64,000 nucleotides of DNA from an uncultured Actinomycetota bacterium (GTDB lineage Bacteria; Actinomycetota; Actinomycetes; JACCUZ01), in NCBI GenBank assembly GCA_963757295.1, contig CAVWQZ010000011.1, positions 36,899 to 100,898 of the forward strand. The letters run 5' to 3'. Below are positions 1 to 64,000 of this stretch, one piece after another (the first letter of the stretch is position 1; every line of letters begins with the position of its first letter). A model generated the notes under the pieces. That model did no database searches and had not been told where the DNA came from. It saw nothing but the letters and a program-made list of their open reading frames with translations. The position numbers and the translations under genes are program-made.

Positions 1-814
1 ACGAAGACCGAGCGGCGCCCGGCGACCGACACCGTCCTGACCGGTGCGGTGGACCTGGCCCGGGCCGCTGCCGAGGAGCTGGCCGAGCCCGGCCACGTCG
101 GCGAGCATCAGGGCAGCGAGGCCGACGGCGAGCGTCTCGTCACCCACTACTTCGCGTGCCTCAACCCGGCCTACCGCGGCTGGCGCTGGGCCGTGACCGT
201 CACGCGCGTGTCCCGGAGCAAGACGGTGACCGTCGCCGAGGTCGTGCTGCTGCCCGGCTCCGACGCCCTGCTGGCCCCGGCCTGGGTGCCGTGGAGCGAG
301 CGGCTCAAGCCAGGTGACCTCGGCGTCGGCGACCTGCTGCCGACGCGCGCGGACGACGAGCGGCTGCTGCCGGGCTACACCTCGACGCGGCGAGGACGCC
401 GACGAGATCGCGGTGTGGGAGCTCGGTCTCGGCCGCGCCCGGGTGCTGTCGCCGATCGGTCGCGACGACGCCGTCGACCGGTGGTACTCCGGCGACCACG
501 GACCGACCGCGCCCATCGCGGAGGCGGCGCCGGCACACTGCGCGAGCTGCGGGTTCCTGACGTTGATGGCCGGCGCGATGCGACAGCTGTTCGGCGTCTG
601 CACCAACGAGTACTCCCCGAGCGACGGCCGCGTGGTCTCCTTCGACCACGGCTGCGGCGCGCACTCCGAGGTCGCGGTCATCCCCGGGCCGGTCGACACG
701 TCCGAACCGGTCGTGGACGAGATCGGCTTCGACCTGCTCGCCGTGCGACGCGCTGGACCATCGCTCGGCTCGGTCGACGACGCGGTTCCCGCCGAGGACC
801 TGGGCAACTCCTGA
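1..814 (+). CDS. DUF3027 domain protein (5' truncated by window, frameshift ~390)
   Basis: Motifs YRGWRWAVT and LLAPAWVPWSERL in frame 1; CASCGF...GVCTNEYSPSDGRVVSFDHGCGAHSE in frame 2. Confidence 0.85.
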
Positions 815-816
815 CG

Positions 817-3713
817 GTGAGCCCCGACCCGTTCGGGACGGCGTCGGTGCGCGAGCGCGTGCTGGCCGGCTGGGCCGCCTCGGCGGCACGGTTCCGCGAG
901 GACGCCAACGCCGAGGAGGACCTCGCACTCGGCGGCTACCGCGACCGGGTCGTCGTCGAGCTGGCCCAGAACGCCTCGGACGCCGCCCGCCGCGCCGGCA
1001 TCCCCGGGCGACTGCTGCTGCGACTGCAGGACGGCACGCTGTCGGCCTCGAACACCGGTGCTCCTCTCGACGCGGCCGGCGTCGAGTCGCTGTCGACGTT
1101 GCGGGCGTCCGCGAAACGTGACGACCGTGACGACGAGACCGTCGGGCGCTTCGGCGTCGGGTTCGCCGCCGTGCTCGCGGTGACCGACGAGCCGCGCGTC
1201 GCATCGACGAGCGGTGGAGTGCGCTGGTCGCTCGCCGACGCGCAGGCGGCTGTCCTCGCCGTACCGACTCTCGCCGACGAGCTCGCCCGCCGCGGTGGCC
1301 ACGTCCCGTTGCTCCGGCTGCCGTACGACGACGACAGCGCGCCCGAGCCCGGGTTCGACACCACGGTGGTGCTGCCCCTGCGCGACGCAGCCGCCGACCG
1401 ACCTCGCCCGCCGCCTGCTCGCCGAGGTGGACGACACGCTCCTGCTCGCGCTGCCGGGGCTGGCCGAGGTCGTCGTGGAGGTGGCCGGCTCCCACGACGG
1501 TGTTCGCCGGCGACGACCGCTGGCAGGTCGTACGTCGGGCCGGCCGCACCGATCCGCAGCTGCTCGCGGACCGCCCGGTCGAGGAGCGCGCCCTGTCGCA
1601 GTGGTCGGTGCTCTGGGCCCGGCCACTCGCCGGACAGGTTGTTCCGCCGACGCTGCACGCGCCGACGCCGACCGACGAGCCGCTCGACCTCCCGTGCCTG
1701 CTCATCGCGTCGTTCCCGCTCGACCCGTCGCGGCGGCACGTGGCCGCGGGTCCGTTGACCGACTTCCTGGTGACCGAGGCGGCGAGCGCGTACGCCGAGC
1801 TCGCTGTCGCGGCCGACGACCCGTTGTCGCTCGTGCCCGGTCCGGCACCCGTCGGCGCACTGGACGCCGCCCTGCGCCGCAGCATCGTCGACGCGATGGC
1901 GGCCGCGCCGCTGCTGGCGACCGGCGAGGGTGGGCGGCTGCGGCCGCGCGACGCGCTGGCCATCGTCGGAGTCGACGCGTACGACGAGCTCCTCGCCGTG
2001 CTGGCCGACGTGCTGCCCGGCCTGGTCGCGGACCACCGCGCTCTCGACCGGCTGGGGACGACCCGGCTCCCCCTCGCCGACGTCGTGGACCAGCTGGCCG
2101 AGCTGCGTCGTGACCCGTCCTGGTGGCGCGGGCTCTACGCCGCGCTGGCCGGCCGGGTGGCGGTCGGCGAGCGCGACGCCCTCGGCTCGCTGCCCGTGCC
2201 GTTGGCCGACGGTCGGCTGGTCCGCGGCCCCCGCGGCCTGCTGCTGTCCGGCGCGGCGCTGCCACCCGGCCTGGACGCCCTCGGCCTGCGGATCGTGCAT
2301 CCCGACGCGGCCTCCGACGTCCTGCTGCGACTCGGCTCGGTCGAGGCGACCCCGCGGACCGTGCTGGCCGACCCCGCCGTACGCGCTGCCGTGGACAACG
2401 CCGCGGACGCGCCCGACCCGGTCGCGCTCGCCAGCGCGGTGCTCGGCCTGGTCGAGGCCGCGGAGGTCGCGCCGGGCGAGCTGCCGTGGCTGGCCGCGCT
2501 GCCGTTGCCGGACGACGAAGGCGAGCTCGTCCCGGCCGGCGACCTGGTGCTGCCCGGCTCGGTCATGGCCGGGGTCATCGAGGACGGGTCACTGGGCCGG
2601 CCCGCGGCCGACGTCCTGGACCGGTGGGACCCGCAGGTGCTCGCGGCCGTTGGCGTGGTCGCCGACCTCACGGTGCTGACCGACGACGAGGTGACGCTCG
2701 ACGAGGAGGCCGATCACGACCTGCCCGACGAGCCCGACTGGGTCGACGACGTGCTGGCCGACCTCCCGCCGCAGGAGCTGCCGCCGGTGCTCACCGAGCT
2801 GCGGGCGGTCCGCGACCTCGACCTGGTCCGCGCCGACGCCTGGCCGCAGGTGCTGGCGGTGCTGGCCGGCGACCCCGCGTTGCGGGCCGCCGTCGTCGAG
2901 CCGGCCCGGGCCATGCTGGCCGACGGTCGACGGGTCGACATCACGTCGTACACCGCGTGGTGGCTCCGTCGGCACGCGCGCCTGCACGGCCGCCCGCCCG
3001 GCTCGTGCGTCGCCGCCGGCACGACCGAGCTCACCGGCCTGTACGACGTGGTCGACTCCGATCTCGACCCTGCGTTCCTCACCGCGATCGGGGTGCGGAC
3101 CACGTTGACGGCGCTGCTGGCGGAGCCGGACGGCCCGGACGACCTGCTGGACCGGCTCGCCGATGCCGACCGGGAGGTGGGACCGGACCAGCTGCGCAAC
3201 CTCTACGTCGCGCTGTCCGCGCTGGACCCCGATCGGGTGTCGCCACCGGAGTGGGTGCGCGTCGGCCCGACGACGGTGGTGGGCGCCGACGAGGCGGTCG
3301 TCATCGACAACCCCGCGCACCTGCAGCTGGTGTGGTCGCCGGCTCCGCTCGTCGTACCGCTGTCCGTCGCCGCCGGGCTGGCTGACGTGCTCGACCTGCC
3401 GACCAGCACCGCGCGGCTCTCGGGAACCGCGGCCGCCGGCGGGTCGACGCAGTCGGTGCCGACGGAGGTCGGTCGCGTGCTCGCCGACGCGCCACGGTCG
3501 TGGCACGAGCACGACCAGCTCACCGTCGGTGGCACCGACGTCGACTGGTGGGTCAACCCGGACGGCGAGGTGCATGCCGCCACGATGGACGGCCTGGCCC
3601 GCGGCCTGGCCTGGTCGGCCGGCCGCTGGGACCAGCGGCAGGACGTTGCTGCCGTGCTTGCCGATCCGAGTCGCGCCGAGCACGTGCTCGCCGAGCGAGA
3701 CCTCGAGAGCTAG
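817..3713 (+). CDS. Sacsin N-terminal-like GHKL ATPase domain protein (frameshifts ~1400-1500)
   Basis: GTG at 817; motifs ELAQNASDA, SNTGAPL and GRFGVGF; continues into ORF 1500-3713. Confidence 0.8.
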
Positions 3714-3728
3714 CCGGTCGAGCCGGGG

Positions 3729-4328
3729 CTAGTGGGTGTGCTCCCCGTGGTGGTCGTCGACGACCTCGCCGTGATGGTCGTCGACGACCTCGCCGTGGTG
3801 GTCGTGCGCATGGTCGCCGGCCGCGGTCGCCGCCATCGCCGGTGTGGCGAGCGCGGAGACGGCCAGGGCACCGGCGGCCAGCAGGGCGAGTCCCCGCGCG
3901 GAGGTCGCGGACCGGCGTTGGTCGGCCTCGACCGGTGTGCGCGCGGCTCGTGGCATCGCCACGAGGACGCAGCCGATCACGGCGGCCTCGAGCACGACGC
4001 ACAGCACGTCTGCGACGCCGACCGGTTCCGGGACCGCCGTGAGCGGGTTGAGGGAGAGGCCCACGGTCCGCGACATGGCCCACGCCGCGATGAAGCCCAG
4101 CGTGATCACTGCGGTGGCCCGGGGGGCCGGAACGGTGTCGCGGCTCAGGGCCCACAGCGCCCAGCCGACCTGAGCCAGACCGACGACGACGAACGAGACG
4201 CCGAGGAACGGCACCTCGGCGAGATGCTCGCGGACGACCGCGATGTGGATGAGCCCGGCGCCGAGCGAGGCGAACCCCGCCCAGCACCGAGCCACATCCG
4301 TGCGGTCGAGACCGCGTGTGTTGCTCAC
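3729..4328 (-). CDS. Membrane protein with His/Asp-rich C-terminal repeat
   Basis: About 5 hydrophobic segments; AGLIHIAVVREH motif; tail DHHGEVVDDHHGEVVDDHHGEHTH. Confidence 0.7.
   Translation of the reverse strand: MSNTRGLDRTDVARCWAGFASLGAGLIHIAVVREHLAEVPFLGVSFVVVGLAQVGWALWALSRDTVPAPRATAVITLGFIAAWAMSRTVGLSLNPLTAVPEPVGVADVLCVVLEAAVIGCVLVAMPRAARTPVEADQRRSATSARGLALLAAGALAVSALATPAMAATAAGDHAHDHHGEVVDDHHGEVVDDHHGEHTH
3742..3805 (-). repeat. 24-bp tandem repeat encoding DHHGEVVD
   Basis: cgacgacctcgccgtg(a/g)tggtcgt repeated about 2.5 times. Confidence 0.8.
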
Positions 4329-4781
4329 TCAGACGCCCGGGACGCCGGGGGCGTCGCCGCGAACGTTCTTGTCCTGCGAGAGACCGACGCCGAGCAGAAG
4401 CAGGGCGCTGGCGAGGTGCAGCACGTTGTCGGCGCCGTTGAGCGCCAGGACGTTCACGTCGCTGTCGAGGATGAAGAGGCCGACGATGCCGAGGAGCAGG
4501 TAGACCGCCCCGACCAGGACGTTGGCGCCCTTGGCGGCCGAGATCGACTTCATCGCCGCGAAGAGCAGCAGTGCGCCGATCGCGAGGTGGGCGATGTTGT
4601 GCAGCGGGTTCACGTCGAAGATGATCAGCGGCTCACCCTCGGTCGCCGCGAAGTCCACGTCAGTGGTGACGAAGAACCCCAGGATCCCGACGAGCAGGTA
4701 GACGACGCCGAAGACGGCGCCGACCAGCCTGTTGGGGGAGTCCTGAAGTCGGCCGGTCGTGCTGCGCGTGGTTGAGCTCAT
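4329..4781 (-). CDS. DUF4383 membrane protein
   Basis: FDVNPLHNIAHLAIG and NGADNVLHL motifs; 4 TM segments. Confidence 0.85.
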   Translation of the reverse strand: MSSTTRSTTGRLQDSPNRLVGAVFGVVYLLVGILGFFVTTDVDFAATEGEPLIIFDVNPLHNIAHLAIGALLLFAAMKSISAAKGANVLVGAVYLLLGIVGLFILDSDVNVLALNGADNVLHLASALLLLGVGLSQDKNVRGDAPGVPGV

Positions 4782-4829
4782 GTGCGTGTCCTTTCTGGGC
4801 CACCGAATGTGGCGGTTCGACACCCGTCC

Positions 4830-4856
4830 TTCGGTGCAGGGCAGTGCCCCGGATGG
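4830..4856 (-). promoter_or_regulatory. Putative SigK-like ECF promoter
   Basis: Minus strand reads CCATCC-N16-CCGAA, 50 bp upstream of the DUF4383 start. Confidence 0.55.
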
Positions 4857-4883
4857 GTCGTGCGTTGTGAAGCGACCCGCGAC

Positions 4884-5156
4884 CTACCCGTCGCTCCTGG
4901 GCCCAACCTCGTCAAACTTCGACAACCCGCGCCGGATCGCGGCCCGGCGCCGCCGCACGTAGCGGACGCCGATCAGGCCCAGGAAGGTGCCGGCCAGGAA
5001 GATCCAGATCCAGTTCTCGTTCCCGCCGTCGGCCAGGCGGTCATGGAAGATCAGGGACGCGACCAGGGCGACCGCCCACAGAACGGTGCCAACCGTCACG
5101 ATCGCGACGTCGTCGGCCTCCAGGGGCTCGGGATCAGGTCGGCGCGGCGTCGGCAT
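4884..5156 (-). CDS. DUF2530 membrane protein
   Basis: PEPLEADDVAIVTVGTVLW...WIWIFLAG followed by an Arg-rich tail. Confidence 0.8.
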   Translation of the reverse strand: MPTPRRPDPEPLEADDVAIVTVGTVLWAVALVASLIFHDRLADGGNENWIWIFLAGTFLGLIGVRYVRRRRAAIRRGLSKFDEVGPRSDG

Positions 5157-5242
5157 GGGCACAGGCTATGTCTGGCACCCTGCTGTCCGGGCGATTCCCC
5201 GCGCCGCACGTGACCTGATGCCGCACCCACCTGCGAGGGACC

Positions 5243-6755
5243 ATGTCCGGAACGAACACCACGTCGATCAGCGGCGAGCGGGACACCCCCCGCCGCCCCA
5301 CGAATGGCCTGGACCGCTTCTTCGCGATCTCGGAGCGGGGCTCGACGGTCTCGCGGGAGGTCCGCGGTGGGCTCGTGACGTTCTTCACGATGGCCTACAT
5401 CATCGTGCTGAACCCGCTGATCATCGGGACCGTTCCGGACGCGGACGGCAACTTCCTCGGTGGCGGCGCCGCCCCGAACCTCGCGATGGTTGCTGTCGGC
5501 GACGGCTCTCGTCGCCGGTGTGCTGACCATCCTGATGGGGGTGTTCGCCAACTTCCCGCTGGCCCTGGCCACCGGGCTGGGACTCAACGCCTTCGTGGCG
5601 TTCTCCATCGCCTCCGAGATGAGCTGGGCGGACGCGATGGGCCTCGTCGTCATCGAGGGCTTGATCATCCTCGGGCTGGTGCTGACCGGGTTCCGGGTGG
5701 CCGTGTTCCGAGCCGTGCCGTCGGCGTTGAAGATCGCGATCAGCGTCGGCATCGGACTGTTCATCGCCTTCATCGGGCTCGTCGACGGCGGCATCGTGCG
5801 CCGCAACCCCGACGCCGCGGGCACGCCGGTCCCGGTCGGCTTCGGCGTCGGCGGGGAGCTGCAGGGCTGGCCCACGTTCGTGTTCGTGGTCGGCCTGCTC
5901 GCGATGATCATCATGATCGTCCTGCGGGTGAAGGGCGCCATCCTGATCGGCATCGTCGGCGGGACGATCCTGGCCATCATCATCGAGACGATCGCGGACA
6001 TCGGGCCGTCGTTCACGCCACCCGACCAGGTCAACCCGCACGGCTGGGGTCTCAACGTGCCCGCCATCCCGGACGACTGGTTCGAGACTCCCGACTTCGG
6101 CCTGCTCGGCAACTTCAGCCTGCTCGGGTCGTGGGACCGCGTCGGCTTCATCGCGGCCGCGCTCTTCGTCTTCACCCTGCTGCTCGCCGACTTCTTCGAC
6201 ACGATGGGCACGATGACGGCCATCGGCGCCGAGGCCGGGCTGCTCGACAAGGAAGGCATGCCGCCGAACACGCAGCGGATCCTGATCGTCGACTCGGTTG
6301 CGGCTGCTGCCGGCGGTGCGGCCAGCGTGTCCAGCAACACGTCGTACATCGAGTCCGCCGCGGGCGTCGGTGAAGGCGCGCGCACGGGGCTCGCGAGCGT
6401 GGTCACCGGTGTGCTGTTCCTGCTCGCGACGTTCTTCGCGCCGATCGTCGAGGTCATCCCCTACGAGGCGGCGACACCGGCGCTGGTCATCGTCGGCTTC
6501 CTGATGATGATGCAGATCCGCGGCATCGACTGGGACGACTACGAGGTCGCGATCCCGGCGTTCCTCACCATCATCCTGATGCCGTTCGCCTTCTCGATCA
6601 CCGTCGGCATCGGTGCCGGGTTCGTGACCTACGCGCTGATCAAGCTGGTGCGAGGCAAGGCGGCGCAGGTGCACCCGTTGCTGTGGATCGTGGCTGCGCT
6701 GTTCGTCATCTACTTCGCGCTGGACCCGATCCAGCAGCTCCTCGGCGTCGAGTAG
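5243..6755 (+). CDS. NCS2/AzgA family purine permease (frameshift ~5495)
   Basis: REVRGGLVTFFTMAYIIVLNP, DFFDTMGT and YIESAAGVGEGARTGL motifs. Confidence 0.9.
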
Positions 6756-6774
6756 CCGCTGGCGACCGCCCGAG

Positions 6775-7911
6775 TCACCGCGGCGCGTCGGCGCGCTCCG
6801 GGCTCATCCGGCGCGCGGCGGCGATGCGGCGACGGCAGCGAAGCTCGAGCATCACGACGGCGAGGCCGAAGAACCGGAACGCCTTGTTCGTCGTCTGCTT
6901 GGCCAGATAGCGCTTGTAGACCTGCTGGGCGATGACGGCGACGCGGAAGAGGCCGAACACCTCGTACCAGGCCCACTCCCGGTTCGTGACCCGCTCCCCG
7001 GACCGCCGGCTGTAGTAGGCGACGACCTCCTCGCGGGTCATCATCCCGGGCAGGTGCGTGGGCTGGCGCCGGAACGCATTCATCAGGACGCCGTCGTCGG
7101 CCTGGATCCAGTAGCCGAGGGAGTTGGCGAGATCCATCAGCGGGTCGCCGACGGTGGCGAGCTCCCAGTCCAGCAGGCCCACCGGGCGGGTCGGATCGTC
7201 GGGGTCGAGCACGACGTTGTCGAAGCGGAAGTCGTTGTGCACCAACGTGTGCGTGCGGTCGGCGGGCTGGTTGTCTGCCAGCCACGCCATGACCTTCTCG
7301 AAGCTGCCGACGTTCCAGGTCCTGGCCGCGCGGTAGCGCTCCGACCAGCCCTCGACCTGCCGTCGGACGTAGCCGGGGCCCTTGCCCAGGTCGGCGAGCC
7401 CCGTGCTCTGCAGGTCCACCGAGTGCAGCTCGACCAGAACGTCGATCACGTTCTGGCACAGGGCGGCGACCTGTTCGCGGGACAGCTGCACGTCGCGCGG
7501 CAGCTCCTTGCGCGGGATCGGCCCGACGAGGCGCTCCATGACGTAGAACGGCGTGCCGATGACGGAAGCGTCGTCGCAGAGGGCGACGGTGCGCGGCACG
7601 TAGGGAAGGACGCGACCCAGCGCGGTCTGGATGCGGTGCTCGCGGCCCATGTCGTGCGCGCCCTTGGAGTGCGCTCCCTTCGGCGGGCGGCGCAGGATCA
7701 GGTCACCGTCGGGGTAGCGCAACACGTAGGTCAGGTTGGACACCCCGCCGGAGAACTGGCGCACCTCGGGGACGGCGGACAGGTCGACGCCGGCGCGCCC
7801 GGACTCGGCGTTCGCGGCGAGCCAGGCCGCCATCGCCGCGACGTCGAACGCGTCCTCGGCCCGAACCGCGCGGGCGCCGGTGCTGTCCGTTGCCGGACTG
7901 GGGGAGGTCAC
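6775..7911 (-). CDS. Phosphotransferase (APH-like, ACAD10/11-associated)
   Basis: GGVSNLTY, LRRPP, HNDFRFDN and LDWE motifs. Confidence 0.9.
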   Translation of the reverse strand: MTSPSPATDSTGARAVRAEDAFDVAAMAAWLAANAESGRAGVDLSAVPEVRQFSGGVSNLTYVLRYPDGDLILRRPPKGAHSKGAHDMGREHRIQTALGRVLPYVPRTVALCDDASVIGTPFYVMERLVGPIPRKELPRDVQLSREQVAALCQNVIDVLVELHSVDLQSTGLADLGKGPGYVRRQVEGWSERYRAARTWNVGSFEKVMAWLADNQPADRTHTLVHNDFRFDNVVLDPDDPTRPVGLLDWELATVGDPLMDLANSLGYWIQADDGVLMNAFRRQPTHLPGMMTREEVVAYYSRRSGERVTNREWAWYEVFGLFRVAVIAQQVYKRYLAKQTTNKAFRFFGLAVVMLELRCRRRIAAARRMSPERADAPR

Positions 7912-7928
7912 GGTGCGCGTGCCGTTCC

Positions 7929-8708
7929 TCAGGTGAGCTTGCGGACGATCCGCAGCGGAAGCACCTTCATGGCGAAGCCGATCGGGACCCACGGCCACGC
8001 CGGAACGTAGGCCTTGGCCCGGCGCTTCTCGATGGCGTCGACCATGCTGCGCACGCCGGTCTCGGTGTCCACCATGAACCGGGTCGTCGACTGCTGGACG
8101 CGCTCGTTCATCTCCGACCGGATGTAGCCGGGGTAGATCACCGACACGTCGAGTCCGGGGATGTTCTCCGACCGCACACCCTCGGCCAGCGCCGCGACGC
8201 CGGCCTTCGTCGCGGCGTACGTGGTCATCGACTTGCGCATGCCGCGCAGTGCGGACATCGAGGAGATCAGCACCAGGTGTCCACGGCCCTGGCGGCGGAA
8301 GATCTCCAGGGCGGCCTCCATCTGGGCCAGCGCGCCGACGAAGTTCGTCATCGCCGTCGCCCGGTTGGCGTCGGCTCGGCCCGTGCCGAGCGGCGCGCCC
8401 TTGCCGATGCCGGCATTCACCACGATCCGGTCGATGCCGCCGAACACGTCGGCGAACCGTTGGAACACCACCGGGACGGCCTCGGCGTCGGTGACGTCCA
8501 GCGCGGCTGTCTCGACCCGGCGGCCCGTGCGAGAGCGGATCTCCTCGGCAAGCGACTCGAGCCGGTCGGTGCGGCGCGCGCACAGCGCGAGGTCGTAGCC
8601 CAGCGCGGCGAACTGCCTCGCCATCTCCTCGCCGAGTCCGGAGCTCGCGCCGGTGATGAGGACGACGCCCTTGCCCATGCCCGGCTCCGGTCGGCTCGCG
8701 GCGGTCAT
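7929..8708 (-). CDS. SDR family oxidoreductase
   Basis: TGASSGLG, NAG and YAATK motifs. Confidence 0.9.
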   Translation of the reverse strand: MTAASRPEPGMGKGVVLITGASSGLGEEMARQFAALGYDLALCARRTDRLESLAEEIRSRTGRRVETAALDVTDAEAVPVVFQRFADVFGGIDRIVVNAGIGKGAPLGTGRADANRATAMTNFVGALAQMEAALEIFRRQGRGHLVLISSMSALRGMRKSMTTYAATKAGVAALAEGVRSENIPGLDVSVIYPGYIRSEMNERVQQSTTRFMVDTETGVRSMVDAIEKRRAKAYVPAWPWVPIGFAMKVLPLRIVRKLT

Positions 8709-9964
8709 CGGGTCGCCCCGTGCTTGCCGAGCTCGATGCGGGCGACCAGGCCCTTGTGCACCTCGTCCGGGCCGTCGGCGATGCGGACCGCCCGAGCGGC
8801 GGTCCATGCGCCGGACAGCGGGAAGTCGCTGGAGAGCCCGGCGCCGCCGTGGATCTGGATCGCGAAGTCGATGACCTGCTGGGCGACGTTCGGCGCTGCG
8901 ACCTTGATCTGGCTGATCTCCGACAACGCCTCCAGCGGGCCGACCGTGTCGAGCTTCCACGCCGCGTGCAGGATCAGCAGGCGAGTTGCCTCGATCGCGA
9001 TGCGCGCGTCCGCGATGCGTTCGCGGTTGCCGCCGAGATTGACCAGCGGCTTGCCGAACGCGGTGCGCGACAGGCCGCGCTCGCAGGCCAGGTGCAGGGC
9101 GCGCTCGGCCAGGCCGATCATGCGCATCGCGTGGTGGACCCGCCCCGGTCCGAGGCGGCCCTGGGCGATCTCGAAGGCGCGACCGGGGCCGGCGATCACG
9201 TTTCCCAGCGGCACCCGGACGTCGGTGAAGGAGACCTCGCCGTGGCCGAACGGCTCGTCGAAGAACCCCATCGTGTCCAGCATCCGCTCGACCTTCACTC
9301 CCGCGGCGTCGCGCGGGACGAGGACCATCGTGTGCTGGGCATAGCGGTGCGCGTCCGCGTCGGTCAGCCCCATCACGATCAGGACCTCGCAGTCGGGGTG
9401 CCCGACGCCGGTGGTCCACCACTTCCGGCCGTTGAGCACGACCTCGTCGCCGTCGACGACCGCGGTCAGCGCCATGTTCGTCGCGTCCGAGGACGCCACG
9501 TCGGGCTCGGTCATGGCGAAGGCGCTGCGGATCCGCCCGTCGAGGAGCGGGTCGAGCCAGCGGTCCTTCTGCTCCTGCGAGCCGTAGCGCAGCAGCACCT
9601 CGGCGTTGCCGCTGTCGGGGGCGTTGCAGTTGAAGACGTACGGCGCCAGGAACGACCACCCGGTCGCCTCGGCCACGGGTGCGTAGTCCACGTTGGTCAG
9701 CCCCGCGCCGCCGCGGGTGCCGTAGCGCTCGGCGTACGGCCCCTCGTGCCCGGCGGGGAGGAACAGGTTCCACAGGCCTTGTGCCCGTGCCTTGCGCTGC
9801 AGCTCACGGACCTCATCAGGCACCTGCCAGAGGTCCGCACCCGACCGGCGGGCATCGGCGGTGCGCCGGTGCAGCTCGTCCTCGACCGGCGCGATCTCGT
9901 CCCGGATGAACGTGCGTACGGCGTCGGTCAGCTCGGCCGCCCGCGGGGAGGGACTGAAATCCAT
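8705..9964 (-). CDS. Acyl-CoA dehydrogenase
   Basis: CNAPDSGN, AMTEPDVASSDATN, RLGPGR and DGPDEVH motifs. Confidence 0.92.
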   Translation of the reverse strand: MDFSPSPRAAELTDAVRTFIRDEIAPVEDELHRRTADARRSGADLWQVPDEVRELQRKARAQGLWNLFLPAGHEGPYAERYGTRGGAGLTNVDYAPVAEATGWSFLAPYVFNCNAPDSGNAEVLLRYGSQEQKDRWLDPLLDGRIRSAFAMTEPDVASSDATNMALTAVVDGDEVVLNGRKWWTTGVGHPDCEVLIVMGLTDADAHRYAQHTMVLVPRDAAGVKVERMLDTMGFFDEPFGHGEVSFTDVRVPLGNVIAGPGRAFEIAQGRLGPGRVHHAMRMIGLAERALHLACERGLSRTAFGKPLVNLGGNRERIADARIAIEATRLLILHAAWKLDTVGPLEALSEISQIKVAAPNVAQQVIDFAIQIHGGAGLSSDFPLSGAWTAARAVRIADGPDEVHKGLVARIELGKHGATR

Positions 9965-10015
9965 GCCCCGACGATAGAAGGGGCGCGCTCGACCGGAATG
10001 CGAGACGGGGGATAG

Positions 10016-10047
10016 TCGTTAGCATAGGTAATGAGTTATGCTAACGA
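10016..10047. promoter_or_regulatory. Probable MarR operator
   Basis: Perfect inverted repeat TCGTTAGCATA-N10-TATGCTAACGA immediately before ATG 10049. Confidence 0.7.
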
Positions 10048-10048
10048 T

Positions 10049-10480
10049 ATGCCGACGATGACCCGCACCGCCGAGCTCGCCAGCGAGCTCCGGGTCGCGG
10101 TCATGCGCCTCGCCCGCCGGCTGCGCACCGAGCGCCCTGACACGGGCCTGAGCCTCACCCAGATCGCCACGCTCGGCACCATCGACCGCCACGGGTCGCT
10201 CACGCCGCGCGAGATCGCCGAGCACGAGCGGGTGCAGCCGCCGTCCATGACCCGCGTGCTGGCCGGTCTCGAGCAGCTCGGCCTCATCGTGCGCACCCCG
10301 CACGACCGCGACGGCCGCCAGCACCTCGTGTCGCTGACCAAGGCGGCCCAGGACCTGCTGCGCGAGGACAAGCGCCGCCGCGAGGCCTGGCTGGCCCAGC
10401 GGCTGGCCGAGCTGACCGTCGAGGAACGCGAGCTGCTCGCCGCGGCCGCGCCCATCATCGATCGGATCACCCGCACGTGA
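10049..10480 (+). CDS. MarR family regulator
   Basis: RLARRLR...ERVQPPSMTR...PHDRDGR winged-HTH pattern. Confidence 0.9.
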   Translation: MPTMTRTAELASELRVAVMRLARRLRTERPDTGLSLTQIATLGTIDRHGSLTPREIAEHERVQPPSMTRVLAGLEQLGLIVRTPHDRDGRQHLVSLTKAAQDLLREDKRRREAWLAQRLAELTVEERELLAAAAPIIDRITRT

Positions 10481-11758
10481 GCCCGACGTTCCGCTCGCTG
10501 CGCATCCGCAACTACCGCCTCTACGCCACCGGTGCGCTGATCTCCAACATCGGCACCTGGATGCAGCGCATCGCCCAGGACTGGCTGGTCCTCGAGCTCA
10601 CCGACAACAACGGCATCGCGCTCGGCATCACCACCGGCCTGCAGTTCCTGCCGATGCTGCTCGTCGGTCCCTGGGCCGGCTCGCTCGCCGACCGCTACTC
10701 CAAGCGCCAGCTGCTGATCCTCACGCAGGCCTTCATGGGGGTCGTCGGCGCCTTCCTCGGCCTGCTGGTCATCACCGACATCGTGAAGGTGTGGCACGTC
10801 TTCGTGCTCGCCGGCCTGCTCGGCATCGGTGCCGCCGTCGACGCTCCGGCCCGGCAGTCGTTCGTCATCGAGATGGTCGGTGCCGACGACGTGTCCAACG
10901 CGGTCGGGCTCAACAGCGCGTCGTTCAACCTCGGCCGCGTCATCGGCCCGGCGCTGGCCGGCTTCCTGATCGTGCTGTTCGGCACCGGCCCGGTCTTCCT
11001 CATCAACGCGGCGTCCTACATCGCGGTGATCCTCGCGCTGCGCGCGATGCGGGTCGCCGACCTGCAGTCCGCGCCCCGGATGGAGCGCGGGAAGGGGCAG
11101 GTGCGCGAAGGCATCCGCTACGTCCGGCGCCGACCCGACCTGATGCTCGTCATGGTGATCATCTTCTTCGTCGGGACGTTCGGGCTGAACTTCCAGATGA
11201 CCTCCGCCCTGATGGCGACCGAGGTCTTCGGCAAGGGCGCCGCCGAGTACGGCCTGCTCGGCTCGGTGCTGGCGATCGGCTCGCTGTCCGGCGCGCTGCT
11301 GGCCGCACGCCGTGGTCGTCCGCGGCTCCGGCTCGTCGTCCTGTCCGCCGTGGCGTTCGGCATGGTGGAGATCGTGGCCGGGCTGATGCCGACGTACATC
11401 TCGTTCATCGCGCTTGCTCATCCCGATCGGGCTGTGCCAGATGACGCTGCTCAACGCCGCGAACGCCACCGTGCAGCTCGGGGTCGACCCGATCATGCGG
11501 GGCCGGGTGATGGCGCTCTACATGGCGGTGCTGATGGGTGGCACGCCGTTCGGGGCGCCGCTGGTCGGCTTCGTCGCCGAGACGTTCGGCCCACGGTGGA
11601 GCCTCATCGCCGGCGGCCTGATCTCGGCCGGGGCGGCGATCATCGCGGCCCTGCTGCTCGCCCGCCGCGAGGGCCTCCAGGTGCGCGGCGAGCTGATCCA
11701 CCTGCCGCGGCACCGGGTCCGCGCGGAGGCGCTCGCCGACCGGGCCCAGCAGGCCTGA
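10477..11758 (+). CDS. MFS transporter (frameshift ~11415)
   Basis: FRSLRIRNYRL, GTWMQRIAQDWLV and MRGRVMALY motifs. Confidence 0.9.
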
Positions 11759-11804
11759 CCGCAACACCCTGGCGGCCCGAGGTCCCGGCCGCCAGGATGG
11801 GCCC

Positions 11805-12540
11805 ATGAAGCCCGACGCCTTCCTCGAGCACCTGCGCGCCGACGCCGACCGGATGGCCGACCTGGCCGGTCGCGACCTGGACGCCGAGGTGCCGCCGTGT
11901 CCCGGCTGGGACGTCCGCGAGGTGATGACGCACACCGGCGCCGTCTACTCCCACAAGGTCGCCTGCATGCGCAAGGGCGCGCGACCCGAGGACGACGACT
12001 GGCTGCGTGAGCCGGCTGACGGCGAGGACCTCGTCAGCTGGTTCCGCACCCGCCTCGAGGAGCTCGTGACCGAGCTGGAGGAGCGCGGCCCGGACGCGCC
12101 TGCCTTCACGTGGTACGAGCCGCAGCAGAACGTCGAGTTCTGGTATCGCCGGATGGCGCAGGAGACCGTCGTGCACCGGGTCGATGTGGAGAGCGCGTTC
12201 GACCAGGTGACCCACGTCGACGACGAGCTGGCCGTCGACGGCATCGACGAGGTGCTCGACTGGTTCCTCGCCTACCAGGCCGACGACGTGGGTCCGGACG
12301 GCCCGGGGCGCGGCACCGTCGCCGTCCGCACCGGTGACCACATCTGGCGGGTCCACCTCCTCCCCGACGATGTCGAGCTGTCCCGCGAGCCCGGCGCGTG
12401 CGACGCGGTGGTCAGCGGCGAGCCGTCGGAGCTGCTGCTCTGGCTGTGGGGCCGTCGGCCCGACTCCGCCGTGAGCCGCGAGGGTGACGAGGACGTGCTG
12501 GCCGGACTGCGCGAGCGGTTGCGCATCGTCACCGCAGTGA
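11805..12540 (+). CDS. Mycothiol-dependent maleylpyruvate isomerase family (DinB-like) protein; end approximate
   Basis: VPPCPGWDVRE, RRMAQETVVHRVD and LLLWLWGR motifs. Confidence 0.85.
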
Positions 12541-12573
12541 CCCAGCGCGACGTCGGTCGACCAGGACGGGCCG

Positions 12574-13684
12574 ATGACGTCGTACGACGTGATCGTCGCC
12601 GGGCTCGGCGGGTTCGGCAGTGCCGCCGCCGCGCACCTCGCCGCCCGGGGCCAGCGCGTGCTCGGCCTGGACCAGTACCCGCCGGCGCACGCGAACGGCG
12701 CCAGCCACGGCGAGACCCGCATCGTGCGGCAGGCCTACTTCGAGGGCACCGGCTACGTGCCGCTGCTCCGGCGGGCCTACGAGCTGTGGGACGAGCTGGG
12801 CGCGGACGGCGAGCCGTTGCTCACGCGAACGGGCGGGGTCTTCCTCGGGCGGCCCGGCAGCCGCGTCTTCGACGGCAGCCTCGCGTCGGCCCAGCGGTGG
12901 GAGCTGGAGCACGAGGTGCTCGACCCGGCCGAGGTGACCCGGCGCTTCCCGGCGATGCGGCCGCCGGACGGAACGGCAGCACTCTTCGAGCCCGCGGCCG
13001 GGTTCGTCTCGCCGGAGCGGGCCGTCCTGGCGCATCTCGCCGTCGCTGCTCGACACGGTGCCGAGCTGCGCCACGACGAGCCGGTCGAGTCGTGGTCCGC
13101 GACCGCCGGCGGGGTGCAGGTGCGGACCGGCCCGCGGTACCGCCGAGGCCGGTCACCTGGTGCTGGCGCCGGGCCGGTGGGCGGTGGAGCTGTTGGCCGA
13201 CCTCGCTCTGCCGCTGCGGGTGGAGCGCCGGGTGATGCACTGGTTCGACCCGCCGGGCGGCGTCGACGCCTTCCGGCCCGGGCGCTTCCCGGTGTGGATC
13301 TGGGACCGCGACGACGGCACCGCGCCGTACGGCGTGCCGGCCGTGGGCGCTGCTGACGGCGGGGTCAAGACGTCGGTGCACTACTCACCGGACCGGCCAG
13401 CAGCGGACTGGACCCCGGCCGAGGTGGCGGCGATGCTCGCGCCCCTGCTGCCCGGGTTGGGCGACCGCCACCTGCGCGCTGTCGACTGCACCTACACCCT
13501 CACGCCCGACGAGGACTTCGTCGTCGGCCGCCATCCCGGTCACGACAACGTGCTGGTCGCCTGCGGATTCTCCGGGCACGGCTTCAAGTTCACCCCCGTC
13601 CTCGGCGAGGTGCTCGCCCAGCTCGTCGTCGACGGGTCGTCGCCGCTCTCGCTCGAGCAGTTCGACCCGCTGCGGTTCGGGTGA
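12574..13684 (+). CDS. solA: N-methyl-L-tryptophan/sarcosine oxidase (frameshift ~13135)
   Basis: GLGGFG, SHGETRIVRQAYFE, CTYTLTPDEDF and SGHGFKF motifs. Confidence 0.85.
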
Positions 13685-14214
13685 GGCTCTTCGTCGCACT
13701 GGCGCCGCCGGAGGACGTCCTGGCCGATGTCGCCGCCGCACTCGGGCCGGCTCGCACGCTGCAGCCCGACCTGCGGTGGATCCCGGTCGAGCGCTGGCAC
13801 CTGACCCTCGCGTTCTACGGCGAGGTGCCCGACGAGTCGCTGGCCGGCGTCATCGAGATGGTGGAGCGGAAGCTGTCGCGTCGCCCACTGCCCGGGCCGG
13901 TCGAGCTGTCCTTCTCGGGGAGCGGTCAGTTCTCGCGGCGCGCGCTGTGGGTCGGGGTCCACGGGGACCTGGACCGGTTGCGCGCGCTGGCGAAGTCGGT
14001 CAACACCGACCGGCGGCCCTACCGCCCGCACCTCACGGTGGCCCGGCTGCGCGGCGGCCAGGACGCGACCCGCGCGGCCGAGGTGCTGTCGTCGTACGCC
14101 GGTCCGGTGTGGCGCGCCGACGAGGTCCATCTGGTGCGGTCGTTCCTGGGACCTCGCCCGAGGTACGAGACCGTGAGCAGCTGGCCGGTCACCGGCCCGG
14201 CGCCGGAGAGCTAG
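13681..14214 (+). CDS. thpR: RNA 2',3'-cyclic phosphodiesterase
   Basis: MRLFVAL start and two HxT motifs (HLTL, HLTV). Confidence 0.9.
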   Translation: MRLFVALAPPEDVLADVAAALGPARTLQPDLRWIPVERWHLTLAFYGEVPDESLAGVIEMVERKLSRRPLPGPVELSFSGSGQFSRRALWVGVHGDLDRLRALAKSVNTDRRPYRPHLTVARLRGGQDATRAAEVLSSYAGPVWRADEVHLVRSFLGPRPRYETVSSWPVTGPAPES

Positions 14215-14559
14215 GGTCGCGGCCGTGGACCCCCGAACGCGCCGCGCGGTCGTGCTGGTGGCGCTGGTCGCGCTGGTGCTCGTCGTCGTGATCGGCGCCC
14301 TCGCCTACCCACCCCGCCACGATCATGCAACGTGGCAAAGTACGGCGACACACGCTGCGGGTGCTTCGGCGTCGGAGCATGTTGATCTACGGTGAGAACG
14401 ATCACCCACCGCCACCTTCAGGAGTTCGCTGTGGACCGTCTCGCCGTGCAAAGGCTCCTGTCCGGTCGCTCTGCCATCTCCAAGCGGCAGGAGGCCAACA
14501 ACCTGGCCCGCATCTGGTCGCGCCCCCGTCCGTTCGGCCGGCACGCGCGCTCCGCCTGA

Positions 14560-14784
14560 CCTCCGACCCGCGTCTACGACCCCGTCAAGCTGACCACCGC
14601 TGCAGGTGTCGTTTCTGAGCCGACCTTCAGCGAGCCCGCCGATGTCGGGGACTTCTATCGCTGGGACGGAACCCAGTACCACTACAACTGGAAGACGGAC
14701 AAGGCGATGGCGGGCATGGTCTACCGACTCACTGTGAGGTTGGAAGACGGAACCAGTCACTACGTCGACATCGCACTGCGCTAG
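14560..14784 (+). pseudogene. PxKF-like C-terminal domain remnant
   Basis: Reads ...YRWDGTQYHYNWKTDKAMAGMVYRLTVRLEDGTSHYVDIALR*; upstream in-frame stop and no clear start. Confidence 0.55.
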
Positions 14785-14845
14785 CTGTGTTCGCGGGAGG
14801 TCAGCCCCGGGGTGGGTGGGCTGGCCTCCCGGCCGTATCCCGCCG

Positions 14846-15821
14846 CTACCAGGCGTAGGCCTCGGGGGCGGCGCCGCCGGGGCCGGGGAAGATCTCGTCC
14901 AGCTGGGCGAGCACGTCCTTGGTCAGCCGGACCTTCAGGGCCCGCATCGACCCCTCCAGCTGCTCCATCGTGCGCGGCCCGATGATCGGCGCGGTCACCG
15001 CCGGCTGCGCGAGCAGCCAGGCGAGCCCCACGTCGGCGGGCTGCTCGCCGAGCTCGTCGCAGAGGTCCTCGTAGGCCTTGATGGCCTTGCGGTTCTCCTT
15101 CAGCGTGTCCTTCGCGCGACCCGTCGAGCCGGCGCTTGCCCTGCTCGGTCTTGCGGATGATGCCGCCGAGCAGGCCGCCCTGCAGCGGCGACCACGGGAT
15201 GACGCCGAGGCCGTAGTCCTGACAGGCGGGCAGCACCTCGAGCTCGACGTCGCGCACGAGCAGGTTGTAGATGGACTGCTCGCTGACCAGGCCGGTCGAG
15301 TGCCGCCGCCGGGCCGCCTCCATGCCCTTCGCGATGTGCCAGCCCGCGTGGTTGGACGAGCCGACGTAGAGCACCTTGCCCTGCTGACGCAGGATGTCGA
15401 ACGCCTCCCAGATCTCGTCCCACGGAGTGCGCCGGTCGACGTGGTGCATCTGGTAGAGGTCGAGGTAGTCGGTCTGCAGCCGGCGCAGCGACCCTTCGCA
15501 GGCGAGCCGGATGTTGCGCGCGGACAGGAACGTGTCGTTGGGCCAGTCGCTCATCGAGCCGTAGAGCTTGGTCGCGATGACGGTCTTCTCCCGACGGCCA
15601 CCGCCCTGCGCGAACCACCGACCGACGATCTGCTCGGTGACGCCCTCGCCCTTCTTCCAGCCATAGACGTTGGCGGTGTCGAAGAAGTTGATGCCGAGGT
15701 CGAGAGCCCGGTCCATGATCGCGTGCGAGTCCTCCTCGGAGGTCTCGGGCCCGAAGTTCATGGTGCCGAGGCAGAGCCGGCTGACGGAGAGGCCGCTGCG
15801 GCCGAGGTGGGTGTAGTCCAT
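14846..15821 (-). CDS. Aldo/keto reductase (frameshift ~15115)
   Basis: LCLGTMNFG, FFDTANVYG and DLYQMHH motifs. Confidence 0.92.
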
Positions 15822-15871
15822 GCGCTGAGCCTCCCCCACAAACCTGCCTGCGCAACATCTAGGCTCCAGCG

Positions 15872-17108
15872 GTGACGTCTCCGCCCCGCGACCGGTCGGC
15901 CTCGCCTCGCGATCTGCGCAACGCCGCGGTTGCCACCGGGGTCGTGTTCGGGGTGAGTGGTGCGGTCTTCGCGACGTGGGTCTCGCGGCTGCCGGCGGTC
16001 CGGGACCGCCTCGACGCCGGGACGGCTGAGCTCGGGCTGGCGCTTCTCTGCATCGGCCTCGGCTCGCTGTTCACGATGCCGTTCACGGGCAAGCTGTGCG
16101 CGCGGTTCGGCAGTCGCAGCATCGTGCTGGCCACCGCGCTGCCGTGCTGCGCGATGTTGGCCCTGCTGGCGCACGTCCCTTCTGTTGTCCTGCTGGCCGT
16201 CGCGCTGTTCCTGTGGGGCGCGTTCTACGGAGCGTGGGACGTCGCGATGAACGTGCACGGCAGCGCCGTCGAGCTCCGGGCCGGGCGCGCCTGGATGCCG
16301 CGCTACCACGCCGCCTGGAGCATCGGCGGCATCACCGGCGCCGGCATCGGCGTGCTGGCCGCCGGGATCTCCATCCCCGTCGACGTGCACTTCGGTGGGA
16401 TGGCGGCCCTGCTCGCGATCACCGTGCTGGTAGCCAGTCGCAGGTTCGTCCCCGACCGCGTCGCTTGACGACCGGAAGAGCCGTGATCCCGGGGCGAGCA
16501 AGGCTCCCCGAGACCGGCTTCTCACGAAGTCATTGGTGGCCGTGGGCCTGCTCACCGCGTGCGCCACCTGCATCGAGGGAGCTGCAGCCGACTGGATCGC
16601 GCTCTATCTGACCGACGACCGCGGAGCCGAACCGTCAGCGGCATCCGGCGGCTATGCCGTCTTCGCCGTCGCCATGGCGGCAAGCCGCCTCGTGGGCACC
16701 AACGTGATCGAGCGCTTCGGCCGGGCAAGGGCGGTGCGCGGCGCAGGGATGCTGACCTTTGCGGGCATCGTCATCACCCTGGCTGCGCCCGGGATTGTGG
16801 GCTCGTACGTCGGGGTGCTGCTCTGGGGGGCGGGGGTCGCCGTGGTGTTCCCGGCGGCGATGAGCCGGGGTGGTGAGACCCCCGGGCGGCCAGCGGATGC
16901 CATCGCGGCCGTATCGACAATTGGCTACGGCGGCTTCCTGCTCGGCCCACCGATGGTCGGCATCCTGGCCGACCACATCGGTCTCGGCGCTGCGCTCTAC
17001 TCGCTGCTTGGCCTCGCTGCGGGCATCATCGGACTGAGCGCAGCTGCCGCGCCCCGACGAAGCAACGTGGCGGCGACGGTGGGTCCCCCGGCCGATAGGG
17101 CAGGCTGA
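15872..17108 (+). CDS. MFS transporter (split ~16465-16535)
   Basis: TWVSRLPAV, DVAMN, EGAAADW and GYGGFLLGPP motifs. Confidence 0.85.
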
Positions 17109-17112
17109 GTGC

Positions 17113-18323
17113 ATGCCCGACGACCTGGGCGACGCCCTCGCGGCGCTGCGCCCCCTGCTGCTCGACGAGAAGGCACTCGTCCGGGCCGTGGCGGCCGGGC
17201 GCCGGCGCAACGAGCGGCCCCGGTGGGAGCGCGTGGAGCTGCGTCCCGTCGACCTGAAATCGGGTCGCCGGCTGCAGATCGTGACCTCCGGCAGCGGCGC
17301 TCCGGTCACCCGCAACGAGGACTACGGCCCCGCCGCCGACCAGGCGGTTGACGAGCTGCTGGCCGACTCGTTCGGGAACTGGCACGTCCAGACGACCACC
17401 GAGACCCTGCAGCTGCGGGTCACCAAGAAGGGCGCGGCACAGCTGCACCGGGCGCCGAACGTCGACTCCCAGCACACCGGGCACGACCGCGACAAGCCGC
17501 ACCTCATCGACCCCGGCGACCCGCTGTTCACCGTGCTCGGTGCCGGTGCGAGCAAGCGGCGCCAGGTCGATGCGTTCCTTCGCGTGCTTGCGGCTGCGGT
17601 GGACGACGCGGGCCTGCCGACCGACCGTCCGCTGTGTGTCGTCGACCTCGGGTGCGGCAACGCCTACCTGACCTTCGCGGCCTACCGCTACCTCAGCGAG
17701 CGAGGTGACGTCGAGCTCGTCGGGGTCGACCTGCGCGAGGAGGCGCGGGATCGCAACACGGCCATCGCCGCGGACCTCGGCTGGTCCGACCACGTGCGCT
17801 TCGAGGCGGCTCGATCCTGGACACCACCTCCAGCCCGCTTATGTCCGAGACGATCCGCAGAGGTACCCGCACGGTTCTTCGGACCGGGGGAACGGGGGTG
17901 GACGTCGTACTGGCGTTGCATGCGTGCGACACCGCGACCGACGACGCGCTGGCGCAGGCGGTCCGCTGGGAGGCGCCTCTGGTGCTCGCCGCGCCGTGCT
18001 GCCATCACGACCTGCAGCGCCAGCTGAGGTCCACGCCGCCGCCCGCGCCCTACGGCCTGCTCACGCAGCACCCGATCCTTCGCGAGCGCTTCGGCGACGC
18101 GCTCACCGACGCGTTTCGTGCGGCGCTTCTCCGCCGCGTGGGCTACCGCGCCGACGTCATCCAGTTCGTGGACGCGGAGTACACCCCGCGCAACACGATG
18201 ATCCGGGCGGTACGCCGAGCGGCGCCGCCCGATCGCGATGCCGGCGACGAGTACGACGAGATGGTGCGTGCCTGGGGGGTCACGCCCTATCTGCAGACCC
18301 TGCTCGTCGATGCCGACGGCTAG
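17113..18323 (+). CDS. Class I SAM-dependent methyltransferase (frameshifts ~17810-17900)
   Basis: VDLGCGNAYLTF, ALHACDTATD, APCCH and TPRN motifs. Confidence 0.85.
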
Positions 18324-19289
18324 CGTCGCTGCCGCGCTGATCTCGCTCGCGGTGGCCACCGGCGCTGCCCCCGGCCCGACGGTGCTGTTCCGGCTGCAGG
18401 ACCCCGCCCTGCGAGGAGTCCAGCGGCCTGGCCGTCTCGCAGCTGCACGACGGCGTGGTGTGGTCACACCCGGACGGCGGGGACGTGGCCGAGGTGATGG
18501 CGGTCGACGGTCGCGGCAGGACGGTCGCCACGGTGCGGCTGCGCGGCGTGGACCCCTACGACCCCGAGGCGCTCGCACCCGGGAGCACGCCCGACGGGCG
18601 ACCGGCCCTGTTCCTCGGCGACATCGGCGACAACCGGGCTCGCCGCCCGGACATCTCGGTGTTCCGGTTCGCCGAGCCGCGACGGCTGGCCGACCAGACC
18701 GTCGCACGGACGTGGTGGCAGCTCGCCTACCCGGACGGGCCCAAGGACGCGGAGGCCCTGCTCGTCGACCCGCGCGACGGCCGCATCTGGATCGCCACGA
18801 AGGACGTGTTCGGCGGCGGTCTCTACCGGGCCCCGCGCCGGCTGCGGACCGATCGCGTCAACACGCTCGAACGCATCGGTGACGTGCCCGGCCTGGTCAC
18901 CGACGGCGCGTTCCTGCCGGACGGGCGGTTCGTGCTGCGCTCCTACACGATGGCCTACCTGTACGACGGGCCGAACCGGCTCAGCGCTCGCTCGGCTGCT
19001 GCCTGACCAACCGCAGGGCGAGTCGCTGGCCGTCGACGGCGACCGGTTGCTGGTCGGCAGTGAGGGCAGGAAGTCCGCGGTCTACTCCGTGCCGCTGCCG
19101 GGCGGCGACCCGAGCCCGGAGGCATCGGCCTCGGCGTCGGGAAGCGCCTCGGCTCCCGCAGCGGAGACGGGAAACCGCGCCCGCCCCGACAGCGGTGTCT
19201 CGTGGGCGGCGGTGGGGCTGAGCCTGCTGGGGGCGGCCGTCGTGGCGGCCGCACTGGCGCTGACTGCTCCGCCGCCGGGGCCGACCTAG
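18310..19289 (+). CDS. Secreted, membrane-anchored beta-propeller-like hypothetical protein (frameshifts)
   Basis: Signal peptide; GDIGDN, YPDGPKDAEALL and QGES motifs; C-terminal TM. Confidence 0.7.
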
Positions 19290-20462
19290 GCGCTGACCGC
19301 AGGGCTGGCCGGTGCGGCGAAGCGGCTCCGCCCGCCGATCCGCACGCCGATCGCGGCGAGCGCCAGCAGCGCGGGTACGACGAGGAACGCCTTGTGCAGC
19401 CCGATCTGGTCGGCCAGCGCGCCCAGCGCGAACGGGCCGACCCCGATGGCGAGGGCCACCGCCAGCGACGCGCGCGCCGAGGCCAGGTCGGGCCGCCCCT
19501 CGGCGGCGTCGATCGCTCGCGCGATCCCGAGCGGGTAGTGCAGGGCGACACCCAGACCGCAGATCATCAGCCCGGCGATCGCGAGCGGGGCCCAGGTGCT
19601 CGCCCAGAACACGGCGAAGCCCGCGGCGGCCACCGCGAGCGCCGCGTAGAGCATCGGGTCCACGCCGAACCGCAGCGCGAGCCGGCCACCGACCAGCCGG
19701 CCGACGAACATGCCGGCCACCAGGCCGGTGAGTGCTGCGGACGCGGCGCCCGGCCCGAGCCCGTCGCGGCTGCGCAGGATGTCAGCGGCCCACAGCGTCA
19801 GGCAGAACTCACAGGCGATGCAGGCGGCCAGCACGCCCCACCCGATCCAGTAGCGGGTGGGCAGCCGGGTCGACCCGTCGTGGTGCTGGGGCACCTCGCG
19901 CGGGGCCGGGATGTGGGTGCGGCCGAGCGCCACGACCAGCGCGGCGACGAGCACGAGGACGAAGAGCAGGCCCGCCCGCCAACCGAGGCCGGTGAGCACC
20001 GCGAGGCCGACGAGCAGCGGCGCGACGATCCCGGCGGCTGCTGCGGTGGCGTTCGCCTCACTGATCGCGGCCGGGCCGCCCGCGCCGTGGTGCTCCATCA
20101 GGGTGGGTGCGACAGCAGTGACGGTGAAGGACCCACCGAGCGAGCCGAGGAAGGCGCCGGTCAGCGTCAGCGGCCAGGGCGGTCGTCGAGACGTAGGCGA
20201 CGGCGCCGAGGCAGACGATCGCCAGGCCACCCCACAGCGCCGTGGCCCGCCCCCATCGCCGCACGATGGCCGCCGTCGTCGTACCCGCGACCAGCGCGCC
20301 GACGGCAAGGGCGGTGCCGTGCAGACCCGACAGGGTGCGGCTGATGTCCTGCTCCTCGCGCAGCAGCGGGACGGTGGGCCCGAAGCCGTAGAGGAAGTAG
20401 CCGTAGACGCCGAGCTGCAGGTAGACGAGCCAGGTCAGGCGGTCGCGGCGAAGCTGGGCCAC
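19286..20462 (-). CDS. MFS transporter (frameshift ~20175)
   Basis: About 12 TM segments across two frames. Confidence 0.8.
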
Positions 20463-20463
20463 C

Positions 20464-22698
<2,235 letters not shown>

Positions 22699-22877
22699 TG
22701 GCGCGGACTCCTTCGTGCGGACATGCGACGAGCTGGATCGTGGGGACCGGGCCCATTCTCCCCCGGCTGCGCGGCCGTTGTCGCATCGGGCGTGCCAGAG
22801 TGCCGGTGTGGATGGTGGTGCAGCTGGCGATGTGGATACCCGAGGATCTCCCCGGGCCGCGCCCGGACCCGGCAGCG

Positions 22878-23501
22878 ATGCGCAAGGTCTACGCGCTCGG
22901 CGGTCTGCACGAGGCAGATGTCGCGGCCGACCCGGTCGAGCAGTTCCGGCGGTGGTTCGACGACGCGGTGGCCGCCGGCTTGCCGGAGCCCAACGCGATG
23001 GTCCTCGCCACCAGCTCGCCGGACGGGGTGCCGTCGGCGCGGACGGTGCTGCTCAAGGGCAGCGACGGCGACGGGTTCGTCTTCTTCACCAACCGCGGCT
23101 CGGCCAAGGGGCGCGACCTGGCGGCCAACCCGCGCGCGGCGCTGGTCTTCCCGTGGCACCCGCTCGAGCGGCAGGTCCGGGTCACCGGCGAGGTGCGGCC
23201 GGTCGACGACGACGAGGCGGCGCGCTACTTCGCGACCCGGCCCCGGGAGTCGCAGCTGGGCGCCTGGGCCAGCGACCAGTCGGCGGTGATCGACGGACGC
23301 GAGGTTCTCGAGGACCGGTTCGCCGTGGCAGAGCAGCGGTGGCCGGAGGGTACGGCGGTGCCGCCGCCCCCGTCGTGGGGTGGCTACCGGGTGGTGCCCG
23401 ATGAGGTGGAGTTCTGGCAGGGCCGGGCCGGACGCATGCACGACCGGCTGCGCTACCGCCGTACCGGCGACGGCTGGGCGCTGGAGCGGCTCGCCCCTTG
23501 T
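22878..23501 (+). CDS. pdxH: Pyridoxamine 5'-phosphate oxidase; expected stop after ERLAP is missing and the ORF runs on to 23648
   Basis: EPNAMVLAT, RTVLLK, EFWQGR...HDR and ERLAP motifs. Confidence 0.92.
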
Positions 23502-23584
23502 CGAGCAGCCCCTATCCAGGATTGGATAGCCTCGAGCGTCGCTGCCGACCGCTTCAGCATCCGATCCTGTGAATGGGTCCGGAC

Positions 23585-23760
23585 AGCAGCGACCCGCGGG
23601 CCAAGTGCGCGGAGGGGACATGTCCTCTGCGGCCCGCGGGTCGGGTGACTGCCATAATTTCGCCGGCCACGACGGCCGGTGAACCGGAGTCGGCGGCTAG
23701 CTGGCAGCCACCTCACGTGTCCTAGATGTACTCAAAGTCTTGGACCACCTCCCTTCCGTG
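23585..23760 (-). ncRNA. Candidate structured small RNA with extended anti-16S element and 12-aa ORF (23697-23735, MSTSRTREVAAS)
   Basis: Own promoter; GGAAGGGAGGTGGTCCA; 11-bp stem; 13-bp terminal hairpin. Confidence 0.6.
23590..23643. terminator. Strong hairpin between pdxH and the candidate sRNA
   Basis: CGACCCGCGGGCC / GGCCCGCGGGTCG perfect 13-bp arms. Confidence 0.75.
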
Positions 23761-23766
23761 TACTCA

Positions 23767-23795
23767 ACGGTACGGCGCGGAGCCGTCCCGCACAA
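23767..23795 (-). promoter_or_regulatory. Housekeeping sigma-type promoter
   Basis: Minus strand TTGTGC-N17-TACCGT. Confidence 0.6.
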
Positions 23796-23835
23796 CGACA
23801 ATTGGCGGGCGCCGCCGATCGGCGCGACCCGCCGG

Positions 23836-24456
23836 TCAGGTCAGGACCGACGCGGCGACCCGCAGGTCGGCCACCAGCCCGGCGTACGCCGCGTCCCGGT
23901 CGTCGGCCCGCAGCACCGCCGACGGGTGGATCGTCACGAGGAACTGGCGCGGTCCCAGGCTGGTCTCCCGCTCCATCAGTGCGCCGCGGTCCTTCGTGAC
24001 CCGGATCGCGGAGCCGAGCAGCGCCTTCGTGGCGGTGGCGCCGAGGCAGACGATGACGTCCGGGTCCACGAGCCGCAGCTCCTCGACGAGCCACGGCCGG
24101 CAGGCCGTGATGTGCCGCATGTCCGGCGTCTGATGGATGCGCCGCTTGCCGGGTCCGGCCTGGGTGAACCGGAAGTGCTTGACCGCGTTGGTGCGATAGG
24201 TGACGGCGCGATCGATGCCGGCCTCGTCGATGGCCTTCACGAGCAGCCGGCCGGCCGGACCGACGAACGGCTGACCCTGGCGGTCCTCCTGGTCGCCCGG
24301 CTGCTCGCCGACCAGGACCACCCGCGCTGTCGTCGGCCCCGCGGAGAACACCGTCTGCGTCGCGTTCTCCCAGAGCTCGCAGCCCCGGCAGCCTTGGGCC
24401 GCCTCCCGCAGCTGGGTGATGCCCGCGCCCTCGGGGACGAAGTCCGCTGCGCTCAC
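23836..24456 (-). CDS. udgX: UdgX family uracil-DNA binding protein
   Basis: CRGC, GEQPG, KRRIH loop and HPSA motifs. Confidence 0.9.
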   Translation of the reverse strand: MSAADFVPEGAGITQLREAAQGCRGCELWENATQTVFSAGPTTARVVLVGEQPGDQEDRQGQPFVGPAGRLLVKAIDEAGIDRAVTYRTNAVKHFRFTQAGPGKRRIHQTPDMRHITACRPWLVEELRLVDPDVIVCLGATATKALLGSAIRVTKDRGALMERETSLGPRQFLVTIHPSAVLRADDRDAAYAGLVADLRVAASVLT

Positions 24457-24522
24457 AGGCCTTGGGTGCCCGGCCGACCCGCTGTGAAAACGGGCCTGGC
24501 GCCGGTGCGCGACAATGCGGGG

Positions 24523-25209
24523 GTGAGCGACCTGATCGACACCACCGAGATGTACCTCCGCACCGTCTTCGAGCTGGAGGAAGAGGGTGTGGTGCCGCTG
24601 CGCGCGAGGATCGCCGAGCGGCTGGGCCAGTCCGGTCCGACGGTGTCGCAGACGGTCGCCCGGATGGAGCGCGACGGGCTGATCACCGTCGAGGGCGACC
24701 GCCATCTCGAGCTGAGCGACCACGGCCGGTCGCTGGCCACCCGCGTCATGCGCAAGCACCGGCTGGCCGAGTGCCTGCTCGTCCAGGTGATCGGCCTGGA
24801 CTGGGAGCTCGTGCACGAGGAGGCCTGCCGGTGGGAGCACGTGATGTCCGAGACGGTCGAGCGCAAGCTGCTCGAGGTGCTCGGCCACCCCACCACCTCG
24901 CCGTACGGCAACCCGATCCCCGGGCTGGCCGAGCTGGGCGAGACCGGCGGCGCGTCCCCCGGCCTCGACGGGCTGGTGACCCTGGACCAGGTTCCGGCCC
25001 AGGACGGGGCCACGGTCGTCGTACGCCGGCTCGCCGAGCCGTTGCAGACCGACACGGTGCTGATGTCGAGGCTGCGGCGGGCGGGCGTGCAGCCCGGCGA
25101 GGTCATCACGGTGGCCGCCTCGGCCGGCGGGCTGCTGGTCGGCTGCGCCGGGGAGACCACCGAGATCAGCGCGGCGGTGGCCTCGCACGTCTTCGTGACC
25201 GCGTCCTGA
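24523..25209 (+). CDS. ideR: DtxR/IdeR metal-dependent regulator
   Basis: DTTEMYLRT, MRKHRLAE, EACRWEHVMS and SPYGNPIPGL motifs. Confidence 0.93.
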   Translation: MSDLIDTTEMYLRTVFELEEEGVVPLRARIAERLGQSGPTVSQTVARMERDGLITVEGDRHLELSDHGRSLATRVMRKHRLAECLLVQVIGLDWELVHEEACRWEHVMSETVERKLLEVLGHPTTSPYGNPIPGLAELGETGGASPGLDGLVTLDQVPAQDGATVVVRRLAEPLQTDTVLMSRLRRAGVQPGEVITVAASAGGLLVGCAGETTEISAAVASHVFVTAS

Positions 25210-25384
25210 CCGGGCGGACAGCCGGGGCCCGGTATGCCCGGGTTTCTGGCGTCTGACACGCCAAATGGACCCCCGGTTTGGCTGCCTATGTGATGGTCCC
25301 GTAATCTGCTCGGCGCTGCTCCGGAAACCCGGAGTGGCGCACGGCCGGCCGCCTAGTCCTGCCCCGTCCGTGCAGCACACCGAT

Positions 25385-25535
25385 TCCCGTCTGGCAGGAG
25401 CGGGGGACCCACTTTTGTGGGCCCTCAGGGGTCCTTTGGGGTGAAGCCGACTAGGTCAGGCCGTGATGGCTGACCGTGGCGGCCGGGCAACTCCCGCCCG
25501 AACCCGACAGCTCACCTCGTAGGCGTGGGAGAGGA
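25385..25535 (+). ncRNA. c-di-AMP (ydaO/yuaA) riboswitch
   Basis: GGCAGGAGCGGGGGACCC...GGGGTGAAGCC...GGCCGGGCAACTCCCGCCCGAACCCGACAGCTCACCTCGTAGGCG. Confidence 0.9.
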
Positions 25536-25542
25536 ACACGGC

Positions 25543-26295
25543 TTGTCCCACAAGCACCGCCGACCTAGCAAGATCTCGCGCATCAGCCGCCAACCCCTGA
25601 ACATCGGCATGGCCGCCGGCGTTGCGGGCACGGTGGCCGTCACCGGAACCCTGGTCGCTTCGGCCGCTCCGGTCCCGACCGCGGCATCTGAGACGAAGCA
25701 CGCCTCGGTCAGCCCTGCCGCCAGCTTGGCCACCATCTCCAAGGACCACGCCGCCCAGCGAGCACTCGAGGCTCAGTTCGATGCGCAGCGTGCGGCCGCG
25801 GCCAAGAAGCTCGCGGCCAAGAAGGCGAAGGCCGCAGCCGCCAAGCGGGCTGCCGCCAAGCGGGCCGCACTGCGTGCTGCGGAGGCCCGCAAGAAGGCCG
25901 CCTCGCGTTCCAACAGCTTCGGCCGCACCGACGAGCGGATGTCCCGCAGCGCCGCCAACGTGCTCTCGATCGCGGCCGCACAGTCCGGCGACCGATACGC
26001 GTACGGCGGGACCGGACCGGACTCGTTCGACTGCTCCGGGTTCACGCAGTACGTGTTCGGCAAGGTCGGCATCTCGTTGCCGCACTCGTCCGGGGCGCAG
26101 CGCTCGATGGCGCGTCGCATCTCCTCCCCGCAGCCGGGCGACCTGGTGTTCGTCCACAACGGCGGCGGCGGCAGCGTCAGCCACGTCGCGATCTACGCCG
26201 GCAACGGCTACTGGTACGAGGCGTCCAACCCCTCCACCGGGGTCGGCAAGCACCGCGCCTGGTCCTCGAACGTGTCCTACGGGCGCGTCCTCTAG
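25543..26295 (+). CDS. NlpC/P60 (C40) peptidoglycan hydrolase
   Basis: YAYGGTGPDSFDCSG, PGDLVF and SHVAIYAG motifs; Ala/Lys-rich linker. Confidence 0.92.
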   Translation: MSHKHRRPSKISRISRQPLNIGMAAGVAGTVAVTGTLVASAAPVPTAASETKHASVSPAASLATISKDHAAQRALEAQFDAQRAAAAKKLAAKKAKAAAAKRAAAKRAALRAAEARKKAASRSNSFGRTDERMSRSAANVLSIAAAQSGDRYAYGGTGPDSFDCSGFTQYVFGKVGISLPHSSGAQRSMARRISSPQPGDLVFVHNGGGGSVSHVAIYAGNGYWYEASNPSTGVGKHRAWSSNVSYGRVL

Positions 26296-26347
26296 GGCAG
26301 AGCGACCCACGCACGTGGGCTGATATCCCCCCCGTCAGCCCACCAAG

Positions 26348-26381
26348 AGACCCCGGAGCCACCCCCCGGCTCCGGGGTCTC
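26348..26381 (+). terminator. Intrinsic terminator-like hairpin
   Basis: GAGACCCCGGAGCC / GGCTCCGGGGTCTC. Confidence 0.8.
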
Positions 26382-26629
26382 GCTCTGCCTGCCACCCGAC
26401 CCCCCTCCCCTCCCATCCCCGGTGATCATGCGTTCCGCGCGAACCCGCAGGAACTGCATGATGCACTGGCATATGGGTGACGGCAACCGGGTGATGTCTG
26501 CCACGTCAACCGTTGTCCGGTGGCGTTTCCGTGATCCGTTTGTGATACTTCCGGAGCCGCCTCACTCGTCGTGGGGCGGTGTTTCGCGTGTGGACGCCAA
26601 GTCCTGCCGCGCACGCGAGCTTCCTCAAC

Positions 26630-26757
26630 ATCACAACGGCAGGAGTGGGGGACCCAAGATCGGGCCCTCCGGGGCCTAGGGGTGAAGCCGCCGTACCAGG
26701 TGGCCGGGCGAACTCCCGTCCGAACCCGACAGCTGACCTCACAGGCGTGGGAGAGGG
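26630..26757 (+). ncRNA. c-di-AMP (ydaO/yuaA) riboswitch
   Basis: GGCAGGAGTGGGGGACCC...GGGGTGAAGCC...CCGAACCCGACAGCTGACCTCACAGGCG. Confidence 0.9.
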
Positions 26758-26763
26758 TTCTCG

Positions 26764-27501
26764 TTGTCCACGCTGTCTGTTTCCGTGCGCCCCCATCGGG
26801 TGCGCCACCTCCTTCGGGCGCTCGCGGTCGCACTGATCGCCGGAGCCTTGCTCCTCATCGGCGGGGTCTCTCCCGTCGCGGCCGCGCCGCCGCGCGCGGT
26901 CACGAAGACCCCGTCCCTCGAGTACGGCGACCAGAGCGCTGCCGTCAGCTGGGTCCAGCGCAAGCTGCACATCAGCCCGAGCTCGGGCTACTTCGGCCCG
27001 CGCACGAAGGCCGCCGTGAAGCGCTTCCAGCACCGTTCCGGACTGCCCCGCACCGGGATGGTCGGCCGGCGGACGTGGAAGGCGCTCGGCGTACGGCCGT
27101 CGTCCACGTCACGTGTCGAGTCGAGTGCGGCGTCGCGCTCCGCGGCCGGCTCGAGGCGGGACGCTCTCGTCCTGCGGATCGCGGCGAAGCAGAAGGGCAA
27201 GCCCTACCGCTACGGCGCCAGGGGCCCCGGTTCCTTCGACTGCTCGGGGTTCGTCGGCTACGTCTACAGCAAGGCCGGCGTCTCGCTGCCGCGCACCTCG
27301 GGTGCGATCCGGGCCAAGGCGCGGCGGATCAGTGCGGCGCAGGCCCGGCCCGGCGACCTGGTGTTCGTGCAGCGGCACGGTCGCGTGTCGCACGTGGCGA
27401 TCTACGCCGGCCACGGCCGCTGGTGGGAGGCGTCGAACTCCTCGCGCCCCGTCGGCAAGAACAAGGCCTGGACGCGCAGCGTCTCCTACGGGCGCGTCTA
27501 G
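26764..27501 (+). CDS. Peptidoglycan-binding domain + NlpC/P60 hydrolase
   Basis: Signal peptide; GYFGPRTKAAVKRFQ, FDCSG and SHVAIYAG motifs. Confidence 0.92.
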   Translation: MSTLSVSVRPHRVRHLLRALAVALIAGALLLIGGVSPVAAAPPRAVTKTPSLEYGDQSAAVSWVQRKLHISPSSGYFGPRTKAAVKRFQHRSGLPRTGMVGRRTWKALGVRPSSTSRVESSAASRSAAGSRRDALVLRIAAKQKGKPYRYGARGPGSFDCSGFVGYVYSKAGVSLPRTSGAIRAKARRISAAQARPGDLVFVQRHGRVSHVAIYAGHGRWWEASNSSRPVGKNKAWTRSVSYGRV

Positions 27502-27522
27502 ACGTCTCGACCCCAGCGCTCA

Positions 27523-27560
27523 GAGGCGCCCTCCACCCGCGTCGGGTGGAGGGCGCCTTC
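27523..27560. terminator. Bidirectional terminator hairpin
   Basis: AGGCGCCCTCCACCCG / CGGGTGGAGGGCGCCT. Confidence 0.85.
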
Positions 27561-27566
27561 GCGCAG

Positions 27567-28231
27567 CTAGTCGCGTGCCGCGAGCAGGCGCTTCATCCGG
27601 GAGATCTCGACCCGCTGGTCGGAGTCCATGTGCTGAGCGAGCTGAAAGACCTGTGACTCCTGACCACCCTGGCCGCCGCCCAGGAGCTGATCGACCATGA
27701 CGACCGCGCCCTCGTGGTGACGGATCATGTACTGCAGGAACAGCGTCTCGAACCGCTTCCCTGCGAGCCGATCTCGAGTTGCGCGAGCTCCTCGGCGGTG
27801 AGCATTCCGGGCATCAGCTCGGCGTGCCCGGCTCCGTGATGGGCGTGCGCGCCCGGCACGTCCTCCCCGCGATCCTTCAGCCAGACCTCGAGCTGAGCGA
27901 TCTCGTCGGTCTGCCCCACATCCATCCGCTTCGCCAGGGCCCGCATGTCGGGGCTCTCCGTCCGCTGCTCGACCATGGCCGTCATCTCCAGGGCCTGCTG
28001 GTGGTGGGGGATCATCCCCTGCACGAAGGCCACGTCGGCATCGGTATAGCGCGGGGGCGGTGATGCTCGGCGGCCTCGTCGTCGGACAGCGTGCGGTTGC
28101 TCTCGCTCGGCCCGCCCAGCTGCACGACCGGGGCGTCGCCTCGGCCGGACTCGTCGGACGGCGTCGGATGTGCAGCCGACCGAGGACCAGCAGCGCAGAC
28201 GGCCGATAGCCAGCACCGCGTACGTACGCAT
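27567..28231 (-). CDS. DUF305 ferritin-like protein, probable lipoprotein (frameshifts)
   Basis: FVQGMIPHHQQALEM, MPGM and YMIRHHEGAV motifs. Confidence 0.85.
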
Positions 28232-28398
28232 GTCATTGAGGATTTCTCCCGTCGATGCCCGAAATCGCCCGAGAATCGGCCCTGGCGGGGCAGGCACGGG
28301 CATTGTTACGTTGCTCCCAGATCGTACGGTCGAAGCGGCCCGTCGACACCCCCGCGGCTTCGGGCTGACGGCCGGTCACCTCAGGCGAGGAGCAGGGC

Positions 28399-30249
28399 AT
28401 GGCAGTCCACGCATCGGGTATCCGAGCGCACGTGCAGTCAGGCGGCGTCGGTGGGCGTGCTGCAGTCGCGGTCGCTGGTGGCCACGATGGCGCCCGTCTC
28501 GGCCTCGCGCGGCCGACGACCCACGGGTCGGTCTTGCGCCGGGCTACTTCCCGTGGACGGAGGCCAGCAGCAACATCGAGCTCCTCGACAACGACCCGAG
28601 GGTGGCGCCGTTCGACGCCGCGCCCGGCAACTTCGGCTTCGTCAACTCCGACCTCGCCTTCACCGGCAACCACGCGATCGTCGGCAGCTTCAACGGCTTC
28701 CAGGTCTACGACGTCTCCGACCCGACCGACCCGACGCTGCGCTCGTCGTTCGTCTGCCCCGGCGGGCAGGGTGACCCGTCCGGTCTACGGCAACCTGCTG
28801 TTCATGTCGGTCGAGGAGACCCGGGGCCGGATCGACTGCGGCATCGCAGGGCGCCCCCGGCCCGGTCAACCTCGAGCGCTTCCGCGGCGTGCGGATCTTC
28901 GACATCAGCAACCTCGACAACCCGGTGCAGCTGCCCGGCGTGCAGACCTGCCGCGGCTCGCACACCCACACGCTCGTCACCGACCCCGACGACCCGGACG
29001 AACATCTACATCTACAACTCCGGCACGGCCGGCGTCCGGTCCGCCGCTCGAGCTGGCCGGGCTGCGAGAACGCCAACGCCAACACCCAGGCCCCGGTGAC
29101 GACCGGCAACCCGACGCAGTGGCGCATCGACGTCATCAAGGTGCCGCTGGCGGCTCCCGAGACGGCCGCCGTCGTGAGCCAGCCGCGGATCTTCACCGAC
29201 CCGGCGACCGGCGCGTTCAACGGCCTGCAGAACACCGCTGCCCGGCACGCTGCACCCGTCGGGCACCGCGTACTCGCCGACTGCCGAACACCAACACCTG
29301 CCACGACATCACGGCCTACCCGGCGCTCGGCCTGGCCGCCGGCGCCTGCCAGGGCAACGGCATCCTGCTCGACATCTCCGACCCGGTGAACCCGGTGCGG
29401 CTCGATGCGGTGTCCGACCCGAACTTCTCCTACTGGCACTCGGCGACGCTCAACAACGACGGCACCAAGGTGATCTTCACCGACGAGTGGGGCGGCGGCA
29501 CGTCCGCCCGCTGCCGGGCCACCGACCAGCCGGAGTGGGGCGCCGACGCCCTCTTCGACATCGTCGACGGTCAGATGGAGTTCGCGCAGCTACTACAAGA
29601 TGCCGGCGGTGCAGACCGTCAGCGAGAACTGCGTCGCCCACAACTCGTCGCTGGTCCCGGTGCCCGGGCGCGACATCCTGGTGCAGGCGTGGTACCAGGG
29701 CGGCCTGTCGGTGATCGACTTCACCGACACCGCGAACCCCGTCGAGATCGCGTTCTTCGACCGGGGCCCGATCAACGCCGTTCCCGATCCCGACCCGACA
29801 ACCCGAACCGGATCAACCTCGGTGGGCTGTGGTCGACGTACTGGTACAACGGCACGGTCTACGGCACCGAGATCGCCCGCGGGCTTCGACACGTTCGGCC
29901 TGATGACGAGCGACCAGATGTCGGAGAACGAGATCGGCGCGGCCTCGCGAGGTGCACGTCGGACGAGTTCAACGCCCAGCACCAGACCGCCGATCACGCT
30001 GGGCGCCGAGCTTCAACGTCGCCGGCTCCTACTTCGACCAGGCGGTACGGTCCGGCGCGCTCAGACGGCAAGACGCACGACAAGGTGGCGAAGTCGCTGC
30101 GAGAAGGCGGAGAAGCTCGCAGACAAGGGTGAGACCGCATCAGCCGATCGACCTGCTGAACACCGCGATCCGAGCAGCTCGGCGACACGGGCGACCAGGG
30201 CGAGCTCAAGGAGGCGCTCCAGGACCTGGTGGACTCGCTGGAGGGCTAA
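28399..30249 (+). CDS. Secreted LVIVD-repeat beta-propeller protein (multiple frameshifts)
   Basis: NSDLAF, CPGGQGD, CRGSHTHT, CHDIT, WHSAT, DEWGGG, NCVAHN and QAWYQGG motifs. Confidence 0.85.
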
Positions 30250-30283
30250 CCGGTAGCGGCCACCAGCGCCCGCGAGCGAAGCG

Positions 30284-30323
30284 ACGCCCCGTCACCCCCG
30301 ATGACGCAGGGGTGACGGGGCGC
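30284..30323. terminator. Terminator hairpin
   Basis: CGCCCCGTCACCCC / GGGGTGACGGGGCG. Confidence 0.8.
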
Positions 30324-30418
30324 TGCTGCTTCTCCGCTGTGTGTCCGCTGTTGGCCCAGATGCCCCTGTCTACGCGCGGGAAACCGGCGCGTCGCCAACC
30401 TTCGGCCAAGCGAGCGGA

Positions 30419-30733
30419 CTAGCTGCCGTCGGCGTCCTCGCCGTCGCCCTCGATGACGACGACCTGGTAGTTCTCGTCGAGGCGCACGTCCACGGTCTTG
30501 CCGTTGGGCTTGGTGACCTCGACCTCCCAGGTGGCGCCGTTCTCACCGTCGCGCTCCACCGCGTTGGCCTTGCCTCCGTGGGTGGCTTCGAGGGCAGCGG
30601 CGGTGGCCGCCTCGGCCTGCGGACCGGTCACGTGCGCCTCGCCGTCGTCGCCACTGGCGATCGCGACGCCGCCGCCGGTGACTGCCGCCGCGAGGGCGAT
30701 CGCCGCGCCTGCACCAAGTACTCGCTTGCGCAT
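30419..30733 (-). CDS. PepSY domain secreted protein
   Basis: Signal peptide; WEVEVTKPNGKTVDVRLD. Confidence 0.85.
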   Translation of the reverse strand: MRKRVLGAGAAIALAAAVTGGGVAIASGDDGEAHVTGPQAEAATAAALEATHGGKANAVERDGENGATWEVEVTKPNGKTVDVRLDENYQVVVIEGDGEDADGS

Positions 30734-30780
30734 CTCCGGCCTCCGTCTCGGTAGGTACGCCTCTCATTGTGGCCACCTGG

Positions 30781-30830
30781 CCTGAAGCCACGCTGAACGG
30801 CTGTTCGGAGGGATTCAGCCCGCGTTCAGC
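30781..30830. promoter_or_regulatory. Two oppositely oriented TTCAG(C)-N5-TTCAG(C) boxes (OmpR-type sites)
   Basis: CTGAA at 30782 and 30793; TTCAGC at 30814 and 30825 (11-bp period). Confidence 0.7.
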
Positions 30831-30852
30831 CGGACGGTGACACCGTGGCTGC

Positions 30853-31530
30853 GTGCGCATCCTGGTCGTGGAGGACGACAAGCACGTCGCGCGCGCCGTG
30901 AAGCGTGGCCTGGAGGCGGAGGGCTTCGCCGTGGATGTGGCGTTCGACGGCACCGACGGCAGGTGGCTGGCCACCGAGAACGCCTACGACGCGATGGTGC
31001 TGGACATCATGCTGCCCGGGACCAACGGCTACGACCTGTGTGCCGAGCTTCGTCGGGCGGGGGACTGGACGCCGATCCTGATGCTGACGGCCAAGGACGG
31101 CGAGCAGGACGAGGCGCGGGCCCTCGACACGGGCGCCGACGACTTCCTGGCCAAGCCCTTCTCGTACGTCGTGCTGCGGGCCCGGCTTCGCGCGCTGCTG
31201 CGGCGGGGCGGTCACGAGCGGCCGAGCATGCTGACCGCCGGCGACCTGGTGCTCGACCCTGCCGCCCACCGGGTGTGGCGGGCGGACACCGTTGTCGAGC
31301 TGACACCGCGCCAGTTCGCGCTGCTGGAGTTCATGATGCGGCGGGCGGGCGAGGTCCTGTCCAAGACCGAGATCCTCGAGCACGTCTGGGACTTCGCGTT
31401 CGACGGCGACCCCAACATCGTCGAGGTCTACGTGCGGCAGCTGCGGCAGCGCATCGACCACCCCTTCGACCGGGCCAGCCTGCAGACCGTGCGCCTGGTG
31501 GGCTACCGGCTGGACCCGGACGGTGGCTGA
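30853..31530 (+). CDS. OmpR family response regulator
   Basis: ILVVEDD, LDIMLP, KPF and NIVEVYV motifs. Confidence 0.95.
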   Translation: MRILVVEDDKHVARAVKRGLEAEGFAVDVAFDGTDGRWLATENAYDAMVLDIMLPGTNGYDLCAELRRAGDWTPILMLTAKDGEQDEARALDTGADDFLAKPFSYVVLRARLRALLRRGGHERPSMLTAGDLVLDPAAHRVWRADTVVELTPRQFALLEFMMRRAGEVLSKTEILEHVWDFAFDGDPNIVEVYVRQLRQRIDHPFDRASLQTVRLVGYRLDPDGG

Positions 31531-32905
31531 CGTGGCCGCCCGGCGCCGCTGGTCACTCCCGAGGTGGCGCTCGGTGCGCGCCCGCACCACCCTGCTGGCC
31601 ACTCTTGTTGTCGGTGTGGCGCTGGCCGCCGGGGCCGTGATCCTGTTGCTCTCGCTGCAGAACTCGCTGGTCCGCAGTGGTGACGCGGCGGCCGTGGCGA
31701 AGGCGCGCGACCTGGCGGCGGTGGTCGACTCCGGAGGGTTGCCGTCGACGGTGACGGCACCGGGCGAGGACGACGTCGTACAGGTCGTCGACTCCGCGGG
31801 ACGCGTGGTCGCTGCGAGCGACAACGCGAGCGGTTGGCCGCCGATCGCGTCGTTCCGTCCCGATGGCGGCGCACCGGTCGTGCACACGGCGTACGACGTG
31901 GCCGACGGCAGCGACCTCGAGGACTACCGGGTGTGGGGCGTTCGGGCCGGCACCGACGAGCAGCCGCTGGTCGTCTATGTCGGGACCAGCCTCGAGGCGG
32001 TCTCGGAGGCGACCGCACAGCTGCGCGCCGCCCTCGCCGTGGGGCTGCCGGTCATGGTGGCCCTGCTCGCCTTCAGCACCTGGTGGATGGTCGGGCGGAC
32101 GCTGCGCCCGGTCGAGGGGATCCGGTCGGAGGTCTCGGAGATCGAAGCGCTGGCCCTGGACCGCCGCGTGCCGGTCCCGCCCACGGACGACGAGATCAGC
32201 AGGCTGGCCGAGACGATGAACGCGATGCTCGACCGCCTGGAGGCGGCCAGTCGGCGGCAGCGCGAGTTCGTCGCCGATGCGTCCCACGAGCTGCGCAGCC
32301 CGCTGGCGGCGTTCCGCGCCCAGCTCGAGGTGGCGCTCGAGCACCCGGGCGACGCCGACTGGGAGGCGACCGCCGTGGCGCTGTTGGCGGACAGCGACCG
32401 GATGGAGCGCATCGTCGGTGACCTGCTCTACCTCGCCCGGACCGATGCCCTGCCACCCGAGCCATCGCCGACTCTGGTCGACCTGGACGACATCGTCCTC
32501 GACGAGGTCAACCGCCTCCGTTCCCATGCGGGGGTGCAGATCGACACCTCGCAGGTCTCGGCCGCACCGGTGCGCGGCAGCAGGGAGGAGCTGTGCCGCC
32601 TGGTCCGCAACCTCCTCGACAACGCGGTCCGGCATGCCCGGTCCTCGGTGCGGGTCGAGCTCGCGACGGCCGGCGACGAGGTCGTGCTGGCCGTCGAGGA
32701 CGACGGGCCCGGCGTCCCGTCGGATCAGCGGCAGCGCATCTTCGAACGCTTCGTGCGTCTGGACGCTGCTCGCTCGCCGGACGGAGGAACGGGGCTCGGG
32801 CTGGCGATCGTGCACGCGATCACCGTGCGGCACAGCGGTGAGGTGTCGCTCGAGCCGTCTGCCGTTGGCGCTCGCTTGGTGGTGCGGCTGCTCGCGCCTG
32901 GCTAG
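31523..32905 (+). CDS. HAMP sensor histidine kinase
   Basis: DASHELRSPL, NLLDNA, DDGPG and GTGLGL motifs. Confidence 0.95.
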   Translation: MADVAARRRWSLPRWRSVRARTTLLATLVVGVALAAGAVILLLSLQNSLVRSGDAAAVAKARDLAAVVDSGGLPSTVTAPGEDDVVQVVDSAGRVVAASDNASGWPPIASFRPDGGAPVVHTAYDVADGSDLEDYRVWGVRAGTDEQPLVVYVGTSLEAVSEATAQLRAALAVGLPVMVALLAFSTWWMVGRTLRPVEGIRSEVSEIEALALDRRVPVPPTDDEISRLAETMNAMLDRLEAASRRQREFVADASHELRSPLAAFRAQLEVALEHPGDADWEATAVALLADSDRMERIVGDLLYLARTDALPPEPSPTLVDLDDIVLDEVNRLRSHAGVQIDTSQVSAAPVRGSREELCRLVRNLLDNAVRHARSSVRVELATAGDEVVLAVEDDGPGVPSDQRQRIFERFVRLDAARSPDGGTGLGLAIVHAITVRHSGEVSLEPSAVGARLVVRLLAPG

Positions 32906-32908
32906 ACG

Positions 32909-33738
32909 TCACGGGTTGGGGTTGCCCAGCGGGCCGGTCCCTTCGGATCCGGTGACCTGGTCCATCGGTGAGCAGCTCCTCACGACCCGCCCCGCCGGAC
33001 GCGGTCAGGATGAGGACCGGGCCCACGCCCTTGGCGTAGAGCTTGTACTCGAGGACGTCGGGCTCGAGCGGGGTGAAGTCCTTGGTGAGCAAGGCGTCGC
33101 GGTAACTGGCCGGACGGGCACCTCCGCCAGCTCGTCGGTGCTGAGGACCCGTCCGCTGTCCTCTGCCTCGCCCTTGTAGTACTCCTGGCGGTACTCCATG
33201 CCCGGCTGCGGGTCGGCCGGGATCGCGATGCCGGGGAGCGCGCCGTCGACGCCCGCTTCGAACGAGCCGGCGCGACTCGAGACCTTCCCGTCCTCGAACT
33301 CTGCGGTGTCCTCGCCGAGGTACCAGATGTTTCCCTTGGCGTCCTGCGCGTACCAGTCGTTGGTGTCCTCCACGATCTCGCCGTCCTCGGTGACGGTGTC
33401 GCGCACGACGCGGGCGGTGATCCCGTTGGCGATCTTCTTGGTGAGGTCGGTGACGATGACCACCACCTTCGCCTCGCCGCCCTCCCCGTCGGTCTCGCGG
33501 TAGGTCCAGCGGGTCCCCGGCTTCATCGGCCAGTAGGGGTTGTCGATCTCGGTCGTGAAGTCGGCCGGATCGAGGTGCACCGGCGCGTCGCCCTGGGGCA
33601 GCTGCTGCGGCGTGCGGCGCGGTGCGAGGTCGTGGAGGTCGGTGGCGACGACTTCTTCGAGGGGCCGCTGGAGCAGCTGCCCAGCGCGCCCGCTGACAGC
33701 GCGATGGCGAGTGCGGCGCAGGTCTGGCGCGTCAGCAT
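32909..33738 (-). CDS. Conserved hypothetical lipoprotein (frameshifts)
   Basis: Lipobox ALGSC; IDNPYWP, DWYAQD...WYLGE and YRQEYY motifs. Confidence 0.75.
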
Positions 33739-33783
33739 GATCGGCACCTTTCTGGGGTATCCCAGGGAGAGTGCCAAAAGGCG

Positions 33784-33800
33784 GCTGAACCCGCGCTGAA
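33784..33800 (-). promoter_or_regulatory. TTCAGC-N5-TTCAGC box upstream of the lipoprotein
   Basis: GCTGAA at 33784 and 33795 on the + strand. Confidence 0.7.
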
Positions 33801-33916
33801 CGGCAAGCCGAGTGACGAAACGGTCACTCTGTGCCAGGCCGGACCGCTAGCCCGATGGAGGGGGCCCGCAATGGGGCCTGTATGCTCGCGTTTTACGATC
33901 CCGACGAGGAGTGTTC

Positions 33917-34111
33917 ATGCTGAAGTACCTTGACGCCGGCACCGGCAGCATGCTCGTGCAGATGGTTGTCGCAGGTGTCGCCGGCGCTGCGGTGTTCTTC
34001 AAGCTCGGTTGGGCGAAGGTCACCGCCCCGTTCCGGCGCAAGCGCTCCGACGACGTCATCGAGCCCGAGCGGCAGCACGCGCAGGCGCAGCACCAGCCCG
34101 CCGACGACTGA
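33917..34111 (+). CDS. Small single-TM protein with YLDAGTGS motif
   Basis: RBS GAGGAG; MLKYLDAGTGSMLVQMVVAGVAGAAVFFK. Confidence 0.8.
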   Translation: MLKYLDAGTGSMLVQMVVAGVAGAAVFFKLGWAKVTAPFRRKRSDDVIEPERQHAQAQHQPADD

Positions 34112-34114
34112 CGC

Positions 34115-35536
34115 GTGGGAGCGCACGAAGCGTCCAGCGTCGACCCGGCGTCCTTCCGCGACCCGGACAGCACCGTCCTGCATGCCGGGACTGAGGTGCT
34201 GAGGCGGCTCTCACCTGCCGCCTCCGAGGACTGGCGGATGCTCGCGAAGACCACGTTCTTCCGTGACCGCGTCGCCAAGGGCGACATCGTCGCGACCGCG
34301 GAGATGGACGCGGCCGACCGGGGTGACATCACCGACGAGGCCTCCTGGCCCGTCGTCCTCCGGCACGACCGCATCCCGTTCATCTCCTATCCCTACGAGT
34401 GGTCCTTCTCCCAGCTGCAGGACGCGGCGGCCCTGCACATCGACCTTCTGCTCGACGCCCTGGGCGAGGGCATGACGATGAAGGACGGCTACGCCTACAA
34501 CCTGCAGTTCCAGGGCGCGGCGCCGACGTTCATCGACATCGGCTCCTTCGAGCACTACCGCGGGGGGCCCTGGCCCGGCTACCGCCAGTTCTGCCAGACG
34601 TTCCTCTTCCCGCTCATGCTGCAGGCGCACAAGAACTTCTCGTTCCGCCCGTTGCTCCGCGGTCAGGTCAACGGCATCGAGCCCAAGCAGATGCGCGGGC
34701 TGATGAGTGGCGGCGACCTGACCAGGACCGGTGTGCTCAAGCACGTCGCGCTGCACAGCGCGATGGACACCCGCAACGCGGACAAGGGTGACGGTTCGCA
34801 GGCGACCGCCGACCAGCTGAGCAAGTCCGGCTTCTCCGACGCCGTGGCGCTGGCCGCTGCGAAGAACGTCGGAAAGCTCGTGCGCAAGCTGCGGTGGAAG
34901 CCGGGCGACTCGCACTGGACGACCTACCAGCAGACCAGCACCTACACCGACGCCGAGCGTGACCAGAAGAAGGCGTTCGTGCGTGACGCGCTGAGCCAGC
35001 GCCACGCCGGCCTGCTGCTCGACCTCGGCTGCAACGACGGCACGTTCTCGTTGCTCGCGCAGGACTTCGCCGACTACGTGGTCGCGCTGGACAACGACGA
35101 GCAGACGATCGACCTGATGTACCGGCGGCTGCGCGAGGAAGGCAACACCAAGATCCTGCCGCTGGTGATGGATCTGACCGATCCCTCGCCGTCCATCGGG
35201 TGGCGGTTGAAGGAGCGTCCGTCGTTCCTCGACCGGGCCAAGCCCGACGCGGTCCTGGCGCTCGCCCTCGTGCATCACCTCGCGATCGGGGCCAACGTCC
35301 CGCTGCCCGAGGTCGTGTCGTGGCTGCACAGTCTCGGCGGTCACCTGGTCGTGGAGTTCGTCGGGCCGGACGACCCGATGTCACGCCGGCTGCTGTCCAA
35401 CAAGCCGGCTGGGCTGTTCCCCGACTACCGCCCCGAGGTCTTCGAGAAGCTGCTGGCCGAGCGGTTCGACATCGAACGCCAGGTGACGCTCGACAGCGGC
35501 ACCCGGACGCTGTACTCCGCAGTTCCCCGTGGCTGA
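34115..35536 (+). CDS. NoeA-like protein: N-terminal kinase-like region + class I SAM methyltransferase
   Basis: SFRDP, ISYPYEWSF, KDGYAYN, FIDIGSF and LDLGCNDG motifs. Confidence 0.8.
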   Translation: MGAHEASSVDPASFRDPDSTVLHAGTEVLRRLSPAASEDWRMLAKTTFFRDRVAKGDIVATAEMDAADRGDITDEASWPVVLRHDRIPFISYPYEWSFSQLQDAAALHIDLLLDALGEGMTMKDGYAYNLQFQGAAPTFIDIGSFEHYRGGPWPGYRQFCQTFLFPLMLQAHKNFSFRPLLRGQVNGIEPKQMRGLMSGGDLTRTGVLKHVALHSAMDTRNADKGDGSQATADQLSKSGFSDAVALAAAKNVGKLVRKLRWKPGDSHWTTYQQTSTYTDAERDQKKAFVRDALSQRHAGLLLDLGCNDGTFSLLAQDFADYVVALDNDEQTIDLMYRRLREEGNTKILPLVMDLTDPSPSIGWRLKERPSFLDRAKPDAVLALALVHHLAIGANVPLPEVVSWLHSLGGHLVVEFVGPDDPMSRRLLSNKPAGLFPDYRPEVFEKLLAERFDIERQVTLDSGTRTLYSAVPRG

Positions 35537-37677
35537 CAGGGCCGACGAGAAGGCCGCTGACAAGGCCGTCGACAAGCCGCCGCGCGAGCGGTCGCCGCTG
35601 CGGCTGTTCCTCGAGCTGCTGGTTCTCACCTCGTTCGCGGTCGCCCAGCCCCTGCTGGACGTGACCGGGCGCAGCCCGGAGACGTTCGTGTTCTACCGGG
35701 TGGACGGCCTCGAGGTCGTCGCCTACGCGTTGCTCATCCTCGTCGTACCGCCGCTCCTGCTGTGGCTCGTCGTCACCTGCGTGTCGCTCGTGTCGCGGTC
35801 TCTCGGCCGGATCGCCTATGCGGTCATCGCCGGGGGGCTGATCGCCCTCACGGTGCTGGAAGCCGGCAAGAAGCTGACCGACCTGCGCGGGCCGGCCCTC
35901 GTCGTCGTCTCGCTCGCCGTCGCCGCGGGCGTCCTGTGGCTCGTCGCGCGCAGCGAGACCGCGCAGAGCTTCGTCACCTATCTGATCCCGGCCCCGCTCG
36001 TGTTTGCCCTGCTCTTCGTCGCCACGTCGCCGACGGGTGCGCTGGTGCGTCCAGCCGACAGCGAGCAGGTCGACGACCAGCAGCCAGGCCGGCGACTCGG
36101 CACCGCCGGTCGTGATGATCCTGCTCGACGAGTTCCCCCTGCAGTCGCTGCTCAACTCGAAGGGCGAGGTCGACGCGCGGGTGTTCCCGAACTTCGCGCG
36201 GCTGGCGGAGCGCAGCCACTGGTACCGCAACGCCACGGGGGTCAGCGGCTTCACGCAGTACGCCGTGCCGGCTGTGCTGTCGGGGCAGTACCCCAAGGCC
36301 AAGCTCGCCCCGTCGTACGTGCAGCACCCCAACAACATCTTCTCGCTGCTCGCGCCCGACTACCGGATCCGCGCATTCGAGACGATCACCCAGCTCTGCG
36401 ACCCCGCCCTGTGCGACGAGGCCGACCAGCCGAGCGGGAGCGACCGCGGGATGAGCGGGTTGTTCCGGCAGACGTGGCAGGTCGCGAAGAAGCTGGCCAA
36501 GCCGTACGACGACTCAGCGCCCATCTCGGACCAGTTCGCCGAGGAGTCGGCCGGCACGACGACGAAGAAGCCGAAGCTCACCATCGACAAGGCACAGACG
36601 CAGCCGAACTGGAAGACGTTGCGGGCCAACCAGCCCGAGCGCTTCCAGCGGTTCGTCGCCGGGCTGAAGCCCAGCGACGAGCCGACGATGCACTTCCTGC
36701 ACCTGTTGCTGCCGCACCACCCGTGGCGCTACCTCCCGTCCGGCGCGACGCATCCGCCCAGGCTGCTCGGCGGCGTCGCGGGTGGGTGGGGGACCTACGC
36801 GTGGCCGCTCGAGGTGAACCGGCAGTCGCACCTGCTGCAGCTCGCCTACACCGACCGGCTGCTGGGCGATGTCATCGACCGGATGGAGAAGCAGGGCATC
36901 TGGGACGACTCGCTGGTCGTCGTCACCGCCGACCACGGCGAGTCGTTCCTCCCCGGAACAGCTGGCCGACGTCTCACCCGCGGCCCCGACACCGAGGCTC
37001 AGGTCGCGTGGGTGCCGGTGTTCCTCAAGGAGCCGGGACAGACGAAGGGCACGACCAGCGACGCGAACTGGGAGCAGGTCGACCTGCTCCCGACCATGGC
37101 CGACGCGCTGCACACGGACGTGCCCTTCAAGGTCGACGGCATCTCGCAGCTGTCCGGCAGCCGTGACCGCACCGAGAAGACCTTCTACAACAGCCCGGGC
37201 GACCGGATGGAGTTCCCCGGCGCGCCCGGTTTCCGGATCGTCCTGGAAGGCGTCACCGACACGCTGGTGCGCGGTTCGATGGGGCAGGACGGTCTCTACG
37301 TCATGGGCAGCCGGCCCGACTGGATCGGCAAGAAGGTGTCCAGCCTGACGTCCCTCGGGGTCGACGTCTCCGGTGCGCCGAGCCCGATGAGCGCCCAGCT
37401 CTCGTCCGAGCTCGACTTCGACGCCGTCGACCCGGCCAGCGGGCTCGTGCCGGCGCTGGTGACCGGACGGCTGCAGCAGTCGGCGGGGCGTGGCCCCGTG
37501 GTGATTGCCGTCAACGGCACGGTGGCCGCGGTGTCGGAGGTCTACCCGGAGGTCGGCAAGCCCTCCTTCGCCGGCTACGTGAACGACAAGCTGTTCAAGG
37601 CCGGGAAGAACGACCTGAAGCTCTACGAGGTCGTCGGCGACACCGATCCGCAGCTGCGGCCGATCCGGATCCGCTGA
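35529..37677 (+). CDS. Membrane-anchored sulfatase/alkaline phosphatase superfamily transferase (frameshift ~36075)
   Basis: 5 N-terminal TMs; LLDEFP, FTQYAVP, HLLLPHHPW and TADHG motifs. Confidence 0.85.
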
Positions 37678-37782
37678 CCCTCGCCGACGCCGCCTTGCTC
37701 TGGCCACTGTCCGAATGTGGCCACGTAGGATCGGGCACCGCGCCTTCGTTTGAGACTGTCCCTACCGGGGAGGCGGCTGTGA

Positions 37783-39944
37783 ATGACTGGTTGGTCGTAC
37801 GCCGGGGAGCCGGCCGCGCTCGGTAGCGCCGGCGTCACGCTGGTCGAGGGATCGTCCTTCTGCGTCTGCGAGAGCAGCGGGGACATGCGCGACGGCACTC
37901 CGCAGGGCGTCTTCTTCCAGGACACCCGGATCATCAGCCGGTGGAAGGTGACGCTGGACGGCGATCCCGTCGAGTCGCTGGCCGTCGTCAGCGAGGAGCC
38001 GTGGCGCGCCACCTTCGTCGGCCGCGGCGCCCCGCGCCGGGGCGCGTCGAGAGCACGTTGCTGCTCCGGCGGGACCGCTACGTCGGCCAGGGGATGCGCG
38101 AGGACCTCATCCTGGAGAACCTCGCCGGCGAGCCGGCCGCCGTCAGGATCGAGGTCATCTGCGACGCCGACTTCGCCGACCTGTTCGAGGTGAAGGAGTG
38201 CCGGGTGCCGCCCCGTCCGCGGCCGGACGTGCACGGTCCTGGACGGCGCGCTGCAGCTGGTGCGCAGCTACGTGTCCCGCGGCTCGCGCCGGGGCGTCGC
38301 AGATCACCTCCGAGGGGGCAGTTGCCTCCACTGAAGGGCTGACCTTCGACGTCGTCATCCCGCCGCGGGACAAGTGGCAGGGCTGCGTGCAGGTCGTGCC
38401 GATCATGGACGACCGCACACTCAGCCCGCGCTTCCCGACGGGCCAGCCGCTCGCCGAGTCCGGGGCGGCGCTGCGGGCGAAGGCGTGGCGCGAGCAGGTG
38501 CCGGTGGTCGACACGCCCGACCCCGGCGCTGGCCCGGACGCTGGAGCGGACCCAGGTGGACCTGGGTGCCCTGCGGATCGTCGACCCGGAGCAGCCGGAC
38601 AGTCGAAGTCGTCGCCGCCGGCGCGCCCTGGTTCATGACGTTGTTCGGCCGCGACTCCCTGCTGACGTCGTACATGGCCTTGCCGCTGGACCAGGGCCTG
38701 GCCCTCGGCACCCTGCGCACGCTGGCGCGGCTGCAGGGCGAGCGTGACGACCCGACCTCGGAGGAGGAGCCGGGCCGCATCCTGCACGAGGTGCGGTTCG
38801 GCGCCGAGCCGGCGCTCGCCCTCGGCGGCGGCAACGTCTACTACGGCACGGTCGACGCGACGCCGCTGTTCGTGGTGCTGCTCGGCGAGCTGCGCCGCTG
38901 GGGGCTGGAGCCGTCGCAGGTCGACCAGCTGATGCCGCACGCGGAGCGGGCCCTGGAGTGGATCGTCGAACGAGGCGACCGCGACGGCGACGTGTTCGTC
39001 GAGTACCAGCGGGCCACCGACCGTGGGCTGGCCAACCAGGGGTGGAAGGACTCGTGGGACGGCGTCACCTTCGCCGACGGGACCGTCGCCCGCGGCCCGA
39101 TCGCGCTGTGCGAGGTCCAGGGCTACGCCTACGCGGCCTACCTGGCGCGCGGCGCACTTCGCGTGGGAGGCAGGCGACGACGACACGTTCCGGCTGTGGG
39201 CCGACCGCGCGGCGCAGCTCAAGGAGGCGTTCAACGAGCGCTTCTGGCTGCCGGACCGCGGCTGGTTCGCCCTCGCCCTCGATGGCGCGAAGCGACCGGT
39301 CGACTCGCTGGCCTCCAACATGGGCCACTGCCTCTGGAGCGGGATCGTCGACGAGGACAAGGCGCCGGCCGTCGCCGAGCGGCTGCTGTCGCCGGAGATG
39401 TTCTCCGGCTGGGGTGTGCGCACGCTGGCCAGCACGATGGGTGCCTACAACCCGATGAGCTACCACAACGGCTCCGTGTGGCCGCACGACAACGCGCTGA
39501 TCGCGTGCGGGCTGATGCGCTACGGCTTCGTGGAGGAGGCGCAGCGGATCGCGATGGCGCTGCTCGAGGCGGCCGACGAGTTCGGCGGTCGCCTGCCGGA
39601 GCTGTTCTGCGGCTTCGACCGAGCGACGTTCGGCCGGCCGGTGCCGTTCCCGACGTCGTGCTCACCGCAGGCCTGGGCCTCCGCGACTCCCGTCCAGCTC
39701 CTCCGCACGCTGCTGCGGTTCGACCCCTGGGTGCCCCACGGCCAGGCCTGGTTGGCGCCGGCCCTGCCAGCCGGGCTTCCCCGACCTCGTTCTGCGCAAC
39801 CTGCCGCTGGCGGGCTCGCGGGTCACCCTGGACCTGCGCGACGGACGGGTTGCGTCACTGGACGGCGTACCCGCGGGGATCGAGATCATTCCCGAGCCCC
39901 GGCCCATCAGCAGCTCGGTGCATAAGACCAGCAGCGCCGGGTAG
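37783..39944 (+). CDS. Amylo-alpha-1,6-glucosidase / glycogen debranching family (frameshifts)
   Basis: AGAPWFMTLFGRDS, EEPGRILHE, NQGWKDS, YHNGSVWPHDN and RLPEL motifs. Confidence 0.9.
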
Positions 39945-39981
39945 CACGGCCAGCACCTCACTCCGCCCCGGGAGGTGCTTG

Positions 39982-41013
39982 ATGTCGGCTGATCCTCTGC
40001 GGATTGCCATGGTGGCGCCGCCGTACTACCCGATCCCACCGCAGGGCTACGGGGGCATCGAGGCAGTAGTCGCGATGCTCGTCGACGGCCTGGTCGACCG
40101 CGGTCACGACGTGACGTTGATCGCGGCAGGTGAGGCCGGGACCAAGGCGCCGACGCTGCCCACGTTCGACGAGCCCCAGTGGCCCCGTCTCGGACAGGCC
40201 GACCCCGAGCTGCTGCATGCCGCGCGCGTCTCGGGTCTCCTGGCGGACCTTGCCCCTGACGTCGTCCACGACCACACCGCGCACGGCCCTGCGTTCGCCC
40301 GCGAACGGGCCCTGCCGATGACGATCACGTCGCACGGGCCGGCTACCGGTCACTGGGGCGAGTACCTCGCCGCAGCAGGGCCGGACATCTGCCTGGTCGC
40401 CATCTCGCAGTCGCAGATCGATCTCTCCCCGGAGCTGCCCTGGTACGGCGTCGTGCACAACGCCCTCGACGTCTCGGACGATCCCCTGCTTCGACGAGAA
40501 GGAGGACTACGTGGTCTGGCTCGGCCGGCTCTCGCCGGACAAGGGCGCCGGCCTCGCGATCGACGTGGCCCGGCAGGCCGGCCGTCGCATCGTGCTCGCC
40601 GGCAAGTGCAGCGAGCCGGACGAGAAGGAGTGCTTCGCGAAGGAGGTGGAGCCGCATCTGGGGCCCGATGTCGAGTACGTCGAGGAGCTCAACGCCGAGG
40701 AGAAGTACGAACTCCTCGGGCGCGCATCGGCGTTCGTCTTCCCGCTGCAGTGGGAGGAGCCGTTCGGCATGGTGCTGGTCGAGGCGATGGCGTGCGGCAC
40801 GCCGGTCCTGTCGCTCGACCGTGGTGCCGTCCCGGAGGTCGTCGTCGACGGTGAGACGGGCTTCGTGCGGCATCAGGCCGATGAGCTCGTCGACGCGCTG
40901 CGCCACTGGACGAGATCGACCCGAGGGCCTGCCGCAGGCACGTCGAGGAGAACTTCGCGCCTGCCAAGATGGTCGAGGCGTACGAGAAGGTCTATCGCGC
41001 CTGCATGGCGTAA
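39982..41013 (+). CDS. Glycosyltransferase family 4 (frameshifts)
   Basis: PPQGYGGIE and WEEPFGMVLVEAMACGTP motifs. Confidence 0.9.
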
Positions 41014-41026
41014 GAAGCAGGCGTCG

Positions 41027-41509
41027 CTAGCCCGCCTTGTTCGCCTTGAGGTCGTACTTGAAGTGGACTCCGACGTCGAGCGATCCATCTGGCTTCTGCG
41101 GCTTGTACTCGAGGTCGACCTTCGCGAACGCGAGCGCGACGCCCTCCATCGTGGCGTCCCCCTCGGCACTGACGCTCGTGGAGACGCTCGTGACGAGGAC
41201 GTCGGTCATCGTGATGACCAGATACTCCTGCTGGCCCTTGCCGGCCTTGCGGACCGTGATCGTCGCATCCTTGATGTGCTCACCCGTGGCGCACGCCTTC
41301 ATCAGGACGGGCGACGCCTTGTCGACGTGATGGGTGAAGTTGAAGTCGTGGAAGCTCGCCTTGCCTTTGCCGCCTCCTCCTCCGGAGGGCATCGTGCCGG
41401 TCTGGGACACGCCCCACGACCACGACAGGACCTCGATCTCGTCCTTGTGCTTGGCATCCCGCGACTCGCCCTTGATCGTGCCGATCCTGGCGAAAATCGA
41501 GACGGCCAT
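41027..41509 (-). CDS. hcp: Type VI secretion tube protein Hcp (orphan)
   Basis: IKGESRDAKHKDEIEVLSWSWGV, DKASPVL...CATGEHIK and YKPQK motifs; 160 aa with strong RBS. Confidence 0.92.
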   Translation of the reverse strand: MAVSIFARIGTIKGESRDAKHKDEIEVLSWSWGVSQTGTMPSGGGGGKGKASFHDFNFTHHVDKASPVLMKACATGEHIKDATITVRKAGKGQQEYLVITMTDVLVTSVSTSVSAEGDATMEGVALAFAKVDLEYKPQKPDGSLDVGVHFKYDLKANKAG

Positions 41510-41632
41510 GATGGGCTCCTCCCCTTGGGCTGCGTTGGCGGACGGCCACAAGGTGGACCTGTCGGCGGCCGGTGTCAACCTCCCCCGAGGGGCTCGCGTG
41601 CGAAGGGCCTTCCGACCTGCGGTTTCGCGGAG

Positions 41633-41705
41633 TGCCCCCGGCAGGATTCGAACCTGCGACACACGGTTTAGGAAACCGATGCTCTATCCCCTGAGCTACG
41701 AGGGC
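41633..41705 (-). tRNA. tRNA-Arg(CCT)
   Basis: GCCCTCGTAGCTCAGGGGATAGAGCATCGGTTTCCTAAACCG...GTTCGAATCCTGCCGGGGGCA cloverleaf; CCA not encoded. Confidence 0.95.
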
Positions 41706-41769
41706 GCGCAGCAGAAGCGGAGGTCATCGTATCGACCGCTCGCCGTCCGGCGGGTCCTGGCTGGGGCCG

Positions 41770-42729
41770 TCAGTTGGTCGGCGAGCCCGGTGGTGCGCCC
41801 GGCGGACTGCCGCCGGGACCCGGTCCGCCACCTCCACCGCCGCTGGGCTTGGTCGATGTGTCGATGCGTACGGCGAGCTTGACGGTGTAGCCGTCGTCGA
41901 TGTTTCCGGTGGTGGTGGCGAGCTGGCTTGCTCCGCCGTCGTCACCGAAGACGTTGTCGGTGGCCAAGCTCAGCTGACTCAGGTTGCTCACGGACTGCTC
42001 GTAGCCGGTCGTGGCGTAGACCTTGTCGCAGATCGCCTTCGGCAGCGCGACCTGGGAGGTGGCGATCGCGTTGGTGGAGTCGCTGATGCTCTCCTGGTCG
42101 GGGTAGACCTCGAAGTGGATGTGCGGCCAGCGGCCGGAGTAGCACGCGGGGAAGATGCTCGTGAAGCGGACGATGCCGTCGTCGTCTGCGATCTGCGCTC
42201 CGCGCAGGTAGTTCTGGTCCTCGACGCCTTCGGAGTAGAGCGAGTACCTTCCTTCGCGGTCGCAGTGCCACACGTAGACCGCGGCCCCGGCGAACGCAGA
42301 TCCCCCGTCCGCGAGGTCGCTGAGTGCGAGCTCCAGGGTCATGGGAATCCCCTCCGCGGTGCCGCTGGCGTCCCCGAAACTGGATCGGATGTCGCTGCGG
42401 ACGATGCCGCTCTCCTCGAGAACGTCCGGCCCGTTGGAGCCGTCACCGGGGTACGGGCCGGCGGTCTCGTCGGGGATCTCGCCGCCCGCTGCGGTCGTTG
42501 CTGACGTCGACCCGCCGGTCGTTGCGGTCGTTGCTGCAGTCGTCCCACTGGCTCCGGGGTCGCTGCTGCATGCCGCCAGCCCCAGGGCGAGCGAGCCGAG
42601 GCCGAGAACGCGCAGGGCCGACCGGCGGTCGAGGACCGTCTGGACGTCGAACCCGAGGCCCTGGTCCTCGAGGTCCTCAGTGGGGCGCGGGAGCGGCCGT
42701 CCGCGCCATGTCCTGAGCGTTCTGCTCAT
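41770..42729 (-). CDS. Intradiol ring-cleavage dioxygenase-like exported lipoprotein
   Basis: DRRSAL twin-Arg, LAAC, ETAGPYP, WHCD and GRWPHIHFEV motifs. Confidence 0.88.
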   Translation of the reverse strand: MSRTLRTWRGRPLPRPTEDLEDQGLGFDVQTVLDRRSALRVLGLGSLALGLAACSSDPGASGTTAATTATTGGSTSATTAAGGEIPDETAGPYPGDGSNGPDVLEESGIVRSDIRSSFGDASGTAEGIPMTLELALSDLADGGSAFAGAAVYVWHCDREGRYSLYSEGVEDQNYLRGAQIADDDGIVRFTSIFPACYSGRWPHIHFEVYPDQESISDSTNAIATSQVALPKAICDKVYATTGYEQSVSNLSQLSLATDNVFGDDGGASQLATTTGNIDDGYTVKLAVRIDTSTKPSGGGGGGPGPGGSPPGAPPGSPTN

Positions 42730-42811
42730 CGTTGCTGTCCTCCGTGCGTACGTCGGCGGGTGCGGTCACTCACCCGTGCAACGTCAGTCTGGAGACACAC
42801 CCGAGGAAGGC

Positions 42812-42839
42812 GCTGTCCGACGCCTGTGCGTTTCCTGTG
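42812..42839 (-). promoter_or_regulatory. 11-bp periodic CACAGG repeats (PhoP/OmpR-type site)
   Basis: gctgtc at 42812, cctgtg at 42823, cctgtg at 42834. Confidence 0.5.
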
Positions 42840-42887
42840 TAGGCAGCGTCGTGCGCCTGCGCTACGGCAGGCGCGGCCCTGCTGGGC

Positions 42888-43112
42888 TCAGAGCTTGTTG
42901 AGCTTGGTGTACGGCGTGGTGATGCGCACGCGCTGGATGCCGAAGTCGACGAGGACTGCGACCTCCTGCTCGATGCCCACGACCGAGCCAAGCCCGTAAC
43001 GGTCGTGGGTGACCCTGTCGTTCACGGCGAAAACCTCAACCTGCCGTGCGACGGGGGCGCTGAAGGGACTGCTCGGCAGATGGCGTCGGGTCACGGCGCG
43101 GGACTGTGTCAT
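42888..43112 (-). CDS. Small Tudor-like hypothetical protein
   Basis: FAVNDRVTHDRYGLGSVV...VLVDFG. Confidence 0.75.
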   Translation of the reverse strand: MTQSRAVTRRHLPSSPFSAPVARQVEVFAVNDRVTHDRYGLGSVVGIEQEVAVLVDFGIQRVRITTPYTKLNKL

Positions 43113-43306
43113 CAGCTCTCATTATGCCTGTCCCGAACGCGTTGCGGCAGGGTCAGATCGGAGTTATCCGCCAGATGGCGCACGGCATGCGCGGAGGGTG
43201 ACGTCTCGTACTCGAATCTGCTTTGGAGTCGTCCCAGGGTTTGACAGCGCCACCCCTACCGTGCTCTGGCGCGGGGCCGAGGGCACAGGCGGCTAGGCTC
43301 GATGAC

Positions 43307-43445
43307 GTGAGCGAACCTGCCGGCCACGACCCCGACCTGCCCCCCGAGCAGTCGACGGACGACACCGATCGTCGGCTGGGGCGAGCGACCGGACGAGGCC
43401 GACGACGACGAGCGCATCGCTCGCGAGAAGCCGCCGCACTACTGA
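43307..43445 (+). CDS. Small acidic protein convergent with mscL (frameshift)
   Basis: LPPEQSTDDTD..GWGE...ERIAREKPPHY*. Confidence 0.6.
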
Positions 43446-43455
43446 CCGGCTGAGC

Positions 43456-43853
43456 TCAGATGCTCCGCTGCTGCAGCGAGTCGCGGATCTCCCGCAGCAG
43501 CACGATGTCCTCGGTCGGCGCCTCGACCGGCGGCTCCTCGCCGCGGTTCCGACGCTCCATCAGCCGGGTCATGGGCACCACCACGATGAAGTAGACGGCG
43601 GCCGCGACGATCGACGAAGTTGAGGATTGCCGTGATCAGCGCGCCGATGTCGACGAACGTCTTGTCGTCGCCGTCGCGGATGTAGAACCCGAGCCCGACC
43701 GAGTCCTCGCCCGCCCACGGCGTTGATGATCGGCTGGATGATCTTCTCCGTGAACGTCATGATGACGCCCGCGAACGCGACGCCGATCACGAAGGCCACG
43801 GCGAGATCGACGACATTGCCGCGGAGCAGGAAGTCCTTGAAGCCTTTGATCAT
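43456..43853 (-). CDS. mscL: Large-conductance mechanosensitive channel (frameshifts)
   Basis: [20 protein letters not shown]; LLREIRDSL. Confidence 0.93.
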
Positions 43854-43911
43854 GGTGATCCCTTTCGGGCCGAGGGCAACGACCACAACGTGCCAGAGAT
43901 GATCTCGGCTG

Positions 43912-44605
43912 TCACCCGGCGTTGATCGTCAACGACAAGCGCGGGCCGTGACGGCGGCGGAGGCCAGCCGCGCCGCGGTCTGCGACGTGGTGGCGAGTAC
44001 GACGAGCGCGCCCTCCCCGAGGTCGCCGCCGGACAGCGCGGACTCGTCATCGCGCGGAACCGTGACCACGCGGACATCCGACGCGACCAGCCGCGCCTCA
44101 CTCGCCACGCGTCTCGCCGTCCGTCCCGCCAACGCCGTCGGCCGCCAGCACGTCGATGACATCACCAGGCTGCAGCAGCGCCGCCGACCCGGCATCGGCG
44201 ATGCGGACCGGAGCGGCAACCAGCTGGTCGCCGTAGCCCGCGAGCAGGGCGGGCCCCACCAGGCGGACGTCGGTGATCGTCTCGCCGGCTCGCACCGGGA
44301 CGGCGAGGCACCCGGCCCGTCAGCTGCGCCTCATCGGTGATCGCGCCGGCCGGCACCGACTCCGGTGGCACCTTCACGATCCGCAGGTCATCGGCGGAGA
44401 TCGTCGTACCGCCGGACAGGTCGCGCGCCGCTGCGGCCACCTGCGCGCTGGGCGGGGGTGCCGGCGACACGGCCGAGATGGCACACGCGGCCGAGCCGGC
44501 GAGCAGGCCCGCGGCAAGAACCCGGCGCCGACGGGCCAGCGTCGCCCGGAGGTCGAGCCGCCAGGCGGCGGATGCGCCACGGACCGACCGGCGCGGCTCG
44601 GTCAC
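43912..44605 (-). CDS. SAF/CpaB-like domain protein (frameshifts)
   Basis: [18 protein letters not shown] and [10 protein letters not shown] motifs. Confidence 0.8.
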
Positions 44606-45415
44606 GGCAGGTCGAAGGGCAGCTTCAGCCCGTCCAGCGAGTGGCGGCAGGTGCAGTCCGCGTCGGTGGCGGGCAGCGCCGCGATGACGTCGACCAGCAG
44701 GTCCCTGACCTTGGCGATGTTGGCCCCGAAGACGCGCAGCACCTCCTCGTGGGTCACGCCCTCGCCGTGCTCGAGTCCGGCGTCGAGGTCGGTGACCAGC
44801 GCGACGGTGGTGAAGCACAGCGCAAGCTCGCGGGCCAGCGCCGCCTCCGGCATGGCGGTCATGCCGACGATCGTCCAGCCCTGCGACTGGTGCCACAGCG
44901 ACTCGGCCCGGCTGGAGAAGCGCGGGCCGTTGACGACCACCAGGGTGCCGCCGTCGAGTGGCGCCAGGCCACGGTCGCGGCCCGCGGCGACGGCAGCTGC
45001 CCGCCCGGTCGGGCAGTAGGGGTCGGCGAACGGCACATGCACCACGACGCCGGGCTCGTCGAAGAACGTGCTCGCGCGTCCCCACGTGCGGTCGACGACC
45101 TGGTCGGGCACGACGACCGATCCGGCGTCGTGCTCGGCCTTCAGCGACCCGACGGCGCAGGGCGCCAGGACCTGGCGTACGCCGACGGCGCGCAGCGCCC
45201 AGAGGTTGGCGCGGTAGTTGACGCGGTGCGGCGGGAAGCGGTGGTCGCGGCCGTGCCGCGGCACGAAGGCCACCGACCGCCCCGCCACCGTGCCGATGGT
45301 CAGCGCGTCGCTCGGGTCGCCCCACGGCGTCGGGACCTCGACGGTCGTCGACGACTGGAGGAACTCGTAGAGGCCCGAGCCCCCGATGACGCCGATCTCG
45401 GCACGCGGTAGGCAC
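44602..45415 (-). CDS. mtnP: S-methyl-5'-thioadenosine phosphorylase (frameshifts)
   Basis: IGVIGGSG, PRHG, GPRFSSRAES and VTDLDAG motifs. Confidence 0.9.
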
Positions 45416-45495
45416 CGTCGTCGTACGCCGTGCTCGCGGTCTGCATCCGGCGACGATATCGAGCGCGTCGCGCGTACGACGGCGGTGCACAGCCG

Positions 45496-45882
45496 TCAGG
45501 CGGCGCTGCCCGTTGTGGACGACGGGCCCTTCTTCTTCGCGCCCCCACCGCTGGAGGAGGAGTCGCCCGACTTCGGGCTGCTCGTCGAGGCGGCGTCGGT
45601 CTTGCCGGCCGGCTTGGCATCGGGCTTCAGGTCGGCCTTCGCGCCGGACTTCGAGTCGGAGTCGGACTTCGACGCTCGCGACCCGCCGCCGCCGGACTTG
45701 GCCTTGTCGCGGCTGTCGTTGCGGTAGAAGCCGCTGCCCTTGAAGACGATGCCGACGGAGTTGAAGACCTTGCGGAGGCGGCCCCCGCACACCGGGCAGA
45801 CGCTGAGGGCGTCCTCGCTGAAGGACTGCACGGTCTCGAAGTCGTGACCGCACTCGGTGCACACGTACTGGTACGTCGGCAC
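45496..45882 (-). CDS. FmdB family zinc-ribbon protein (Rv0991c/Ruc-like)
   Basis: MPTYQYVCTECG...CPVCGG...FKGSGFYRND; Ser-rich tail. Confidence 0.92.
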   Translation of the reverse strand: MPTYQYVCTECGHDFETVQSFSEDALSVCPVCGGRLRKVFNSVGIVFKGSGFYRNDSRDKAKSGGGGSRASKSDSDSKSGAKADLKPDAKPAGKTDAASTSSPKSGDSSSSGGGAKKKGPSSTTGSAA

Positions 45883-45924
45883 GGACGTCCTCCGGTCTCT
45901 CACACAGTGCTGGCGCTCTGACTG

Positions 45925-45950
45925 CTGGCACTCTCGCTGCCGAGTGCTAA
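45925..45950. promoter_or_regulatory. CIRCE-like HrcA operator
   Basis: CTGGCACTC-N8-GAGTGCTAA (canonical spacer is N9). Confidence 0.75.
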
Positions 45951-45969
45951 GGATACTCGCGCACGGGGG

Positions 45970-46600
45970 CTAGCCGGCGACAAGCGACGCGAGGACGACG
46001 ACGTTGTCGCGGTAGTGGCCGGCGCTGTCGAACGGGCCGCCGCAGGTGATCAGGCGCAGCGCGGCGTGGTCGGTGTTGCCGTAGACGAGCTTGGTCGGGA
46101 AGGCCTTCTTGCGGAAGAGGCGCACCTCGTCGACCTCGAAGACCGCCACCGAGCCGTCGGTGCGGGTGACCTGCACCCGGTCGTTCTTGCGCAGGGTGCC
46201 GAGCCGCCAGAAGACCGACGGCCCGTTCTTCGCCGAGTCGACGTGCCCGACGATGACCGACGGGCCCGAGCTCTCCAGGGGTCGGTGAGTAGCGGTACCA
46301 GCCCGCGTCGTCGTAGTGCCGGCCCGGCTGGGGAACCTCGATCGTGTTGTCGGCGGCGCGGCCGAGGCGCATCACCGATGCCTTGACGTCGATCGCCGGG
46401 ATCGCGATGGAGACCGGCCGGGACGCCGGGAGCACCAGCGGGGCGGGCTGGCCGGACTCGGTCGGGGGTTGGCGTCGTCGGGGGCTGGGTGGTCGGGGTG
46501 CTGCTCGTTCGTGCCGCCGCGGCCGGGGGCTGCGGCGAGTCCGCGGGTGACCGCGACGCCGACGACGGCCGCGCCGGAGACGACCAGAGACGCCGGTCAC
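45970..46600 (-). CDS. Class F sortase (frameshifts)
   Basis: AGWY...PGE.G, GHVDS, LRLITCGG and YRDNVVV motifs. Confidence 0.9.
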
Positions 46601-46636
46601 CAGCGCAGCGACGAGGCCGCGGTGGCTACCGGCGGT

Positions 46637-47623
46637 TCAGGGCGGGCAGGACGGACATCGCCAGCTCAGTGCTTTCGGTACGGCCCGCCGCCAGCCGAGC
46701 AGCGCAGTGGCCGCCGCCGACAGGAGCAGGGCAGTGCCCAGGGCGAGCAGGCCGCTGGGGCTCAGCCCGCCGCCGGAGTCCGCGCCGGCCGGGACCCCAC
46801 CGGAGGGCACCAGCGGTGATCTGCGGGTCGTGGACGCCGCGGTCGGGGTCGGTCGGTGACGGCTGCCGCGGTGATGTTGGTGAGAACCGACGACGCTGCA
46901 GGTGAGCAGCGTGCCGTCGGCGTTCCCGGTGCCGTTGCACTGGTTGACCGTGATCGGGATGGCCGGGCTGACGTCGGAAGCAGGTGCGACGGAGCAGCCG
47001 CGGCGGATCCGCCGCCGTTCACCGAGCCGTTGCACTGGGTCACGGTTGCGCCCGTGGTCGACGCCGGGTTGGGGTTACACACGAGAGGGCCCTGGCCGCC
47101 GTACTGGCCGCCGCCACCGCCCGGTGCCGACGCACTGGTTGACCGTTGCGGCGGTCACGGGCTGCGCGCCAGGAGTGTCCGCGCTGATGTTGTTGATCAC
47201 CGAGACGGTGCAGGTGATCAGCGGCGGTGCCGCATCGTTGCCCGAGTTGTTGCACTGCGTCGATGTCTCGTGACGACGTCCGTGTAGTTCGTGGTCACGC
47301 TCCGGAGCAGGGCGGCGGTGTCGCTGGGCTCGCAGGGTTCGAGGGAGCAGGTGCCGCGTCACGGTGACGCGTCGAGCTGCGGGCCCCGCCGTTGATGGTG
47401 TTGACGACGGTCACCGTGCAGGTGATGCCGGTCGTGGCGCCGGCCGGGCCAGCGTTGCTGGCCGTTGCACTGGTCGATCGAGACGGGTGCGGCCTGCGCC
47501 GGAGTCGGTGCCAGCGAGACACCGGCCAGGGACAGCCCGGCGGCGACCAGGAACAAGGCGAGCAGGATGCGCAACGTGCGTCGGGGGAGGGAGATCGGCA
47601 GGTGGGCAGCAACGGTCTGTCAT
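46637..47623 (-). CDS. Secreted Cys-repeat surface protein with class F sortase signal (many frameshifts)
   Basis: Signal peptide ending AQA; about 5 QC(N/V) repeats; VPSGGVPAG + TM + RR. Confidence 0.75.
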
Positions 47624-47812
47624 GGGGAACACGGCCTTCCGGCAGACGTGTCAAGCCCCAACTGGGCAACCGGGCACGAGGCGTACTTTTCGTAGTCGAA
47701 TGACTACAATGTGTGAACCATACCCGCAAATCGGGCCAAACTGAAACGCGTGACGCGTAGGTGGGCACGCTCGGCCGGTACCGTTGACGCCTACTGAGCC
47801 CGGAGGTGACTG

Positions 47813-48236
47813 GTGGCGCCCGAGCGCGCGCGGACCCGGGTGGCAGCGTTGCTGCTGGTCGCCGCCGCCGTGGTCGTCGCGCTCCTGAGCCCCCTGCTGT
47901 CGGCGGGTCTCGCGCACCGGTCGCCCAGGCCCGACGGGCCTCAGCGCCACCACCCGGACCACCCCCCTCGCGACGGCTGCGCGGGGATCGCTCGGGCAGG
48001 CGCCGGAGCGTGTTGCCCGGGCTGCGGTGCAGGCCCGGCACGTCGCCCAGCTCTCGCACACCGGCAGCGGACCTGCGGGGCAGCACCTGACGGCGGCACT
48101 GGCCGGCGTCGGGCTGCTGTTCGCCCTCGCGGGGCGGCGGCTGCCGTCTCCAGCTCGAGCACGGACACCGAGCGGCACGGATCGCGCGACCCAGCGCAAC
48201 CGTGGGCCGCCTCGGGCAGCAGCACGTCTCGCCTGA
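47813..48236 (+). CDS. Secretion-monitor arrest peptide (ApdA-like) with RGPP motif (frameshift ~47920)
   Basis: RBS GGAGG; N-terminal TM; second TM; C-terminal ...RNRGPPRAAARLA*; directly upstream of secDF. Confidence 0.7.
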
Positions 48237-48264
48237 CGCTGCCCATCTGCCCGGAAGGTCCCTC

Positions 48265-50597
<2,333 letters not shown>

Positions 50598-50739
50598 AGG
50601 AGCGGCTGCGCCGGCCGGGCTCAAGCGGGCCAAGCCCGGGCGCGACCCCGGGGACAGCGGCGCGGTGCTCTAACCCTCATCCACCGGTTGTCAGACTCTC
50701 GTGGCCTGTCTGGGCCACCACGTTCTGACACCGGCTTAG

Positions 50740-51111
50740 TCAGCTGACCGGGCTGGTCAGGACGGCGGCGAGCGCGTCCATCGCTCCGGGCACCGGGCGG
50801 AAGTAGGCCCAGCGCCCGCGCTTCTCCCGCTCCAGCAGGCCGGCCTCGACGAGCACCTTCATGTGGTGGCTGATCGTCGGCTGGGACAGGCCGAGCGGAT
50901 CGGTCAGGTCGCAGATGCATCCCTCGCCGGCGTCGGAGGCCAGCACGAGCGACATCAGCCGCAGCCGGGCGGGGTCGGCCAGCGCCTTGAGCCGCCCGGC
51001 CAGCACCTCGGCGTCCGCCTCGGACAGCGGCGCCGAGGAGAGCGGTGGGCAGCACGGGGCTGCGTCGCCGTCGAGCAACGGCAGCAGGCGGGGGGTGGTC
51101 GCGCTCGTCAT
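50740..51111 (-). CDS. arsR: ArsR family metalloregulator
   Basis: N-terminal CC; KALADPARL; CICDL; SQPTISHH. Confidence 0.92.
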   Translation of the reverse strand: MTSATTPRLLPLLDGDAAPCCPPLSSAPLSEADAEVLAGRLKALADPARLRLMSLVLASDAGEGCICDLTDPLGLSQPTISHHMKVLVEAGLLEREKRGRWAYFRPVPGAMDALAAVLTSPVS

Positions 51112-51130
51112 GGACCCATCATGGCGCACA

Positions 51131-51186
51131 TATTGACATCTGTCGATTGATGGGCCATCGTCCTCATGCATCGACAAGAATCAATA
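51131..51186. promoter_or_regulatory. Probable ArsR operator
   Basis: TATTGACATCTGTCGAT ... ATCGACAAGAATCAATA inverted repeat. Confidence 0.7.
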
Positions 51187-51202
51187 CGAGGAGGTGGGAC
51201 AC

Positions 51203-51259
51203 GTGGACTGCTGCGACGACATCTGCACCGAGCAGGACTGTGGCGTCGGCTGCTGCTGA
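51203..51259 (+). CDS. 18-aa Cys-rich micropeptide MDCCDDICTEQDCGVGCC
   Basis: SD GAGGAGGTG directly upstream of GTG; 6 Cys; stop overlaps the aquaporin start region. Confidence 0.75.
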   Translation: MDCCDDICTEQDCGVGCC

Positions 51260-52005
51260 CCCATCGGCCGCTGGCCCGACGCCTGCTGGCCGAGTTCGTC
51301 GGCACTGCCCTGCTGGTGACCATCGTGGTCGGCTCCGGCATCGCCGCGGAGCGGCTCTCGCCTGGCCAGGCGGGCCTGCAGCTGCTGGAGAACTCGACCG
51401 CAACGGCGCTCGGGCTGGCGGTGCTCATCCTCACGCTCGGGCCGGTGTCGGGCGGGCACTTCAACCCGGTCATCTCCGCCGTGGACTGGGTCATCGGCCG
51501 CCGGTCCGGTTCCGGGCTGACTCCGCGGGCCCTCGGGGGCTACGCCGTGGCTCAGCTGGCGGGGGGCGTCGCGGGCGCCGTGCTCGCCAACCTGATGTAC
51601 GAGCTGCCGGCGCTCGAGCTGGCAACCACCGAGCGCAGCGGAGCCGGGGTGGTGATCGCCGAGGTCGTCGCCACGGCCGGACTGGTCACGGTGGTGTTCG
51701 CCTTGGCCCGCAACGGCTTTGCTGCCTGGTCTGCTCCCGCCGTCGGCGCCTACATCGGGGCTGCCTACTGGTTCACGTCCAGTACGTCGTTCGCCAACCC
51801 GGCTGTCACGGTCGGGCGGATGTTCTCGGACACGTTCGCCGGGATCGCGCCCGGGTCCGTGCCGCCGTTCCTGGCCGCTCAGGCCGTCGGCGGCCTCGTC
51901 GGCGCCGCGCTCGTCCTGGCCCTCTATCCCGACGCCGCCGCTGCGGCGGACGATGTCGTCGTACCGCATGACGGGCCGACAACCCACAAGAGAGGCGACC
52001 GCTGA
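51256..52005 (+). CDS. MIP/aquaporin arsenite channel (AqpS-like); start uncertain
   Basis: AEFVGTA, SGGHFNPV and WFTSSTSFANPAVT motifs. Confidence 0.88.
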   Translation: MTHRPLARRLLAEFVGTALLVTIVVGSGIAAERLSPGQAGLQLLENSTATALGLAVLILTLGPVSGGHFNPVISAVDWVIGRRSGSGLTPRALGGYAVAQLAGGVAGAVLANLMYELPALELATTERSGAGVVIAEVVATAGLVTVVFALARNGFAAWSAPAVGAYIGAAYWFTSSTSFANPAVTVGRMFSDTFAGIAPGSVPPFLAAQAVGGLVGAALVLALYPDAAAAADDVVVPHDGPTTHKRGDR

Positions 52006-52424
52006 TGACCGACCGGCCGAGTGTGCTGTTCGTCTGCGTGCACAACGCGGGCCGCTCCCAGATGGCAGCCGGATTCCTGCGGACGCTGTCCGGCGACTCC
52101 GTGGAGGTGCGCTCGGCCGGCACCGCCCCGGCGGACACCATCAACCCCGTCGTCGTCGAGGCGATGAACGAGGTCGGCGTCGACCTGTCGGAGCAGACCC
52201 CGAAGGTCCTGGACCCGGCCGTCGTGCAGGCCAGCGATGTCGTGGTCACGATGGGCTGCGGCGACGAGTGCCCCTACTTCCCGGGAACGACCTACCTCGA
52301 CTGGGAGCTGCCCGACCCGGCCGGGCAGGACCTGGCTGCGGTCCGCCCCATCCGCGACGAGATCCGCCGCCGCGTTCTGGAGCTGCTCGAGACGCTGCGA
52401 CCGACCGTTGCTCCGACGGACTGA
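52005..52424 (+). CDS. arsC: Arsenate reductase (LMW-PTP fold)
   Basis: FVCVHNAGRSQM, MGCGDEC and DPAG motifs. Confidence 0.92.
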   Translation: MTDRPSVLFVCVHNAGRSQMAAGFLRTLSGDSVEVRSAGTAPADTINPVVVEAMNEVGVDLSEQTPKVLDPAVVQASDVVVTMGCGDECPYFPGTTYLDWELPDPAGQDLAAVRPIRDEIRRRVLELLETLRPTVAPTD

Positions 52425-52530
52425 CCAAACAGCCCGATTCGCCCCGCGACCGACCAAGATCAGTCACACTCTGGGCTGACGTCGATGCGGCCCGAGACCC
52501 CGGCCGCGGGCCGCGTACGCAGCCGCGGGG

Positions 52531-54296
52531 GTGAGCGTGGAGGGCCCAGCGGAGACGAGCAGCGCCGCGGCGCGCTTCGCGGCCGTCGGCGTGGAGCGCT
52601 ACGAGCTCGCCCTGCAGGCCGGCCGGATGGGCACGTGGTACTGGGACGTGGCCGCGAACCGGATCGACTGGGACGACCAGCTCCCCCGCGTGTTCGGCCT
52701 CGAGCCGGGTCGAGTTCGACGGCACCTTCGACAGCTACCTGGGGCTGCTGCACCCGGACGACGTCGAGGCGACGATCGCCTCGATCCAGGACTCGGTGGC
52801 GACCGGCCGTGATCACTACATCGAGCACCGGGTGATCCACCCGGACGGCACCGTGCACTGGGTGAGCGGCACCGGGCGACCCATCGTCGGGCCGGACGGT
52901 GAGGTCGTCGCCATGGTGGGTGTCGGCGCGGACATCACCGAGCAGCACGCGGCGCACGAGGCGACCCTGGCCGCCGAGGCGGCGACTGCCATCGCGCAGG
53001 ACGCCGCCGCTCGCTCGCAAGCCCGGCTGGCGCTGCTGGGGCGGGTCAGCGGCGTGCTCGGCGCCTCTCTCGACGTCAGCACCACCCTGCAACAGCTGGC
53101 CGACATCGTCGTGCACGAAGGGCTTGGGCGACTGGTGCGCGGTGGAGGTTCCCGGCGGGCCACACGGGGTGCGCCGGCTGGCGCTCGCGCACCGTGACCC
53201 GGCGATGGTGGAGTTCGCCCGCCGGGTGCAGGAGGACTACCCCCCGCAGCTGCGCGACGACCAGGGAGTCGGCAAGGTCCTGCTGACCGGGGAGCCCGAG
53301 CTGTGGCCCTCGATCCCGCCGGAGCTGATCCGCCAGTCGGCCGTGGACGAGACCCACCTCGAGCTGATCGAGAGCCTGCAGATCAGCGCCGGCATCGTGG
53401 TCCCGCTGACGGCCCGGGGCCGGGTGCTCGGGGTCCTGAGCCTCGTGGGGTCGGGCGGACGCACCTTCGACGAGGAGGACATGGCCGCGGCGATGGAGCT
53501 GGGTGCGCGCGCCGGCGTCGCGCTGGACAACGCCTACCTGTACGACGACCGCGACACCGTGGCCCGCACCCTGCAGCAGAGCCTGCTGCCGCACACCTTG
53601 CCCGACGTACCGGGTCTCGATCTGGCCGCGGCCTACCGCCCGGGGAGCATCACCCTCGGCATCGGGGGCGACTTCTACGACGTGTTCCCCGCCGGCGAGG
53701 GAAGCTGGCGGCTGGTCATCGGAGACGTGTGCGGCAAGGGCGTCGAGGCCGCTGCCCTGACCGGTGCCGTGCGCTACGCCCTGCGCACCGCCGCGGTGCT
53801 GACGCCGTCACCGGCGGCGGCGCTCGCCATCGTCAACGACACCCTCCTGCGCGAGGACTGGCAGCACCGCTTCGCGACGCTCACGCTGCTCGCCGTCGAC
53901 CTGTCGGAGGGGTCGATCCGGGTCACCGCCGCCAGCGGCGGTCATCCGCCGCCGCTGCTGCGGACGGCCGACGGCACGGTCACCAGGGTCGAGGCGCCGG
54001 GCACCATCGTCGGGACGCTGCCCGATGCGCAGTTCAGCGAGACGACGTTCGAGCTGGCCGCGGGGGACTGCCTCTTCCTCTACACGGACGGCATCGTGGA
54101 GGCGGGCGCGCCCGGGGAGATGTTCGGCGACGACCGGTTGATCGCTGCGCTGGAGTCCGCGGACATCAGCTCGGCGTCGGGCATCACCCGCAAGATGCTG
54201 GCGGCGCTGGACGCGTTCGTGGCGCCATCCGACGCGCGCCGCCGGGCCGACGAGGGCCGTGACGACCTCGCGCTGCTGACCGTCCTGGTCGGCTAG
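52531..54296 (+). CDS. PAS-GAF-SpoIIE (PP2C) phosphatase (frameshifts)
   Basis: LHPDD, GGDFYD, GDVCGKG, YTDG and DDLA motifs. Confidence 0.9.
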
Positions 54297-54320
54297 CCGC
54301 GCGGGTCACCACGGATCGCC

Positions 54321-55798
54321 CTAGCCGGGTCGGCCGCGGTCGCGGTACCAACCGGCCAGCCGGCCCGACCTGGCCACCGCACGCAACCGGCGCTCGACCT
54401 CGTCGCGAACGCTTCCGGTCGCCACGATGATCAGCTCGTCGCCCTCACGCAGCTTCGTGTTCGGCGTGGGCACGGACGCCTCCCCCTCCCGGACGACCAG
54501 CGTGATCGCCGCGCCGCGGGGCAGGCGCAGCTCGAACACCTCCACCCCGGCGAGCCGGGAACCCTCCGGCACGTGCACCTGCAGCAGGTCGGCGTCGAGT
54601 CGGGTCAGGGGTGATGACTCGATGTCGAGGTCCTGCGACTCGCCGGGCCGGGTGAGGCCCAGCTGTCGGGCCACCCACGGCAGGGTCGGTCCCTGCACGA
54701 CCGTGTAGACCACGACCAGCACGAACACGATGTTGAAGATCTCTTCGTCGCGCGGCACCGTCGCGAGCACGACCGGCACCGCACCGCGGAGCCCGGCCCA
54801 GGCGAGGAACGCCTGTTCTCGCCACGGGATGCGGAAGGGCAACGTGGACGCCACCACCGACAGCGGGCGCGAGACGAGCAGCAGCACCAGGCCGATGCCC
54901 AGGGCCGGCAGGATCGAGGACGGCCAGCTCCGACGGCGTCGCGAGCAGCCCCAGCATCACGAACAGCCCGATCTGGGCGAGCCAGGCCATGCCCTCGGCG
55001 AAGCCCCGCGTCGCCGGGCGGTGCGGCAGCCGGGAGTTCCCCAGCACCACCGCGGCCAGGTAGACCGCGAGGAAGCCGCTCGCGTGAACGGCCGCGGCAG
55101 CGCCGTAGGCCGTCACGCACAGCGCCATCACCGCGAGCGGATACAGACCCGACGCGGGCAGGGCGATGCGGCGTACGGCGAGCGCCCCGAGCCACCCGAC
55201 CGCGAGCCCGATGACCGCCCCCACGGTCAGCTCGTAGACCAGCAGCCCGAGCAGCTCGTACCACGTCGGTGCGGTGGCCCCGGCGAGAGCCACCACGAGG
55301 ATGACCACGGGCGCGTCGTTGAACCCGGACTCCGCTTCGAGCAGGCCGCCGATGCGGGCCGGCAGCGGCACCCGGCGCAGCACCGAGAACACCGCGGCCG
55401 AGTCGGTGGGCGCCAGGATCGCACCGACCAGGAACGCATAGCGCCAGTCGACGTCCAGCAGCAGCCACGTTGCGCCCGCGGTGACGGTGACCGACACCGC
55501 GGTGCCGATCGTCGCCAGGGCGGCCGCCGCGGGGACCACCGGCCGGATCGTTCGCCACGACGTGGTGAGGCCACCTTCGGCGAGGATCACCACGAGTGCG
55601 GCGTAGCCCAGAGCCTGGGCCAGCTCGGCGTCGTCGAACTCGAGACCCAGCGCGTCCTCGCCGAGCAGCAGGCCCAGACCGAGGTAGAGCAGCAGCGACG
55701 GCAGGCCGGTGCCCACCGACAGGCGGACGGCGGCGATGCTCACGAGCAGCACGACGGCCCCGAACGAGCAGGAGCGTGTCCAGCTGGTCGACGCTCAC
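54321..55798 (-). CDS. K+/H+ antiporter (NhaP2/CvrA) with RCK_C domain (frameshifts)
   Basis: TDSAAVFS, EAESGFND and WAGLRGAVP motifs. Confidence 0.9.
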
Positions 55799-56367
55799 GG
55801 GAACCTCACCACCCGGTGCGGCGTGACGGCCATGGTGACCGGCTGGTCGTGCGGTTCGGACGGTACGACGGGCAGCAGCTCGTCGTCGTACAGCAGGACC
55901 GCCACCGGCCGCCCGGCAGGCACCCGCTGCAGCGCCCGGTCGTAGGAGCCGCCGCCCCGGCCCAGGCGCGTGCCGCGCTCGTCCACGGCCAGGCCAGGAA
56001 CCAGGACGACGTCCGCCGCCGCCACCGCGCTCACGCCCAGGAGCGGCCCGGTCGGCTCGCGGAGTCCGCGCCGGGTCTGGGCAAGTACGTCCGGACCCCC
56101 GTAGTCTGCCCAGTCGAGATCAAGGTCGTCGCCCACTACCGGCACCACGACGCGGACGCCGCGCGAACGGAGACTTTCCACGAGGTGCATGGTCGGCGGT
56201 TCCGTGCCGATAGACAGATATGCGGCGACGGAGGAGGAAACCGTGATCTCGGGCAGGGCCAGCACTGCGTGGGCGATAGCTGCTCCGGCCTCATCCCGGG
56301 CGGCCGGCGGCCGCGCGCGACGGGCCGCCAGAAGGCGCTCGCGCAGCTCCGACTTGGCCCTATCCAC
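55795..56367 (-). CDS. 5-formyltetrahydrofolate cyclo-ligase
   Basis: KSELR, RLGRGGGSYDR and EPHD motifs. Confidence 0.92.
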   Translation of the reverse strand: MDRAKSELRERLLAARRARPPAARDEAGAAIAHAVLALPEITVSSSVAAYLSIGTEPPTMHLVESLRSRGVRVVVPVVGDDLDLDWADYGGPDVLAQTRRGLREPTGPLLGVSAVAAADVVLVPGLAVDERGTRLGRGGGSYDRALQRVPAGRPVAVLLYDDELLPVVPSEPHDQPVTMAVTPHRVVRFP

Positions 56368-56417
56368 GTGCGCAGCATTTCAGCAGATGGACGTGACGAG
56401 GAAAGGACGGTGATCGC

Positions 56418-58363
56418 GTGAGTCTGCGCAGCCGTCTCTGGCTCGTCCTGGGGGCCCTGTTCCTGGTCCCCCTCGTCGTCGGCGTGATGGTCATCGCGCT
56501 GGCCGTGCCGCAGGTCAAGGACGACCAGCTGGAGCAGTCGCTGGAGTCCGGCCGCGCGGTCGTGAGCACCCAGCTCAAGGACACCTGCCGGCTGCTCGGC
56601 CTGACCGCGCGGACGGTGGGGCTGGAGTCGGCCACCTCGCGCCCGGATCTCGCGGTCGCCAACGCGGTGCGGGGTGGCTACAGCGACTACGCGGCCCTGC
56701 TCGGCGCCGAAGGAGAGGTCGTTGCCGAGGAAGGGCAGCTGCCGCCCGACTCGCCCGCGCCGCAACAGCTGGCGAGCTGCACGGGCAGCGACCAGCCGCT
56801 CAGGCTGGTCGCCGAGAGGGTGCCGGTGAGCGGCATCCCGCCCGCGACGACCGCCGTGGCGGTCACCACTCTCGACGGGGACTTCCTCCAGGACCTGCGT
56901 CGTCGCACCGCGATGCCGGGCGAGATCCTGCTGCTCGACGGCACGACAGTGGTGGCCTCGAGCACGGACGCCGGGATGAGTCGCCGCATCGCCGCCGCGA
57001 TCGGTGACCGGACGGGTCGCATCGAGGTCGGGGACTGGCTCGCGCAGGTCAGCCCGCCCAGCGACGGGGTGCCGTTCACGGTGGTCGTCACGCAGAACGG
57101 CGGTCTCGGCGGCGGAACCACCGGTCTGTTCCTGCTCATCCTGCTTGCCGGCGCGCTGGTGGCAGCGGCCCTGGTGACGGTGGTGGTCCGCGGGCTGAGC
57201 CAGCCGCTCACCGACCTCACCGAGGCAGCCGAGCGGGTGGTCCAGGGCGACCTGGACACGCGCATCGCGCCAACGACCGACGACAGCGAGGTCGGCAGAC
57301 TCTCCGAGGCGTTCAACGTCATCACGTCCGACCTCCGGCAGAACATGACCGCGCTGGAGAAGAGTCGCGCGGACCTCAGTGTCAGCCTGCAGAAGATCGG
57401 CGAGACCCTCACGAACACGCACGACCTGGACGGCCTGCTGGAGGTCGTGCTCGACACGGCGGTCGTCACCCTGCAGGCACGGGCAGGCGTCGTGCTCTAC
57501 GGCGCACCGGAGCAGATGCACGTCGTGGCCGACAGCGGCATGCACGAGGCCGGGCTGGTGGCCCCGGCCGGCATCGCACCCGGCGTCGGAGTCCTGGGCC
57601 GCGTCGTGACGTCCGGCGAAGCCGTGCGCGGCCGGCTGGGCTCGGGACCCCAGAGCTGGAGCCGGCGGCGACCGAGCCCGGCGTGGGCAACATCTTCGCG
57701 GTGCCGCTGCGCAGCATGGGCAACGTCGTGGGGGTCCTCGCGCTCTACGACCGTGTCGACGGGCGGCCCTTCGACGAGGGGGACGTCGAGTCCCTGGGCA
57801 CCCTGTCGACACAAGCGAGCATCGCCATGGACAACGTGCAGCTGCACCAGGAGGCGCAGCGGCTGTCCACGACCGACGCCCTGACCGGGTTGTGGAACTT
57901 CCGCTACCTGTCGAGCAGCCTGGGCCGAGAGATCGAGCGTGCCAACCGGTTCGAGCGTCCCCTCGCCGTACTCATGCTCGACATCGACCACTTCAAGCAG
58001 GTCAACGACCAGCACGGGCACGCGCGCGGTGACACCGTGCTGCGCGAGCTGGCGCATCGGGTCCAGGAGCAGATCCGTGAGGTCGACACGTTCGCGCGCT
58101 ACGGCGGCGAGGAGTTCGTCGTGGTGCTGCCGGAAACCACGGTGGAAGGCGCTACCCAGCTGGCCGAGCGCATCTGCGTCGCCGTGCGCCGCGAGCTCTT
58201 CCGGGCCGAGGGCGAGGAGTCGCTCAAGGTGACCGTCTCCGTCGGCGGGGCTGCCTTCCCCGCGCACGGTTCCAGCGCGGCGACGTTGATGCGTGCCGCC
58301 GACCGCGCGCTCTACGTCGCCAAGAACGAGGGCCGCGACCGCTGGCACGTTCCGGAGGCCTAG
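56418..58363 (+). CDS. Membrane HAMP-GAF diguanylate cyclase (frameshift ~57660)
   Basis: DALTGL, DIDHFKQVND and REVD...RYGGEEF motifs. Confidence 0.9.
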
Positions 58364-58382
58364 CTGACGCTAGGGTTCGCGC

Positions 58383-59309
58383 ATGCCTGATGTCCCCGTG
58401 CGCAAGATCACCAAAGCGGTGGTCCCTGCGGCCGGACTGGGCACGCGCTTCCTTCCCGCCACCAAGGCGACGCCGAAGGAAATGCTCCCCGTCGTCGACA
58501 AGCCCGCCATCCAGTACGTCGTGGAGGAGGCGGTCGCGGCCGGCCTCACCGACCTGCTCGTCATCACCGGCCGCAACAAGAACACCCTCGAGAACCACTT
58601 CGACCGCAACCTCGAGCTCGAGGCCGCGCTGGAGGCCAAGGGCGACACCGAGCGGCTGCAGCGCGTCCGCGAGGCGGGGGTCGCCGCGGACATCCACTAC
58701 ACGCGGCAGGGTGAGGCGCGCGGCCTCGGCCACGCCGTGCTCTGCGCGGCCCGCCACGTCGGTGACGAGCCGTTCGCGGTGCTGCTGGGCGACGACCTGA
58801 TCGACTCGCGCGACCCGCTGCTCGCCACCATGCTCGATGTCCGGGCGCGCTACGGCGGCAGCGTCGTCGCCCTCATGGAGGTGCCGCAGGAGCAGATCGG
58901 GCTCTACGGCTGCGCGGCCGCCGAGCCGACGGGGGAGGACGGCGTCGTACGCGTCAGCGACCTGGTCGAGAAGCCGGCGCCGGACGAGGCGCCGAGCAAC
59001 CTGGCCATCATCGGGCGCTACGTCCTCTCACCCGCCGTCTTCGAGGTGCTGCGCAAGACCGAGCCGGGCCGCGGCGGCGAGATCCAGCTGACCGACGCGC
59101 TGCGCACGCTCGCCGGGTCGGCCGATGACGGGCCGGTGCACGGCGTCGTGTTCACCGGCCGTCGCTACGACACCGGTGACCGGCTGGAGTACCTCAAGAC
59201 GGTGGTGCGCCTGGCCTCCGAGCGTGCCGACCTCGGGCCGGACTTCCGGCAATGGCTGCTCGAGTTCGTCGACAAGGACACGTGGGAAGCAGGCAGGCCA
59301 GCAGGATGA
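58383..59309 (+). CDS. galU: UTP-glucose-1-phosphate uridylyltransferase
   Basis: AAGLGTRFLPATKATPKEMLP and VEKP motifs. Confidence 0.95.
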   Translation: MPDVPVRKITKAVVPAAGLGTRFLPATKATPKEMLPVVDKPAIQYVVEEAVAAGLTDLLVITGRNKNTLENHFDRNLELEAALEAKGDTERLQRVREAGVAADIHYTRQGEARGLGHAVLCAARHVGDEPFAVLLGDDLIDSRDPLLATMLDVRARYGGSVVALMEVPQEQIGLYGCAAAEPTGEDGVVRVSDLVEKPAPDEAPSNLAIIGRYVLSPAVFEVLRKTEPGRGGEIQLTDALRTLAGSADDGPVHGVVFTGRRYDTGDRLEYLKTVVRLASERADLGPDFRQWLLEFVDKDTWEAGRPAG

Positions 59310-60529
59310 AGTCAGTAGACCAGCACCTCACCGACCTCCTCTCGGGCATCGAGGCGATCTCGCCGCTCGACCTGCAGCTGCTCGACGCGCACGGCTGCAT
59401 CCTGTCCGAGGCGGTGGTCGCCGACGTCGACCTGCCGGCGTTCGACAACTCCTCGATGGACGGGTACGCCGTGCGCGTCGCCGACGTCGCGGACGCCTCG
59501 GAGACCAATCCGGTGAAGCTGCCCGTCGTCGGCGACATCGCTGCCGGGTCGTCGTCGGCCTACAGCGTGCAGCCCGGGCTCTCGACGCGGATCATGACCG
59601 GCGCGCCGATCCCGGCCGGCGCGGAGGCCGTCGTACCGATCGAGTGGACCGACCAGGGCCTCGCCTCGGTGAGCATCACCCGCGCGCCGAAGCCGGGTCA
59701 GTACATCCGCCGCGCCGGCGAGGACGTGCGCTCCGGCGAGCTGGTCCTCGACATCGGCACCCGGCTCGGGCCGGGGCAGATCGGGTTGCTCGCCGCCGTC
59801 GGCCGCGACCGGGTCAAGGTCCGGCCCCGGCCCCGCGTCGTGATCATCTCCACCGGCAGCGAGCTGGTGGAGCCGGGCCAGCCGACCCGCGCCGGCCAGA
59901 TCCACGAGTCCAACTCCTACATCCTGACGACCGCCGCCCGCGAGGCCGGCGCCACCGTCTTCCGGGTCGGCATCGTGCCCGACGAGCCGCACAAGCTGAT
60001 GGACGCGATCGAGGACCAGCTGATCCGCGCCGACCTGGTCCTGACCAGCGGCGGCGTCAGCGTCGGTGCCTACGACGTCGTCAAGGAGGTCCTCTCCCGG
60101 CTGGGCACGGTCGCGTTCGAGCAGGTCGCGATGCAGCCCGGCAAGCCGCAGGGGTTCGGCACCATCGGCCCCGACAGCACGCCGATCATCACGCTGCCCG
60201 GCAACCCGGTGAGCTCCTACGTGTCGTTCGAGGTGTTCGTGCGACCGGTGATCCGGCGGATGCTCGGCGTCGAGCCGCTGGGCCGGCCGATGGTGCGCGC
60301 GGTGTGCAAGGAGGCGATGACCTCGCCCGAGGGGCTCCGGCAGTTCGCCCGCGCGTGGATCGACGTCGAGGAGGGCCGGTACGTCGTGAAGCCGGTCGGC
60401 GGGGCGGGCTCGCACCTGGTGGGCGACCTGGCCCAGGCCAACGCCTTCGTCGTCATCCCCGAGGACGTCACCGAGATCCCGGCCGGCGGTGCGGCCGACG
60501 TCATGGTGCTCGAGCGACGCCTGTCATGA
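59306..60529 (+). CDS. moeA: Molybdopterin molybdotransferase / gephyrin-like Glp
   Basis: SMDGYAV, SGGVSVG, QPGKP and LPGNP motifs. Confidence 0.93.
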   Translation: MKSVDQHLTDLLSGIEAISPLDLQLLDAHGCILSEAVVADVDLPAFDNSSMDGYAVRVADVADASETNPVKLPVVGDIAAGSSSAYSVQPGLSTRIMTGAPIPAGAEAVVPIEWTDQGLASVSITRAPKPGQYIRRAGEDVRSGELVLDIGTRLGPGQIGLLAAVGRDRVKVRPRPRVVIISTGSELVEPGQPTRAGQIHESNSYILTTAAREAGATVFRVGIVPDEPHKLMDAIEDQLIRADLVLTSGGVSVGAYDVVKEVLSRLGTVAFEQVAMQPGKPQGFGTIGPDSTPIITLPGNPVSSYVSFEVFVRPVIRRMLGVEPLGRPMVRAVCKEAMTSPEGLRQFARAWIDVEEGRYVVKPVGGAGSHLVGDLAQANAFVVIPEDVTEIPAGGAADVMVLERRLS

Positions 60530-61008
60530 CCGAGGGCTTCACCCACATCGACGAGTCGGGCGCCGCCCGCATGGTCGACGTGTCCGGCAAGGAGGTCACC
60601 GCGCGGAGCGCGACTGCGACCGGGCGGGTTCTCGTCTCGGCCGAGGTGGTGCGGCTGCTGCGGGCCGGCGGGGTGCCCAAGGGTGACGCGATCGCGGTGG
60701 CCCGGATCGCCGGCATCCAGGCGGCGAAGCGCACGCCCGACCTGGTGCCGCTCTGCCATCCGATCGCCGTGCACGGTGTCGACGTCGCGCTGCAGGTCGA
60801 GGACGACGCGGTCGCGATCTCGGCGACCGTGCGCACCGCCGACCGGACCGGGGTCGAGATGGAGGCGCTGACCTGCGTGGCCGTCGCCGGTCTGGCGCTG
60901 ATCGACATGGTCAAGGCGGTCGACCCGTCGGCGACCATCACCGACGTCCGGGTCGAGCGCAAGACCGGCGGGTCGTCCGGCGACTGGCGACGGGGGGACG
61001 GGTCATGA
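60526..61008 (+). CDS. moaC: Cyclic pyranopterin monophosphate synthase
   Basis: MVDVSGK, LVPLCHP and GVEMEAL motifs. Confidence 0.95.
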   Translation: MTEGFTHIDESGAARMVDVSGKEVTARSATATGRVLVSAEVVRLLRAGGVPKGDAIAVARIAGIQAAKRTPDLVPLCHPIAVHGVDVALQVEDDAVAISATVRTADRTGVEMEALTCVAVAGLALIDMVKAVDPSATITDVRVERKTGGSSGDWRRGDGS

Positions 61009-61478
61009 AGGCGCTGGTGGTGACCGTCTCCAACCGCGCGGCCGCCGGCGTCTACGAGGACCGCAGCGGTCCGGTGCTCGTCACCGGCCTGACCGAGATG
61101 GGCTTCGAGGTCGACGGCCCGCAGGTGGTCCCCGACGGTGAGCCGGTGGAGGCGGCGCTGCGAACCGCGATCGCCTCCTCGGCGTACGACGTGGTCGTCA
61201 CCACCGGCGGCACCGGCATCGCACCCACGGACCGCACGCCGGACATGACGTTCCGGGTGATCGACCGCGAGCTGCCCGGCATCGCCGAGGCGTTGCGGGC
61301 CTACGGCGTCGAGCACGGGGTGCCGACCGCATCGCTGTCGCGGGGAGTGGCCGGCACGGCCGGGACGACCCTGGTGGTCAACCTGCCCGGCTCGCAGGGC
61401 GGCGTGCTCGACGGCATCGCGGTGCTCGCGCCGCTGCTGGCGCACGCCGTCGAGCAGATCCACGGCGGCGACCACTGA
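61005..61478 (+). CDS. moaB: MogA/MoaB molybdenum cofactor biosynthesis protein
   Basis: TTGGTG, SRGVAG and NLPGS motifs. Confidence 0.9.
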   Translation: MKALVVTVSNRAAAGVYEDRSGPVLVTGLTEMGFEVDGPQVVPDGEPVEAALRTAIASSAYDVVVTTGGTGIAPTDRTPDMTFRVIDRELPGIAEALRAYGVEHGVPTASLSRGVAGTAGTTLVVNLPGSQGGVLDGIAVLAPLLAHAVEQIHGGDH

Positions 61479-61491
61479 ACGGCGCCCCCGG

Positions 61492-62127
61492 ATGAGCGCG
61501 GGTGGCCGGTGACGCTGCAGCACGGCCGGGTCGGGCTGCGGCCCATCCGCCAGCGTGACCGCGACGCCTGGGTGGAGGTGCGGGCCGCCAACGTCGACTG
61601 GCTCGCGACCGTGGGAGGCCACGCCACCGCGGCCCACTGCTGACCGCATCGGCTTCCGGGCGATGGTGCGCGCGCTGAAGGCCTCGGCGCGGCAGGGGCT
61701 GGTGCTGCCGTTCGTCCTCACCTACGACGACCGGCTGGTCGGCCAGGTCACCGTCGGCGGGATCACCTGGGGCTCGCTGTGCTCCGCGCACATCGGCTAC
61801 TGGGTGGACTCGCGGGTTGCCGGCCGGGGCGTGATGCCGACCGCGGTGGCGCTCGCGGCGGACCACGCCTTCGGCGTCGTGGGCCTGCACCGGCTCGAGA
61901 TCAACGTGCGGCCGGAGAACACCGCGTCGCTGCGGGTGGTCGACAAGCTCGGCTTCCGCGACGAGGGGATCCGCCGCCGGTTCCTGCACATCGCCGGTGA
62001 CTGGCGCGACCACCGAACCTTCGCGCTGACCGCCGACGAGGTGCCGGACGGGGTGCTGAACCGGTGGCTGCGGCAGTCGGCGCGAGCCGTCCTGACGTCA
62101 CATTCGTCACACCAGTCCCACTACTGA
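61492..62127 (+). CDS. rimJ: RimJ-like GNAT N-acetyltransferase (frameshift ~61610)
   Basis: PWEAT, IGYWVD, LHRLEINVRPEN and WRDH motifs. Confidence 0.88.
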
Positions 62128-62187
62128 TCCTGCGACACACCGCCCACGGTGCGTGAACGCCGCTGCTCGCGCACCTACCTTCAAGTT

Positions 62188-62989
62188 GTGGGCAGTGGAG
62201 TGATCTATGCGGCGCTCCTCGTCGGATGGGGCATGTACTTCGTTCCGCGCTGGGTCCGCCGTCACGAGGAGCTGTCCGAGGCGCGCTCGGTGGAGAAGTT
62301 CTCGCGGGCGATGCGGATCCTGTCGCGGCGGGCGCCCACCCCTGACCAGCGCTACGTCGTGATGCCGGCGCGAGCGGACCACCAGCCCCGGGCTCGGTCC
62401 CGGCGCGTTGCCCCGCTGGCCATGCGCCGGCGGCGGATCCTGGCCGGCCTGGTGCTGACCACGCTGGTCGTCAGCCTGGTGACCCCGTTCACCCCGCTCC
62501 CGTGGTGGGCCCCGGTGGGCCTGCTGGCGGTCACGGTTGCCGACGTCGTACACCTGCGCATCCAGGCGCGCCGCCAGGGCGATGTCACGCGGACCCGCGC
62601 GTCGGTGCGCCGGCGAGCGCGGCTGCGGCTGCGGCGCTTCGACTCGGTCGAGCGCATCATCGCCTCCCGCCAGACCCTCGCCCAGGAGCGTGCGGCCGCG
62701 CTCGCCGAGCGCCTCGCCGCCGAGGCATCCGCGGAGGCGTCCGCCCGTGAGGAGGCCGAGCGGCTCGCTGCGGCCGCGGCCGGGTGGCAGCCCGTGCCGG
62801 TCCCGCTGCCGACCTACGTGAGCAAGCCCAAGGCTCCGGACCGGCCCGCGGCGCGGCCGCTGACCGAGCAGCAGCCCTTCGACCAGACCGAGATGGCACC
62901 GCTCGTCGAGGCCACGGCCGGCGACGAGATGAGCGAGACTGGACGAGCTCGACGAGATCATCGAGCGGCGCCGCGCGGTCAACGACTGA
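62188..62989 (+). CDS. GlpR/SepX (Rv0996)-like divisome membrane protein (frameshift near the end)
   Basis: N-terminal TM; FSRAMRIL, RRRR + 2 TM, WQPVPVPLPTYV and RRAVND*; synteny rimJ-X-tRNA-Ala. Confidence 0.75.
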
Positions 62990-63079
62990 GCGCTCCTGCG
63001 GCGCCGGGTCGGGTCGTCGCCGGTTTGGTAGCCTCGTGCGGCACCGGACCAACCGAGTGAAGGTCCGATGTCTGCACCC

Positions 63080-63152
63080 GGGGCTGTAGCGCAGCTGGTA
63101 GCGCACCTCGTTCGCAACGAGGGGGTCAGGGGTTCGAGTCCCCTCAGCTCCA
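63080..63152 (+). tRNA. tRNA-Ala(CGC)
   Basis: GGGGCTGTAGCGCAGCTGGTAGCGCACCTCGTTCGCAACGAGG...GTTCGAGTCCCCTCAGCTCCA. Confidence 0.95.
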
Positions 63153-63349
63153 CCCAGGTCAGAGCCACACCGGTTGGCTAGCGGGGCACATGTACCCGGG
63201 CAGTGACGAACAGGCATAAAGCGAGGCCTGGTGGCCCGATTGGGCTAGGCACGATGGGCCATGGCGGACTCCGCTACTCGGAGTAGTTTCCTCGGCGAAC
63301 TGCGTGACTGGTCAGGGTCACGCCCTGCGATTCGTCGGGGGGACCCACG

Positions 63350-64000
63350 ATGTTCGACGTCCGCAACTTCTTCGCCAGGATCGCTCGACCCCACCTCCGG
63401 ACGGCCACCGTGATGGTGACCGTGGTGGCGACGTCGGCGGCGTACGTGGGTCTCTCGCTGCCGCCGAAGCCGGCACGGGCGGCCGACACGGAGACGACCG
63501 CACTCGTGAACCTCTTCGACGACCTGACGACGTTCGTCCCGCAGCTGGCCGGCGTCGGGCAGTTCGCCCAGGCAATCCCCACCCTGGATATCGTGCCGGG
63601 CGGCGAGAACGGGATGGGTCTGTCCACCCTGCTCTCCGAGGCCAAGACGTCGATTCTCACCGGCCTCGGCGGAGCGGCGGACATCGATGACTTCGTCGCT
63701 GCCATCGATGGCGAGAACGGCAGCATCAGCAGCGGCCGGAACGTGTCCTTCACCGCGACCAAGAGCACGAACGGGACCGTCGACTCCGTCACCGTCGGTG
63801 TGCAGGCGACCCGCACGATCAACAGCGGCAAGCTGGACATCAGCGACGACTCGCCGGCGTTCACCCTGTCGTCCGGCGGCGGGGTGCATGTCGAGCTCAC
63901 CCTCGCCGCGTCTTTCGTCCTCAACTACGACTCCAGCAACCCGGCAACCTGGATCACCCGGACCGGCTCGACCCCCAGCCTGACGATCGGATTCTCGGCG
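63350..64000 (+). CDS. Secreted protein, N-terminus only (runs off the window)
   Basis: ATG 63350; signal peptide ending PARA-ADT; frame open to the window end. Confidence 0.7.
   Translation, partial: MFDVRNFFARIARPHLRTATVMVTVVATSAAYVGLSLPPKPARAADTETTALVNLFDDLTTFVPQLAGVGQFAQAIPTLDIVPGGENGMGLSTLLSEAKTSILTGLGGAADIDDFVAAIDGENGSISSGRNVSFTATKSTNGTVDSVTVGVQATRTINSGKLDISDDSPAFTLSSGGGVHVELTLAASFVLNYDSSNPATWITRTGSTPSLTIGFSA

What the first reader, a model, noticed from the sequence alone, without database searches (positions are those of the whole stretch)
23585..23795. Stand-alone small RNA with a 17-nt complement to the 16S rRNA 3' end and a 12-codon ORF
Seen on the minus strand between udgX and pdxH, in order: a promoter TTGTGC-N17-TACCGT (23767-23795); GGAAGGGAGGTGGTCCA (23741-23757); a TTG-initiated ORF MSTSRTREVAAS* (23697-23735); an 11-bp stem GGUGGCUGCCA/UGGCAGUCACC (23702-23712 with 23644-23654) that encloses the stop codon; and a 13-bp terminal hairpin (23590-23643). 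TTGAGTACA occurs twice, 32 nt apart. Established: the typical actinobacterial 16S tail reverse-complements to AGAAAGGAGGTGATCCA. The element differs from this at three positions, all A>G, so all 17 nt could pair using G:U, far more than a normal 4-8 nt SD. No protein gene follows, so it is not a leader. Inference: a 30S-binding or ribosome-sequestering sRNA, or a micropeptide/dual-function RNA. I do not recognise it as a named family.
Basis: partly seen in the sequence, partly recalled or inferred. Interest (0 to 1): 0.85.

Follow-up and report, generated by a model that had tools for sequence, protein, structure and literature searches.

The report
Known sRNA Ms_IGR-5 with mini-ORF
This is a copy of a small RNA family already catalogued but of unknown function, whose start pairs almost perfectly with the ribosome's 16S RNA tail and is followed by a tiny conserved reading frame, and which turns out to occur well beyond the Actinobacteria it is named after.

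Summary
The element is not unnamed, though. It is a full-length member of Rfam RF02471 (Ms_IGR-5): 105.6 bits against a cut-off of 45. This scan found the same family before on other DNA (e1-5202622).

The 17-nt stretch pairs 17/17 with the host 16S tail. Apart from the 16S gene's own antisense strand, it is the strongest such site in the assembled genome. In 65 homologues it pairs 17/17 (56) or 16/17 (9), and it varies almost only A<->G opposite U.

The mini-ORF frame is conserved:
- The stop is at the same place in 65/65, as TAG, TGA or TAA.
- There are no in-frame stops in 65/65, against 43 and 58 of 65 in the other frames.
- A canonical start is present in 54/64.

The peptide itself is poorly conserved. 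Stems H1, H2 and the terminator covary. Rfam's first helix does not.

Best reading: an independently transcribed mini-mRNA/sRNA whose maximal Shine-Dalgarno loads ribosomes onto the mini-ORF. Translation, not the peptide, is what selection acts on. The output is unknown, and a pure 30S sponge is not excluded.

New here: the family also occurs in other phyla.

The parts
23790..23795 (-). -35-like hexamer TTGTGC
   Evidence: TTGNNN lies at the matching distance (-43 to -40 from the anchor) in 39 of 65 homologues. A strict sigma-70 consensus scan does not call it.
23767..23772 (-). -10-like hexamer TACCGT (TANNNT type)
   Evidence: TANNNT lies at -19 to -17 from the anchor in 42 of 65 homologues.
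23584..23761 (-). Ms_IGR-5 RNA (Rfam RF02471), full length. The inferred 5' end is the conserved ACAC at 23761-23758.
   Evidence: 105.6 bits against a gathering score of 45, model positions 1-184. My own model R1 gives 159.9 bits over 23578-23761. The 5' end is inferred from promoter spacing, not mapped.
23741..23757 (-). 17-nt complement of the 16S rRNA 3' tail (maximal Shine-Dalgarno)
   Evidence: Pairs 17/17 with the host tail, 3 of them G:U, at -29.1 kcal/mol. Only the 16S antisense strand is better in 6.46 million positions. Conserved 17/17 in 56 and 16/17 in 9 of 65.
23719..23745 (-). H1: hairpin closed by GUCC (23745-23742) and GGAC (23722-23719), with the TTG start codon inside
   Evidence: MFE fold. 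4 of 7 pairs have compensatory changes in 33 sequences. The core pairs in 94% of cells in 96 sequences. The closing stem appears in nearly all isolated-segment folds.
23697..23735 (-). 12-codon mini-ORF, TTG...TAG (MSTSRTREVAAS)
   Evidence: Stop at a fixed position in 65/65 (TAG 48, TGA 10, TAA 7). The frame is free of stops in 65/65, against 43 and 58 of 65 in the other frames. Canonical start in 54/64.
23709..23714 (-). Invariant in-ORF GAGGUG (codons 8-9), always 9 nt before the stop
   Evidence: GAG 65/65 and GTG 64/65 with no synonymous variants. In 96 sequences each base is kept in 95-96.
23702..23712 (-). H2 5' arm GGUGGCUGCCA (inside the ORF)
   Evidence: Pairs with 23644-23654. 7 of 11 pairs covary in 96 sequences.
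23655..23701 (-). H3: variable central hairpin. Its base includes the stop codon, and it is followed by a linker (GAAAUUA here).
   Evidence: base pairs GC 80/CG 7 and CG 78/GC 7. In most relatives the linker reads AAUCCCA-like; this window deviates.
23644..23654 (-). H2 3' arm UGGCAGUCACC
23590..23643 (-). Terminal (terminator) hairpin with a 13-bp basal stem
   Evidence: 8 of 10 pairs covary in 33 sequences and 10 of 10 in 96. There is no U-run here, but relatives in other phyla have one.
23804..23816 (-). Context: terminator-like hairpin ending udgX, upstream of the sRNA promoter

Best explanation
The element is a member of the Ms_IGR-5 family (Rfam RF02471). It is a ~180-nt RNA made from its own conserved promoter and ended by its own hairpin.

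Six nucleotides from its 5' end lies a 17-nt stretch that can pair with the entire single-stranded 3' tail of 16S rRNA. I read this stretch as a maximal Shine-Dalgarno sequence. It loads 30S subunits onto a start codon 3-6 nt downstream, and that start codon sits inside a small hairpin (H1). The ribosome then translates an 11-14-codon frame that always ends at the same nucleotide.

Selection acts on ribosome engagement and on the position of start and stop, not on the peptide.

Codons 8-11 form the 5' arm of a long-range stem (H2). A translating ribosome must therefore open H2 and the base of H3, which frees the conserved 3' arm and linker.

What is shown: family membership, conservation of the pairing, of the frame and of the stems. 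What is inferred: that it is translated in this organism, that translation remodels the RNA, and that the remodelled RNA, or the ribosome occupancy itself, is the output. That output could be a ribosome-dependent switch of a trans-acting RNA or a sensor of free ribosomes.
For: - Membership.
- 16S pairing. Conservation with changes almost only A<->G opposite U, and no change opposite C or A. Identical 16S tails in 5 of 5 complete relatives.
- Frame: stop at a fixed position in 65/65 using all three stop codons. 0 of 65 sequences have a stop in frame 0, against 43 and 58 of 65 in the other frames. A canonical start lies 3-6 nt after the stretch in 54 of 64, and in 19 of 19 model-found members from other phyla.
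- Peptide not conserved: codon -3 gives R 32, W 17, G 8; codon -1 gives R, C, L, P or E. GAG and GTG have no synonymous variants.
- Structure.
- Stand-alone unit: conserved promoter, separate udgX terminator, varying and often convergent neighbours.
- Literature, passages read: Ms_IGR-5 homologues carry ribosome footprints in M. abscessus and M. smegmatis Ribo-seq (PMC4974804). The RNA is validated by RNA-seq in S. lividans (PMC8079986). It is a TSS/3'-end-defined sRNA unit in S. avermitilis (PMC8780764).
- Near-identical short contigs covering essentially only the sRNA occur in metatranscriptome assemblies.
Against: - There are no expression or ribosome data for this organism. One search shows presence in RNA libraries, not a mapped transcript, and two of the four runs gave identical records.
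- Ribosome footprints on an sRNA can come from bound but non-translating ribosomes.
- 9 of 64 homologues have only CTG at the start position and 1 has no start.
- The start lies 9-12 nt from the GGAGG core. From memory, that is longer than the usual optimum.
- The 5' stretch is not predicted to be especially accessible. Mean pairing probability of its first 12 nt is 0.63 against 0.66 for the rest of the RNA, and 0.73 in this window.
- Rfam's alternative helix, which would mask the stretch, stays 93% pairable.
- No target or phenotype is known.
Confidence: 0.55

Rival explanations
1. Pure 30S-binding or sequestering RNA. The 17-nt stretch titrates or masks the anti-Shine-Dalgarno tail of free 30S subunits, for instance shifting translation towards leaderless mRNAs. 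The mini-ORF is incidental or only serves to release the ribosome.
For: The full-length pairing extends to the last nucleotide of 16S and is conserved across phyla. It is the strongest such site in the genome. A relative sits at high depth in one metatranscriptome. Ribosome footprints are reported in the literature.
Against: A sponge needs no start codon, no open frame and no fixed stop, yet all three are conserved. One gene copy per genome is found in nearly all cases, and abundance relative to ribosomes is unknown.
Confidence: 0.13
2. Micropeptide gene: the 12-residue peptide is the effector and the RNA is simply its highly translated mRNA.
For: The frame is conserved. Thr at codon -2 is kept in 60/65 using all four synonymous codons.
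Against: The N-terminal 4-6 residues and the last three are variable. Radical changes occur at codons -3 and -1. The invariant Glu-Val show no synonymous change, as expected for RNA constraint, and the AC of the Thr codon belongs to the H1 arm GGAC. Length varies from 9 to 19 codons.
Confidence: 0.1
3. Ordinary base-pairing sRNA. The 5' purine stretch is mainly structural, pairing inside the RNA as in Rfam's first helix or with an internal 16S-like segment. Its likeness to a Shine-Dalgarno and the ORF are by-products.
For: Rfam's helix is 93% pairable. In 13 of 65 members, mostly from other classes, a central segment resembling the 16S tail pairs with the stretch better than shuffles do (z < -2; examples). 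The stretch is predicted to be about as paired as the rest of the RNA.
Against: Rfam's helix has no covarying pair and scores the same as shuffled partners. The internal mimic is not significant in this window (z -0.45) or in most members. An internal partner does not explain the conserved start, open frame and stop.
Confidence: 0.12
4. Cis-acting leader or attenuator controlling a downstream gene through translation of a leader peptide.
For: A short ORF followed by stems and a terminator resembles an attenuator.
Against: Here the next gene (pdxH) is convergent. Neighbours differ between lineages, and the downstream gene is on the opposite strand in the three largest downstream clusters that are consistently on one strand. 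The terminator stem does not overlap H2 or H3.
Confidence: 0.02

Closest known systems
Rfam RF02471, Ms_IGR-5 ('Actinobacteria sRNA Ms_IGR-5'). First reported by Li et al. 2013, RNA 19:74. That paper is not held, and I saw it only as a reference entry.
   Same: Full-length match far above the cut-off. Same central and terminal helices. Intergenic, with its own promoter and terminator.
   Different: Nothing differs in kind, so this is a member. My analysis disagrees with Rfam's first helix: no covariation, whereas H1 and H2 covary. It also disagrees with the name's taxonomic limit. In the papers I could search I found no description of the 16S complement or the mini-ORF.
Dual-function (coding) small RNAs such as SgrS/SgrT, RNAIII/hld, SR1/SR1P and rnTrpL/peTrpL. 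These examples are recalled; for rnTrpL I saw only the search listing of PMC6614838.
   Same: A small stand-alone RNA with a structured 3' part and a short translated frame.
   Different: Here the peptide is barely conserved and no base-pairing target is known. The ORF is shorter than in most of these. The ribosome-binding site is extreme at 17 nt.
Extended Shine-Dalgarno sites (for example those described for Staphylococcus aureus, PMC13009471; search listing and abstract only).
   Same: Pairing with 16S beyond the GGAGG core.
   Different: Here the pairing covers the whole tail to its last nucleotide. It is the genome's extreme and serves a mini-ORF on an sRNA rather than a protein gene.
Leader-peptide attenuators (trp, erm type; recalled).
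   Same: A short ORF whose translation would reshape downstream stems.
   Different: No co-oriented downstream gene. No overlap between the terminator and alternative stems. No run of regulatory codons.
Type I toxin mRNAs with a sequestered Shine-Dalgarno (recalled).
   Same: A small ORF in a highly structured RNA. In some members an internal anti-SD-like segment is present.
   Different: The peptide is 12 residues and hydrophilic, not a membrane toxin. No antisense RNA partner was looked for.

Membership tests
Rfam RF02471 Ms_IGR-5 | Covariance-model score at or above the curated gathering score (45 bits) | tested here: met
   105.6 bits, E 9.8e-23; E 1.2e-24 on the 801-nt stretch.
Rfam RF02471 Ms_IGR-5 | Full-length match to the model | tested here: met
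   Model positions 1-184 of 184, not cut off.
Rfam RF02471 Ms_IGR-5 | Rfam consensus helices: central stem-loop and terminal hairpin | tested here: met
   Aligned with few non-canonical pairs. Both covary in 33 and in 96 sequences.
Rfam RF02471 Ms_IGR-5 | Rfam's first helix (GGUGGU with GCUGCC) | tested here: inconclusive
   93.4% pairable, but 0 covarying pairs and identical to shuffles. It conflicts with H1 and H2, which do covary.
Rfam RF02471 Ms_IGR-5 | Independent intergenic small transcript | tested here: inconclusive
   Sequence signals are met: conserved promoter, covarying terminator, udgX terminator upstream. There is no transcript map for this organism. Near-identical short contigs appear in RNA libraries. 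Relatives are validated in print.
Rfam RF02471 Ms_IGR-5 | Host within Actinobacteria | tested here: met
   Found in 108 of 151 sampled genomes of the window's class and 44 of 151 of its phylum. Named carriers of the signature include Mycobacterium, Streptomyces and Micromonospora. The family is, however, not limited to this phylum.
Dual-function (coding) sRNA | The ORF is translated | tested here: inconclusive
   Comparative evidence is strong. Ribosome footprints are reported for homologues. There are no data for this organism.
Dual-function (coding) sRNA | A base-pairing target in trans | not tested
   No target search was run.
Leader-peptide transcription attenuator | A co-oriented regulated gene directly downstream | tested here: not met
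   pdxH is convergent here. Neighbours vary and are often convergent in relatives.
Leader-peptide transcription attenuator | A terminator that competes with an alternative stem | tested here: not met
   The terminator arms do not overlap H2 or H3 in the fold or in the consensus.
Type I toxin mRNA | Hydrophobic membrane peptide of about 20 residues or more | tested here: not met
   9-14 residues in 63 of 64 (none found in 1), polar and charged.

The most novel reading that the evidence does not exclude
Ms_IGR-5 is an ancient, cross-phylum ribosome-engaging RNA. Its 5' end captures the complete 16S tail of free 30S subunits, and translation of the fixed-length mini-ORF then opens the long-range stem. 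Ribosome availability or competence would thus be converted into exposure of the conserved linker and 3' arm, which act in trans. Alternatively, occupancy of 30S tails itself would shift the balance between SD-led and leaderless translation. The RNA would then be a general sensor or regulator of the translation apparatus rather than an ordinary target-specific sRNA.
Probability: 0.2. Interest if true: 0.85.

Novelty: new member of a known kind. Interest (0 to 1): 0.5.

Why it matters
Ms_IGR-5 is one of very few small RNAs conserved across most Actinomycetes, including model and medically relevant genera. Here it is also found in Acidobacteriota, in the phylum holding an Ignavibacteria-labelled MAG, and sporadically elsewhere. 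No function has been published for it in what I could search.

Three properties turn an anonymous catalogue entry into a concrete, testable hypothesis about ribosome engagement: it carries the strongest possible ribosome-docking sequence in the genome, a mini-ORF conserved as a frame but not as a peptide, and a stem that translation must open.

There are practical consequences too. Rfam's first helix and its taxonomic label probably need revision. Genome annotators will keep flagging this locus as a 'novel' sORF/sRNA unless the link is made.

Tried and rejected
- **Internal 16S-tail mimic or pseudoknot in this window.** The best duplex of the 5' stretch with downstream sequence is no better than shuffles (z -0.45; 29 of 100 shuffles as good). 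It is significant only in 13 of 65 members.
- **A free, accessible 5' docking tail.** Not supported by ensemble folding.
- **TTGAGTACA repeat as a functional element.** Not conserved.
- **Cis-leader reading.** Rejected.
- **Strict sigma-70 consensus scan.** Found no promoter. The promoter argument rests on conservation.
- **Global MAFFT plus RNAalifold on 65 diverse sequences.** Gave almost no structure, so I replaced it with class-level and model-based alignments.
- **First neighbour clustering.** Confounded by spurious high-GC ORFs. I redid it with a codon-position GC filter.
- **First genome-wide 16S scan.** Used a tail register 2 nt short. Redone.
- **Literature.**
  - Li et al. 2013 is not held.
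  - My recollection that S. coelicolor scr4389 is this RNA could not be verified and is not used.
  - No hits for guessed M. tuberculosis names, peptide fragments or the motif.
- **Read laying.**
  - Stretches without cover, contig ends and depth cannot show the transcript's ends or level.
  - X2 and X4 gave identical records and may not be independent.
  - One contig runs 19 nt past the inferred 5' end into unlike sequence.
- **Earlier-findings look-ups.** The look-up by place returned nothing.

Full report
**1. What is there**

- A TTGTGC-N17-TACCGT promoter-like pair.
- The 17-mer GGAAGGGAGGTGGTCCA (23757-23741).
- A TTG-initiated 12-codon frame ending in TAG (23735-23697).
- An 11-bp long-range stem (23712-23702 with 23654-23644).
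- A 13-bp terminal hairpin (23643-23590).

The flanking genes are a UdgX-family gene and pdxH. pdxH is convergent. The RNA folds with MFE -94.9 kcal/mol and z -4.03 against shuffles. udgX has its own terminator-like hairpin at 23816-23804, just upstream of the promoter.

**2. It is a named family**

A gathering-threshold scan of the window against Rfam gives a full-length match to RF02471, Ms_IGR-5. The match covers 23584-23761 on the minus strand at 105.6 bits against a cut-off of 45 (alignment).

In the papers I could search, the name or accession occurs in three. I read the matching passages only:
- It is listed as RNA-seq-validated in S. lividans (PMC8079986).
- It is one of two Rfam-matched sRNA transcription units with mapped ends in S. 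avermitilis (PMC8780764).

The founding paper (Li et al. 2013) is not held. An earlier follow-up of this scan on another genome (e1-5202622) reached the same identification and a similar reading. I saw it only after searches had given me mine.

**3. The 16S complement is real and selected**

The host 16S gene ends ...GGATCACCTCCTTTCT. The 17-mer pairs with the last 17 nt at every position, three of them as G:U.

I scanned all 6.46 million positions of the assembled genome (3.23 Mb, 66.7% complete). Only two pair 17/17: the antisense strand of the 16S gene and this site. Its duplex energy is -29.1 kcal/mol; the next site has -24.9. An earlier run, used a wrong register. Chance alone would give 0.54 such sites per genome, so the argument rests on conservation.

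In 65 homologues, 56 pair 17/17 and 9 pair 16/17. This set is the window's own copy plus 64 loci from the window's phylum, with three loci of unpublished genomes left out. The substitution pattern is informative:
- The seven positions opposite a U vary almost only between A and G.
- Positions opposite C or A never change.
- The position opposite G is C 63, U 2.

That is the pattern expected for a constraint to pair with the whole tail. In the wider set of 96 the counts are 81, 14 and 1 (15/17). The same 16-nt tail is present in 5 of 5 complete relatives.

**4. The mini-ORF is conserved as a frame, not as a peptide**

I anchored on the invariant GAGGUG.
- **Stop:** a stop codon lies exactly 15 nt after its first base in 65 of 65 (TAG 48, TGA 10, TAA 7). 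An earlier count gave 64 of 64.
- **Open frame:** between the 17-mer and GAGGUG, frame 0 has no stop in 65 of 65. 43 and 58 of 65 have stops in the other two frames.
- **Start:** an in-frame canonical start lies 3-6 nt after the stretch in 54 of 64 (TTG 30, ATG 20, GTG 4). 9 have only CTG there and 1 has none.
- **Length:** 12 codons (34), 13 (22), 14 (5), 9 (2).
- **Peptide:** it is variable. Codon -3 is NGG, giving R 32, W 17, G 8, with S 4, E 2 and A 2 from other codons. Codon -1 gives R 46, C 7, L 7, P 4, E 1. The last three codons vary.
- **Synonymous sites:** GAG (65/65) and GTG (64/65) show no synonymous change. From memory, GTC is the commoner Val codon in high-GC genomes. So nucleotides and frame are constrained, and the amino-acid sequence hardly is.

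**5. Structure**

I first used 33 class-level sequences (A1). My structure consists of H1 closing around the start codon, H2, the base of H3 and the terminator.
- It pairs in 87.6% of cells, against 30-45% when partners are slid.
- 17 pairs have compensatory changes, against 10.5 in shuffles; 0 of 500 shuffles reach the observed value.
- Rfam's first helix, which conflicts with H1 and H2, is 93% pairable but has no covarying pair and equals its shuffles.

I built a covariance model from A1 (R1). It recovered 96 of 98 sources as full-length matches. On that alignment:
- 26 of 33 pairs covary.
- H2 has 7 of 11 covarying pairs and the terminator 10 of 10.
- The covariation score is 0.381 against 0.136 in shuffles (0 of 500).

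This alignment is fitted to the model and leans towards its structure.

**6. A stand-alone unit**

- A TANNNT box lies 17-19 nt upstream of the anchor in 42 of 65, and TTGNNN lies at -40 to -43 in 39 of 65.
- This places the start at the conserved ACAC, six nucleotides before the 17-mer. That is an inference, not a mapped end.
- Neighbouring genes differ between lineages: pdxH, citrate synthase, LmeA, GlnR, a GcvT-like gene, a THAP4-type haem-binding protein, a class IV aminotransferase and MDMPI. The clusters include three unpublished loci.
- The gene downstream is often convergent.

**7. Expression evidence for this sequence**

Contigs from four metatranscriptome runs of four studies were laid on 23300-24300.
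- Short contigs cover 23617-23763 (X2 and X4, 1 difference in 147) and 23608-23742 (X5, 1 difference, adapters at both ends).
- X3 has a more divergent 23623-23803 contig and an 82-nt contig of a relative at depth about 155.
- This shows presence in RNA libraries only.
- X2 and X4 gave identical records, and one contig continues 19 nt beyond the inferred 5' end.

**8. Results against my reading**

- The 5' stretch is not predicted to be unusually free. Pairing probability is 0.63 for its first 12 nt against 0.66 for the rest, and 0.73 in this window.
- Some distant members carry a central segment resembling the 16S tail that could mask the stretch. This is significant in 13 of 65, but not here.
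- 10 of 64 lack a canonical start.
- Ribosome footprints do not prove translation.

**9. Distribution: wider than the name**

Rfam's model finds the family in 108 of 151 sampled genomes of the window's class (107 over the cut-off). In the phylum sample it finds 44 of 151 (20 over the cut-off). These tallies include 6 and 4 unpublished genomes; without them the counts are 102 of 145 and 40 of 147. None of the 14 control genomes matched.

- Named carriers include Mycobacterium, Streptomyces, Micromonospora, Nocardioides, Amycolatopsis, Cellulomonas, Acidimicrobiia and Thermoleophilia.
- It also hit contigs of MAGs labelled Blastocatellia (2), Terriglobales, Polarisedimenticolia, Ignavibacteria, Syntrophobacter, Thermodesulfobacteriota and Fibrobacteraceae, and more in the full list.
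- The bare pattern could occur some tens of times by chance in 596 Gb. That is my estimate.
- Even so, all 8 contigs examined also have a consensus-like promoter, an in-frame canonical start, a true stop and the 3' arm.

Searching relatives directly gave these results:

| Sample | Model | Genomes with a match |
|---|---|---|
| Phylum of a Blastocatellia-labelled MAG (Acidobacteriota by NCBI taxonomy) | R1 | 8 of 151 |
| Same phylum | Rfam | 8 of 151, none over the cut-off |
| Phylum of the Syntrophobacter-labelled MAG | R1 | 2 of 151 |
| Phylum of the Ignavibacteria-labelled MAG | R1 | 50 of 151 |
| Class of the Ignavibacteria-labelled MAG | Rfam | 22 of 151, 11 over the cut-off |

- In the Acidobacteriota sample, 6 of 7 full-length loci have the full architecture and 1 is false.
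- Twelve loci from the sample have locus GC 0.36-0.59 and one has 0.66. Some lie on multi-megabase contigs. All thirteen show the full architecture with classic U-tailed terminators.
- 9 of 11 tested pass Rfam's own cut-off, and no other Rfam family matches them.
- In three of five such genomes the identical 16S tail is present, and the RNA's 5' stretch is among its nearest other matches genome-wide at 1-2 mismatches.

The wider range may already be visible in Rfam's full-region lists, which I could not consult. I found it in no paper.

**10. Verdict**

The most likely mechanism is a maximal Shine-Dalgarno that loads ribosomes onto a mini-ORF whose translation, rather than its product, matters. 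It probably works by opening the long-range stem (confidence 0.55). A pure 30S sponge (0.13), an internal structural role of the stretch (0.12), a functional micropeptide (0.10) and a cis leader (0.02) are the rivals.

Noticed in passing
window 23499-23648 (+): The pdxH reading frame does not stop after the usual C-terminal ...ERLAP. It runs 49 codons further, antisense through the sRNA's terminator and H2 3' arm. In 8 of 8 relatives with a convergent pdxH the stop follows ERLAP directly. This could be a lost stop codon or an assembly error.
   Followed up: partly
L071, L073, L099, L111, L129/L198, L130, L143, L144, L190-L195, L199, L201-L212: The family occurs outside Actinomycetota with its full architecture. 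R1 finds it in 8 of 151 sampled genomes of the phylum of a Blastocatellia-labelled MAG, 50 of 151 of the phylum of an Ignavibacteria-labelled MAG, and 2 of 151 of the phylum of a Syntrophobacter-labelled MAG. Rfam's name says 'Actinobacteria'.
   Followed up: partly
L011, L021, L028, L029, L031, L058, L062, L064, L065, L067 and others (central region): In 13 of 65 members, mostly from other classes, the variable central region holds a segment resembling the 16S 3' tail. It pairs with the RNA's own 5' stretch better than shuffles do. It is not significant in this window.
   Followed up: partly
window 23655-23661 (-): The single-stranded linker before the H2 3' arm reads GAAAUUA here. Most of the 96 aligned relatives have an AAUCCCA-like motif that is conserved across phyla.
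   Followed up: no
window 25368-25538 (+) and 26608-26762 (+): Two c-di-AMP riboswitch aptamers (RF00379, 74.1 and 59 bits) lie within 1.3 kb of each other. The genes they precede were not examined.
   Followed up: no
It is most likely chance.
   Followed up: yes
G021 and G260: Two genomes give two matches to the family each. All the others give one.
   Followed up: no
runs X2 and X4 on window 23617-23763: Two metatranscriptome runs from different studies yield contigs of identical length, identical differences and identical loose ends over the sRNA and other stretches. They may share data or a common source and should not be counted as independent.
   Followed up: no

Follow-up and report, generated by a model that had tools for sequence, protein, structure and literature searches.

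An unannotated 18-codon, cysteine-rich sORF at the head of an arsenic operon in Actinomycetota and its relatives beside metal-sensor genes

The arsenic locus and its first cistron

The window, that is, the whole 64,000-nucleotide stretch of an uncultured Actinomycetota bacterium that was analysed, carries a compact arsenic locus. On the reverse strand lies arsR (50740..51111), a divergent gene for an ArsR/SmtB-family repressor with an N-terminal Cys-Cys (Pfam HTH_5, 6.6e-14). Its product scored 82.7 bits against NCBIfam NF033788, the cut-off of which is 55, and the best specific NCBIfam model was that of the Rv2640c family, at 117 bits and thus under its cut-off of 155. On the forward strand follow a short open reading frame (sORF, 51203..51259), the gene for an aquaglyceroporin-like MIP-family channel in an AqpS-type context (51253..52005; Pfam MIP, 2.7e-23), the 5' end of which was set at CTG 51253 by homology, and an arsC-like gene for an LMW phosphatase-type arsenate reductase (52005..52424; Pfam LMWPc, 2.7e-20). 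The best NCBIfam matches of the arsC product are arsenate reductases, at 92-94 bits, under their cut-offs.

The sORF consists of GTG, 17 further codons and TGA (51257-51259), and encodes an 18-residue peptide ending in Gly-Cys-Cys, for which the window sequence gives 6 Cys and 5 Asp/Glu. A Shine-Dalgarno sequence, GGAGGTG (51190..51196, forward strand), lies within GAGGAGGTG, which begins at 51188, and is separated from GTG 51203 by a 6-nt spacer. The ORF listing opens the same frame at an earlier GTG, 51194, inside the Shine-Dalgarno sequence (the 21-residue reading); GTG 51203 was taken as the start because homologues begin with M-[DE]-x-CC.

Several comparisons bear on whether this frame is coding. 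GC3 was 17/18 in the sORF frame as against 14/34 in the aquaporin frame over 51166-51267, indicating that the coding frame here is that of the sORF; in the aquaporin body, GC3 was 220/245. In genome G000 (3.23 Mb), 18 reading-frame tails end in CC-stop with at least 5 Cys, among which only the sORF is acidic and has a Shine-Dalgarno sequence and a start, the rest being Arg-rich off-frame readings. The sORF is also conserved in 7 metagenome contigs. The first-pass annotation, which would have given up the sORF if it lacked conservation, had described a strong Shine-Dalgarno sequence and a GTG sORF with six Cys and five acidic residues heading an ArsR-controlled operon; the sORF proved to be conserved in other genomes. 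These comparisons confirm, at the level of sequence, that the sORF is a real unannotated gene of 18 codons, one-third Cys, heading the arsenic operon. For the 21-residue reading, a Pfam search returned no family at E<=0.01, profiles having little power on such short peptides, and tblastn against plasmids returned no match, this search being insensitive for so short a query.

The region upstream of the sORF contains candidate regulatory elements for both strands. A promoter-like site for arsR (51118..51146, reverse strand; TCGACA, 17 nt, CATGAT) was the sole sigma-70-like site found by the promoter scan in 50600-52700, for which shuffles gave a mean of 0.0. Its second hexamer ends 6 nt ahead of ATG 51111, and arsR may be leaderless. 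For the sORF-aquaporin-arsC operon, we infer a candidate promoter at 51133..51161 on the forward strand (TTGACA at 51133-51138, a 17-nt spacer and a -10-like CATCGT at 51156-51161), positions that the simple promoter scan did not list on that strand. The -35 hexamer TTGACA is unchanged in 8 of 8 aligned sequences, and the distance from the end of the candidate -10 to the sORF start is 41 nt. This candidate promoter is covered by an imperfect 22-nt inverted repeat (51131..51186, arms 51131-51152 and 51165-51186), the arms of which were 73% complementary in the repeat search. Both arms are kept in the 7 metagenome contigs, and the 12-nt centre is variable. The repeat is a candidate ArsR operator, through which ArsR would repress the operon of sORF, aquaporin and arsC, with the sORF as its first cistron.

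A family of short cysteine-pair peptides beside metal sensors

Among 61 related genomes, 14 of 30 aquaporin loci have the same kind of sORF, of 13-21 codons and ending in Gly-Cys-Cys-TGA, upstream on the same strand. In all 14 of these aquaporin-derived sORFs, GGAGGTG lies 6-7 nt ahead of the start and the stop is TGA, neither of which was required by the search. The first-pass annotation had suggested a pattern search for Cys-pair sORFs, and such a scan of 185,579 species' genomes yielded 64 matches, comprising 57 clear in-frame sORFs, one probable sORF (L041) and 6 spurious matches. The sORF ends in GCC-TGA in all 60 other loci, whatever comes next, and the family signature is M-[DE]-x-CC-[DE]...GCC-stop, with 13-21 residues; CC-[DE] and GCC-TGA are imposed by the search pattern in the 57 scan-derived members, so that the 14 aquaporin-derived sORFs and L025, which has CC-V, are the bias-free members. 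The hosts belong to many actinobacterial lineages (Actinomycetota) and to some Chloroflexota. Among the scan matches, the named isolates that carry a member fall in Geodermatophilus, Jiangella, Amycolatopsis, Actinophytocola, Thermocrispum, Demequina and Agrococcus.

The 60 unique sORFs encode 38.7% Cys, 26.1% Asp+Glu and 11.5% Gly, with 1.3% Lys+Arg+His and 0.2% Phe, and are thus almost without basic or hydrophobic residues. The combination of high Cys content with few aromatic or hydrophobic residues is that of bacterial metallothioneins. The Cys residues occur in pairs and singles, 2-10 residues apart, and runs of three are rare (L056 and L070). Both Cys codons are used (TGC 339, TGT 32). 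The 4 closest sORF pairs differ by synonymous changes only; over 22 independent pairs, pN/pS was 0.55, a moderate bias toward synonymous change, distant pairs having been compared without gaps.

The family genes are too short for gene callers. Six family peptides of 20-21 residues, a length at which profiles are weak, matched no NCBIfam family at E<=10, and an exact look-up of 5 family peptides among ~15 billion proteins found none of them. No publication or database entry describing the sORF family was found in the literature covered, which did not extend to subscription journals.

The loci have a metal-sensor gene as their constant neighbour. An ArsR or MerR ORF lies within 1.5 kb in 57 of 60 loci and in none of the 6 spurious loci, and ~1.2% of G000 lies within the same distance of an ArsR/MerR gene. 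Of the 60 loci, 30 have as their nearest regulator an upstream ArsR that is clearly divergent, 16 have a same-strand MerR immediately upstream, and 8 have an ArsR downstream on the strand of the sORF. Neighbour genes, which rest on GC3-based or stop-to-stop ORF calls made for the analysis, included LMWPc (31), MIP (21), ArsI/CadI (15), PHO4 (8) and ArsM-like (5) genes.

In 41 of 59 loci, the stop is followed by a hairpin at least as strong as -17 kcal/mol; the corresponding figure for random sites taken from these loci was 28 of 236. In 11 of the 16 MerR-linked loci, the next called gene is convergent, so that no co-directional gene follows the sORF, and several ArsR loci are sORF-only units. 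By these features, most family copies are self-contained units with a strong hairpin behind them. Together with the lack of a co-directional follower in the MerR-linked loci, this argues for a regulated thiol peptide instead of a leader, and the family is best read as encoding a very small metallothionein-like or chaperone-like product. The mini-metallothionein or arsenic chaperone envisaged in the first-pass annotation fits both the composition of the family and its constant ArsR/MerR-family neighbour genes.

The MerR-linked loci also bear on the kind of thiol chemistry involved. Their MerR-type regulators carry a CxC motif and two Cys 9 residues apart, a pattern like that of metal-binding MerR proteins such as Hg-MerR, and in 8 of these 16 loci a divergent gene encodes a class-I pyridine-nucleotide disulfide oxidoreductase. 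The two oxidoreductases examined, those of L039 and L054, have the redox motif CPYYAC without the C-terminal Cys pair of MerA. The label 'MerA' was rejected for the oxidoreductase beside the MerR-linked sORFs, since it lacks this Cys pair and since these oxidoreductases, like the MerR-linked regulators, score under the NCBIfam cut-offs. The mercury link of these loci is, for the same reasons, tentative.

The disulfide oxidoreductases, and the thioredoxin genes found in L058 and L061, are what would be expected of a dedicated redox peptide, the Cys pairs of which would cycle between dithiol and disulfide as a dedicated low-molecular-weight thiol, be reduced by thioredoxin or the neighbouring flavoprotein disulfide reductase, and feed ArsC or guard against thiol stress, with no metal chelation. 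LMW-phosphatase-type ArsC does need a thiol reductant. Against this, the sORF is constantly partnered by a sensor of metal(loid)s, not of redox state, the regulators of the MerR type carry the Cys pattern described above, and ArsI/CadI proteins encoded in these loci have similar tails, with a Cys pair at, or at most 2 residues from, the C-terminus. A purely redox role is, on these grounds, quite unlikely.

Instead, the most likely function predicted for the peptides is to bind arsenite or other thiophilic metal(loid) ions directly. As(III) takes three thiolates, so one six-Cys peptide could hold two As(III). The peptide would be an inducible buffer for these ions, or would carry them to the channel, ArsC, ArsI/CadI or ArsM, which would in effect make it a genetically encoded counterpart of phytochelatin or metallothionein.

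Comparison with thiol peptides and cysteine-rich leaders

In the smtB-smtA divergon of Synechococcus and in AzuR-NmtA of Anabaena, an ArsR/SmtB sensor gene adjoins, and is usually divergent from, the gene of a small Cys-rich product, and the promoter overlaps a palindrome; the genes at the sORF loci are arranged alike, and in the window the candidate promoter overlaps the inverted repeat. The peptides themselves differ from SmtA and NmtA in that they show no sequence relationship to them (no Pfam or NCBIfam match), have 13-21 residues and no His ligands, and have arsenic genes as neighbours in place of zinc/cadmium genes. SmtA is ~55 residues long. The peptides also resemble phytochelatins, (gamma-Glu-Cys)n-Gly, in being short, acidic and thiol-rich. 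Phytochelatins are induced by As, Cd or Hg and chelate through Cys, and are made enzymatically from glutathione, unlike the peptides described here, which would be ribosomal products of genes with their own Shine-Dalgarno sequence and stop.

A vicinal Cys pair with a third Cys a few residues off, which in the window peptide takes the form CC-x3-C, is shared with ArsD and with the Cys-pair tails of MerA and ArsI/CadI, and the family ends in a C-terminal Cys pair as those tails do. Unlike ArsD, the sORF peptide is free-standing, without a fold or ArsD homology in Pfam. In a general Pfam search of the operon's three proteins and in the ORF list of the region, no ArsA was identified.

To our knowledge, bacterial metallothioneins are regarded as rare and as ~50 or more residues long. 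A family of thiol peptides of 13-21 residues tied to sensors of arsenic and soft metals would bring into arsenic resistance a component that has been overlooked, would offer a minimal natural scaffold for the capture of arsenite or mercury, and would mean that sequestration or hand-over is one of the steps served by ars operons.

The other class of Cys-rich sORFs that resembles the family is that of the mycobacterial polycysteine attenuators, unannotated sORFs heading actinobacterial operons, which, according to bioRxiv 10.1101/834739, are leaderless, contain consecutive Cys tracts and respond to cysteine. No word beginning arsen-, ArsR or metal occurs in that paper. The likeness is consistent with a regulatory leader or arrest peptide, in which the sORF would be translated for the sake of regulation, and progress through the six Cys codons, or arsenite on nascent Cys pairs at the UGA-C stop, would decide on hairpin formation and, in the window, on re-initiation at the aquaporin gene. 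Where same-strand ars genes follow (for example in L031, L042, L044, L060 and L070), the hairpins do start 0-24 nt beyond the stop codon, a distance that a terminating ribosome could cover, and the window sORF heads an operon as the polycysteine attenuators do, with an aquaporin that has no start codon of its own.

In contrast to these attenuators, every member of the family is led by a Shine-Dalgarno sequence, none being leaderless; the Cys residues are arranged as spaced pairs and not as runs; and the sORFs stand beside metal sensors, often, as noted, without a co-directional gene after them. Positions other than Cys are conserved too, namely the acidic residues after the first CC and the Gly ahead of the last CC. 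In the window, the fold of 51168-51300 is no better than that of shuffles (z = +0.42), and no Rfam match at E<=1 was obtained for 51050-51350; the sister loci have a conserved promoter-like motif that separates the hairpin from the aquaporin gene. These observations make the leader reading unlikely. The Cys-sensing leader that the first-pass annotation had considered for the aquaporin accordingly does not hold up as the function of the family, the members of which are mostly self-contained hairpin units; a coupling of the aquaporin to the sORF is retained as a probable trait of the window's own clade.

The start of the aquaporin gene and its junction with the sORF

After ATG 51166, the aquaporin frame of the window contains no further ATG, GTG or TTG before the conserved PLARRLLAEFVGT. 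Three CTG codons of this frame (51250, 51253 and 51256) lie within the Gly-Cys-Cys-stop of the sORF (51250..51258, forward strand), and CTG 51256 overlaps the stop as C-TGA. The sORF stop lies 8 nt ahead of the conserved aquaporin core in the window and in 6 of the 7 metagenome contigs of the window's subfamily. The CTG triplet provides the only start candidates common to the window and all 6 of these junction contigs, among which no canonical ATG, GTG or TTG start is common to the clade: a TTG at -49 occurs in just 2 of the 6, as a by-product of a TGT Cys codon, and in two of the contigs, L099 and L100, the ATG at -94 (ATG 51166) is not in frame. The absence of a canonical aquaporin start, pointed out in the first-pass annotation, is thus a conserved feature, as are the CTG codons within the Cys-Cys-stop.

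The source genome is an incomplete MAG (66.7% complete), and the secD/secF region of the window appears frame-shifted, so a missing base might be suspected of hiding an aquaporin with an in-frame Cys-rich N-terminus or a normal start. The same junction was, however, found in six independent metagenome contigs; contigs from 2 DNA runs and 2 RNA-library runs, belonging to four studies, span it with 0 gaps and no listed indel (those from the RNA libraries do not by themselves prove transcription), and the GCC-TGA end recurs in other loci irrespective of what follows. The indel artefact in which the Cys segment is the aquaporin N-terminus, named in the first-pass annotation as the finding that would undo its reading, is excluded by these contigs, and an assembly artefact of either kind is extremely unlikely.

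Compared with 4 contigs, the aquaporin gave pN/pS values of 0.20-0.26, indicating that it is under purifying selection at the sequence level. The aquaporin frame is broken in two of the six junction contigs, L096 and L100.

Among 29 relatives, 17 have an aquaporin start that overlaps or directly adjoins an upstream TGC-TGA stop. In 8 of those 17, the start reads GTG-CTG-AC/G, matching the position of CTG-CTG-ACC in the window, and overlaps an arsR stop. Homology to these relatives points to CTG 51253 as the likeliest start of the aquaporin, in place of CTG 51256, which the first-pass annotation had favoured. Other routes into the aquaporin frame were rejected. ATG 51166 lies inside the candidate operator, in a stretch with a GC3 of 14/34, and is out of frame in two contigs, as noted above. 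A downstream in-frame GTG (Val in LLV) would leave the preceding RPLARRLLAEF codons untranslated, and these codons change mostly synonymously between contigs, which indicates that they are translated. A prfB-type +1 frameshift at UGA-C leads to the wrong frame, and a translational bypass would have to land on a matching UGC, of which the next lies outside the aquaporin frame.

Against initiation at these codons stands the poor performance of CTG as a start in Actinobacteria. In a Ribo-RET study of M. tuberculosis, ATG, GTG and TTG, and not CTG, were enriched at initiation sites (PMC9094748), and the authors of PMC11260477 use CUG as a non-start mutation. The window has the overlap of stop and start seen in termination-reinitiation pairs, with the CTG codons within or overlapping the last sORF codons and TGA. 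M. tuberculosis uPPE2-PPE2 (PMC11260477), in which a gene strictly depends on an overlapping upstream sORF through termination-reinitiation and the downstream frame is -1, and the overlapping ATGA/TGATG gene pairs of PMC6728339 have the same geometry. For the window, such dependence is proposed by analogy, and the overlapping codon is CUG where theirs is AUG.

A frameshifted fusion was detected at uPPE2-PPE2 beside termination-reinitiation (PMC11260477), and the shared geometry raises the question of whether suppression of the stop together with a -1 frame change at UGC-UGC-UGA-C gives some of the channel a thiol-rich cytoplasmic N-terminal tail. This would account for an aquaporin without a canonical start. 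UGA-C is a weak context for termination, which favours such read-through; yet there is no slippery sequence, as a tRNA-Cys paired with UGC could not pair again with CUG after slipping back by one base, and the sORF and aquaporin remain separate units in sister genomes. No in-frame fused form occurs among the 30 related loci or the 7 metagenome contigs. A fusion is, on this evidence, very improbable.

Sister loci provide the aquaporin with an ATG of its own and a promoter-like motif ~120-190 nt further on. Gating of the aquaporin by the sORF would be a derived, local property of the window's clade, which most likely arose through a deletion. An ancestral stretch separating the sORF from the aquaporin, made up of a hairpin and a second arsR with its promoter, would have been lost, probably by recombination between the TGCTGA ending the sORF and the TGCTGA ending that arsR, and the GTG start of the aquaporin would thereby have become CTG.

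Taken jointly, the best explanation, and one we consider slightly more likely than not, is that the sORF is a real micro-gene that is translated as the first cistron of an operon repressed by ArsR and encodes a metal(loid)-binding thiol peptide, with the aquaporin coupled to it via CTG. It would belong to a family of genes set under ArsR-family or Cys-rich MerR-family metal sensors in Actinomycetota and some Chloroflexota. Only ribosomes that complete the sORF and then re-initiate at CTG 51253 (or 51250 or 51256) would produce the channel.

A more speculative extension, which we regard as improbable, is that the Cys-Cys-stop end is itself a metalloid-sensitive translational switch. Arsenite on the nascent or finished peptide would alter the exit of the ribosome at the weak UGA-C stop and so set the level of CUG re-initiation on the channel, or of slippage into the channel frame with its thiol-rich tail. 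If this were true, one 18-codon gene would be sensor, buffer and gate of the operon.

With or without such a switch, the window presents a natural case of a selected gene with a CTG-only start inside the stop region of an upstream sORF, and its junction would be a clean system for asking how far termination-reinitiation relaxes start-codon choice in Actinobacteria. At the other end of the channel gene, the aquaporin TGA and the arsC ATG share one base (TGATG), and translation of arsC would then follow through this overlap.

The sORF between arsR and the aquaporin gene

In the window, a short open reading frame (sORF) lies on the plus strand between a divergent arsR (50740-51111, minus strand; Pfam HTH_5, 6.6e-14) and a MIP-family channel gene (Pfam MIP, 2.7e-23; the aquaporin), which is followed on the same strand by an arsC of the LMW-phosphatase type (Pfam, 2.7e-20). 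The sequence described there in the first-pass annotation was confirmed: a Shine-Dalgarno sequence read as GGAGGTG (51190-51196) is separated by a 6-nt spacer from GTG 51203, which is followed by 17 codons and TGA 51257-51259, giving an 18-residue peptide with six Cys and five Asp/Glu residues. GTG 51194, inside the Shine-Dalgarno sequence, was given as the start by an ORF listing, but was ruled out because the homologues open M-[DE]-x-CC, which places the start at 51203. The third-position GC is 17/18 in the sORF frame, whereas in the aquaporin frame it is 14/34 over 51166-51267, compared to 220/245 in the aquaporin body. These values indicate that the coding frame of the stretch is the sORF frame.

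The window ArsR scored above the cut-off of the NCBIfam ArsR/SmtB metalloregulator model; it resembles the Rv2640c family, with a score below that model's cut-off. At TGATG (52003-52007), the arsC ATG shares one base with the aquaporin TGA, and the operon is therefore an overlapping chain of the sORF, aquaporin, and arsC cistrons. On the plus strand at 48202-50597, a SecD-like ORF (48202-49566) overlaps a long ORF (48846-50597), whose C-terminal part looks SecF-like, by ~700 nt in a different frame; the tail of the SecD-like ORF resembles an off-frame reading, and a secD frameshift, either real or an assembly error, is possible.

On the sORF side of the intergenic DNA, a perfect -35 element, TTGACA (51133-51138), and a -10-like CATCGT were read in the sequence with a 17-nt spacer. 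A repeat search found an imperfect 22-nt inverted repeat (arms 51131-51152 and 51165-51186) spanning this promoter. In seven related metagenome contigs, both arms and the -35 element are conserved, and the centre is variable. We infer that the repeat is a candidate ArsR operator on a bidirectional promoter. On the minus strand, the -10 element of a promoter-like site (TCGACA, 17 nt, CATGAT; within 51111-51146) stops 6 nt short of the arsR ATG, and arsR may therefore be translated from a leaderless mRNA.

Members and genomic context of the sORF family

An aquaporin-based search of 61 related genomes gave 30 loci, one of which (L003, from the unpublished genome G017) was counted in denominators only. 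A regular expression (CC...CC-stop), which demanded neither a Shine-Dalgarno sequence nor a start, detected an upstream sORF in the same orientation in 14 of these 30 loci. Each of the 14 sORFs has GGAGGTG 6-7 nt ahead of ATG or GTG and ends in Gly-Cys-Cys-TGA. A degenerate pattern derived from them was scanned against one genome per species (185,579 species) and gave 64 matches, namely 57 in-frame sORFs of 13-21 codons, one probable sORF (L041), and six spurious matches (a cyanobacterium, Desulfuromonas, Brevefilum, a Dehalococcoidia MAG, a Woesearchaeota MAG, and Alistipes). The genuine matches are from Actinomycetota (Nocardioidaceae/Marmoricola, Jiangella, Amycolatopsis, Actinophytocola, Geodermatophilus, Thermocrispum, Terrimesophilobacter, Leifsonella, Agrococcus, Demequina, Nitriliruptorales, and many MAGs) and six Chloroflexota (four Limnocylindria and two Chloroflexia). 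Thus, the hidden Cys micropeptide proposed from the window is conserved and not isolated, as seen in 14/30 aquaporin loci and 57 in-frame sORFs among 64 matches, the genome-wide set being biased by the scan pattern and its counts covering sORFs of that pattern. CC-[DE] and GCC-TGA were imposed by the pattern, and their invariance in alignment A1 is partly by construction; the unbiased sample is the 14 aquaporin-derived members, one of which, L025, has CC-V.

The 60 unique sORFs encode 38.7% Cys, 26.1% Asp+Glu, 11.5% Gly, 8.4% Thr, and 1.3% Lys+Arg+His, with both Cys codons in use (339 TGC and 32 TGT). The sORF pN/pS is 0.55 over 22 non-overlapping equal-length pairs, and the four closest pairs exhibit synonymous differences only. 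Profile searches of NCBIfam and Pfam with the sORF peptides matched no family, and none of five peptides was present in a collection of ~15 billion proteins; the family is unannotated.

Local HMMs from Pfam-verified neighbours were run on 60 loci (58 scan-derived, L001, and L025), with neighbour calls partly from our own ORF heuristics. An ArsR or MerR ORF lies ≤1.5 kb from the sORF in 57/60 loci and in 0/6 spurious loci; only ~1.2% of the window's own genome lies within 1.5 kb of such a gene. The nearest regulator is a clearly divergent upstream ArsR in 30 of the 60 loci and a downstream, same-strand ArsR in eight; an ArsR ORF call crosses the sORF on the opposite strand in three further loci, and a MerR-family gene stands immediately upstream on the same strand in 16. 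Other neighbours are LMWPc/ArsC (31 loci), MIP (21), an ArsI/CadI-type glyoxalase (15; two examples pass NF041414), PHO4 (8), PhoU_div (7), and an ArsM-like methyltransferase (5).

In the sORF loci, the ArsI/CadI enzymes carry a Cys pair that reaches the C-terminus or stops no more than two residues short of it; the Cys-tailed genes lie just upstream of the sORF or aquaporin (L012, L021, L025, L030, L032, L045, L057, and L061). A second Cys pair is often seen ~8-20 residues earlier, and the tails resemble a free sORF peptide. In L034, the frame holding the ArsI/CadI C-terminus reaches the sORF without a stop; this gene may also carry a frameshift.

For the MerR-linked loci, the best NCBIfam match of the regulators, which have CxC and two Cys nine residues apart, is the Hg-MerR model, below its cut-off. 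In 8 of the 16 (L039, L054, L063, L071, L078, L087, L092, and L094), a class-I pyridine-nucleotide disulfide oxidoreductase is encoded ~0.5-2 kb upstream of the sORF, on the other strand and in divergent orientation to the MerR-sORF pair. In the two examined (L039 and L054), the motif CPYYAC is present, a C-terminal Cys pair is absent, and the NCBIfam cut-offs for MerA and lipoamide dehydrogenase are not reached. Because of the missing Cys pair and the below-cut-off scores of regulators and oxidoreductase, we call the context putatively 'thiophilic-metal or thiol-stress', not mercury resistance. The oxidoreductase may be a reductase for the sORF peptide.

Peptide and leader readings of the sORF

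The first-pass annotation had offered two readings, a mini-metallothionein or arsenic chaperone, and a Cys-sensing leader that gates aquaporin translation. The former is favoured by the ArsR/MerR context (57/60 loci). The latter does not suit the family: a strong GC-rich hairpin begins 0-24 nt past the sORF stop, reaching ≤ -17 kcal/mol in 41/59 loci compared to 28/236 positions drawn at random from these loci (≤ -25 kcal/mol, 24/59 compared to 4/236), and the next called gene is convergent in 11/16 MerR loci by our own ORF calls. The typical member thus either makes up a small transcription unit by itself or is the final cistron in such a unit, an arrangement that argues for a function in the peptide itself, rather than in a leader.

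In sister loci from the window's family, where the sORF and aquaporin stand as separate units (L058, L060, L061, L031, L085, and L072), the sORF is followed by a hairpin, then by a conserved GTTCACC...GTTCGCTTGCA motif, and then by an aquaporin with its own ATG. The motif, GTTCACC-N4-GTTCG-N-TTG(C/A), lies 30-120 nt past the sORF stop in L058, L060, L061, L031, and L072, and it also occurs in L025-L028 and L030; it is 3' of the hairpin and 5' of the aquaporin or a second arsR. It looks like a putative second operator and promoter; the window is without it.

The sensor-gene/sORF arrangement resembles that of the smtB-smtA divergon, and in composition the peptides are similar to phytochelatins. 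The nearest published sORF class, as far as the accessible part of that paper describes it, is the mycobacterial polycysteine attenuators (10.1101/834739), which, unlike the family, are leaderless, contain runs of Cys, and respond to cysteine; the same part mentions neither arsenic nor metals. In the literature covered by our searches, in part as excerpts, no description of these peptides was found. We rate the family as a variant of the sensor-controlled metallothionein-like product, and the startless aquaporin, apparently coupled to the sORF, as an unusual local feature. Translation, binding, repression, and sORF-aquaporin coupling are predictions from sequence here.

The sORF-aquaporin junction and its possible origin

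In the window, no hairpin follows the sORF, and 8 nt separate its stop from the conserved Pro codon of PLARRLLAEF. A pattern made for the subfamily of the window retrieved seven metagenome contigs, and the window-type junction is present in six (L095, L096, L097, L099, L100, and L101). The seventh, L098, has the sORF (860-910, ATG start) with neither aquaporin nor arsC; ~150 nt past it begins a PAS-domain gene, homologous to the PAS/PP2C-type sensor gene found after arsC in the window (52531 onward). The sole in-frame start candidates shared by the window and the six contigs are three CTG codons (51250, 51253, and 51256 in the window), which arise from GGC-TGC-TGC-TGA read one base earlier. 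This agrees with the earlier proposal of an aquaporin without a canonical start and with a CTG overlapping the sORF stop.

The alternative that the junction is an indel artefact was checked with contigs spanning it from two DNA runs (X1 record 3; X4 records 21 and 23) and two RNA-library runs (X15 record 9, 51180-51330; X18 records 13-15). All span it with 0 gaps and no indels are listed there, which excludes an error of assembly. A single transcript holding the Shine-Dalgarno sequence, sORF, and aquaporin 5' end would fit the RNA-library contigs, transcription not being thereby proven. The aquaporin is under purifying selection, with pN/pS of 0.20-0.26 against L095, L097, and L099 (249 codons for each) and against L101 (137 codons). 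In L096 and L100, its frame is broken ~70-150 nt past the junction; low-coverage errors or decaying copies are possible.

In 17/29 relatives, the aquaporin start codon shares bases with, or comes immediately after, the TGC-TGA stop of an upstream gene, which is usually a second arsR with the ending ...Pro-Cys-stop. Of the 29, eight show c-TGA-TG and start at ATG, eight (L016, L017, L024-L028, and L030) show GTG-CTG-AC/G with GTG as the sole start, and one has an ATG one base past the stop. Seven of the eight GTG-type loci (not L024) have the sORF as well, 5' of the second arsR and 380-550 nt before the aquaporin. At the window junction, the sequence is CTG-CTG-CTG-ACC. Exactly this would result from a deletion between the TGCTGA ending the sORF and that ending arsR; the deletion would remove the second arsR and turn the aquaporin GTG start into CTG 51253, a history we infer from the alignment of junctions.

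After such a deletion, the channel would depend on ribosomes terminating at the sORF stop, and arsC would be translated next via the TGATG overlap (52003-52007). In the available part of a study of M. tuberculosis uPPE2-PPE2, termination-reinitiation was strictly dependent on the overlapping sORF, with a minor frameshifted fusion product (PMC11260477). Counting against a CTG start, the same part employs CTG as a non-start, and CTG was not enriched as a start codon in M. tuberculosis Ribo-RET, as far as the accessible text reports (PMC9094748). Output from such a start would probably be low, which, speculatively, could suit a bidirectional arsenite channel.
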